The notes: a model not told the origin generated them from the sequence alone. Shown: positions 1 to 64,000, counted from the first letter of the stretch. The stretch: 64,000 bases of DNA from Kudoa neothunni (GCA_964304625.1 OZ199839.1:3586724-3650723); one strand, 5' to 3'. Made by a program: numbers and translations.

Positions 1-956
1 AATAATACGACGATAAATTTAAATTTAATATCTGTAGACGTATTTGAAGACTCGAAAGATGATTAAAAACTTTAATAGATATGATTCTATTTTTTGTTGT
101 ACTTTAGACTAGCGTTTTTCTCAACCTTGAGTTTTATAGACGTACATCCTTGGATTTCTTTAACCCCGCTGGCAGCCCTGTATATAGATATAGATCAATA
201 AAGTTGCATTTAATTGTTTTTATAAATAAATTTTTTTAATCATAGAGAACAAGCAAACTTAATCAAAAAATAAATACATTATTTGTTTAACAACAATAAT
301 AATGGATAAATTATTGTTTAGCTGTGGCTTCATCCTTTTTGAAGGACAATTATTTTAAAATAACATTTTACTGCAAATTAATAATATTAAGTGATTGCGA
401 AATGACCCTTTATTGAAAATAAAATTTGAATGTAAATTTTATTTAAGTTAAAACTGTAAAGACTTTAAATAAACTCTATTATTTTATGATTTGAGTTTTT
501 TATCATACAATAAATCATATATTTAAGTTTCAAAAATATATGAACTTAAAAATAATTTTTAAATTACGAGCCATTATTTTTAGCGAATGGTTACTAATTG
601 TAAAAATATACATATATGCCTATCGCCTATGAGCGCAGATACAACAAAAATATATTATTTCGTGTGAAACATGAGGAAAAATATTTTCATGCTTCGTTGA
701 CAATTTTATACATTGAAGTTTAAGTATTTTAATTAATTATTAAAGAAATTTTTGTTGAATTTCTATTTATACTAAAGTTGAGACAAGGACCTTCTTTTGT
801 AAAATGTAAAATTTTGTTTTAAACACAAAAATAGACTAAGTGTTCAAAATGACAAATTTAGGGTTAAAATTCTTAATCAAGAAATTTGGTTTTTGTGATC
901 GCAAGAAAAAAAAGTCAGCGATTTATGGAACATTTTTTACTATAAATCAAAAACTA

Positions 957-3900
957 TCAGTTATTGAGGCTTTTTCGTTTCCTAGTAGAACGTCGACGTG
1001 GATCGGCGTTAGTTATAGGAAAGGGAGAATTCGAGAAATTCAATTTTGAATAATCCAAGTTAACCAGATAATTTTCGGGTTCAAAATCATTATAATAAAT
1101 AAGATAGTCGGCCAAAAAGTTCACTTTGAAGACTTTATTGCTGTGAGTTGCTAGAAATTGTGCCACTTTTGGTGTCACATTGTTTTGTTGCTCGTTCTCA
1201 ATGAAAATATGAGTGACTTTTTCAGAACGGTTGGATGAAACATATCGATCAATGGGATAAAATTTTCCTCCTCCAGCTTCAGAAATCAAACGTTCAAATC
1301 CTTCTTGTTTGTTCGTTGACTCCAAATACAAAACAACATGCCAATTATAGAAAGCACCTTTACCAATCTAAAAGTACATTCAAAAATTTAGCTACTCAAT
1401 AGATAAATCTAAAAAATACATATGAGTTTGAATTTAACTTGGAATGCCAATGAGCAAATGCATCCGCAAAAATCGGATCAATGTATTCGCAATTTCGTTC
1501 GTACATAAAGAGCACATCATTCACAAAATAGCCGGCTTCTTTGGATTCCTCCAAATACGAATAATGAAGAATGGGTTTCCCGGTGGCTAGACAGCATAAC
1601 AATTTTTCATTTTTGACAATTTCATTGCCAATAATAAGATGGGTTGATTCGGCATCAAAACTACTGGTATTTAAATAAACTCCACCAAGCAACTGAATTG
1701 TTTCGCTTAGTTTTGATTTTATTTCTGACGAGAGCGAAGATATCAAAAATTTGTACATCTTTCCTTGGGTCGATTCCAAATTATTAGTGCATATGGATGG
1801 ATTATCGATAAAAGGAGGACAATCAATTGAATCATGTCCTTCATGATCGTAGGTGATAAGTATACCATCATCATCATCAACAAGATTGGTAGGAGATAAA
1901 TCCAAACAATTTTTCAACTGACTTTCCAAATTGTAGCTTTGTTCCATTTCCACTAGAATACTGCTCAAATTGGCATCCATTAAACTGATTTTATTTTCAT
2001 CATTTTTTGATGTGAGTGAAGGTCTGCTTAACTTATTAGAGGATTTTCCAAGTATATTTTTGATATCGTTTTCCAAATCTGAAATTTTACTACTTTTGGC
2101 TAAAGATTTCCTAATGGACTCTTCCAGATGATTATCCACAACAGAGGTATTAGCAACTCTGGTATTTGATATGAGAGGTTTAGTAGGACATGTGGTGGTA
2201 CTCGTATCAACGTCTGACACTTGTTCCTTTAGTAGTAGCTCTGCGTGAATAAGTTTATAATTGGCCACTTTATCACCAAAGAGATATTTTTCACTAAAGT
2301 TATCAACGTTGCTGACAACAATATGTGAGGCCGCTGTAACACTATCAGTAACAATTGCTCCGTATGATTGGCATATTTGAATCAGTTTAGTCATCAGCCG
2401 AGTATGTAGATCAGTCGAGAAATACACATAAGCATTCTTCAGTTGTTGGAGGTTGGTTTGTGGACACGATAATTTCATCAGCACTTCACTCATAATTAAA
2501 TTGTGATATTTTCCAACCGTTTGACCGAGGTTGAATGTTGATACAGTGTTTCCCGCCATTATACTTTCAAACAAGTAACTAAAAGATTTCATGGATTGAA
2601 TTCTAATTCGGCTTTGGTCATCAAACGAATGTGTTGATTGTTTTTTTGGAGTAGTGGTTGAATCCAAAAAATCCCAAATCAAAGTTCCACCATATTCACT
2701 GATAATCACAGCTAGTTGTCTAGCAACACCGCTAGGAATCGTATCGGCGATCTCAAATGTTTGGTGTTGGAACAAGACACCAACTAAGGAGGATTCAAAA
2801 ATCCACTATACAAAAACTGAGGATAATATTCATTGTCATTATCCAGTACAGTTTGGCATGGGAAAAACAATTGTTGATGATAGATTATAGATTCTAACCA
2901 AAAAACACTTTTAGAGTATTCATTGCTATTGTCAAAGATAACATCAGCGTGAAGTTCACTGAAAACTATCTCAGCTCCCATCCAAACAAGTAGATCTTTA
3001 AGTTGACCAACATTCTCAAAAAGGTAGCCGACAACAAAATTATCAGCAATGTACACCTTGGAATTGGTCAACAAAGTTGACGTAGAATCCAATTTGAAAG
3101 AGCCACCCCAATAATTCTTAGGTAGTTGAAAAGTGAACCAATGGAGAGGCACAATTTTTTGATGATTATAACACTCACTCATCCATCTTTCGGATGCAAA
3201 TTCCATAGCTATACCATTACTAACCGGAATTGAGGGTAAAGTTTGCAAAAAATTTTTAAAATTATGAATTTGATAACAACTAGTCGAATTTGTGATACAA
3301 AAATCAACGGAATTATCCTGATTGAAAAAATCTGAATACAAACTCATAACACTATCATTTTGTTCTGTAGACATCAAACAATGTACAACCGATTTGTTCA
3401 AATGAAAATAATTGCACTGAACTGCAATATCTCCTAGTAAGTTAGAGTTATCTTTATAGAGATGTTGTTCAATGGGAACAATACAATCAGAACGAATAGA
3501 AGAAAACAACCAGCTAGATTTTACAATGGCTGCCTGCCTGTTTGGTAGCTGATAGTTTTTGACAAGTTGGGACCAACTTATTCGTTTGTTCAAACTATCT
3601 CTGTTGTGTGTGACGTTTGCACACATTTCACATTGGCACGGGTTCAAATATATAAAAATATCAATATTAACACTCGACGGCCAATCAATAAGGTTGTCTT
3701 CGGCGTAGAACAACCCACCATTGGAAAGAATTTTATTTTTAATATCGATATGTTTGTAAGTGCAAAAATTGATGCAGCATATTTTCACATTGCGAAGCAG
3801 TTTACATATGTAATTCAAGTGGGTAATAGTAGCAGATTTTTTGATTTTTCCTGTAGACCTATCATTAAACACGCCTGCAACCACATTCGAAGTAACCCAA

Positions 3901-4526
3901 TGTTCGGTAATTAATGGCATTTGGTTTCGACTGGCAACAATAGCCTCATCAGTGAAACAATTTCCACAAATTACGTGGGTTACACAATTGCGATCAATAG
4001 GATCAACAAAAGGTGAATATTTCCAACCCAAAAGTGTAATGTATCTAATCAATTTATTCTTGAAATGAGCATCGAATCCACTAATTGCAATCACAAAGGC
4101 ATTATTTCTTTCGCTCGAATAACATATCGGCAATTTGATATTACTGTCAATTGTTTTATAAGGAGAGATCGGCAAACACATCTCATTCGATAGACAATGT
4201 ATAATACAACGGTAGTCATAGACATAGCATCCAAAATTGACAAATAATTGAAAATCATATTCAGTGTAATGCTCCAAAATTATGACTGTAGGGCGTTTGC
4301 TTAAATTTTCAAATCCAATCAACTTTTGATCGATATTTTGACGCTTGAAATCCACAATTGGAATATTGGAAAATATCTTTTCAATCAGCTCAACTCTTTT
4401 ATCATTTTTTATTCCAGTTTCAAATAAATGCACATTCAATCGAAAAGACGAATCCAAGCCCGAAAATTCACCCCGCTTTTTCATCCCTGATACGAACGAA
4501 TCTACGCGAGTAATTGCGACAATCAT
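957..4526 (-). CDS. TOPBP1: Multi-BRCT checkpoint/replication scaffold, TopBP1/Rad4/Cut5-like; 3 exons
   Basis: Three ORFs (2784-4526, 1396-2775, 957-1331) are joined by GT-AG introns at about 2806-2849 (44 nt) and a ~52-nt intron near 1368-1419. Repeated BRCT motifs: THVIC...EHWV; IQLLGG...THLII...KNEKLLCCLATGKPILHYSYLEES; GAFYNWHVVL; FERLISEAGGG. The start is either Met 4526 or Met 4484. Confidence 0.85.
4485..4526. promoter_or_regulatory. Putative minimal bidirectional promoter with central CGCG element
   Basis: This is the only non-coding space available between the divergent TopBP1 (if Met 4484 is the start) and DNAJC17. CGCG lies at 4505-4508. Confidence 0.5.
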
Positions 4527-5717
4527 ATGTCAAGCCGTGGTTTCGTTGATTATTATGCCGTTCTTGGCATTGAATTGACGGATGATTCATCACAGGTTCT
4601 AAAAAAATCACATTATTAAGTTTTAACCAAACTTGACTTAATGCGAAATAGATATCAAGGGCATATCGAAAAAAGGCCCTAAAATGTCATCCCGATAAAA
4701 ATCCTAACAACAAAGCTGCAGGTTTATTTAGGATTTTAGTCGTAGCAAATTTTAATTATTGATATGAACATTTAGCGGAACAATTCTTACTTCTTTCCCA
4801 AGCTTATGAAGTGTTGTCGGACGAAAAGAAAAAAGTTGGTCAAATCTACTAATTAATTTTTAAATCATTATTAGAAAGCGTTTGACACTATTGTTAAAGC
4901 AAAACTACTCCATTCGCAAAGAAACAAAGCCATGGATGACAAACGAAGAAAACTCAAAGAGCAGCTTGAACAAAACGAACAAATGGCATTCACATTTGAT
5001 AATCATGTTCAGTCGGAACGAGATGCCAAAAAAATTTACGAAAATGCTGTAATTTTGCTATTGAATTTTAGAGGAGACTTAATACAAACTTTCAATCAGA
5101 TTAAAAGACTTCGCGCTGAAAGTTCCTTGTTAATTTTGAAAGAGAAAGAAAAGCTCACCAAATCCGAAACCAGTCTACAAAAACCCACCAATACTATTAA
5201 TGTCGACAAAAGTTGGAGTATCAAAGTATTTCAGTCGCTTGACAAAACTATTGATATAGTTATTGAATTTTTAGTTGACGTGGAAATGTCAATGTAATTT
5301 TAAATTTGAAAATAGGTGTGAACTTGACGATAATCTTATGAAAAAAGCATTTTCAATATATTATCTTATTTAAAATTTATACTAATTTAGTTATGCAAAT
5401 TGGCCTCTAATATTATAGTCTCTAAAAATAAATCCATGGCAATTATCGAATTTTTAGACGAAAAAAATGCTGTATTTTATTCTGGTTTATTTATGATGGA
5501 CTTATCCACTTTAATATAGTTTGATTGTTATTCCGTGTTGAAGGAAAATGTGGAAAATATTCTACCTGATCATTCAGTTGCTGTAACAACCTTACGAGAC
5601 TTTCATTGCGGTGCGACGGCCTCGACACCGACACTCCCAACGAGCCTAAAAGGATCGTCCCTTGACGACTTGGAGGATATGATTTTATCAAAATTTACCA
5701 GCTCGAAAAATAAGTAG
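4527..5717 (+). CDS. DNAJC17: DnaJ homolog subfamily C member 17 (J domain, coiled coil, RRM-like C-terminus); multi-exon
   Basis: Spliced reading MSSRGFVDYYAVLGIELTDDSSQ|ISRAYRKKALKCHPDKNPNNKAA|EQFLLLSQAYEVLSDEKK|KAFD...MDDKRRKLKEQLE. HPD motif present, GT-AG introns, C-terminus DLEDMILSKF. Confidence 0.85.
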
Positions 5718-6289
5718 GAGAAATACTTATAGCACATTGTTGGATGATTATGAAGAGACTTTTTAGACCTTATTTATGTTTTGTAGATTTGTTAAATAAA
5801 CTGGTTCTTATTCTATTAGCGTCTCAATATTTACGATGAGTTATAATAGATAGTTTATTTTATTCTTATTTTTTTCCAAAATCCTAACGTAATTATTTTT
5901 CAAAAAAGTAGCTTTTTTTAAATTACTAAATATTTTTACTACTTATTAAATAAAATATTTTACCTTCTGCAACCAAAATCAAAAGTATTTTCATCTATAT
6001 TAATTAATGATATAGACAGTTAAAGGAAAATCAGTACATAATTATTGCAGTTTTTACACGTCTACAAAGGGATAAACTACTTTTTTAAATATTAGCTAAT
6101 TAATTTTTATTTAATATACATACATGCATATGTTTAGATATAGTACAAATTCACATAAAAACCGAATGCTTAAGTTAAGTTTTAAATTAAAAATTTATAA
6201 ATAATTAATCTAGAAATATTTGTGTTTCAAATTTCGCATTGGTATATACGCTACGTTGTATTTGTCCTAGGGTGTATGTGTGGTAGGTT

Positions 6290-6442
6290 TATCCGGAATT
6301 ATGATTAAATAGTTGTTCCGGTTCCCTGTTACCGAGATTTTGGATAATCGAACATTTATCCACATTTGATTTCAATCAAATCCAAATAGAATCTAAAATT
6401 TCTTTAGGAAAGCGCGATATCCGGATAATCGAGGTTCGACTG
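6290..6442. mobile_element. Tc1/mariner (Tigger-like) MITE remnant
   Basis: Ends in ...CGGATAATCGAGGTTCGACTG followed by TA. A similar element lies at about 59920-60074. Confidence 0.45.
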
Positions 6443-7255
6443 TATCCAATTTAAGCACTACATTACTAAACAAACATGCATATAACACGTTTTTCCCATC
6501 ATGAGATAGCATAATGTGTAATTATTTATTTTATTAAAATTTCAGATGACATAATAAATAAACCTGACTTTAATTAATATATGTATTTTAAGAAATAAAT
6601 TTAAATAATGACAAGTTTATCAGTGGGGATATTTTTCTTATTTATATTCAAAATCAATAATATACAGGAAATTTCGGTTGATTTGTGAATAGTGACGGGG
6701 AGTAACAATATAAGGCAATGTTGTACTAGGGTATTCATTGAATCAACCATCGTTAGTAAGCGAGTCAAAAAATTATACATATACGCTAAAATTGATGCCG
6801 ATAGAATTTATAATCGAAATAAAAAAAAATATTTGTATAACAAATAATTACTTTACGAATAAAGTGGTTTATAAAAATTTTTAGGTAAAATTTAGCTAAT
6901 AAAGTCCAGGAAGAACTACATAGGACATAGGAAATATAGCAAGAGAATAAAAAATTATGTAGTATTGATGTGAAAGAAGAAAAGTAAACTCCATTTATGA
7001 CGACCTATGATGACTACTCGAATTATTTTTAAGAAACCTAATATTTTCTTGCCATATTAATTAAATAAAGCATAGATTACATAAAAAATAAGATTAACAA
7101 AATAATTATGCAAGTGTTATATAAATTCTCAGATAAAATTTTGAAAATCATGATTACATTAAATAAAATATATTATGTAATGTTATTAATCCAAAAAATA
7201 GTTTTTTTGCAGAAAGTAAGGACGGTAAATTAGCATTATCCCTAGCTAAGCGTCA

Positions 7256-7380
7256 GGGAGGCGATGCTGAGTTCTGACCGTTGGACTGTGAATCGCAAGG
7301 AAGCAAGTTCAAATCTGACCCTAGACAGATAACTACTTTGGTGTTGTGTCCCTGGTCTAAAGTGGAGGTCGGTAATAGAG
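7256..7380 (+). mobile_element. tRNA-derived SINE head, possibly CORE-SINE-like
   Basis: GGGAGGCGATGCTGAG (degenerate A box), GGACTGTGAATC anticodon-arm-like segment, B box GTTCAAATC, then GTTGTGTCCCTGG. It does not form a full cloverleaf. Confidence 0.45.
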
Positions 7381-8132
7381 TATTCACTCATTACATTATG
7401 TCATGTAAATACAAATGTAGTTCGAATGAGGTGAGACGTTTGAATCCTCAATTTATCAATTTTAAGTTACCAAGAATATTGTAGGTCCCATGGATCCAAT
7501 ATCCTTGAGGCTAAACGAGGCAAGGTTGTAATCGCTCCTAGAGGATATCTAGTGGAACAAATTCCAATATTACTCCATATAGTTCAATAATAATAAAGAT
7601 TACACGTTATTCGTCGCGGTGTCTACAACGGCCATTGATTTCCGGTTCATTTGCCAGAACTCTACAACCTAATAAGTCGCACCAAGGATTTCATCCTGTT
7701 GATGAAATCTCCATTTTTCGAAGATTTAGTTTAACTGGAAATTATCAATAACCCACTATTAACACTGAAATCAAACGAGTTGAATCCACAAGATGCTTAT
7801 TTAAAAATTAGCTCCTCTAACTAAACTCAAACCTGGTTCACTTATTAGATAGATATGATTAGACGAAATTAACCAAACATTAAAAAAATATTACGTCCTT
7901 TCAAGAAACAAGAGACTTAAATTGTATATAGGCAGAATAAAGCATTAATCAGGGCAAAACGAGCGAAAAATTCTTAACTTTCAAAAAAACGTTATCGAGA
8001 ATTTTATTAAGTGAGAAAATTGACTATGAACTTTTCAACGTATACGCTATCACGTAATTTTTAATTTGCTGATAAATTATTCTTTCAACAGACAATTTGG
8101 AAACGTTCAACACAATAAACTAATTTATAAAG

Positions 8133-9308
8133 TTATGCAACTTTGGCGCCAATTTCTTTGATCAAATCTCCCAACTTTTCGTTATCCAACACAGAAATAG
8201 GTACATTTTTTCTGATTATTCCAACCTATCACCACCGTGCAGAAAAAAACATAAGAAAAAAATTTAACGTGCAATCTTAATACTTCACAATTGCTCGTGG
8301 TGAGTTTTTCTTCCATAACATCCCTCAATATCTTCAAAGCTACTTCCATGGCAACTTCCACAGTAAGGTCCTATCAATCGAGAAAAGCATAACAAACTTG
8401 GCAATCACAGAGAAAATAAGAACCTCCTTGTAGAGTTGAGCAAGTGAACTTTGAGCTCCAACCGACGCAGCTCCAATAGCTTTTGCGTCGTATTGGAGGT
8501 ATGTACCAGAGGGATCCAAATGGTATCTAAACATAATAGCACACAACGATAGACAAAGCACAGCCCCCGGATTTATTGAGGCTATTGAGGAATGGGTCTT
8601 ACAATTTTGAGCCTTGTTCATCACACACACCAAGTAACATAGCTACACCAAATGGGCGACTCTAATTATGTATTGTCATCATTAGAACTGAAATAAAATG
8701 AACGATGTGAAATACCATTATTTTGGATTGTTGACTAAAATTTCCGAAAGATAATGCCAATCTAGATAAACTTTGTACGACTCCCTCTATAGGAGCTGGC
8801 TCATTGTAGGTAAACCAGTAGTTCTAAACGAAGGTAAATGTCACTCGATAGAATCAAACTACTTGTGCTTCCATTCTAGCGTGATCTATCATTGTTGTGC
8901 TATCGGCTACAAGACCACTAACAGCACAACCTAAAGCAACCATTAGTTTATATTTATTCATATCACGACAATAGTATACCCATGTGACGATCTATTTCAA
9001 AAATTTTCTTCGCACTAGAAGATATCACCAATGGTGAACACGTTCTCTTTTCCACAGCAAGAACTACACCATCCACGCATCTGATACCAATAACAGTTGC
9101 ACCAAGCTACAATTCATTGTATATACGTGTTTAGCCAATCACATAGCGAATGCTACACATTTTCCTAATTACTTTTATTGCTTCTAACGCATACTCGACT
9201 TGGATTAGTCTTCCTTCAGGCGAAAAGGTGTTAACACCCCTATTGAAATATCACTTTAACTATAAAAGTTGCAAATTACCTATCATAGTCACTACGAGAC
9301 ATAAACAT
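8133..9308 (-). CDS. PSMA5: Proteasome subunit alpha type-5; 9 exons
   Basis: [10 protein letters not shown]|[22 protein letters not shown]|LGAT...SRPFGVAML...[18 protein letters not shown]...VMEEKL. Eight GT-AG introns give a continuous frame. Confidence 0.96.
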
Positions 9309-10265
9309 TATGTGATGTTATGAGTGTGCGTGCGCGTGATGCAATGAATCCCATTTTTAGGTACGTTTCTATGGATGATAAATCTTATGAATTAATTTTT
9401 AATTATAAATAATTTTTTTTAATCATCTATTAAGTTTCTCTTCATATATTCCTACTAAAATGGTATATTTTTCTAATTTCATCTCAGCCTAATTAACAAT
9501 TAATGAAGGTTATTTATTGACAACAATAATATAATCACAAGAAAAAAAAATTAAACACAAAACCAGTCAATATCGTGTTGAGAGGCTTGCATTACTTAAA
9601 TTTGTTCATTTTTATTATATTTTTGTTTTATGAGTGAACAAATTTTCAGATCAATTAAAAATAAAATATTAAGGGTAATAATTTTTGAATTATACGGTAC
9701 GAAAATAGTCTAACACGAAATTATGACTGTAACGTATTTTGGTGTTAGTGATAAATCCTCTCGATTATTGTTCCATGCTTGTGTTGATTGATGAATAATT
9801 TCTCATTGAAAAATTTTATTTTTTTTCACAATGATAATTCTTGACTCAAAATACATTTTATAATTACATTACTTAAATATTCTATTTTAAATAAAGTATA
9901 TGATTGATTTTCATTGTGAACTAAAATAAGCATACACAGATTCATTTTCAAAAATTTAAATACAGTGTAACCTCGGAGTTCGACCAAAAATTTTGAGTCA
10001 GAAACATTTTTGAGTTCGAACACATGGAAAGGTATTTAGAACAAATCCAGTTGGAGAAAAAAATAGAGAAGACAAAAAATTCAAAAAGGAGATTCCCTCA
10101 ATCAAATTATGCGAATGTCATTGAAAGGAAACCCTTTAATATCTACGGTATGACGACCAACAAATATTTATCCTACGTAACATGTGGATTATAAAGGTTG
10201 TAATCCACAAATCATATGCGTGATCGAGAGCAGAGCGGCATTGCACCACCATCTTTTATAGCTAA

Positions 10266-10320
10266 CTAGCGGGAACTGCTCAGCGTTGCCTGGGGAAGAT
10301 TTCGCATAGATACGTTTCTT
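10266..10320 (-). mobile_element. Helitron-type 3' terminus
   Basis: Minus strand reads CCCCAGGCAACGCTGAGCAGTTCCCGCTAG|T (GC hairpin plus CTAG). A homologous copy lies at 48277-48326. Confidence 0.55.
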
Positions 10321-11382
10321 AATAATATTTAAAAAATATATTGAAGTTTAAAATTAAACCATAGTTCCAGTATAATTAAAAAAATTTAAGTATCATACTT
10401 TCAACGATTTTGATTTCGAAATTTTAATTCTAATCAATTCCGTGCAAGGATGTAATAATCCCGGTACCAACGCTAAATAATTTGAGGTCCGCGTCATATT
10501 TTTCTGCATTCCCCAATTATGTAAACTACCTTAAAGTGTTACCTAAAACGTTATCTTTTTGGCTTCGACGGTTATCAAAGCCGAGTCCTAGTCCGGATCA
10601 GAATGCTTTTTCCATGCTTTATGGGGGAGACAAAAAAAGATAAGAAAATATACGAACATTGATTTTTGTTACCCAAATTATTATCTTTTGGTCCGGCATA
10701 AACTTTAGTGCGTTCTTTCTCAAAAACAAGTACAAATCGCGTCAATATCAACAAAAATAATTTGAATAATCAGGTGAAGTAAAAATACAACCATCTACAT
10801 TGAATTTAGTCACTGAAAGTTTAACTTAGCGGACGATTTCAATGAAATCTACGGACGCAGTATTTCCATTATAATGCTTCAATCAGTGTAATTTTAACGT
10901 CGTCCACCAATTCGTAATTCATTAAACATATATAAATTTTTTATCATTTCTAAAACCATTAATAGAACATTCAACATGTGTTTATCAAGTTAAATACGTT
11001 GAAACACCCGACATAGAGAGTGTATCTGCATGAACACCTAAATTTACCCACTAAATTTATATACAAAGCCAGAAAGCGGCAGTTAATCAACATTTGATAA
11101 AGCATATAAAGGGGAAAATTAACTTCAACCGACCATCAGCAGGTCACAAGCAGATGTTAATCCCATTATTGAAAACATTAATTCGCTTAACCAACCTCAA
11201 ACCGATAACAACACAATTTTATATATATTTTATGAACTTCTGTCAGTTTAATAACGAATAAAAGAATTTTTAAATTATCTTTAACCATTAAGAGTTATAT
11301 AAATATCTATGCATAAGGAAAAAAATTCCCCGCACATGCGTACTTGGGCAGGCACACAAACTTACCGACAGTCCTCTTTATA

Positions 11383-12107
11383 CACTAGGTAATCGATCTT
11401 GCACAATCCCTCCCGTAACATGAAAAAAGTGTGTAAATCGGTTCTGAATTGATTGTACACACTTTTTTGCGCATGCACATAATAATTATGTATCCCCTTT
11501 TTGGAACTTAAAAGAAAAATTGATATTTTTTATTGAAATAGTATAAACGAATATAAATTCTACAACAGACAAAAAAATCCGGCGATGCTTAATTTTGATT
11601 TTTCAAAAAATCAATAATTTTTGTTTGTGTCATATTTTGACATATACAAATCAATTTCCAATATTAACAATGATCGAAAACGATCTGAACTTTTTTAAAT
11701 TAGAGAGATAATTTAGTTCTTTTTTGATGAGGCCATTTAGGATTGCTATATTTGATATGTTGAAAAGTCTCACAGTCATTATTTTAACGTTTATTTATGG
11801 AAGATGTTCGAAGTATTTTAATATTTTGTATTTTCCTTCTAATGTTGTTGTATTTTTACCTTCGCTTATCGCTACATTTTTAATTTTTCGGCGAGTAATG
11901 CTACATTGATCAACAGAGTGCCTGGAAAAAAGTGTGCAAAAACGATGCATCATGTGATTTTGGCAACGCATTTCACGTAATTTACGGTCTATTATTTGAA
12001 CCGAAACTACCGTTATGTTTAATATATTTGTTTATATAGACATTGGAAACATTTGGAGTCATAATTAAATAAATTCACAAAAAATGTGAAAAATCGATTA
12101 CCGACTG
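11383..12107. mobile_element. Non-autonomous Tc1/mariner-type element, family A copy 1
   Basis: TIRs CA(C/G)TAGGTAATCGAT...ATCGATTACCGACTG with TA flanks. Near-full-length copy at 30020-30676. Confidence 0.75.
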
Positions 12108-12119
12108 TATCTGTATATA

Positions 12120-12762
12120 CAGTAGGCAACCGATAATATGCATCATAAATTCGTGCGCAGTTTCGTGTTTTCTTGATTTGTCACCACGGGTATTATACCT
12201 TGTAGTTAATTATAATAACAAAAAAACTTTATTAAAATCATTTGGGAGAAGAATAATTCGCGATTTTTGTTTTAATCATGCTTATTGATAAAGTATTTAT
12301 ACCTTTTCATATTGGGATAACATTTAGTGAATGGTGAATTCTAGAAAATTATAAATACTATTTTATTTCTTATTCATTTTTTAGCGCAATATAAATTTTT
12401 TTATATTTTTTTCATAAAATCTTTATTTATGTGCATCTATAATATTCTTTAATTGGCAACTAATAATGTCTTGAAATAAAATTTATTCTATTTTCCTATT
12501 CGTTCAAAAATTCATCCGTCAAAATTAAAATTTTTCCCTCGTTTCCAATAATCAAAAATAAAATCTGCGTGGTTCGGCCGAAAAAATGGGAATTATCGGT
12601 TAGTCGCGTAATATAACAGATTGGCAATTTCCTAGTTTAATTTAAAAATGTTTTTAAGACTTTATCTTTTTACAGTCACAAAAAATATTATAAAACGTTT
12701 CACACAATATAAACTTTGAATACGTCGTATCGATGAAAATGCGTAATATCGGTTGCCTACCG
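12120..12762. mobile_element. Non-autonomous Tc1/mariner-type element, family B
   Basis: TIRs CAGTAGGCAACCGATA...TATCGGTTGCCTACCG with TA flanks. Partial copies at about 21941-22190 (inverted) and about 59230-59545. Confidence 0.7.
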
Positions 12763-13582
12763 TAGGTACCTGAGATATAACCACCACTACCGAAACAATA
12801 TTACCATCAACGTTACTAGTTTCTCTACGAAAGGTGAATTTTTACAATAAGATCTAGTCATAAAATTTTCACTCTTATATTTACTTCAACTGAAACCAGT
12901 GATTTAGTGATCAAAAACTCTAGAATTTTTCTCTTTTTGGGAGTTTTGACATTACCCGGTCATATAACTCAATTTCATGTTTGTAAAATTATGCATTTTT
13001 AATACTTGCATTTACTGTCTTAAGCCACATTGGAGTTCGTTATAGGCTTATTAAACAAAATTTTATTCAGAGAAGAATAAGTTATTCTACTTTTAATAAA
13101 ACCCACACTAACAGAATACACAATATTCTATGACGATCTAAAGACATTAAATGGCATTTTAGATTGATTTCATTGAGTTATGATATTAAACAATTTCGAT
13201 TTTTTATCAAACATTTTGTTCTCTCACAATATCAAAAGTTTTAATGTGTAATTTATTGAATTAATCGGATTAAACTTGAAGTGTAAGTACTGCCTAATAG
13301 CACGATTTATGCAATCTTGGCAAAAATGCATAAAATAAATTTTATTTCATATTTATATATATATAACGTTAAACCAAAGGATTATATACACTGAGGACTT
13401 TATAGTGCTGGGTATAGAAACAAAAAAATACCAACCACATTATCGAATCTCGCAACATCGACACCTAATGTAATCGCTTTCACAAACTCATAAATTAGTT
13501 TCTACAGTGAATTAACCACGCCAAACAAATGCAAAGACCAAAAACAATGAAATGACCACCAGCAAAAGTAAAACGGGACAAA

Positions 13583-15745
13583 TTATATTTTATTATTGGA
13601 ACTTAAAAGATGTTCAAGTCGTGTTTTTTCCTCGAGAAGATAGGGTTCGTTTTCAATCTTCATGAGCTAAAACCAACGACATTACAAATAAGTCAAGACA
13701 CGACAACAGATTAGATCGAATTAGTGAGTGTGAGAGAATACTTGATCATGATTCGGTGTGTAGCCATCGTTTGTAATTCTCGACTTGAGCTTTTGTATGT
13801 CGTTCATTTTCTAAATTAAATAATAAATGTTAAATAGCTAACACACAAGTTATACCTTATTCAAACTTTTAAGTCTAGTTTTGAATTCGTCCATGCGAGC
13901 ATCTTGCCCATTAATTCCATTAGTGGTGGCGGCTGGAGGTAAAACCCCGGCTTTATTATGCTAAGAGAGTAGAACGGATCGAGTGAATGAATGAATAGAC
14001 GACAAAATTACGTTGTAGAAAGGGTTTTTTTGAGTGTTGGCTTTATTTACAATATTATCTTTACCATAATATGACGATTTGACTTGTTTTCTTATAAATC
14101 CCATATTATTCAAATCGTCTTCCAAATATTGTCTGGTGGCTTTTGGGACATAAACTTTGGGAGCGTGTGATTGAACGAGATCGATAGGTTTGGTTAATTT
14201 TGGCAACGTGGGTTTTCGGAATTCGGTAGAACCACTTTTTACCGGGAAAACATCATACATTTCAGCAGGGCTTTCGTAGGTGTAAGAGTGGACTTTTTTG
14301 GCCATAAAATTCCAAATCTCATAACTGAATTAACATATTAACTATCGTTTGGCCACATTATAATCACCCGTTGCTAACTCTCAAGGTGGGAGACGTCACT
14401 GCAAAGATCACATGTTCACCATCGGGCAACCAAACACATTTGGTTTTGGTTTTCACCGGAAATCGAGAAATCATCTGAAATGTTTCCATATTCCACATTT
14501 CTACGTCGCCATGAGCATTACCATGGGCGGTTGTGCATAACACATTGCCGAATGGGTTAAAATAAAGTATATTTCTGGTGGCTTTTGGAAATTTGAAAAC
14601 AATTTTACACTTCAAATCGAACAAAAAGGTTTCTGCAGGTAATGATCCATGAATGATGGCAAAATTTTGTCCATTCGGAGTCCATGCAATATCATGAATT
14701 GCGTAGGATCCCGAATGGGAATCTGGTTTAAGGTTGAGGTTGACAGAATCGCCTTTCATCGATAAAAAGAAAAGTTTACGTTCATCATAGTAGGACTTAC
14801 CCGGTGATTCGACTTCGGCTATCACTATCACCGAAGTACCAGTAGGATTCCATTTGAATTCGACATTTTTAGCATTGACCGGTAACACGGTGGATGCGAT
14901 TGCCGCATTCATTTGAAGATGTGGATATCGAAACATTCTAGCCAGCTGAACATTTCTTTTTTTGTCGTGCGTGTGGACTACAACTAGATTGTTGGCGGGA
15001 GACAATGATGCACTACATAGTGTGCTGCCTAGTGCGAAAACTTTTGGATGTCCGTTGTAGTCGTTGTCTTCGATAAAATTTAACGATTCTTTCTCCACAT
15101 ACATCACCAATTGTTCGTCATATGACCAGTGTAACTGATTGAATCGATAACTTAGAGGGAACTGTCCAACCATTTTCACTTCAACGTTCTGGGTGTCGTT
15201 CAGTGAACCAGAATTGGTGGTTAGTTGAAATATTTTCAGATTTTTGAAAGGGTCATTTTTAGAACTGTTTTCACAATTGACAGTTTTATTGCCGGCTGCT
15301 TGCCAAGTGTATATATAGTTGGATTGAGGTGAAAAGTTGGCGTTCAACAAACCTGGTAATGATTCCTCAAATACATACACACTATTCATCAAATCATAAA
15401 CTTTTAGAGTCCTACATCTCAAATGAAAAATCAAATTTAGAACAATCGATCTCACTTGCTCTTGACCAATTGGATGATAAAACGGCCGTAGTTATTTGAT
15501 ATTAGTTCTGACAGGGATCCAACAGCATCACTTCAAAGTATCACATTAACATACCACTAAACAGAACTATCTACACATTACATCTCTTTTAAACCGTCAG
15601 GATTTGTTGATGCTGTAGAGTCATTGGTGGCAGCTGTTCTTAAAAATAGGCCGTTTGAGTCTGATACTATAGTTCACATGTATTCGATTAAAAATACTAC
15701 TCATATTGGTGAATAATTACTTATAAGAGATCCGACGGTAGACAT
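13583..15745 (-). CDS. EIF2A: Eukaryotic translation initiation factor 2A (WD40 propeller); multi-exon
   Basis: FKWNPTG...GKSYYDE, IHDIAWTPNG, RNILYFNPFG, GDVEMWN, WLPDGEH, AVTSPTLRVSNG, YVP motif and C-terminal coiled coil. GT-AG introns. Confidence 0.93.
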
Positions 15746-16190
15746 TGCTCCAGGGGTAATTTTAGCGGAAGCCACCGATTCCACGCGACAACCACCTAAC
15801 AAAGTGCGTTTTTATCTAATTGATAAATATCTAATGGCAATATTCGTCAAATAATTTATATTTTTAGTTTTATAAGAATTGTAAAATTTCCCTCGAATTT
15901 TAAAGCATCAATATTTTCGTGGGTTTTCGGGGATTTATCAAGTTATGTTTGTGATTTCAGTAGATTTTTTAAATGAATATAATTTATTTTATGATGAGAT
16001 TTTTATTATGTCTATAGCAATATTGTTGGATTTTCCATCTATAATATTCTATAATTCCTTATTTGATATCTTTTTATTGAATCCAAAAATTAACAATAGT
16101 TGAATTATATCGATAAATATAACCAAGTGTAATATTGGCTCAAGGATTCCTTTAATTTTCTTGTATGTACGCTAAATGTTAGGCTGAGAC

Positions 16191-16409
16191 TATTGGCACG
16201 GAAAATTTTAATCTGAATTAGAGTGTGCGCTTGCGCCATTGAAAATTTTAATCCAAATAACTTTGACCCACAAACTATATACAGATTTCATTTTTATATA
16301 ATATGCTTTATTTAATTATTTTTAGTCGTTAGAAATGAAGAGATGGGCAGGGAATAATTGAAAATAATCAAAACTAGCGACACCTGAATATTATTTATCA
16401 TGTCAATAA
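16191..16409 (+). mobile_element. ~220-bp MITE, family C
   Basis: Termini resemble CTATT(T/G)GCACGG(T/A)AAAT...ATTTACCGTGCAAATAG. Copies at about 21731-21940 (inverted) and about 31938-32155. Confidence 0.6.
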
Positions 16410-17201
16410 CCATTTCTTAAATAAATGTTAAAACTTTGTATAGAAGAAAAACCTCTATAATAATTAAGAATCTTTATAACTATGATTGAATACAATAGTG
16501 TATAATGTATTCAGCTTATTTATTAATTGTTACTAGTTTTTTATTAGATACATTCTATTATCTTACACCAAAACAAGTCCATCACTTTATTCAGGAATGT
16601 ATGAGGTGGTTGCACGATTTAGAATCGTGAGATCTCCTAAAAACACGAGGTGATTATTAATTCTCATGTTTCTTGAACTTGAGAATTTGACATCGAACCG
16701 ATAATTTATTGGTGTTGAATCGAGGATTATAAATAATTAAGATCTTAGTTAAAGACCAATCAGAGGATTTTATCGTTTTTTAGTTTAGGCAGTTGCGTAA
16801 TCTTTAATCCAACGTAATTTCGATTCACACACAATATTATCAATGAAAAACTGCTTCATCGTGATGCTGACCTATTAGAAATATTATTTTGAGTAATTCG
16901 ATTATTAAGGGACTATATCCTGCGCTAATAATTTTTTTTTAACTCAAGTTAGTATTATCAATCAGTAACTTTTCCACCATAATTGTAATGCCTATAGTGA
17001 AATTAATAAAGACTCGCTAGCAGGTACAATTTAAATATAGGGCGAATTTTCGTTTAACGTGTTTCTCTCATTATAAGGCTCGTTAAGAAAATAAGGTCGA
17101 GTGCATTTTTTCAGAGCAAAATTTAATATAGAATATGCCATAACATGTTTCTTCGAAAATACGACCTAGTGTAATTTCTAAGGCCGCATTTAATAAAGAC
17201 C

Positions 17202-18656
17202 CAAAGATGGTCAAAAATTAATTTATATTCTAAAAATCAATTATTTAGGGTATAATCAATTAATTTTAATTAAAATTTTTCTAAGTCAATCATTGCAATT
17301 AACTGAAATTAATTGAAATTATTAGAAAACCCTTGGCGATAATCCAACATCACTGAAGATCATTTATATATTTAGGCATAAAAATTCTCCATTGGTTATT
17401 TCAGTCGCGAATAAAAGTAACAAGAAATTTAACATATTTTTATATATTAATATAAAGTTTAAGTCAGAAAATTTAATTAGTGGATATGATGTCTAAATAA
17501 TTATATTTGAAATCTCATACGGGAGTTCAGTATTTTATTGACAAAACTTATCTTTATTGAAAACATTTCAAATTTGAACCACGTTATGCAGTCCATGTCG
17601 GGGCATTTAATGAAACCACATAATCCGGTGTAACTTAAAATAAAATTAAACAAATTTTTTTTCTGCCTTTCATTTTATTATTATTATTTAAGTAAATAAT
17701 AAAAAAAGATCAAGATGAATTATAAATTCCGACACACAAGATATACCATAAATTAAATACAACAACAGAAAGATAAAATAGAGATAAATTAACTATAAAT
17801 TGTAAATCTGATGAACCAACTTTCTAAACAATTTTATTGTTCCTTAATCTTTTATGTGATTTTAGGAATATTTGCGTTTCGAGATTTATGGGGGAATAAT
17901 TCTGGCGAAGGTCGTCAATTGTATAACTAGCGTAGCTGAATAATCTTCCAACCAGATTAGAGAATGGTATAATCAATCTTATGTTCATATAGTGAGGAAT
18001 TTCAATTGTTCTCCACAATTTTCATTTTCTTGGGACGTTGAAAGCAAGAGAATCGGATTCAATAAAAGTAAGTTTCTTCTATTAAAATTTACTCGGATAA
18101 TTTTAGATTGAACACAGCATGTTTCCTCTCAGAAGTTAATTCATCAGTTCTATCCTCTTGAATTTTGAAAGAGTCGTTTTCGAAAGTATTTTAATGTATA
18201 ATATTAGTATTTTTACGCAGAGATTCGTACAATATTGGATTTGGATACGTTTTAATAACTTAGTCGAATAAATATTTTTCTTGTGCTATAGTAATACTCG
18301 ATTATTGCAGAGCCGAAGTTATTGAATAGAACTTTTTTAAATTTTCTATTGGCGTTAAGAGATAATTCACCATACTTTTTATTGGTAAAAGCGAGTTCAG
18401 CTAGATAACATTTGATCTTTTCGTATCTGCCAACAATTTCAATTCCACTGAAACATCTGGCATCACTATTCAGAATAAGTCCCATATAAATAAATTTCCT
18501 CAATAGAACAGAAAAGTTTCTATTCAAATTATATCTTATTCGATTTTTTTCGTAAAAAGTCATAATTGCATTTAATTGAACCTGCCAAAATCAATCATTG
18601 AAAATATAAATTTGATTGCAATCAAATATTTCTCAATTAATTTTTGACCACACCTG
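17202..18656. mobile_element. hAT-like TIR element with decayed internal coding sequence
   Basis: TIRs CAAAGATGGTCAAAAATTAATT / AATTAATTTTTGACCACACCTG. Imperfect 8-bp TSD TAAAGACC/GTAAGACC. Confidence 0.55.
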
Positions 18657-18717
18657 GTAAGACCTATCCCGAAAATACGATATAAAGTCATTGTTGAGTA
18701 CCAAAATTAATATAGAA

Positions 18718-21566
18718 CAGTGGTGCACAAACTTTTGAAGTCTCGGGCCAGATTTTAATCTTCGAAAACACTCAGGGCCAGAATGTTTAAAACTAAACTT
18801 ATAGTTCAAATTTGGATAAATTCACGAAATTTAAAACGAATGACATAGCAAACAAATAATATTCGTCCCCGTAGAATAAAACAATATTTTTCTGCCCGGG
18901 CATCATTAAATTTTCTATTATCATCATAAACTTTTTTCCGAACCTCAGTCATTTTAATTTGGAAATAAAATTAAAAAAATTGAATTAAATATAAAATATA
19001 CCTTGGGTGAGCAAAATGGTTGTGTGTGCATAAGTGAAATGCAATTTAAATTGTCCTTTAATATGTGCTCAGAATCAGCGCTAGCGGATGTTATCCTTTG
19101 TTTCAAAGTTTATTTTTCTTATAGAAACTTTTCGAAAACATTGATTTTTATGCGCAATATAAATATCTTATTTTAATTGAACGTAAACTTTGGGTCAGCA
19201 TTGTCAAACGAATTTTTAAATCATAAATCCGCCCAAAACCTGTATGATTTTCTTCTCCTCTATACACATTCAAGAAGAAATAATTAAAATTGATACATGA
19301 ACTTCGACTAAAAAAACTTTTTTCTATATCACATGGTGAAGTGGCTAATAGCAAGAAATCTTTTTGTCTATTTAGAAAGTCTTTTTGATGTTTCGTTCTT
19401 AATGGTTCGCATATAATAAAAAACTCAAACGAATTTTTTTTTGTAATTTCCTTAACTGTTCTAGATATTCCGTCGAAATTGGATATCGCGTGGGTTTTTT
19501 GCTTGTCCTAAAAATCCACGCAATAAAAAGTTTTTACGCAATATCCAGTTTCATGCGCGCGCGTCAGGCTGTAAAATACGATTTTCTTGTGCTTACATTT
19601 GATGATTATTCCCACAAACAAACTTTGTTAAAACAAAGATAACAAAGAGTTAAATTAAGGAAGAGATATTAAATTTTGTCAAAAACCTTGTGATTTTTGT
19701 GTGTAGAAACCTTTCTATTGATATTTTTTAAATTCGGTCCCTTATGGAATATAAATCAAACAATCCAAATGAAGCCTCTTGAATTAAAACTTGCATTAAA
19801 ATTTTAACTATATTTTATATTTGTTTTATTAAAATTTTGACTTCTTTAATAATTGGTTCAATATCATCAAATTAACCATTGTGGGCAATAAATCCGCATG
19901 ATTTTGATTCTCACATGTTGCAGCATTATCATCGTCAAATATATTTTCGTAAACTTCAATTTCATTTAAAAATATTAATTGTGTATACATAGAATATTAC
20001 TTCGTGATTGTTTCTGGCTCGGGATATCATTCTTAAGATTTTGTTCTATAAACTGATTCAACTTTTTATTAAAGTTTTATATATTACTACCAAGTATTTT
20101 TGATTTTTATAACAATCAAATATAATTTCTAGCGTAATACTCCCTCAAAGTTTAATTAATGGAATGATTGAGTTTAGTAATATTTAATTTTTGATGATTA
20201 AACCTCACATAAAACCTTGTGCTTGGCCGTTGTATTCCTGGTTTACTTTTAATGCATTCGATGATGCCTAAAGTAAGGTTTTGTAGAATATTAGTTGTAT
20301 TTTTGGTAGGGAAAAATTTCGATATTTTAAAAGAATCAATATTATTGGGATGAAAAGGATCTTGATCCAACAAAATTAAAACTTTTCTGTGCTCATCTAT
20401 GATTCTTTGGTTCAACCTTCTAATTAAGTGTATAAATCTACTACACCTTATCCGTGCGTTTTTTTGAATAATATTCACGTGGTAGATGTTTAAATCAGAT
20501 GAAACGTCTAAGATTCTGAAATTTACCAGTAAAAACTGATGGAAGTTTATCTCTATTTAAAAAAGAGCGACAGTAAACATTCACTCTTTTTGGGTATTTT
20601 TCGCCTAATATTCCGACTTCGTCCTATAAAACATAATTAATGTTTTGTAACTGCTCATAAAAGAGGGGCAGTTTTATCAATGTTTATGACGGCTTTAGGA
20701 CTACATTCCTTAACCAAATTAGTGTTTTCAACAGATGAAATATTTGTATTCGCAGCCTCATCATGAACACATTTTGAAAGCTATCCCATATGTTGACGTG
20801 GAATCTGAAAACCATCCTTAATTAGACTTTAAATTGGAAATTTCTTTTTATTTGCAATATATTAAACAACTTTGATAATAACACATCTCAGCAGAACATT
20901 ATCATTCGACCATTGTTTAACGATATAATCATACAGCTCACCATCTATATTTTTAATTTTCCCGAGAAATATGTCCACCTTTTAGTTTAATTAATCGTAT
21001 TTTTGAATTAATCTTTGTGTGAACGAATTCTATCAATTTTCAAATGACCTTAAACGTGACAATGTATTAATACTCAACATAGATCACCATATCATTCAAT
21101 TTAAACTTGGAAATTGCCATTTTTTCGACAACTCTCAATATTTTTATCGAATTGTAATGACCAATGATTTCTCTTGTCTCTTAACTATTACGTTTTTAAC
21201 GTGACATAATGAAAACACTTCTAGTTTTAAATAGATGGGTTAATAAAACCAAGCAATAACAAGACTATATATATATAAATTTAAAAAAAAATAATATTTT
21301 TTAATGTTAACTATGTTTACAAAATGATAAAATAATAAAAATAACAAAAAATTAAGTTTCTCTCTAAAAAGAATAACGTCGAAATTTTGGTATTACGCAA
21401 TATCCAATCTTGATCGATTATATTCAATAACTAGATAAGCCAATTGAAGTTAAATAATCAAATGTTATTTTTATTTTATTTAAATTATAATATTACTCTG
21501 AACTTGATGAGGGTTCATCGCGGGTCACAATATAACTCATTGAGGGCCGAAGTTTGTGTACCCTTG
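18718..21566. mobile_element. hAT (Charlie-like) element hosting a pogo insertion
   Basis: CAGTGGTGCACAAACTT...AAGTTTGTGTACCCTTG. 8-bp TSD ATATAGAA/ATGTAGAA. Confidence 0.7.
19461..21425 (-). mobile_element. Decayed pogo/Tigger transposon (DDE_1 transposase remnant)
   Basis: ORF 20152-20478 reads RKVLILLDQ..H...FFP.KNTTNILQ.L.LGII. Degenerate inverted ends TTGGATATCGCG / CGCAATATCCAA. Confidence 0.65.
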
Positions 21567-23186
21567 ATGTAGAACCTGTCTTATATTCATAGAAACGTAG
21601 TAAAACTAACTCCTGGAATAGAAACAAGGATTTCAAAGCCAATTATTATGCACTTATCAACACCTATCTGTTAATTCTTACTTACATAAAATTAAGCTTA
21701 TTATATTAATCTCAGTAATAATTGAAAATAACAATTTACATGATAAATAATATTCAGGTGGTATTATTTATGACTTTGTTTATTTATTTTTGGTCATGAA
21801 AAGTAAAGCGGAGAGTCAGGGATAATTAGAGATAGAATATTTTAATTTGTATACAGCTTTGTGATTTAGAGTTGCTATCATAAAAATTTCAATCGCGCAT
21901 ACGTACTGTCTAATTAGGATGAAAATTTACCATGCAAATACGGTAGGTAACCGATGGTACGCACCTTCATCAATACGCCGTATCCGAAGTTTATATTAGA
22001 TGATATGTTTTATGATTGTAAAAAAGTAAAAGTCTTCAAAATATTTTTGAATTAAACTAGGAAATTATCAATCTGTTATATCACATGAATAGCCGATAGT
22101 ACGCACTTTTTCGGCCAACCCGCACAGATTTTATTTTTGTTTATAGGAAACGAGGGTTAAATGTAACTTATAACTGTTGAATTTTCGTAGGATTATTAGA
22201 AATAATGGAAAATTATCCCCAAATATATCCAGAAGCGCAAAAATAATCATCATTACACATTTCGTGGTATACGCTGTATCCAAATTAAACAGTAAGGTTA
22301 ACTTTTTAAAAAATTTTAGTGTGAAGTATAAAAACTTTTTTTATATGAGGTTAAAATAAATATGCGATAAAATAATATTAATAATATATTTTTAGTTATT
22401 CTAATCTAAAAATAAGTTATATTATTCACGCGGAAAAAAAGAACATAAAAATAGCCGCGCGTATATTTTAACTTCGAGCCGTAGGTTGCAACGTTTAATA
22501 TGCAATTTTATTGCGCAAACATGTATTCAGTTTAAGATTAAATTTACCATGCTATTAGTCGTATTCCTAATTGAAGGGATGAATACATATTTTAATGGTT
22601 TTAAGAGATTTTTCACAATAAAAAATATTTCCAAATCATGATGAAAATGGTAAACTCTCACTATATCTATCATCTATATATATATTATTTTAAAATAAAA
22701 AAAAGTTGATAAATTACGGCTTATAAGCTAACAGTCGATTTTTAAGAATTTTTCCCTTATCTGATGTAATTTATGAAACGAATATTAACCAAAATCATTT
22801 TGTTGGATATCACACTCTCAATAACTTGAAAGGTTACTTTATATTAATTTTATTAAATAAATTTCAATGCTGTTATGAACATTATAAGATCGCAATGAAA
22901 ACATCCGTGAAAGATTTTCTTCAATAATGAAAATCATTGAATTATCTAATACGGGCAAGAATATCTAAGTCGCTAAGACCATCCGAAGATTATCCTTTTC
23001 GATGTGTGCGCGCGCAACTCAGTAAAACATAATTTTTTTCTATTGAAGTCTGTCAGACATTTCTTTGTTGTAGTTGGAATTTCAATTAATCCATCCATAT
23101 ACGTAACCTTTGCAGATCAATCGGCAAAGTGAATAATCAATCAATCAATCAATTTATTATCATTATTAATTATCCGGTTATAGGCT

Positions 23187-25006
23187 ATGTTAAATACAAA
23201 TTACCTCGGTCTCCCATATTTTAATGAATTAACAAACAGAGAAGAGAAAACTTCCAAATGGGCGTTATCCTTCTGCGGTTGTGGATTTTTGGGAGCTTAT
23301 CACATTGGGGTGCTTGCGTGTATTCGCGAAAAACACCCAGACCTTATGAATTACGTAAGTAGGTAATCTCTCATTGTAAATCGATTATTTGTATGTTAAA
23401 AAATCGATTGGTTAATAAAAGTTTATAAATTTTCTATTTAGGATATATGGTAGCTCTGTGGGAACTATCATTTCAACTGTTATAATTTGTGGCATTGATA
23501 GCAATCATGCATTTGATTTTCTTAATAACATAGCCAAAAGTACCTTAGAAAGTAGTTGGGGTGTGTTCAGTTTAAACTGCGATATTTGTGAACTTATTCG
23601 AAAAAATCTTATCAATGAATTACCCCCAAACATACATGAGATCGCATCCAATAGATTGTTTGTAAATGTTACGTGTTTTCCTTCAATGAAACCAATGATA
23701 ATATCGAAATTCGAGTCAAAAAATGATTTTATTGATGTATTGATTTATCAGTGAAACAAAACAGATCATTTGTGTTTAGGCGCTGGTCTGTTCGTGTTAT
23801 ATTCCTTTTCTGACAAGCAAACGAATCCATCGATTTCGCGGGAATGTAATTGAGAAATATATTAATTTTTGTGTGTTCGCATAGGACAGTTATTTAATTT
23901 TATTTCTAGATCTGTATGGATGGAGGAATAACTGATAACCAACCTACACCCGAGAGACGTGCATTTTTTGAATTGTATCCAATCGAGCACATATCTAATA
24001 AAATTTACTTATATATTTTAATATATAGGTTCAAATTGATAAATGTCAGCCCCTTTATTGGTGAAGGCGACATCGCTCCAAAATCTAATCATGATTATTG
24101 TGATAACGCCATTAGTGTTGCCAATCAAAACTTCATACTCACTTCCAACAATATTAGGCGTCTTATCGACGGGCTCAACCCTCAAAGCGCTAATATCATC
24201 GTAGATTTTGCCCGTCAAGGCTACGACGACACAGAAACTTATTTTAGACGACGAGGAGAACACATCCAAAGATGCATTTATTTCAATGGTAACAATTGTT
24301 AAAATACATATTATTGTTTCTACTAACAATACTATCATTATTTTGCCTTTTGATAAAAATTATACGTTCATAGAGCAACTCTCGGGTAAGATGGCTCATT
24401 TCCCATCCCCGAGTGAACCGTATGGCAGTTTTAAAAAATGTATTAATTTACTTTCACCTATATAATTTTGAATCCGTTCACTTCAGACTTAAAGGAGTTG
24501 GATGATTTCGCCGTCGAAAACTCGCAAACAAACATTGTTCAAAGATTACTCTATTTCCCCTTAAAACCATTCAAATTTGTAGCTAAATTTTACATGAACA
24601 TTGCTACAATATTATTGTATACTGTTTGCCTCTCCGGAAACATGTAAAAAATTAAAACTTTTTGATGTGTAATTGAGTTCATTGTATTTGTATAGGTTGT
24701 GTTATCCCGCATTGAAAGTTGTTAGTGTTTTGGGAATTTCTAGTTTTCTTAAAATGGCATTCGGCCAACGAAAACAATAATGTTGTAGATGTATTTCTTA
24801 ATTTTTTAATATAGATTTTTTGGGAATAGCTTAGTCTCCATTTTTTTTTGAATTCTCGTTTTTTCAAATTGTTTTTTTGAGCACTATCGATGGATAAGCC
24901 CATTACTTTATTTATGCATAGAATATTTCATTATTATCTCATTTATAATCCATAGTTTGAAAGTCTGAACTTTGCTATAAACCCCACTAATCACGAATTA
25001 ACCTAG
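23187..25006 (+). CDS. Patatin-like phospholipase of the PNPLA2/ATGL type; multi-exon, 3' end uncertain (may end near 24780-24880)
   Basis: [18 protein letters not shown], nucleophile motif [30 protein letters not shown], catalytic [22 protein letters not shown]. Confidence 0.88.
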
Positions 25007-25704
25007 GATTAGCGCAATAGAAAAAAACTATGAAAACCAACACAAATACAAACCTAATGGATAGTCAACTAAAATTTTTTAATAGGGATATAAAGTCACA
25101 ATATAAATCGTTATTATTTTTTCTTCTCCATTGAAATTAATCAAGAAATTGATTGGTACCATCCATACTGACAGAACCATCTTCATTGATCGAAGATATC
25201 CCCTTCCTCAGTGATATTTTAAATTTGATAGCATCCCATGTTCCTTCCATGGTGTTTGTATGAGCCCTGTGGTATTATCCACATATTCTATAGTGTGATT
25301 TACAGTGAGGTGAGTGTAGAAATTATGTAGCGTCCCATAACTTTTGAAGCAATCGGTTATAATAATCGGACCAAGTTAAAGGTGTGTTTTAATTTTTTGG
25401 ATGAGTCTTGGTGATTCTGTCAGGAACCTCCACTAAGAACGTCTTTCGTTCTGATGTCCATACTACATCTCCAAGAACTCATGCTCCATTAACGTCATGC
25501 CCTCTGTTATGCTTCGCCTTGCCAAATCTGGATTCATAAACCTCTACAATTATATTTTCTCCTCCAATAACTATGTCCTCAAAGTCTAAACTATCTGCTA
25601 CCAGCTGGCGAAGATAGTGACAATAATTGGTAATTGTTTAAGAAGAGTGTCTGATAATTGTGCCCAGGTTAACGCTTTTTACACAGACCAATCGGTAATA
25701 TGAT

Positions 25705-25810
25705 TGTTATGGCTAATAGATAGCGCGGACAGGGATTAGGATTATTATTAGTACTGGTATCACTTTGGAGTTTCAAATATTATTTCTATTTGCGTTGCTC
25801 ATACTTCACA
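25705..25810 (+). repeat. 5' LTR (106 bp)
   Basis: Direct repeat of 29338-29443 with 5 substitutions. Confidence 0.95.
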
Positions 25811-25811
25811 A

Positions 25812-28800
25812 ATGGTGACAGGGGTTGAAGTTATTCCAACTTGTTTTACGATAAGACATGATAAATATGACGTGGACTCATACCGAGTGATAACATATGG
25901 CTGTTTTAGAGAATTCACTACAAAACAGCTACTGGAGCTGTTCGTAATGTCTCTTGATGATAATCTTTTAGAACTCTATGCATCTTTCCGTCCAAGTATC
26001 CGAAATGATTATTTCGAGCTAGGTCAAGCTATTGAAAAGCGCTTATTTAACAATAAGAAGACAAAATTTGTTCACTGTGGTACGATCGATATGGCACCTG
26101 GTTCATGTGATGCTGAACGAATTGTTGTTACGATCTTCGGAAAAAGCCACAATGCACTGTTAGTTACAGGAGCAACCATGTCCATTATTCGAAACGGATT
26201 AGTTCCGGACGACATTATTGTTCCAACGACATACTCTCTGATAATGGCTGATAACTCCGCGGCGAAATGTTTGGGGAAAGTAACGCCTCAGCTCAGTATT
26301 TGCAATAAAAAAGTCTCTCAAACATTCATTGTATTAAATAATGCCACGGGAGATGTTATCTTGGGAAGAGACTTTGTGAAACAAAATGAAATTGTCATTT
26401 CATTCTCGAGGAACAAAAACTCGTTAATTGAACAAGGTTGCGAAAATTATAAATCTTTTGCGATACAAACAAATATTTTCAACAATGATAATGCAAAATT
26501 CAACAATGTTAATGAACTATTGGTTTGTTTTGATTCATGTTTCGCAAAGAACTCTTACGATTTGGGTAAAATTAGCTGTACGCAACGTGCTATTTTTTGT
26601 GATGATACCCCAATTAGACAAGGTGTCAGAAGGCTCCCAGAGAGCACAAAATCATTTGTAAAGATTGAATTAAATAAAATGTTACAATCTGATATCATTC
26701 GGCCATCTACTAGTCCTTGGGCCAGTCCGTTAGTACTTACTAAAAAGAAGGATGGTAAGCTCCGTATTTGTGTGGACTATGTCAAACTGAATAGAATAAC
26801 GAAGAAAAATGCATCCCCGATACCAAATATCTCGGAAACACTTGATCAACTGTCTGGATCTTCATATTTCTCAACTCTCGACATGAAATCAGGATATTGG
26901 CAAATATGTTTAAATGAAGATGATAAGGAAAAAACGGCATTCACTACACCATATGGGCTTTATGAATTCAATTTCTTACCCTTTGGATTAACGAATGCAC
27001 CAGCAATCTTTCAACACGCAATACAGTCAATATTTAGAGAACTACTTGGTGTCGATTGCCTGGTATACCTGGATGATATAATTGTGTTCTCAAAAACAGA
27101 AAAGGAGCATCTGTTAAAACTATAACGTGTGCTTAGTAGAATTAAGTCGGCTGGTCTGAAAATGAATAAAGAAAAATGTCATTTTATGAAACGTTCAATA
27201 ACATACCTTGGATACATCATATTCCAAGATGGCATTAAAACAGATCCCGAGAAAGTTAACAAAATATTACATCATCCAAAACCGATGAATGTAAAAGAGC
27301 TGCGAACTTTTATGGGGCTGGCGAACTATTACCGAAACTATATAAACGGTTTTGCCAAATTAACAGTTCCCCTTACAAAGCTCACCCACAAAAATACAAA
27401 TTTCCAGTGGAATGAAAACTGTGAAAATTCCTTCAACACATTAAAGAATTTACTAAGTTCACCACCAATTTTGGCGTTGCCAAACTTTGATGAACCATTT
27501 GAATTGGCAACCGATGCCTCGGATAATGCCATTGGGGCTGTTCTTAGTCAGAAGATAAACGGAAGGGAGCGTGCTATATGCTATGGAAGTAGACAGCTAA
27601 ATCAAGCTGAACGTAATTACTCGGTCATTGAAAAGGAGTGTTTAGCGATTGTCTGGGCGACAAAACTATACAGACACTACCTATATGGAAAAAAATTTAA
27701 GATATGGACCGACCATAACCCGTTGACATTCATTAATTCAATGAAAGATACTCATGGTAGAATTGCACGTTGGAAACTTACATTGCAACAATATGAATTT
27801 GATATAATCTACCGTCCAAATTCCAAAAATATGAACGCTGATGTCATGTCTAGAATTCCGGCTGAAGAACTAGAGAGAAACATTTCATGTGTCTGCAATA
27901 TTGGTATAGAAAATATTGACAAAGATGAATTTAAAAAACTTTACAAAGCCGACAAGAGACGGGGACCACTCGAAAAACAACTTAACTTATTCAAAACAAT
28001 TCAAACGAGCAGAGGTATATATACAATGAAAAGCGGCATTATCAACAGAATATGCAAGACTCCCGTTGGTCCAGTTGAACAATTGTACGTCCCTATCATA
28101 TTAAAGGATCAGATAATGGAAAAAGTACACGATGAAAGTGGTCATTCTGGTTATTTTAAAACGTTTGATTCAATCAGGCGTAGGTTTTATTGGCCCGGAT
28201 GCCAAAATGAAATTTGCGAATTTGTCAAACGATGTAAACTATGCGAGATGTTTCGCTCGACGTATCCCAAACCTTCACTTGTGCATTTTGAATCGTCTAA
28301 ACCGTTTGATACTCTCCAGTGGGACATGATTGGTCCATTAAAAGAAACTAGAAATGGAAATCGGTACATTCTTGTAGTATATAAGATGTCTTCACTAAAT
28401 GGGCCGAAGCCTTCCCACTAAATTCAACCAGTAGTGCTACGATATCCAAAATCCTCGTGGATGAAATAATTTGCCGATATGGAATACCTAACCAAATACA
28501 TTCGGATAATGGGACAAACCTTGTTTCTGAGATAATAAAGAAAATATGAAAAACTTTTAAAATCTATCGAACCAACACAACACCATATCACCCTCAGGGG
28601 AACGGTGGAATGGAGAGGTTGAATGGGACGTTAAAGAAAATGCTGATAAAAGCAAGCTACGAAAATGATGCCTGGGACATAATGTTGCCCAAGGTATTAT
28701 TCTATTATAGGTGTGCAACGCACACATCCACTGGCTATTCACCCTACAAATTGATGACTGGGCGGTCTCCCAGAACCCATTTGGACACAATTGTGGATAA

Positions 28801-29272
28801 CTTAAGATCACAAAATGTCTAAACGTGCTCAAATTATGATGATGTTATTAGAACATTGAATAAACAGATTAAAAAATATTTTGAAAACGCAAAGAAATAC
28901 ATTGATATATCAAACAAAAATCAAGATAGATACACAAATACGACAAAAAGTTTTACATTTCAAAATGGTCAATTGATTTGGTTTAGAAAATATAATCATA
29001 CTGATAAATTCGCTCCTTGTTGGGTGGGGCCATACAGAATTATAGACAGGACAAGTCCAGTGAATTATAAGGTGGAGGGCTCGAATGGCAACTCGCTAAT
29101 AATTCATCTCAATAGGATAAAACCATTTCAATCAGAGTTGAACAAATCCACAACAATTCCAAAGAAGGTAAATATTGAATGCGAACAAAAAACATCAATT
29201 TCTACAAAACTCATGGACTACGAAAACGATAAACATTTTACCGCTGCTAATGACAAATCAAATATCGGTTGA
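25812..29272 (+). pseudogene. Disrupted gag-pol polyprotein
   Basis: Protease motif LLVTGA lacks the catalytic Asp. RT has LRICVDY, PFGL and YLDD, with an in-frame stop at 27123-27125. RNase H has TDAS and TDH. Integrase has HHCC and GPY, with frameshifts and stops. Confidence 0.9.
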
Positions 29273-29337
29273 CCAGCTATGAATAGAAGAGCTCCTACGA
29301 AACTCAATGATTACGTTTTAAATTTGATTGGGAGGAA

Positions 29338-29443
29338 TGTTATGGCTAATAGATAGCGCGGACAAGGATTAGGATTATTATTAGTACTGGTATCACGTTG
29401 GAGTTTCAAATATTGTTTCTATTCGCGTTACTCATACTTCACA
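29338..29443 (+). repeat. 3' LTR (106 bp)
   Basis: Direct repeat of 25705-25810, preceded by the polypurine tract. Confidence 0.95.
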
Positions 29444-30019
29444 ATGATAGCTCCAAAAAATCATGAAGTTTAATTGTTATATTACTAAAAAATGTCGACT
29501 CAAAAATGGATGTTTCTTTTCTGCACATTTTGGAGCGGCATGCAGCATCGCCAATTTTTTCGATGTAAAGAATGGCTGGTTCCATAACATTCTATACAGT
29601 TATTTGGTGTTTTGAAGATACCAATATTGATAAGATAACGGATAGAGTTATCCTCATTGCAAAAAATATTATAAAAAGATCTTGGGGAAACCATTCGCGC
29701 AGATCTAACGATAATCGGTAGCTACCCCTAAAATAATATACTTTGTCGGCTTAATCTATCTAATGCGGTAATATTATAAAGGGCGGCTCCTCCACAAACG
29801 TATTAACCCTTAATAGGTGACCTTGGGCTCCAGGAGCCCCTCTGAGTAGTAAATTGAGCATAAATCTTTCAACAAATGTTTTTTTTTAATTTTTATTCAT
29901 GTAAATTGCTAAAATTTTATTTTATATCTTGTTGTAAATTTTCATATGAATTCGACCATGTTTAAATTACTTGACGAGATTGCTGGACAACGTGACGAAA
30001 TAGCTTGTAAAAACATATA

Positions 30020-30676
30020 TAGTAGGTAATCGATTTTACACACCTTTTTTCACATGCACATAATAATTATATATCCCTTTTGTTGGAATTTAGAAGAAAA
30101 ATTGATGTTTTTTATTGAAATAGTATAACGAATATAAATTCTACAACGGACAAAAAAATCAAGTGATACTTGGTTTCAATGTTTGAAAAAATCAATAATT
30201 TTGGTTTGTGTCATATTTGGACCCGCTATGACATATAAAAATCAATTTCCAATTCTAACAATGATCGGAAACGATCTATACTTTTTAAAGAAGAATGAAA
30301 ATTTTGTTCTTTTTTCGAGGAGGCCATTTAGGATTGCTATATTTGATGTGTTGAAATGTCTCACAGTCATTATTTTAACGTTTATTTATGGAAGATGTTC
30401 GAAGTATTTTAATATGTTGTATTTTTACCTTCGTTTATCGCTAAATTTCTAATTTTTCGGCGAGTAATGCTACATTGATCAACAGAGTGCCTGGAAAAGA
30501 GTGTGCAAAGTCGATACGTCCCGTGATTTAGGCTACGCATTTTACATCATGTACACTCTATTATTTGAACCAAAATTACCGTTATGTTTAATATATTTGT
30601 TTATATAGACATTGGAAACATTTGGAGTCATAATTAAATAAATTCACAAAAAATGTGAAAAATCGATTATCGACTG
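30020..30676. mobile_element. Non-autonomous Tc1/mariner-type element, family A copy 2
   Basis: Same orientation as and high similarity to 11383-12107. Confidence 0.75.
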
Positions 30677-33325
30677 TATTTATCTATTTAAATTGTAGCT
30701 AGTGTTTTGTGGCTTTATATACAATAATTGGTGTAAACAATAAATAAATAAATCGTTTCATCAAACAGAAAATATAAAACGTCAGGAATAATTAATATAT
30801 CCGATAAGGCTTCAACTTTTTTCTCAATGCCCAATTGAGTTAAAAACATTTGTAAATCAATTTTTTTATAGTCTATTGCGGACAGTTCCGACTGCTTCTT
30901 TCCACATTTTAATCTATTATGGTTTTTAGGGTCGTTTTCGACCCAGTCAACATCACTTGATATTTTTTTACAGTTACATAATTTTTCGTTATATATTAAT
31001 AACAAATATAAAATCTTATTCCATCTATTTAATACAAATATTTAAAGCTGTAAAATATTCTTATCATCCATAGATCAAATAAATTGGGAACGAAAGATGG
31101 TTAAAGTTAAAAGTGGAAAAAGATTTTGTTTCTTTAAAAAATTACTATATCAGCTCAAAATATGTTAAATCAGCATTATTATTTTTTTAAATACTATAGA
31201 AACTAATGGATTTAAAAAATTTTAGATACATCTATTTCATGTTTATTATAAATTCCCTTTTGGCGTAATGGACAATATCAGGTTTTTCTGCTTCGTAAAA
31301 AAAAGAACTAAAGCATAAAATATAATATGTTAATTATATAATCGTATAAATATATCAATGAATCTTCTGCAAAAGTTTAAAATTTGTTTCCCGTCTTTAA
31401 ACCTCTCTTACCTCAATATTATAATATAATATCGAGGTTTATTTTAAATTTTCCGAAAAGAATCAACAATATGTGTATCAATATGTTAGCTTTACCGATT
31501 TGTAAATCATAAGATATAAAAGCAATTGTTACATTCATTAATTTTAGAAAGCATTTTAGTATTACGTTTATTTATTAATAAACATTTAATCGTATTATTA
31601 TGCTTTTATTTTTGGACATTAATTAACTCCAAACGAAAAACTAAAGTTTTCTTATTAAATATTGATATTCTTTAAAAATTTGAAATTTTTATTATTGAAA
31701 ACTTTAATGTGTTAATATAAATGTATATACTCTTTGATAATAGCATGGTAATCATTATCACTCATAGTAATAGTTGAAATTAAATTTTTATTTACAAGAT
31801 TGCTAAATTCGGCATCAGCTTCATCAAAAATTCAATATTAACCTATTTCCTTTCCTAAAAGATCGTTCGCATTGATAACTATACTGTCACGTGTAAAACG
31901 TAAATATGACTATTTGACCATTTCTTTTTGGCTGAGGCTATTCGCATGGTAAAGGTTAATCCAAAATGGTACGTATGCCTCCACAATAACGAATTTTAAT
32001 CCCAGCAACTTTTATTCACAAGCGGTATACAAACTTAATTTCTTAGAATCTGCTATGTTTGATTATCTCGGGTTCATTTATTTGCTCTTGGGGTCCCAAA
32101 TAATGAATTATAGTCAAAAATAGTGACACCTGAATATTATTTACCGTGCAAATAGTCACATTCTTGTTGGAAACAGATGAACTTATTTGAAGTTATTTAG
32201 AGTATAGATTACATCTTAATTACACATAAACTTCAATTAAAAAATAGTTATCACGAATTTAAATAAATAGAGTGGGTACAATTTTAGAAAATGTTTGTAA
32301 TCAAATAAAAGCACGTTTATAACATATTTTCAACCGTTACCAATAAAACAGCGCCTCATTATTTATCCAAACAATCTAATGTTCATCTCAAGTTAGGTAT
32401 AACTGTGTATAATTAAATGAGCCAGTTTAAAAGCTAAATATTAATCATGTTAGTTGGGCCTTCAAATAACCCAAAACATGGGAACGAGGTTTGAAAGAAA
32501 AAAATTAGAGAACATTTATCGTGCACAATGAATCAACTGATAATACAAAAATAAGCATACTACTGACAATTTTCAATTTATAACCGATATGTACTCAATA
32601 CGAAATGATTCCTACAGTGGTAAATATAAATATAGGTTGAATAAATTTCTACAGACATTAATATCCTAAATTATACAACAATAACACGGGAAGATAACGA
32701 TAAGACCAATGAAACATTATACGAGCACTGTAGTCACAGGGCCCACAACCCCTCCGAATTACAGATGGATTGAGCGAAAATAGCCGATTATCTGAGATTG
32801 ATTGCGAATCACTATTGTATGGTTTTCTATTTATAAATTAGACCGATCCACATGTTCCAAAGAGATATATTTCACAATTGGTTACAATCATAATTGAATG
32901 TTACGATTGGATAAGGCTTATTTGGCTAAGAAGTGGTTGGCAAAATAATCTCTTGATACAAATGTTGATTGGAGATTTAACGGGAATTAATCCCAAAGAA
33001 ACCAAATGATCATTTATTAAGGTGATTTTACGTTTTAATTAAATGAATTTTGTTTCAGAAAAACGCTGACACATAATCGGATGGTAATTATTGGATATGG
33101 TAATGATAACCCCATTTTATATTTAGTATATTGTAGCGTCCATTATCGGAAGTGCCGTGACATCATTCGGTAGTTGTAGGCTAATACGATTATTGCGTTT
33201 GAATACTCGTGTGCTTTGACGATTGGTGGACCCCGTTTTGTAAAGGTTGCCCCATTCAGTGTAAATTAATAAAGCAGAAAGCTATCAATTGATCAAGACA
33301 GCAGTGCAAAACAGATTGTAAAGAG

Positions 33326-34867
33326 ATGACCAAAGTTACGGCCACTAAGAAACTAAAGAAAATGCCCCCTACAGAAGGTGACATGAGCGAATACGATCCA
33401 TCTATATTTGAGATTCGTGATCGCCATTATGGTTCACTTTTTGCAGTGAAGAAGAAGATTAGGGCTTGTGAGAAGAAAATTAGAGAGCTAGAACAATCTG
33501 CTTCGCCCCCACAACGTTCCCAGAATGAAGCACACAACTCCTCCAAGAAGAGTACCCCTAACCAAGTTGAATCTAAAGAAGCTAAAATTGAACGCCTCAG
33601 CAAAATTGAACTCAAAAAGATTCAACTATCCCTTTGGAAGGAGGCTGCTTTGTGCATACACAGTGCAAGAAAAGATGAGATAACCCAAGGTATAACTAAT
33701 GTCTGCATGGCAGATGTTGTTGATGGGGTTGATCTACTGAAGCAGGTGCTGGCAAACGATGACAAATGGCCTCACTATAAATGCCCTAACAAGAAACATC
33801 TTCAAAAAGTTGACATTGAAAGAATTCGCCAATTGGCCCATTATTTGAATATTCATGTTTCTTCCACCCAAAGTGGTTCGTCTAAACCCGCCAATTTGAA
33901 TTCTTTTACATCTGTTGTGGATTACTTGAATAGTCCGATTGCAATTGGTCAAGAATGCCCCATGAGCTTTTCGGAGTTTGTCCGTTTGTTTGATAAATTG
34001 AGAAAAACCTTATCGGTGGAAATTGTGGTTAAAGAACCAGACGCTGTTACTGGAGCTACAGTTGCTTCTGCTGTTAATAATGATGATGGTGATGATGATG
34101 ATGCGGTTGCTGCTGTTGCTGCATTAAAGATAGAAGCCACCGATAATGATGCAGCCAACGGAGATAAGCCCGAGAACCAAAAAACTAACAAAAATCGCGC
34201 CAGACGTTCTCCTAAAAATCAAAAGTCTGGCCGAAAATCTCAGAATGGTACATCGTCGTCTGGCCCTACTCAAAACAACGACGGCAGCAATAAATCGAAT
34301 GTTGCTGCTTCCACTCATTCGTCGTTACCTACAATTCCTGAAAAACTGGTCGTTGTAGTAACTAGTAATGCGAAAAACAGACAGCAAGAAGGTCTGTCGA
34401 ACAGCACCACTATAACACCTCCTGCAACTAGTCAAGACGATATGCCCAAATCGAATGCGAGTGTTGCACCCACATCTGAAACCAAAACGGAAGCAAATGG
34501 CAATAGCAACCGAGAAGTTCCATCTGGCAGATTGATCCATAACCCAAATGTACCTACAGATGATTCAGATGAGGAAGGTTGGCTTGCACCTGCTAGTGCT
34601 AAACAGAAGAAACCTGTGGTTGAATCTCAAAATTATCGCCAGTCCCAAAATGCTTCCAAACGTGGTGGTAATGTTGTGGGTAACAGAGGTGGTTCAAGAA
34701 ATGGAAATTCTCGTGGTGGGAACAACAACAATCGAAAAGGATCTAACCCCCCTCGAAGCAATAACGGTGATGCCAATAACGCTGGTAACTTTAGGAATAA
34801 ACGGCCCCAACATATGAACAAATCTGCCATCTCCGCTGCCGTGATTCAAAGTGAGAGTCAGTATTGA
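33326..34867 (+). CDS. 513-aa single-exon protein with helical N-terminus and disordered N/S/RGG-rich C-terminus; Caprin-like RNA-granule protein candidate
   Basis: Long uninterrupted ORF with raised GC. KKKIRACEKKIREL resembles the Caprin HR1 start. Three RGG motifs near the C-terminus. The CDS is secure but the family call is weak. Confidence 0.7.
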   Translation: MTKVTATKKLKKMPPTEGDMSEYDPSIFEIRDRHYGSLFAVKKKIRACEKKIRELEQSASPPQRSQNEAHNSSKKSTPNQVESKEAKIERLSKIELKKIQLSLWKEAALCIHSARKDEITQGITNVCMADVVDGVDLLKQVLANDDKWPHYKCPNKKHLQKVDIERIRQLAHYLNIHVSSTQSGSSKPANLNSFTSVVDYLNSPIAIGQECPMSFSEFVRLFDKLRKTLSVEIVVKEPDAVTGATVASAVNNDDGDDDDAVAAVAALKIEATDNDAANGDKPENQKTNKNRARRSPKNQKSGRKSQNGTSSSGPTQNNDGSNKSNVAASTHSSLPTIPEKLVVVVTSNAKNRQQEGLSNSTTITPPATSQDDMPKSNASVAPTSETKTEANGNSNREVPSGRLIHNPNVPTDDSDEEGWLAPASAKQKKPVVESQNYRQSQNASKRGGNVVGNRGGSRNGNSRGGNNNNRKGSNPPRSNNGDANNAGNFRNKRPQHMNKSAISAAVIQSESQY

Positions 34868-35391
34868 TGATGACTGGCTTTGGCACACATACAACATATG
34901 CAATAGTAGATATGACTTGTTCATACTTTTGCCGTTATTTTTTAAGATCAGACCTACACTGTTGTTATTGTAGCTGTTCGTTGATCGTTGAATTGTATTT
35001 GTTAGTTTGTGGTGTTTTTATATGCGTTATTTTTGAAACTTTAACGATGATGAATGTGTTGTTTATTTTGTGGGCGTTATCGGATTTCATTTAGAGGTTA
35101 AGTGTTGTAATTGGGTCGACGTTTTTTTCCGCAGCGGCATTAATCAGTCACCTTTGTGGATAGAATTTTTTATCGAGCACTAGCGTGTTGACTTGTCTTT
35201 AAGCTACAACCAATTGTTGACTATCCTATTCCTCTATTTTAGGTTAAACTAGTCGACTGGAGATTAGAGCCAATTAATTCTGGGTTATTTTTGGCGATTC
35301 GTTGTGATTATATCGCCATACTGGGTAATCGCGTAGATTACTGACAGAACTTAGCTAATAAATGGGAAAGTGTCACGTTTTAGATTTTCCA

Positions 35392-36480
35392 ATGTTAAGC
35401 GAATCAAACCAAATACCAGCTGCCTCTCAAACAACTATAACCAGTTCTAATATTCCAAGAAATAAAGTAAGTTTTTCCTGTTTTCACATTGGGATATACA
35501 CCACTATTTTGAACTAATTCAGATTACTGTCATAATATTTATTATCTCAAATTTTGTGATTGTTTGTGGGAAATTTATATTCATATTTTCAATGCTTACT
35601 CAAAATTTTGTTACGGTTCATGAAGATAACTTCGATGTTAGTTCAGGGTTGTTTGCTGGATGTTTAAATTTTGACGATGGATTCTATGTGGCGTGCATCA
35701 AACAGTATGAACTAATTCCACGACGTATGTACTATAGCTGACAATTATTTTAAAAAATCGATTTATTATTAGTTAACTGTTTTTAGTGGTACCTGAATTT
35801 AATCCAATAGAAAAACTACGTAATTTAAAAGTGGATTAATGGCAAAGGATAATTTTGTTCAAGTGAAAAAAGTGTTGTCAAAATCTTGTAAAGAACACAA
35901 TTTGTGGTCTTGTCATAAGTTTACAATATTTAGAGATGTTAAAATATGTATAAATGATTTGTTGATTAACAGTTTTTCATATACACTTTCAAACAGTAAT
36001 TCTTTTATTTAGTTCTTGTTTGGAATAATTTGGTAATTGCATATCCTCCTAGAAAGGCATGTAATGGATTGCTAAATTAGGTTAAAAATTCATCTTATTT
36101 GATTGAAATTAGTAAATAAAGTTTCAAAATTAAACTTTTCACTAAAAGTGACACTGATTTTGGCAATTACCTTATTTTTGGTGGCATGTATTCTTTTGAT
36201 GTTGTCGTTAATCAAAAAATCACTCATAATCCACGTCTACCGTCTTATAGTATCAATATGTACAGTTACTGATGGAGACAATTTGTTATGACAAAGAAAT
36301 TTATTTTTAGGGATGATTGATTGTGTTATCGCTATATTAATTACTTTGGTTTTGTTTGGAGGGTATCTGCTAGTCAAAAATACTTCAATCGGTATGTCAG
36401 TGATCATCATGTGGACAGGACTTTTTGTGTATCTCTGCGGAAATATCATGATTGCTTTGTGGTTCCATTACGAACATTAA
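35392..36480 (+). CDS. Four-TM claudin/PMP22-superfamily-like membrane protein; multi-exon
   Basis: Spliced reading gives TM1, a loop with SGLFAGC...C (GLW-C-C-like) and three more hydrophobic helices, ending WFHYEH*. GT-AG junctions. Confidence 0.6.
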
Positions 36481-36742
36481 CCTAAACTGACCTCCCATAT
36501 TCATCACCGCCGATAAACACACTGAGTTAACGTTTTCTACAATACTGAATTCATAAATATGATATATTTTTTCAAATTTAAAATGTAATTTTCTATATAA
36601 TGGTTTCAGATATAATGATTAAATTGTCCGTAATAGATTTTTTTCCCTTTTTTTTACAAGATTGGGCGTCTGGAGTCAACTATTTTTCAACCAAGTTCAG
36701 AAAAACTTAATTATTTTAATTAACGCCGTTAACACCGTATTG

Positions 36743-36974
36743 CAGTGTTCCCCAACCGGTAGTCTGTGCATTATTTTCAGGAGGTTCGTGAGAAGGCTTT
36801 TATTCTTAAAAATGAGTCATTCGTGAATTTCTAGCTAAAATAAAAGCTGTATCTGAAAGCATGATTCTGTGACAACGTATGTATTATAAATATAGGAGAT
36901 TAATGCATTTAGGGGTTGTATTCATTTAACATGGTTAGAAGGAGGTCCTTGTGCTAAATAGATCGGGAGCACTG
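36743..36974. mobile_element. hAT-type MITE
   Basis: CAGTGTTCCCCAACC...GATCGGGAGCACTG termini with a degenerate TSD. Confidence 0.5.
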
Positions 36975-37814
36975 TTGTATTTCAATAAAAATAAACTTTT
37001 TATCTTGCAACTGTTAAAAGTTAATGAATTTTATATATGTCTGTCTTAGACTGTCATTGCTAGATTGTTTAACCATCTAAATAAAATGGGATAGATTTCT
37101 ACCCCAGGTGAATTTTTCAAACAATATTATAATGTACAAATGGAACATAACCCCTCTCCACTTTTTGAAATCTTTTATCTTTATGAAAATTTTCAGAAAA
37201 ATGAGTTGAAATTTTTTTTGTCATATCAAAAAGGTCAATGTAAAAACATCTTTCAAATAAAATTATTTAAAATATTGATATATGTGATTTTCAAAAATTT
37301 ATGGAAATTCTATCGAATAAATAACAAAACACCATACTCGTTATATTAGTCCGCATGCGCAACGCCGATATAAGCATGTCGATCTCTCCAGAATACAACG
37401 ATGGTTCCTCATTCTCTCATTATTTTTAAACCAGTTATTCAAAATACGATGAATTTTCATCAGTTTGCTTATTTCTACGTTGTAGAGAGCATCCTAAAAC
37501 ATATGTGAAAATTATTAATCAATATTCTTAGTTTCGTATTGTAGAGAACATTAAAAAGATATATGATATAATTGTTCAATAGATTAACAATTTTTGTGTT
37601 TTCGAAAGAGTTTAACACTGCCTTATTTAAAATAAGATAAATTGACTGACAGCTGTTATAAAACTTGAATTAAATGTTAAAACTAACAAACCGCAGAAAT
37701 ACAGTCTTACTCCAAAGAAGAGCAACAGCACATGTGTGCGCGTGCGCCTGATGAATATAACTTTAATAATTGGTCATTTATTCTAAATCTACTCGTTGAA
37801 CTCTTCTAATATTT

Positions 37815-40362
37815 GGTAATGGGGGAGCAGTCAGCTCATAAAATTAACCATGTTGCGCATGTTTAAAATTCCCGATCTTTCATATATCAACATATTACGT
37901 TTTTTAAATATTGGGTGTTCAAAAATTTTTTAAAAATTCACACTTCAACATTTTCTTCCAAAATCCAGCTTCGGGTGTCTTCGTCGCTCGCGCCTTTTAT
38001 TTTAACTTTTTGCCATAGAGCTGTTTCCGCATAAAAAAGCTTCAAACTTATAGAATAGAGCATTCAATAGTTTTTATGTTTGATTTAATGTCGCGTGTGC
38101 GTTTATTCTCATTATTATTACGTAAGTTCCTTTAATCTGTAATAAAGTTGTGTTGGGTGGTAAATTATATTCTATCCATAAATGATATCCTCTAGTACAG
38201 ATCAAAATACGTAATTATAAAAAGCGTGCATACTTAAATAAGAATTTGGTCATGCCTTCGTTAATAATCTTATTGAAACGGGTTTCTCGAAGGCGTCATC
38301 ATGGCAGATATTAAGTATCAGCGTCAATTTTATCAAATTTTATTAAATAATGAAGCATTGATTTATTTTTTGATAGAAAAAGGTTTGTTCAAAAGGCCTC
38401 CAAATAGATGCAGAAATTGTCATAAGTTTAATACTTATATGTTAAAAATAACAACAACCACAAATAATTCTTTGAGTGAACTTGATCACTTCTCCTATAT
38501 ATGCTCCAAGTACTTATTTCCAAAAAAACTTCATATTTATTATTTGGGAGAGATTGTAGAACTCATTATTCTCCCAGAACCTCAACATTTTTCGCATCTT
38601 CAAATTCCAATGGGCATAACTACTCGAAATTATCTGTTTCACAGATATTTGAACTTATATATTTATGGAGTGTTGAAGAACAGAGAAGTCGAGTAATCGC
38701 GCTCACAAATTTATCAGGAAAAACTGTCACATCATAGTTTTCCACATTCAGGAAGATTTGCGAGTTAAGTTTTTGCCGCCGAGAAAAATATCGAGGTCTA
38801 AATACAATAATTGAAATCGACGAATGTCTTCTCCGCGGTAAACGAAAAAATAATAGAGGAAGGTATTTGGAAATGGACCGGTGGAGAAGTGAGGAGAATG
38901 AAATTTACGTCCCAAGTGGATCGGAAAATGAGGACCTGGCAACCTCTTCTAGTTCAGAGCGATATGGGGATCGCATAATTGGTCCATGGGTCGTTGGAAT
39001 ATGCGAATGTTCCGTTAACAACGAAGGCAAACGTACGCTTCTTGAATGCAGATTTTTCATCGTCGAAAGGAGGGACAAGCGTACTCTTATACCGCTTATA
39101 CTGCAAGAGGTTGAGCATGGTGCAAAAATATTTACCGATGAATGGAAAGCTTATCGCACTCTTGGTATCTACGGTTACGACCACGTAACGATTAATCACT
39201 CCCGTGAATATGTAACCAGTCAAGGCCACCATACAAATACGGTCGAGGTAATATGGCATCATCTGAAAACGAAAATATTAAGACGTATGAGTGGGGTTCT
39301 GAGGCACTTATTAAATTCTTATCTGCAAGAAGAATGGCTTCGCTCAAAATACAATGACTGCTGGTCTTTTTTCGATTACATAGTGAGCGAAATATCTAAC
39401 ATATATTGAAATAATTTTTATCGTGATTTTTTCCTTTGTGCGCGAATATTTATTTTTTGCATAAAATAGCACCTTTAAACTTTTTTTAGTATTATTGATT
39501 TTAATATATGTTAAACCATCAATAAATAATTATAAGATTTGTTTTAACCATAGAATTATTTGTAAGAAAAAAAGATGGGGGATGAAACCAACGCTTAATT
39601 AAATCATGCTATATTATTTTCTGCCTCAAATTTTGATTCATTTGGGTATATTATATGTAAAAGTTTTTATAACTATTTAAAAACATTCCGAATTTTTCTT
39701 GACATAATAATAATTGGACAATAAGTGTATTTGACACAAATTGTGTTGTTTTTAAGTAAAACATAATAATAAAATTATTAAATACACTTTTTAAAATAAA
39801 TAAATTTATTAAGTATACGTAATATTTTCATTTATATACACATAATAACTCTATTACATTTACATCATCGTAGAATTTAATATATATCATTGCGATATTT
39901 CATACTTATCATCTATCTAATACGCTGGAAAAAATATAAAAACTAAATCTAAATAGGTGAAAAAGTTTTATGCGCAATTGGTCTCTATCGATCAAAATTT
40001 TAACCTAGAAAGCCAGACGCACATACACAATAAATATAATCTCATAAGTAAATATAATTATTCACACTCGTATTATTATTTTTTTGCGCCTAAACGTAAA
40101 ATCTAGAGGAAATCGAGGCAGCGGTTATTAATATCTTTTAAGTTATTAGAAAATACAAAATAATTTTTCGTGCGCATTGCAATGCGCGAGCGACGAAGAC
40201 ACCCGAAGCTGGATTTTGGAAGAAAATGTTGAAGTGTGAATTTTTAAAAAATTTTTGAACACCCAATATTTAAAAAACGTATTATGTTGATATATGAAAG
40301 ATCGGGAATTTTAAACATGCGCAACATGGTTAATTTTGTGAGCTGACTGCTCCCCCATTACC
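37815..40362 (+). mobile_element. Merlin DNA transposon with 179-bp TIRs
   Basis: TIRs 37815-37993 and 40184-40362 differ at 2 positions. 8-bp TSD TAATATTT/TGATATTT. Internal IS1595-type transposase. Confidence 0.93.
38301..39409 (+). pseudogene. Merlin/ISXO2-like transposase with a probable intron, one premature stop and a frameshift
   Basis: CRNC...C..DC Zn ribbon, IEIDEC..RGKRK.NRGR, WVVG, IFTDEWKAY, INHS, HTNTVEVIW. TAG at 38735-38737 where Trp is typical. Confidence 0.85.
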
Positions 40363-41667
40363 TGATATTTTGTCAGTCAATGCTGACTTTTATTTGGCGG
40401 GTGGAAATTTTTCAGCTACTTAGAAGGTTAAAAATGCTAGTATCGAGACTACTCGATACTCGTAAATTTCCAAAATTACTCGAAACTAAGTAACTTGAGA
40501 CATCATTCGGTTTGTGTGATGGATTAGTAAAAAGATGTGCATCTATGTATATTGTAATAAAACAACAAGAGGTTTCCATTTGTCAAAAAATCGACGATTA
40601 ATGACATCTTTTGATGTAAGAATTTGATAATTATTTAATAGTGAAATACTCATAAAAAATGAATTGTAACATTAAATACAAAAATTATCAACTAATTAGT
40701 TTGGTAAAATTGTATTAATCATAATATATACGTAAATTAATATTTGTGTAGGTTTGGTGTTAAATGGTATCCAGTAACTTAAAGCACTTGTTCCCGGATA
40801 ATGCTTAATGAAGAATAAATTTAATATTTTACTTATTTTCGACAGAATTTTTCAATAAAAATTGAAGCTTTAAGTTTAATAGAAATTTATTTTTGACAAA
40901 CAAATAGCAACAGCGAACAAGTGACGTCTATTTCGGAAATATTATTGTTGCATTGCTTTGTCAAACAATAGGAGGTAGTATGGGTAACCTCCTTTTGGTG
41001 ATTTAGTGATTTAACAGGATTGATCAAGGGTTCAAATAATACATAATATCATTTTTAACAATTCTAAGACTATCCGTTATACTATTTAGTTTCATGGAAA
41101 GTATGATAGGTTATTTGAATGGGGAAAATAGTTGATTCGCCACAATTTCTAAAAAATAAGAATCTATTAGTTTGGATAATTTATGATATTATAGGTTCTT
41201 CCTATCTATTGTGCCACTATAAGTAACCATAACAACGAAATGTGGCTTAAAAGTGTAAACATTTTTGACCTATAGGAGAAATTGGAAATTGGGCTTGGAA
41301 CCTATTTTATTTGTAGCAGTTCGTAAAAAGTTAGCATAGAAACCTCATTTAATAACGGATTGAATTTATTCTTGTATATTCCAAGAAATATAGCTTTCAA
41401 TAATGTATTTCGACTCGCTAGTAACTTTTATTGCCTTAAATTGATTCAAATGTAATTCAGAGAAATAATGACAATTTCCCCATGGATTCGTAGTTAGCTC
41501 TTAGAGGTATAATTTGCCAAATATACAACCTGGAATAATATGGAGATCATAGACGAATTCAATAAACTCGCGAAAAATTGATGCGCCTATTGTTGTTGCT
41601 GGTGAGTTGGGAATTCCCATAAACTATTCATAGACCGTGACTCATTAGTGTAAAAATAAAATCAAAA

Positions 41668-42529
41668 ATGAAAATGCAAGTGGTCGGTTTGTTTCTAGTT
41701 GCTCTCCTCGTTTTTTCAACTTACGGTATTAGAAAAGCACAAATAATTGTTGAACACTCGTAAAATGAAAATGTCTAATGTTTTATTTTTGGTAGGAGAA
41801 TGTAAGACTCTTTCAAAACACATGAAAGTAACTAATATCAGCGTATTGTAATATTACTGATTTTTTGTGGTTGGATTGATTAGAAGAGTAAAGCTGAAAC
41901 ACATAAAAATGAAAAGCAACGTCAATTATCAACTGATCAAATGGGATATCCAGTGACTACACTTTCTCCAGAGGATGTTTCAAGCACGATGGAGCAGCCA
42001 AGTGCGGATGTTAATGGTCCAGTACCTGCACCCATGGAACCTCCCCCTCCCCCTCCACCTGCTCCAGTTACCAGTATGCCACCTAGCACAGCAACAGGCA
42101 CTCTTACAGGAGCGCCTGCTCCTCAAGTTACCGGCCCCCCTCCAGTCCCACCTCCAAATCCGGCACCACCTGCTCCTCAAGTCACTACCACTCAAGTTCC
42201 ATTAGGTTGTGAACCAACTCCTGCACCTCCAGAAAATTGTGAACCAGAGAATCAAGAAGATGAAGAAAATCCAGAACAAGAAGAAGAAAACTCTAGAGAC
42301 AATATTGATGGTAACTAATTTGTTTTAATAAAAATTTTGATCATTTAATTTAGAATCAGATGATTCGCAAGTTGATATCCCGCCCGTTACGTTTAGCACA
42401 CACGATCTTAAAGACCTTTTGAAAGATGAAAAGAAGGAAGAAGAGAAACAAAAGAAACAAAAAAAGAAGAGCAAGAGTCATGCCAAATCCAATATTAATA
42501 GAAAAAATAAAGTTGATACCAAGGCATAA
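41668..42529 (+). CDS. Secreted proline-rich orphan protein; 4 exons
   Basis: Signal peptide MKMQVVGLFLVALLVFSTYG|GEC. Three GT-AG introns keep the frame. Poly-Pro/Thr core, acidic block and Lys-rich tail. Confidence 0.75.
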
Positions 42530-43664
42530 TTCTTTACTATATCAACCATTAGTCTATCTATGAATAACCTCTAGTGTGAAACCACTTTTATTTAGTTATT
42601 TATTTAGTTATTATTATTAGTAGTAATTAACTAACGGTTATAGATTTTCTTACTCATTATTATAAAATTGCACCAATATAGCTAGTGCAGTTCATAAACT
42701 ACAATAGCCGATATTTTCCTAATAATAGATAACATACATTTGTTGTTAGAGAGGAGATGTCACCACTCATAACGTTAGCAAAATTTCCAAATCTCCCAAT
42801 GCTCGCTTTCATGGTAAATCTGAAACCAGCTCCACAGTTAAAGTACTTAACGATGTGTGGGGCAACAATTTAAACATCTTTTCGTTAGCTCAAGACTTCC
42901 GTATGAGCCACAACCGTCACGATTATTCTAATCATCCTTAGATATTTTTGACTTAGAGTTTGTTTTTTCAATAAGATGAGTCTTGGTTGATTCTTATAAT
43001 TTGAAATGCAATAACAGCTTCAAACCGACATTACTACTTAATGCAAGCGGCTTATAAATTGTTTCCTATCTAGCACTGATAAAAACCATGCGCAATGGAC
43101 GTTAAATGATCTCTTGGCTTATTAAATAAATAAAATCAACAGATAATTAACCAATTTTTAAATACAAAATTAAATAAAAATCCCTCTACAATTTATCTCT
43201 TCTAATCCTCTATTTGAAATAAATCGTCACCTCACATATTTCTTAAATATGGTAATATAAAAGTGCGAATATTTAGTTTAAAAATATATTTTAATTTTGT
43301 AGATGAATAGCGCGTTATAATTAAGTTTTGACAATGTGTATCAGATATAACGGTGTCATTTCTAAAATAGGTCTTAACACCATAGATGTGTTAAACTCAA
43401 ATAATTAAAGGTTAATTAATTATTAAAAAATTTTGAAACTATTTATCATTATTTTAATTTAATTTAACGTACTTTATAACAAGCTGGAATAATTATGGTC
43501 AAATTGATAGTTTGTTAGCGCATTACTGAATAAATAACTAAAAAACTTAAATTTTGTATACTTTACGAGGACAAAACGTGAGCAAGATCCATTAATTTAT
43601 TTCTTGGGAGCATTTAGTTAAATATTACCAGCTTCAATGTCGGACTTATTAGGATTAACTAGTG

Positions 43665-44193
43665 CAGTGGTTCTAAGACTTTTTTTGCGATGGAACCCTT
43701 ATCTAAATTAACCCAATAAGGGTTGTTGAACAAATCTTTATGGAAAAATACTTATAATAAAAGAATATTTTATTTGTTACACACTTAACAAAATTTTACT
43801 AGCAAGTAAATATATTAATAAAGAAAATTATTTAAAACACGGAAAATTGGAACATATTCCGTGTTTTTTTAATTAGAGCTTGCAGATCGTTCATTTGCAA
43901 GTAAATCTATTTCTAAGTCTTCTTTTGATGATGTTCTACTGATCTTTTCTAACCATAGATCCATTGTACGGCTTAAAAATAGTTTAAATAATTTTTGAAT
44001 GAAAGAAATACTTGTATTAACAGAAATGCGGCACATTCTTCCTGCACGTACGTTGATGTGTAGCTTACTGACAAAAACCAGCTATCAGTGAAAATTTACT
44101 GACGTCTAAGATACAATATGTATCAATTTTTTATGTTACGATTAAAGGTTTTTTTCCATTACAGCTTTGTGGAACCCACTTTGAGAACCACTG
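43665..44193. mobile_element. hAT-type MITE (529 bp)
   Basis: TIRs CAGTGGTTCT...AGAACCACTG. Perfect 8-bp TSD AACTAGTG. Confidence 0.85.
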
Positions 44194-45714
44194 AACTAGT
44201 GTAACCTTTAGCATTTTTTTAAATGTCACGTTTAGAAACAGAAAAGTCTATGATGAATTCCGATCGTCTCGCACATTATTTTCGTATCAATCAAAGAGGT
44301 GATAGTTTTATATGTAAATCATAGATCGAGCCTCACTAATTTCATCTCCTTAGTGTAGTTAACTACGGTGTGACAAATTTTACGCGAAACCATTTTCTAA
44401 CAATACTACATTCTACATAAGTATTAATTAAAATGTTAGCATTATAATTTTAGGTGTTTTTTGTAACTTTTAAGCCAATTAGAATTAAGATGAAATAGTA
44501 AATAACCTTAATATGGAATCACGTGGTTAGCTTAGTTTCAAGTTGTCTATTTATAATTGTATTTTATTCTCAATAGACAGCCAAATTAAATAAAAAGAGA
44601 TATTAATGATAAATATTAAATAATTATATTATACAACAGTCTTCCCTCTCGGTGCCGAAAACTTCTACTTTGCGGTAATTTAACACATCATAAATTTAAA
44701 CAGGCGATAGAATTTTAAAAAATAATGAAGGATTTTACACAACTTTTGAATAAGAGTTTCTTGAATTGGTCTAAGAAATTTAATTGATGGAAACAGTGGT
44801 TTTATGGACCAAACAGTTTATTACCTAACTTGACGAGAGTGATTAAATAAATTTTTATGGCGAGATTGCCATAGTTGATCCAGTTATCATTTTTAACTGG
44901 AGAACCCAAACTATTATACACCTAAGATATCCTCTGGAGTTTATCAGCCATATTAATAAGTTGCTTTTATTAAATTAGCGAACAAGAGATAAAAAAATTA
45001 AAAATTATAGTTTCAGAAAAGAGTTTCACTAAATTTAAAAATGATCAAAATATTTCCATTCTAAGATTTTTTTTAAATATGGTCATTACCTACATTGTAT
45101 CAAAAAGGTGGCATACAAAATAATCATAATTGTGGCCATTAGTGCAAAATGTGTAAAAGTGATTAAGTGACTAGTTTTATGCACTTTTTTTCAAGAGCAT
45201 AATTATAGGTAAGAAATAATAAGTTACATAATTTTTTAGTAAACTGCCTGTAACCTAAAACTAATAAATAGATGTAGAGCCCAAACACGGTTCGCGTATA
45301 TGCAAATCATTTCAATATAAAATTTGTGCGAGTCAATGGGAACAGTTAGCTTTTATTCCGCAGTGAATAAAAGCTAATTTGCCAAACTATTATCAACATT
45401 ATATATACATCGATTATCTTGGAAACGACTCGAGTCTGTGATTCGTATTTTGATGAGATTTTTAAAATTTTCTCATGATAATTAAACTGGTTTTTGTCCT
45501 AAGAACTCTAACACTACAATAGAATTGTTCACTTTAAATAATCTCCAAAGAAACGCACTCTCGCACAACTCAAATATTATCAGCAATTGCAAAATATAAT
45601 GTTTGGCTTTCTAACATATTATGATAAGTTAAAACGCAACAATAAAGAATTAAGCTAAAAAATATAGAAAAAAAAACAATTAAAAATAATAAAATAAAAC
45701 CAACATAAAAATGT

Positions 45715-46155
45715 TCAATTTTTCCCTGAATTATTTAAAAGCAAATAGTTAACATGAATTTCAGGATTAATATCCAAAACCATTTCCAAAACATGATCAA
45801 CCACTGATTTTTCTACTTTCACACAGTGCTCGAGCATTTCTGAAATCTCTTCCTTACTTTTCTCCATTGTTTTTTGTTCAAATACCTCTTTTCCTTCGTT
45901 CTATACAAAGTTAAAAGTAATTGCGATTAAATATCTTACCAATTTTAGTTTTTCTTTGAATTCTTCTTCCAATTTTCGGTTAAATTGATCAATATCGTCT
46001 TGAGCTTCTTCTCTAGCTTGCTTCAAACGTTCCATTTTGGCTGTAACGCATTTCACACAAGCAAGCACAAAAACAACCTCACCTATTTTAGCTTCATTCT
46101 GGAGTTCAATGGCTTTTCGTTCGGCAGCTAACAACAAGTGAATGTGAGACGACAT
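45715..46155 (-). CDS. ATP6V1G: V-type proton ATPase subunit G; 3 exons
   Basis: IHLLLAAERKA...|AKMERLKQAREEA...|...VLDINPEIHVNY. Two GT-AG introns. Confidence 0.92.
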
Positions 46156-46785
46156 CCTTAATTACGTTACCGATCGATTGCGATCCCGCGCGGAAATCGA
46201 CGAAAATTCTTTTATTTTTTTCGGATTTCTCGCTCTCATTCTGATTTTCCACACGTTTTTTAATGTTTAATAGTACGATTATTCATTATATTAATTAGAT
46301 ATAGGTATCAGTTAAACTTAAATATTTACATTTTTTATATACAAATATTTGTTGAACAAAAAAATTTTTTAGAAACAATAAAACAAAGTTGTTTTAAATT
46401 AACATACAACTTAAACTATAACTAATTCTCATTAATCTAATGTTTCTTTATTTAAGTGTTTAAATTAAAAGGAAAACAACTATCGATAAATTATTGGGTA
46501 TTGAACTAATATTAAATAATTTAAATAACAAGCGAATAACTTAATCGAAACATGGTGTTTTTATCATTACGCTTTCAATTCTAAAATACTTAATTTTATG
46601 AAAATCTCCAAAAATTATGTAAAAATAATCTTTAAAATAGGATCATCTAATGTTGTTATGAATAAAATATTGCTACAGTAAGAAAAACTTTTACGTAATC
46701 TTCTTTGGATGAAAAAATGTATGATAACCTTGTCGCTTAAAACACTTTTACCCCAAGTTCAGCGTGCGCCTGCGTGATTATTTAC

Positions 46786-47208
46786 AGTGGGTGACGGGTA
46801 TTTGGCACCTTTAGAATATCTAACGAAATAAAATAACGTGGAAGACTATAACTTTAAACAAAGGTTGTAAATACATTTTAAAACTTATATTATTCAATTT
46901 AAAAATATAAATATGTTTTCAAGCGTTGATGGGTATTTGGCACTCTTTTCGCCCGGGTTAGATATCAAATCGCGTGCAACACTTCAATTTTGAAAAACAT
47001 GGTTGATAACAAGTGTAAAAAGTGGTATTCTATTAAGGAGAAACGTGATATCATCAGATTTTTTGAAAAGCAACCACTTAGAAGTGCTATAAGTCAAACT
47101 GTGACGCATTTTAAACTTGCTTCAATATCGACCTTAAATGGAATTTCAACAAAAAAATCACAAATTATCAATTTTTATGAGAGTAGCTTAATTAAAAAAA
47201 AAAGATAA
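46786..47208 (+). mobile_element. 5' fragment of a pogo/Tigger-like element with an HTH-psq/CENP-B-type ORF
   Basis: TA followed by CAGTGGGTGACGGGTATTTGGCAC, with a subterminal repeat at about 46930. ORF YSIKEKRDII...STLNGI. Confidence 0.55.
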
Positions 47209-48276
47209 ACTCTAAAAAATGGAGATAATTATTCATATTTTTTACCATACAGACACAAATTTAATTATACATGGTTTTATAGGTTTTAAGCATGGATAAT
47301 TTAAAAGCAAGAAGACAACCACGTGCTCCCAAAATAAATTTACTTAATTTTCTTAGAGCTGATTAGTTTTTTTAATAATTAATCTACATCATATTTTAGA
47401 TCAACATTTAATTTTAATAGGGGATAACTTTAGATAGATTATAGTAGGTTATCACTTTTTACGATGAATTCTTACATGTGTGTTTAGTATAACATTCAAT
47501 GAACGTTAAAAGGTTGTAATTATTATTTTTAATGTTTTAAACATATTTTAAGGTAAACAAATTAATATTATCATGTTAAAAAATGAGGTTTCTGAATTTT
47601 TATAATAAAAATTGAATAAAACAAATTGTACTACGTCAACATCTATTCTTAAAATTCAAAAAGTATTTTCATTATAGTGAAAAATGAGATGTTTTGCGAA
47701 ATTTTCAAAAAGTTTATTTTTAAAGTTAGTTTATATAAAATTGTTATATATCAACAGTAAAAACTCTAAGTAGTAATAATAAATAACTTTTGAGGTAGTA
47801 ACTAAGAATGACACAAAATAATTCAATGTTTGTTGAAAAAAGCACATTAAAGTTTATGCGGACCAAAGGATATTAATTTGAGAAATAAAAATTAATTTTC
47901 TTGTGTTTTCTTCATCTCTATTATTTTTTCTATTTTTTCCCCCCTTAAAAAGTTTATGGTGCACACATTTTCTTAGCAGGTCCAGAATTGACTTAAAAAT
48001 CCCGGGGACAAAAAATAACGTATTAAATCGCACTTTAAGAGAGTTCAAATAATTGGGGAACGAAAATAAATATGACACTGGTCTTAAATCATTTAGCGTT
48101 GGTGCCGAGACAGGAAATTGTTAATTATAAACCATTAATGATACACTCCTGCACAGAAATGATCATGATTTAAATTTCGAAATCAAAATCGACAAAGTAT
48201 GATGCTTTAAACAAATTTAGTTTGACTGTTTCTATAAATCAATTTGAAAAATCATATTTTTCTGAATGTTGTAAAG

Positions 48277-48326
48277 AAACGTCTATGCGAGATCTTCCCC
48301 AAGCAACGCTGGGCAGTTAACGCTAG
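48277..48326 (+). mobile_element. Helitron-type 3' terminus
   Basis: CCCCAAGCAACGCTGGGCAGTTAACGCTAG|T, homologous to 10266-10320. Confidence 0.55.
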
Positions 48327-51300
48327 TATCTTACAAAAATATAGCAAGCGAAGAATTCAATTTTCCGATAAAATGTATTACTCACGGTTTGATTTTTTCA
48401 TGAATAATAATACCAATCTCGCGCTAAATATTTGTTTTATCTCAATAAATCAACTAGTTATCCATGTAATGGATATCAAAACATTAATTGAGAAAATTAA
48501 TATTTTATTGACCGATAACATAATCAGCTAGGTTCCCTTATTAAGTAAAATCAGTAAATTTTAGAGAAATAAAGCTTTTTTTGAATTACTAAAAATTACG
48601 GCGTAATCTCATTAGAATACAACAAACGTCTAAAGCAACTGAAATTTAGAGTATTCGTATTCGTTTTAAAATTTTTGATATCAGTGCAATCCTAGTTTTA
48701 AATAATATATAATTTATATGTGACGGAGGAATATTTTAAATTCCCAATCACAACCAGACTATCAAGATTTTCATAAAGAGATTGATTTTAGCAATAAGGC
48801 CGTTTACACGGTCGTTCCATAATATCAGTCAACATTTAGCTCACATTCGAGGAATAACTTATTTAGTAATCATTTTTAAAAATTATATACGTACATATAA
48901 ATTCGCTCAACTCAAGATTGCAAACATCAGTAATTGTGCACATCCATATTTCTCCCCTTCATTATTCTTATAAGGGAATAAAAACTAATATACTCCATTC
49001 AGTCATCGTTTGTAATTTTGTAATTGAACTTTTCTATTGTAACCCATTCTTTATGTATTTATTCATATATATTCAAAATCAAATCTAACATTTCATTTTC
49101 CAGAAAATTTAAGAACACAAACAATGAAGTATCGAAATTTTTAATGCATTATTTTTGGGGGAGGTTTTATGTTTGAAAATTTTCTCTCTGTCAATTTGTC
49201 TTCGAATGCGTGTTGATTGTTAAGACCATTTTTCTCCCTCCTTAAATGCCATCGCGTAGATTTTTTCGTTGGAAAGAAATTTCATTATCAGCGTAATAGT
49301 AACTCGATTTGGGGTTCCGAATTATACAGTCACTAAATTCAAAATTAGTTTCTTCAAATTGTGGCTTGTATTCAGTGAATTCAGAATTCATTGTGCCACG
49401 TGTACAACCATAATTGGCAATATCCATATTTTATTATTCGCTGAATGCAAATTTTTTTAAGTTTTCTATAACAATAAATGAACTTTTATTATGTATAAAA
49501 ATTATTTAAAAAAATGTAAGGGGTTACTCAAAAAAGCTGGCGTCATTTTGATCCCATCGTAGGGAACGTGATTTTTTTAGCACGTGTACGAGGGTTAATA
49601 TAGTCGCTAAGCTCATCTAAATAAAATGAGACTGTCTTTGAAAGGTTCAAATTTTTACCAACGAAATCATCTGTTTCTGAATCTTGGGGAGGGGTTATCA
49701 TTGCGCCATTGTTACTGCTATGAATTAGGGGACACCATTATAAACTACACTACTATATACCTACAACATGTGTCTATGTTTATCCTTCATTGTTTTAATT
49801 AGCTGTCACATTAATGTAACTATACATAGTTATTAATTGTTTAAATGTGGTAGGAAAAGAAAGAAAACGGTTAATTTAATCGCGCGCTCAACGCAAAAAG
49901 ATACGACAACCGATCCTCATTTGACTTTTGATTTTTCGATTATTCGGAGTAACTATGCTAATAAATTAGTTAATGCGTGTGATTCTAATATTATATAATT
50001 TTTAAAATCGTTTAAAATATGAGCGACTCTTGTACTATGTAAAATAACTAATGTACGTACGACACGCCCATTCACTGTATTTTTATTTTTATCTGATCCC
50101 GAGGGGATTACGTATAGTGGTTACCAACCGTAGGAAATTAATTCGTTGCTCACATTACGAATGAACTTATTTCATTAATATTTTCAGTAAAAATTGATGT
50201 ATCTTACTAATTCGTTACAATAAAGTTCAAGTTGACAGAAATACGTGTTGCGCCAACAAATTCACACGAATTCGAACTATTCTGTATACACGCAAAGTGA
50301 ATCTTGGTGAAAATACGGCGGAAATTTGTCGATAAATTTTCACTTCATTTTGCATATAATTACACAATTATTTCTTGCATTTAAGTTTGCAAAAAAAGTC
50401 TGGGTTCAATTTTACCCCCAAAGCACCAAGTGTATAGTCAATTTTGAGACGTTCAGAAGGTTAATAGGGGCATCAATTTAGTAACATCCGGCTCAATCAA
50501 AATTTAGAAATAAAAAAAGAGAATATTAACATATACAATGAACATTCACGAAAAACTCTAATATAGAAAAGTTTAACAAACTATTGCAATGAGATAACGT
50601 GGTCTCCTCACGCTTTAACATTCAATTAGTTTTGTAATCTCGAATATCCGAATAATTCAAATAATTTCTTAAAATTCGAGAAGTGAGGATCTGAAGTTTA
50701 ATGTATCACCATAAGTCATTATTGCATTTAATAAACATTGGCGTTCCATTAGTAACAACTGACATATTTATAACTTCGCTTAGCCTATAAAAGTGGAAAT
50801 TCTGGAAGTAAAGCACATCAGAATCAATATTAAAGGGATCTCCACCAATTTTCCACGGGTTAAATTCTTAAACGAGCATGGGTATTACCACGTCCCTGGA
50901 GATATAATTCGTGATTACCTCACACTACAGTAACCCGGAAGTTTCCAAGATAACGCTGAATGTATTAAACCGTAACTAATCAATTGAAATAAAAAAATTA
51001 TCGATTTTTAATGAGGATATGAACCCCGACCCGAGTCAATCTAATCTCGCAAACGCCACTACAAAATTGTCTTAGGACGAATGATAAGTTAAAAATTTCA
51101 GATAGCCTCAAGATGAATGAGCGTTAGGCAGACGAATAGCAAATTACAGCATTTGTCACTGACGTGGCCATGTAGTATCAGAATTGTTTTTATTCATCTC
51201 ACTCATACAATGTAGGTAAGGAATATCCAATCATCACCAACTACCATGACGTTTACAATGAGGTAATCAGTTCCAAACTGCAATCATAAATCAGATATGA

Positions 51301-51585
51301 ATCTAATGTAATCAGACGCAAATTACGTCATCACACCTCCACGCCACAACTACATCGTAACAACTTGAACAACGTTGCTTCTACGATGAATACCGACAAT
51401 ACATGATAACGTGTCTTGTAACCCATAAGAACGATTAACAAACCACAAAAAGAGAATTAGATTAATATCTAAAATCTGATTTGTTTCTCTCTGGTGTTTT
51501 AGCCGTTATCACTTAGTTGTGTTGTTTACGCAAACAATTTTTGCAGATATGTAGCATAATCCGATTTATTATCACCTGGAAAAAC

Positions 51586-52857
51586 ATGGCTGAGGAGATT
51601 GATTTCAGCGATCTTCCAACCAATGACACTAGGGTTATTGTATTAGCCGGGGCGCTAGCTGGTATTTTAGAGCACTCGGTGATGTATCCCATCGATTCGG
51701 TAAAGGTAATGTCTAAAATCAGCCTCGTTTTCTGATGACTTGATTATCTAATAAAACAAATCATTAAAGTTGGCTATGTATGTAGACTCGCGTCCAACTT
51801 TTTAAAAATACGGACCCAAAAATGTCAATAAGATATGCTTTGAAGAATATGATTAAAAATGAAGGATTCCTTTCTCCTTATCGAGGAATCGGGGCTGTCC
51901 TACTTGGGACTGGTCCGATTCATTCGTTGTATTTTGGAAGTTATGAGTTATCGAAAAATACACTTCCGAAACTGTCACCTAAATTGCGGGACACCAAATT
52001 GTTATATGGTATATAGATTGGCATGGTAACATGTTCGATCTAAATAATAAACATCGTTTTATAGCTTATTCTGGAATTGTTGCTACACTTATACATGATT
52101 TCCTGTTGAATCCTATTGAAGGTATTGCCGCTGTTGTTGTTGTGATCTTTTGATGATGATATCTTACATTTTTTGTCTAGTGGTCAAGCAACGCCTTCAA
52201 ATGGACAACCAAAGATACAAGGGTATAGCTCATTGTGTGAAGTGTGTTTCGAAAACTGAAGGGCTGTCTGCATTCTATCGAAGTTACTCCACTCAACTTT
52301 TAATGAATGTACCATACAACTCGGTGAACTTTGTCACTTATGAAACTGTGAGAAAATTCCTGTATAAAACAACCTATAATCCCGGGGAGAATTCCAACAA
52401 TACTCATCGTCCATTTGACCCTAAAGTGCACTTGATCGCAGGAAGTTGTTCGGGAAGTTTAGCTGCTGCTATCACTGTCCCATTTGATGTGATAAAAACT
52501 CAACTGAATACTCAAAGAATAAGCGGCGACTCGGGTGTGATAAATCGTTGTCATTGTACATCCTCATTTTCTAGCGGGAACCTCACAAGTTCAATCCCTG
52601 CTTCATCCAAATACGCCGCTGATTGTAGCACCTCCTCACTTGGCTCTTCTTTGATGGTGGCCTCAAAAACACGCCACCTTACTTCCACCGAACAGGTGCC
52701 ACTCAGAGGAATGAGTGATGCTGTACTATATATCTTCAAAAATGGAGGCGTGAAAGGTTTCTTCCGTGGAACTGTGGCCAGAGTTATCTACAATACACCG
52801 GCATGTGCTATTTGCTGGTCGGTGTATGAATTTTTTAAGCATTTCCTCCACACATAA
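51586..52857 (+). CDS. Mitoferrin (SLC25A28/37-type mitochondrial iron carrier); 4 exons
   Basis: [20 protein letters not shown]|[23 protein letters not shown]|[41 protein letters not shown]. Confidence 0.92.
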
Positions 52858-54857
52858 TCAACACCAATGAATAGGTTTTTAGTGGTAATTTGTGTAATGT
52901 TTTCATATATCTAATTTTGTCAACGTTTGTGTTTCCATATTATTTTATGCGTCATTGATCCACCGCTATATATTATAGTGGATGGAATTTTTTTTACCTT
53001 CTGCAATGCATTTTTAAGGGTCATTTTTATGTATGTAATAACTTCTTATCATTCGATTATTCTTTTTGAATTTGTATCAAGATATGTTAATAAAACCTAT
53101 ATTATAATTAGGGAATGCAATTTTCGGCGCTTTTACGCATAAATGGAGATTATACGTAGATCTGCGCACACATCTCTATGACGCAAACAACACAAATTAA
53201 CATCGCATATAATATAATTATATTTAATTTCACAATTTTAATATATTTATAGTGTCAGAGAGATTTTTAGTTTTGAAAGAACATGCTTAATCTCAAACAA
53301 AATTTTTTTTCAAACAATATAGGAAAGTGCTTATCAACAAAAGTTTTTAATAACTTTTAGGTCTTGTACAACTATTTATTATTGTAAATGGTAATCCATC
53401 ATACATTACAACTGAAACCGGATCAATCTTTTTTTTGATTCTTATGATCTCTAAATAACAAAAGGGGCCAGGAGAGACATGCTTTAACGATTGTATCTTT
53501 GAACGATGTTTTAATAAGACAATATGTTTCTACACATGGTTTTTTTGAGTAACATTAACTTGCGAGATTTTTAAACAAATTCATTTTAAATAATTTCTTA
53601 ATTAACTCAATCCTCAATATAATTCTCCAAATCACATCTTTTCCTGCCCATTCTTATTAAAACGCCTTTTCTGAAACACATTATACTCTAAAAGAGGCCG
53701 AAGTTATAAATAGGAGTCAATATAGCTATCATAAATTATTATTTGTTAACCTAAATTATTCCTTTCATTTTTACTTATATCAACAAATAAAATAAATATT
53801 TATCATATGATTTTAACTCTTAATCGATTAGTTTTTCTTGTTATAAGTTTCAAAGTATTTTAAGGCCGTTTGTTCTCTAGTGTTATCGTTGATTTTCTCA
53901 CTGAATTCCTCAGGTTTCATTTGGTGCTGCCGCATCAAGTTATATTCCCTTAATCCTCTGAGGCAGGGGTTCTCAACCAGGGGTAAATTAAATAACATCA
54001 AAATTCGATAGGGAGAATTTTTTTATTATAGGTTTGTGACGTACTTCTGGACTTCTAAGGAATTATATTATTCAGGACTTTTAGACTCAATAAGAATTAG
54101 GCAGAAATTCTTAAAACGTTTTTAGGGATAATTATTTAAAAAATATTTAAAAACTATTATTAATATCCTTCTTTTATGCTTCGTTTATCTTTCAACGATG
54201 TAACCTAATAATAATAATAATACTTAAAATGACTATTTTCAAGGTATATAATATTCAAGTGTCGATAGTTTTGACTATTTATAATTATTTCTAGTCCGTA
54301 AGAGCGAAGGATTGGGAAAGAATTAACTTGATTTAGAAAATCTAAAAAATAAAATCTGTATACGGATTTTGGGTGAGTTGATAGGATTAAAAATTGTCAT
54401 TATGCAAGCATACGTGCTTGTTAGGCCAGAATTTATCCCTCAAATAGCCTCTGTTATAGCTGAACGAGTATAAATACAAAATCAATCAATATTGTTGTAT
54501 TTTTTATGATATTAACCGACACTTTAAAATCACGATACTGGCTTCAAAGTACGTCATACTTCCCAATTATCCCACCACTATCCATGTCACACCAATTCTC
54601 GGGATTTTCCGCGTTTCACCAGAGTGATTCATTAAATATTCAAAAATTTCTATGCGCCCCAAACTTTTTTCACGTCCTACCGTTGGGATCTGGAACCCCA
54701 AAGAAACAAAAATTTTTTTACAAATCCCACATACAAAAAAATAACAGAAATATTTCAAAGTTTACTTTGTGTTCAAAATAAATAAAAACCAATGTGATTT
54801 TTGCGGTTTGTTACTTCGTATTACAGCTAGGATATTTGGATATTGTTCATAAGTGAA

Positions 54858-54924
54858 AGCAAGCATGGGTCATTCATTTTCTGTCGCAATTGAAACAACA
54901 GAAAATGAATGACCCATGCTTGCT
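54858..54924. repeat. Perfect 27-bp inverted repeat with 13-nt loop
   Basis: AGCAAGCATGGGTCATTCATTTTCTGT-cgcaattgaaaca-ACAGAAAATGAATGACCCATGCTTGCT. Confidence 0.9.
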
Positions 54925-55067
54925 GTGCAGAAAATTTGTAAAGGAAAAAAGACGAACCGATAGAAAAATTTGATGAAATCCGGGCTCTTGCATTCAAAAT
55001 GAACTCAAATTCTTGAGGCAAACCGCTACCATCATTCAGTGGGGTCCTAACAAATTAAAAAGTTTAA

Positions 55068-58000
55068 CCTTCTGAGTAACATGGGGTGAAAAAGACCCCT
55101 GTGTGATTTGAAACTCGATTTTCTCGAAATTGAAATAAGTGCCAAAGCTTAAATTTCTGCTATTCTCCCAAGACACAAACATCTATATAAAAATAATAAT
55201 TAAAGAAGTTTTCATATTTTATACTAATATTAACCCTCTAATGGACTTGGGGTCTGCTGGACCTCAGCGCCACATTATTTTACCCATACAATTTTTTCTA
55301 ATGTACGTTAAAGTCTGTGATCTTGGCTATTCTTCTATATTTGTGTAAAGTATATATTGATGTATTTTGTACCTTACAGCTGCTATTACATAATACGAAA
55401 CTATAAATCCATCCTCCAACGAACTTTAGGGTCTGTGGGGCCCTAGGTTTTTTTTTCTTGATCTAATTGAAAAATTATGAAAATGCGATATTTGAAGTAC
55501 TAAGTAATTCTATCGACGAAATATCAACAAAATCGTTGATCACTGTACGAACTAATCCTTGATACTCTGGTGCGGGAAGACTCGTCCGGAGCCTCCTAAT
55601 CTGCTTTACGCCGGAATTGCAATGCCATTGTTATTTGCTTGTATTCGCAGCTTATAAATTAGAACAATGAGTTAATTTAAAAATATTCACTTTATTAGTG
55701 TATAGAAACAAAATTTTAACTGGTGTACATAAGGGCTAAATAGAGCCTATGCTAGAATAATTTAGTTCGGCTGGTGGTAAAGCATATTAATGTTTTTTCT
55801 TCAAGTGTTTTCAGAAAATATTAAGGTACCTATATTTTGGTTATTTCAAATATCAGATCTGAAAGGACGGAAATAGACAAGTTTTGTCCAAATCAATATA
55901 TTTACACATATGAGTTGAAATCTTATCTGTGTCTCTATCCTAACGAAGACATTACTGTTGATAAGCAGTTTTACCTATCAAAGGAAGATGCTCATTTAAG
56001 CAACGCATGCCTCTGAATTCAGCTAATTTAGCCGAATGTGGCCTATGGTGAGTTCTATGTGTTAAACTTTAAATTGGTCGATTGTATTTATCTATATAAA
56101 CATATCTTCGAAGAGGAAAATATGTTAAGGTGTGATTTCTCAAATGAGTTGCTTTTAATTTTGTACATCCAACAATTGGAAAGAACTATAAACGAAAATA
56201 ATTATATAAGAACCGATTCCAGTATATACTAATAAAATATAATTTCTTTTTGTAAACCAGTATATAATGAAGAATAGTGTGTCAAATTACATTAAAATGT
56301 ATCAAGATATCTTTAAATTGGCTCTTTAAAATTATTCTTACATTTTTATAAATCTTTATGGATTTCACTATTGAATAATACAAAAAACATATTCGGATTG
56401 CAATATTCATTAGGTCTGTCAATAAAATATCAGATAATGGTAAAGTATGCGGCACCTAAAAAACGTCCTCTTACGCATGTTTTCTCGCATTTCTTTTTTC
56501 GCGGTTCTTGACGATAAAATAAAAGAATATGGAGATAAAAAATTCAGCTCAAAATAATAACTTCAAAATTTTGAGAATTTTTCATCCGAACGTGGTCGGA
56601 TACACATGTAATCTCCATCTTTTTTCGACAAACATTGAATCGATCTCTAATTCGTTTTGATAATCATTCATAAATTTGTCCTATTTCATATTTTTTACCG
56701 CATAAACACAAATTTTACAATATCAAATGTAATTATACAAGTTTTTATAGGTTTTGAGCATGAATAGTTTAAAAGCGAGAAGACAACCACGTGCTCTCAA
56801 AATATATTTACTTAATTTTCTTAGAGCTGATTAGTTTTTTTACTAATTAATTTACACCATATTTTAGATCAACATTTAATTTCAATAGAGGAATAACTTA
56901 AGGCAAATAATAGAAGTTATTACTTTTTAGGAAGAATCCTAATATGTGTATTTAGTATAACATTCGATAAACGTAAAAATTGTTATTTGTATAAAATTAT
57001 TAGTTTTTATGAATTGTGTATGTACCGATCAAAATAATAACCTTAAGTAACATATTTGGTTTTATTTTTTGTTAAGAAATTTTGACACAACAAAACTTAC
57101 AAAGCAATCCAAATATGGTTTAAAATTTTTTTTTTTATATTTTACAGATACTGCAAAGTAACAAAATTTAACATTATCAGGTTAAAAAATTAGGTTTCTG
57201 AATTTTTATAATAAAAATTGAATAAATTCTTAATTTCTGAAAAAAAATTTAATAAAAAAAATTATAAACTAAAACAAATTGTACGACATCAACATTTATT
57301 CTTTAAATTCAAAAAGTATTTTTATTATAATGAAAAATGAGATGTTTTTGTGTATTTTGCAAAAAGTTTATTTTTAAAGTTAGTCTATATAAAATTGTTA
57401 TGTATCAACAGTAAAAAATCCCAATAGTAATAATAAATAACTTTTAAGATAATAACTAAGAAAGAAACAAAATAATTCAATGTTTGTTGAAAAATGATGG
57501 AGATTACATGTGTATCCGACCGCGTTCGGATGCAAAATTCTCAAAATTTTGAAGTTATTATTTTGAGCTGAATTTTTTATCTCCATATTCTTTTATTCTA
57601 TCGTCAAGAATCGTGAAAAAAGAAATGCGAGAAAACATGTGCAAGAGGACATTTTTTAGGTGCCGCCTACTTTACCATTACTACAATCAGTTAGGTTCCC
57701 TTATTAGGTAAAATCAGTAAATCTTTGTGAAAAAAACTTTTTTTGAATGACTAAAAATTTTGGCGTAATCTCATTAGAATACAACAAATGTCTAAAACAA
57801 TAAAAATATACTAAATAACATGGGTGAAGAATGACCCCATATTTTTATTTGAAATTTCAATACAATACAATTCAATAATTCCACTAAAAAAAGAAAACTT
57901 AAATCGAACAGTTACTTCATGTCGAAAAATGACAAATACTTAAAACCCGCCCAATCGCACAAGCGTGAAACATTATTTTAATGGCGGTGGAATATTTTTT

Positions 58001-58906
58001 AGCAAGTAGCGATGATTCCATGAATAGCGAATATGCTGATTCCCTCGCTGATAAAAATAATAATTTGTAAAGTGTCGTGAAACCAAAAAAAAACAAAAGA
58101 CGCAACGGAAAACATAGTAAATTTTAAACAAGATGTGACCGCATACGCCATTCAAAGAATTTCTAGCATCGCTGGATGTTTTCACCATTTTCCCCCTTGG
58201 AAATAATGAGCAAAATCATTGAGTTTACCAACCAATATGGGAATAGATGGGAAAATGTTGATGTCGATGAAATACATGGTTTTATTGGCTATATATTATG
58301 TATGGCTATCCATAATGATCGACAAGGGCCATTGGTTGATTTTTTTGTTCTACTGAAAGCAGGCAAATATACAAAGATTTGGACGATTCACCAGAAGATG
58401 GCCGTTTGTTGTGTTTTATAACATGATTGATATCTCACTTGTAAATGCATTTGTAGTTTACAAGGAGATATTTAACGACCCAAATATTAAAAGATGAGAC
58501 TTTTAAAAGTCGCTTTTGAATTATCTGAACCATTAAAAAAAAGGAAGAACAAAATTCCGCAGTTAATAGAGCATACAGGTTCCATAAATCCTCGACATTC
58601 TGCTGGAAAATATTGCAAAGATTGTTCTTTATAGTTATTTATAGAATGAATTTTAATTAGTTTGCTCACAAGATTATAAGTTAGTTCATTACAGTTGTTC
58701 AATTATTTTCTGTATATCATAATTTTTAAACTTAACTAATTTACTCCTAAATAATGAAATAAAAATAGAAAAGTTTTTTTTAAATAAACTAATTATAGTT
58801 TAATGAATTTTTTACATTTTTATTTCATTTTTGGTTAGTAAATAACATAAGAATGTGAAATATGAAAAAACCTTTTGGATCTTTTTTCCCATTTTTACTT
58901 ATAAGG
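55068..58906 (+). mobile_element. Decayed piggyBac-like element(s)
   Basis: TTAA|CCTT...AAGG|TTAA ends, with a second TTAA|CCCT end at 55234. PGBD-like remnants ITVDKQ...KGRCSFKQ.MP (~55950-56010) and IIEFTN...EIHGFIG (~58215-58300). Confidence 0.65.
56434..57681. mobile_element. Non-autonomous long-TIR (~205 bp) element, Merlin-like
   Basis: 56434-56640 is the inverted counterpart of 57475-57681. Degenerate ~9-bp TSD ending ATCAG. The internal part is also present at about 47220-47840. Confidence 0.75.
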
Positions 58907-61900
58907 TTAAAATCTTTATTATTAAAATTATTCTAAATTTAGGTACTTGTTGTGAGAATAATTAATCAAAATTAATTAAATTGTTCATAACCGACATCGT
59001 CAAACATATCGGAAGCATTTATTTAAATATAGATGTCTATACAAAATTTTTATACGTATTCCTGCCGCGGAACCCCGGTTGAAAACCACTGATCTAAGGT
59101 GGCAAAGAACGAACTAAAGTAGACAACCGATAATAAATAAACAAGCGCGCGCAAGTAACTTTATTTTTTAGTATGGGTATTACATCGTTTATTTAAATAG
59201 AATAACAAAAAACATTATTAAGATTATTTATTGATAAATTATTTATATCCTTCTACATTGGGATAAAATTTAGTGAATGTTCAGTTCTAAAAATTATAAA
59301 TACTATTTTATGTCTTACTGGCTTTTTAGCGCAATATGAAATTTTTTAATATTTTTATCCTAAAACCTTTATTTATGTGCATCTATAACATTCTTTAATT
59401 TGCAACTAACATTTTCATGAAATAAAATTTATTCTATTTTCATTGGAAAGATTATTTTTTGATAGATATCTCAAAAAATTTGTTGACTTTATCTTGTTAC
59501 AATCACAAAAGTATTATAAAACGTTCCACCCAATATAAATTTTTCAATTTTTGACAACTATAATAAAATTAAACCGTCCAAATGGATTTCTGATTTCATG
59601 TATTATTATTATTATTCTTTTCCCTACCAGGATAAAATTACTAAAAAACATGCTAAAATATAACGAATTGCGCCGTATCGAAAGTCCACTGTAATTTAAG
59701 GATAAAGTAAAATACAGTATACACTTAAGAGTTGTTGTCAATGTTTAAGAATTTAACTTTTTTTAGTAAATTTTTTAAGTGGGAAGAAAACCATTTATAT
59801 AAAACGTTTTAATTATTTCACTTTTAATTTTTAAAAAAAACATAAACACTTTAAATATAATAAATTCATGTTTGATATTAACAAATTTTAGAATTATATT
59901 TTACTTTTGAATTGTTTGACAGTGAAACCTCGAATATCCAGAAAACGTGGGACCAACGATTTTCTTTCCATATACCGAGATTTCGGTTAATCTAACTTTC
60001 ATCAATAGTTAATTTAAATAAGATTCAGAATGCGTTTCAGATAACCCCATTTCCAGATAATCAGGAGTTAATTGTACTTAATGAAATTGCGTATGCTTCA
60101 TTTACCACTTACTTATTTCTTGGCGTAAAATGTATGTGCTCTTCATAATACATACTCAATATCATATTTTGATTTAAAAATAACTTTTTCAGTATTTAAT
60201 TATTTAATTCGTTTTGGAGATAAGACAAAAAGTTAAATTGATTATTTTCCTATCAATTGCCATGAGTATTTAATACTCTTTACAAAATAGAAATTGTACA
60301 TATTTAAACACTTTTTAATTTTTTTGTGTATAACACGCAGTTGATTTGTATTTAATCTCTTGTAACTTAAATTGAATTCTATTATAATTTTCTATTTTGA
60401 TTAATAATCCGTTTATTTCCGAAATTAGGGTTATTAATTCGGCGAGAAAACTGAAGTATTGCAAATATCTTCAAGTTTTAATGTGCAATATACTTCCTAA
60501 AAATGCCCATTGCATGTAGATATTTAGTGAATAGTTTTATTTAAATATTAAATAATTAAAAATAGGAAAATTTATGGATTCGAATCGTTAGGCGCTATGA
60601 AATCAAACAGGATCAAGCAATAGATAAATGGTTTTGTGTCTAAAACTTAACAGCAAGAAAAATTAACTTGCAACTGATTTAGATTTTTAAGCGGAACGAA
60701 TTTTCATGTGTGAAAAAACACAAACGACCCAAAGAATGAACATTAACTGACCAAAAACACGTGTTGATCTGATCGTTGTGGATCGCATGAGGAGGTATGA
60801 GTTTTACCATTTCCCATCTTGAAATATGCTATACTACTCATAAAACAACAATATGTAACTTAAATCAATATATTATTTATATTAGATCAATATATCTCGT
60901 GTCCAAAAATAATAAAAACATTTTTTATCTCCAGAATATCGTCACGGCGCAGATTTGCGTTTAACCTGCGCCTTCGAAAACCAGTAAAAAAATCTTTCAT
61001 GATCCACACAAAATCTGTTATGACTCAAATGTAGGTCATATGACCCAAGGTTGGGAAACATTATCTAAAAAAATTTAAATTGAAGTCACATTAACGAAAT
61101 ACCTAGTGAGTAAATATGAATTAAAGATGATTATAGAACTTTATTATTTTGATTACATATATAATATTCTTTTAACTTAAGCTATTTTAGAAAAATTTGG
61201 GTATGTACTTAGTGATATTTGTCGGATTAAAAATAGATAAGACTAATACGCTATAGGAAATCATTGAATTTCTCTTAAAGTATAGTATCTATGTATTTTT
61301 TGTAATCTCTTTTAAAACAAGTAGCTTTATAAATCTAAATGGGCATTAACCATAAAAAAACTTCTTACTATATCAAATCCAATGGATTTTATACATTTAA
61401 AATGCTCCAACAAAATTCTAGAAAAATATTGATTAATGACTCAATGAAAGTAAAATATGACTTGCCGACTATTTTTTATTGGAATATCTTGCAATATTTT
61501 ATCCGGAAAAAATGCGGAAAGTCAGATTCATAATTAATTCTAACGGGCAGATAGATTGCAAAGATTTTTGATCGGTGGAATGTGACTCTGGAGGTTAAGA
61601 GTTCACATCCTGACCCCGGTAAATCTACTGCTTTTTTGTTATGCGTCTCTATTCCTTATTAGCAGTTGTTTAATTGCAATATCACTATTTTGCGCAATTC
61701 CGCTGTAGTAATAATTCGGCCCATTCAAGATTATCATATGATACGTTTGTACCGTCGGCGACACTGTGCGATAAATAATAAAATCTTGTGAATACAATAG
61801 CGCCAGCTGAATTGAAGTTGAATAAGGCGGAGTTTGGAAAATGTTGGTAACCCAGAAAAGATGCTCCTTTATTGATTAAATTCCCATAATTCCACAATAA

Positions 61901-62217
61901 GTTAAGATAAAATAAAGCAATTCAAGAAGTCAAATGTGATTCGCCGCAGTTCTTACAGCGTTAACAAAAAATCATTCCCGCTCTCACCAAAGCCATAAAA
62001 TATCTGGAACCATCTACAACAAATGCTTAAAAAATATATAAACCATATGAATGTTAAAAAATTTAGATTATTATTTTTCTATCAATGATAAAAAGATTTT
62101 CAAAATCAAGCCATGTAGGCACAAGTCCTCATTATCATGTTTATGCGTCGGTCGCAAACAATAAAAGAATTAATTAAAAACTACATATACAATATTTGTG
62201 AGGAAAAATAGAGTATA

Positions 62218-64000
62218 TTATTGTTGTTGGTTGGACGAGAGTTTTTGTTGATTCCATTTGTATGCCATTTGGAGTAATTTAAAATTGGATTGTTTCTCAA
62301 TATCTTCAGGAAAGATATATTCATAATATTCTTCCCAGCCGAATTCCATGTCATCCTCATCCTAAATAGAAAGATATTCATACACAAGTACCATGGTTGT
62401 AACTAAAAAAATAGGACGACGTACCTCCTGGTCCATATTTTGTATGATTTTTCTCCGTTTTTTAACTTTGTTGGGTAACATATCATGTACTCTTTTTTTA
62501 GAAGACTCATCCCCATAATTTTGCTATAAAAAATATGCATTAATATACACTGAATAAGCAAAAACCTCAAATTCGTTCCAAGCATTGAGTAAGGCGATTC
62601 GTTGACTAGTGTAATCTTCATCGGTAGAACTATTTTCTTTATAGAATTTTGCAGCTTTTTCAAACACATTTCTGGCATTAATAAGGTTATCTTCGGTTTC
62701 AAGCTGCAGTTCGAATTTAGCGTAGCTGATCCAAACCTACAAAAATCCCCACATAAGTAAACCAACAAACTATGGTTGATTAAGTAGATTGCAAGTATTC
62801 ACCTTGACATGCTGGGTACGTTCAAGTAGATCCTTATACAATGCGCGGGTATTTTCCACTTCATTTTGGCTTATTTCAAAGTCTATATATCTTTTCCACA
62901 ACAACTACATAAACCAAAGTTGGACACACAATTGAAAGTTAGAAATTCTAACCTCAGGCATATCAAGTTGTGATTGCGAGGAGCCGAGTTGGAAGAGAGC
63001 TCTAGCCCTTTCAACATTACCCAAGGTGGCTTCCATATCAGCATAATGAACCCATATCACACTTGAAGTGGGGTTGAATTCGATATATTTTTCGTACAGT
63101 TTGCGACAGCGATCAAATTCGCGCATCTAAATTTTTAGTTTGTTTAACACAAAACAGCAATCACTGCATTTTTCTGAATTTAAAAATAATCACCTGAAAT
63201 TCAATATGAATATATTCTTTAAAAAGTTTATTTTTAGGACACATACCGATAGCTTTGCCCTATGTTTTTTAGAATGTATTTTTATTAGACCTTACGATAT
63301 AATCACAAAAAGAAAACTACCATGAGTTTTCGGTAAATTTGATATTGTTTTTGGCGTATTTCAAAGTTTGAAGCCAATATCCATATTTTGGCAAATGTAA
63401 ACTATATTTTAATTTATGATGAGGAATTTTAAAAGTTTATTTAAAACCTTTTGATGGGGAATTATATCTAAACAAGCCTTATAAATATGTCGCACACGTT
63501 CGATATCCTATATTAACGAATTTATGAGTTATTTTAATTAATTACAGAGCAGTTTGGCTGAAAAATAAATGTGTACATTATTTTTTAGTTCTTCAAATAG
63601 CGCGTACATGATCCAGATGAAAACATATCGATTCCAATGTTTTTTCTCCTACAGCAAACACCAACAATATCCACCAAAACAGACTCAATAATTAAACTCT
63701 TACTTCTAAAGGTGGAACATTTGAAATGGCTTTCTCATAACAATCTCTGATAAGATCGGTCGAAAAGTTCTCATTCTCCATCATTCGAATCATATCAATC
63801 CATGAATCGTAATCGTAACAATTCTCTGTGACGTTTTTCTCGTAGAAGTTTTTCCGTTTTGTAATCACAACATCTTCAATACCTTTTCTATCACCATGGC
63901 GTTTTTCAAAATGACTACACGCTTCTATCATCAAGTTGGCATCTGCAGGGGACAGATTGCCAATCGCATATTGGTAGATGACACGGGCACGCTCAATTTC
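62218..64000 (-). CDS. CRNKL1: Crooked neck-like splicing factor (HAT repeats), 3' part only
   Basis: ERARVIY...[84 protein letters not shown]. The 5' end lies outside the window. Confidence 0.95.

Follow-up and report, generated by a model that had tools for sequence, protein, structure and literature searches.

A 42-bp Spacer with a CGCG-Core Motif as a Putative Two-Way Promoter of Divergent TopBP1-Like and J-Domain Genes in Kudoa neothunni

How are two divergent genes started when their first possible start codons stand back to back? This question is raised by a locus of the myxozoan Kudoa neothunni, which lies in a stretch of 64,000 nucleotides of contig 2 (GCA_964304625.1, OZ199839.1:3586724-3650723); the whole stretch is called the window below, and positions are counted from its first letter. 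The CAT at 4524-4526, the first in-frame methionine (Met1) of a minus-strand TopBP1-like ORF of 580 codons (2784..4526), directly adjoins the ATG at 4527-4529 of a plus-strand J-domain gene, and the local reading is gcgacaatCAT/ATGtcaagc. The second methionine of the TopBP1-like ORF (Met15) is the CAT at 4482-4484 on the minus strand. With Met1 in use, 0 bp separate the two divergent ATGs; with Met15, the distance is 42 bp, and the spacer is 4485-4526. By these ATG distances, the two genes fall under the definition of a bidirectional (head-to-head) pair, which asks for opposite strands and less than 1 kb from one 5' end to the other. A preliminary description of the window had claimed both the abutment and the 42 bp left by a start at the second methionine, and the sequence together with the ORF reading bore out both. 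The elements of this layout are as follows:

4482..4484, minus strand: Met15 of the TopBP1-like gene; G at -3; 20 nt past the shared motif, as in the sibling pairs described below
4485..4526, no strand assigned: spacer, proposed shared bidirectional promoter; 42 bp, GC 45% vs ~30% in the genome
4503..4511, no strand assigned: CGCG-core motif TACGCGAGT at the spacer centre; 20 nt from the Met15 codon, 16 nt from the J-domain gene ATG
4524..4526, minus strand: Met1 of the TopBP1-like gene; C at -3; read on its strand, it precedes the shared motif, which sets it apart from the starts in the sibling pairs
4527..4529, plus strand: start codon of the J-domain (DNAJC17-like) gene; the only ATG after the in-frame TGA at 4488-4490

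The range of possible starts is narrow. The TopBP1-like ORF cannot be longer upstream, because an in-frame TGA stands 2 codons ahead of Met1 on its strand. On the plus strand, there is an in-frame TGA at 4488-4490 and no ATG within 4431-4526; therefore, translation can begin ahead of the J domain only at the ATG at 4527. DNA sequencing of the source sample gave low-coverage contigs, and one of them matched 4384-4560 with zero differences, which indicates that the CAT/ATG junction is not an assembly join.

The K. neothunni assembly has 40,260,978 bases in 4 contigs, with 12,040,071 bases in contig 2 and a GC content of ~30%. It was obtained from yellowfin-tuna reads at a coverage of ~7x and was described as 40.2 Mb with an N50 of 12.0 Mb, comprising 3 chromosomes and the mitochondrial genome, with a GC content of 30.41%, introns of 26% GC and a median intron length of 49 bp (PMC12239612). 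Gene predictions were based on protein hints only, and very few transcriptomic reads of the host mapped to the parasite (PMC12239612). The 3 RNA runs under the same species label, which are most likely from the host fish, gave 0 reads on window positions 1000-6000. The median intergenic distance of the species is 3,578 bp (PMC12239612), so a spacing of 42 bp is a special arrangement and does not reflect general compaction. An unselective scan for outward ORFs around CAT...ATG was useless without annotation, with 76 candidates in the window alone.

Judged by its domains and relatives, the minus-strand gene is TopBP1-like and very divergent. BRCT domain matches were found in both large ORFs, and PF23294, the TopBP1/SLF1-type BRCT, matched the last exon (960-1367, E 2e-9). 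An HMMER search with the first 330 residues found only 4 relatives, the best of which (P0001) had 38% identity, and a planthopper protein named DNA topoisomerase 2-binding protein 1 was among them. Through the BRCT matches, PF23294 and this named relative, the gene fits the plan of TopBP1/Dpb11/Cut5 proteins (N-terminal BRCT0-1-2, further BRCTs and a C-terminal TopBP1/SLF1-type BRCT), and the earlier naming of this gene as TopBP1 holds in the form TopBP1-like.

957..4526, minus strand: TopBP1-like gene; BRCT matches, PF23294, colinear with P0001; exon borders set by hand
Parts of the TopBP1-like gene, minus strand: first coding block to ~2797; other frame to 1420; intron 1368-1419; last exon 960-1367; stop 957-959
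2797..2801, minus strand: reading-frame break in a T5 run; the ORF1 frame fits P0001 to residue 515 and the ORF2 frame from residue 534

P0001 has no intron at the position of the frame break and is colinear across it, so the break is not an intron. A 44-nt intron at 2806-2849 had been considered as a bridge over the break and was rejected because P0001 is colinear through that stretch. The likeliest cause is a homopolymer miscount at ~7x coverage, the alternative being a real frameshift. At the other end of the protein, the conserved N-terminal block FRLNVHLF begins 13 residues after Met15 and 27 residues after Met1, and P0001 has 38 residues ahead of this block. With only 4 relatives and a best identity of 38%, the choice between Met1 and Met15 is not decided by conservation. 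The contig that encodes P0001 (L002, a very AT-rich Logan contig from SRR31175926) has no J-domain gene in the 281 nt upstream of TopBP1, which argues that the pairing of TopBP1 with the J-domain gene is not ancient. In the same 281 nt (L002 1-281), GCGCAC occurs twice (~103 and ~233), the second time ~45 nt before the TopBP1 ATG, and it may be a related promoter motif.

The plus-strand gene begins with MSSRGFVDYYAVLGIELTDDSSQ, which is followed by a 56-nt intron. Its exon 2 (ISRAYRKKALKCHPDKNPNNKAA) matched positions 17-38 of the Pfam DnaJ profile (E 1.4e-7) and includes HPD, so the J domain begins ~7 residues past the methionine, as had been described.

4527..5717, plus strand: J-domain gene; hand exon model 4527-4595, 4652-4721, 4776-4834, 4875-5225, 5275-5346, 5391-5471, 5520-5717

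The introns of this model are 40-57 nt long and GT..AG, except for intron 5347-5390 (plus strand, 44 nt), where, by eye only, a GC donor (GC..AG) is required to keep the RRM-like exons in frame. An N-terminal J domain with the HPD motif, as in DNAJC17, is present. Exons 5-7 looked RRM-like by eye, and Pfam, PDB and Atlas searches of these single short exons gave no match, domain searches of the gene models having been run exon by exon. The preliminary description had called this gene DNAJC17. The J domain of that assignment stands, and the specific name, which means a J domain plus a C-terminal RRM, fits by eye.

Is the layout particular to this locus? Three more tight head-to-head pairs (L003, L004 and L005), all on contig 2 and with genes checked by domain matches, were examined, and each has its own copy of the motif. 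The gap between start codons, the two genes and the motif copy of each pair are as follows:

L003/L038, 29 bp: minus strand, V-ATPase proteolipid c subunit, ATP6V0C (ATP-synt_C, E 6e-15); plus strand, TBCB-like gene (CAP_GLY, E 8e-10); motif TGCGCGAGT on the reverse strand
L004/L041, 30 bp: minus strand, CHCH protein (weak match); plus strand, ferrochelatase (E 9e-11 and 2e-9); motif TGCGCGAGT
L005/L039, 29 bp: minus strand, unnamed gene; plus strand, DEAD-box helicase (E 3e-7); motif TGCGCGAGC
The pair of this study, 42 bp: motif TACGCGAGT

A central [A/G]CGCGAG[C/T] was found in 4/4 tight-pair spacers. In 254,647 bp of other sequence of the same genome, CGCGAG/CTCGCG occurred 16 times in either orientation (6.3e-5 per bp), which corresponds to a chance of ~0.002 per spacer. 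The L004 spacer was looked at only after the motif had been defined and was thus an independent test, and the motif was present. The GC content of the four spacers was 40-48%, well above the non-coding level. Given the 3,578-bp median intergenic distance and a rare motif common to three equally tight pairs, the spacing of the pair studied here is more than chance, and the pair is one ordinary member of the tight-pair class.

The motif is also found 7-20 nt before the ATG of single genes, in either orientation, among them the genes for lipin, a WD40 protein and a weakly EF-Ts-like protein. For lipin, the N-terminus was verified (Lipin_N profile positions 1-89 from residue 1, E 5e-32). Because the motif stands before the ATGs of single genes in either orientation, the CGCG-core element appears to be a general, orientation-independent feature near start codons, and tight pairs would arise where two genes share one copy. 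Genome-wide, CAT-N(6-24)-CGCGAG-N(6-24)-ATG was not enriched (294 vs 284 in the reversed control). The stricter TRCGCGAGY version was mildly enriched (50 vs 29 in the control), partly via a repeat family. Among ~25-30 loci selected by the motif, the only true tight divergent pairs were the four already known. The idea that most CAT...CGCGAG...ATG matches are tight gene pairs was dropped on the basis of the 294 vs 284 count and the inspection of loci, and the class of tight pairs is small when judged by the motif.

Some copies of the motif lie in other settings. A dispersed repeat family carries CATATACGGGTGCGCGAGTATTTAGAATG, in which the same promoter-like motif stands between CAT and ATG, with copies at these positions:

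C1:12963959
C1:13646210
C3:2027721
C3:3484044
C3:4504449
C3:4625465

On C1:10641366-10644413 (L030), within 1546-2970, TACGCGAGT lies 18 nt before the ATG of a gene that looks, by eye, like a pogo/Tigger-type transposase. In the window itself, within 51787-51830 (plus strand), a CTCGCG lies 34 nt upstream of an ATG that possibly opens a mitochondrial-carrier gene, whose large exon is at 52150-52857. The window also holds an ORF for an IS1595/ISXO2-like DDE transposase (38867-39409) between inverted copies of one sequence (37987-40190), and each of these inverted copies holds CGCGAG (37987 and 40185). A Ty3/gypsy-type pol with protease, reverse transcriptase, RNase H and an integrase zinc domain was read at 25812-28421 (plus strand), as two ORFs split by a stop at ~27126-27128, and short sequences at 25724 and 29357, nearly identical to each other, resemble LTRs of this element.

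We lean towards the view that the divergent pair is served by one very small shared two-way promoter around the CGCG core, with a Met15 start and short leaders. A sequence-specific factor would bind TACGCGAGT (4503-4511) in the middle of the 42-bp spacer, and Pol II would initiate on either side of the element, or inside it. The TopBP1-like mRNA would start downstream of the element on the minus strand, within 4485-4504, and be translated from Met15 (4484), while the J-domain mRNA would start within ~16-20 nt of the ATG at 4527, inside 4511-4526. The abutment of CAT and ATG would then be a coincidence, with Met1 as an in-frame upstream ATG outside the TopBP1-like mRNA. In this study, we regard Met15 as the likely start codon of the TopBP1-like gene, and with some confidence. 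A start at Met1 would put the motif inside the TopBP1 coding sequence, unlike in all the sibling pairs, so the literal 0-bp reading is probably not functional. The peptide stretch MIVAITRVDSFVSG would be made only if translation begins upstream of Met15. The preliminary description had also set the footprint of two pre-initiation complexes against the 42 bp. Room for both between the ATGs is no real constraint, since coding DNA can hold such complexes and the two need not be present simultaneously.

The length of the leaders can be approached through upstream ATGs. Lipin, ferrochelatase, ATP6V0C, the L036 gene and the left gene of L005 all have out-of-frame ATGs at or next to the motif, 11-22 nt ahead of their start codons. 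If transcribed, these ATGs would make overlapping upstream ORFs that hamper translation, which points to transcription starting at or just after the motif and to leaders that are probably ~20 nt or less; the argument covers ~12 genes, and leaky scanning could tolerate such ATGs. Leaders shorter than ~20 nt are unusual in animals. The preliminary description had offered three ways out of the crowded layout, namely transcripts that overlap at their 5' ends, leaders of about 20 nt or less and leaders added by trans-splicing. Short leaders with a Met15 start are the best supported of the three, and the support from the sibling layout and the upstream ATGs is indirect.

Overlapping divergent transcripts would start beyond the motif or in the first exon of the partner, share tens of bases at their 5' ends, carry the motif in both leaders and perhaps let TopBP1 be translated from Met1. 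We consider this arrangement unlikely, and several observations speak for it: Met1 shares the frame of Met15 and no stop comes between them, the plus strand has no ATG for 96 nt above the J-domain gene ATG, so that a longer leader would be free of upstream ATGs, the TopBP1 N-terminus of P0001 is longer, and human transcription starts lie up to ~50 nt from CGCG elements (PMC6192621). However, leaders of this kind would bring the out-of-frame ATGs beside the motif into the mRNAs of ferrochelatase, ATP6V0C and the left gene of L005, a TopBP1 mRNA beginning more than ~43 nt above Met1 would gain two upstream ATGs, and the context of Met1 is poor, with C at -3. Leaders could also come from splicing, either as a trans-spliced leader or through a 5'-UTR intron just upstream of the ATGs, with the promoters far off. 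At 2 nt before the Met15 codon there is an acceptor-like CAG (ttcgtatcag/gg) with a run partly rich in pyrimidines, and spliced-leader trans-splicing occurs in hydrozoan cnidarians. Nevertheless, the interval from the motif to the ATG of the J-domain gene lacks an AG, as does the same interval in the WD40 gene and in the left gene of L004, and a promoter explains the conserved central motif more simply. The Rfam SL1 model RF00198, run on the whole genome, gave no match among 50 scored of 13,035 candidates, with the controls silent as well, Rfam and tRNA scans of the window found nothing, and a search of one paper library found nothing that links Myxozoa with spliced leaders. We hold a splicing origin to be very improbable, and trans-spliced leaders were left without support, given the lack of an SL1 match, the absence of AG from motif to ATG in several sibling genes and the lack of a pyrimidine tract.

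A shared promoter would be unneeded if one of the genes were inactive, for example if the TopBP1-like gene were a decaying copy, or if the gene models were wrong. The TopBP1-like frame does break at the T5 run (2797-2801), and the gene predictions of the species rest on protein hints only (PMC12239612). Yet the gene is otherwise open over ~1,150 codons, in three blocks, and keeps its BRCT and PF23294 domains intact, a single homopolymer break in a ~7x assembly fits a miscount, and the layout recurs in three sibling pairs whose genes are housekeeping genes beyond doubt. We regard an inactive gene or a wrong model as extremely unlikely. TopBP1 is an essential replication factor. Returning to the shared promoter, we think it somewhat probable, from the motif and its sibling copies, that the 42 bp of the locus are a shared promoter, one of a type found repeatedly in this genome.

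Known promoter systems offer partial parallels. The vertebrate CGCG element TCTCGCGAGA (BANP motif) occurs in TATA-less bidirectional promoters and is enriched in housekeeping promoters (PMC6192621). In reporter assays, a single CGCG element in either orientation sufficed for two-way transcription, and the starts of human POLR1C/YIPF3 flank one CGCG copy, 30 nt apart (PMC6192621). The Kudoa motif is similar in having a CpG-rich core with CGCGAG, in lying between divergent housekeeping genes and in occurring in both orientations. However, only CGCGAG is common to the two, and the Kudoa flanks are T[A/G] and [T/C] instead of the palindromic TCT...AGA. The 10-bp palindrome TCTCGCGAGA was not found, the copy in the pair of this study being TCTACGCGAGTA and those of the siblings TGCGCGAGT or TGCGCGAGC. 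In addition, the 29-42 bp of Kudoa separate start codons rather than transcription starts, so the Kudoa leaders would be far shorter or overlapping. A six-frame genome search for the BEN domain of BANP (PF10523) gave no match, with the controls silent too and the exons short.

NRF1 (Ewg/P3A2) sites, GCGCATGCGC, are typical of animal housekeeping and bidirectional promoters. They share a GCGC/CGCG-rich core with the Kudoa motif, and several sibling motifs (ATGCGCGAG) contain an NRF1 half-site. The copy of the pair studied here (TACGCGAGTAATTGCG) differs from an NRF1 site in lacking the palindrome, and the invariant part across the pairs is CGCGAG. The NRF1 palindrome YGCGCAYGCGCR is absent from 4485-4526, and some sibling spacers have the half-site only. 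An NRF1-type DNA-binding domain (PF10491) is encoded on contig 2 at 4313831-4314551 (minus strand) in two exons, with E values of 4e-53 and 5e-22, respectively. This domain is well conserved in a much-reduced genome. We propose NRF1 as a candidate reader of the GCGC/CGCG-core motifs. We class the Kudoa element as one that would resemble CGCG and NRF1 elements in its working, and as a member of neither family.

Very short leaders are known from Giardia, Entamoeba, Trichomonas, microsporidia and mammalian TISU mRNAs. As in these systems, the Kudoa start codons lie within ~20 nt or less of the putative promoter element. In contrast, those systems are gene-dense or depend on the context of the start codon, whereas Kudoa is an animal with median spacers of 3.6 kb, and none of the ten Kudoa start codons inspected has a TISU-like context.

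Two-way promoters built on CpG-rich elements are familiar from animals. To our knowledge, this does not hold for a whole promoter together with two leaders within 29-42 bp, least of all where the genes otherwise stand 3.6 kb from each other. For annotation, the motif may serve as a rule for choosing start codons in an RNA-poor genome (Met15 over Met1), and it may help to find small first exons. We tentatively suggest, from the four spacers, that a set of Kudoa housekeeping genes might have the smallest two-way Pol II promoters known in an animal, made of a 9-bp CGCG-core element, gaps of 29-42 bp and leaders of ~5-20 nt. If the short leaders are true, Kudoa would provide a natural minimal Pol II promoter, and how ribosomes recognise start codons so near the cap would become a question. 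Kudoa would then be an animal that routinely translates near-leaderless mRNAs without the pressure of genome compactness.
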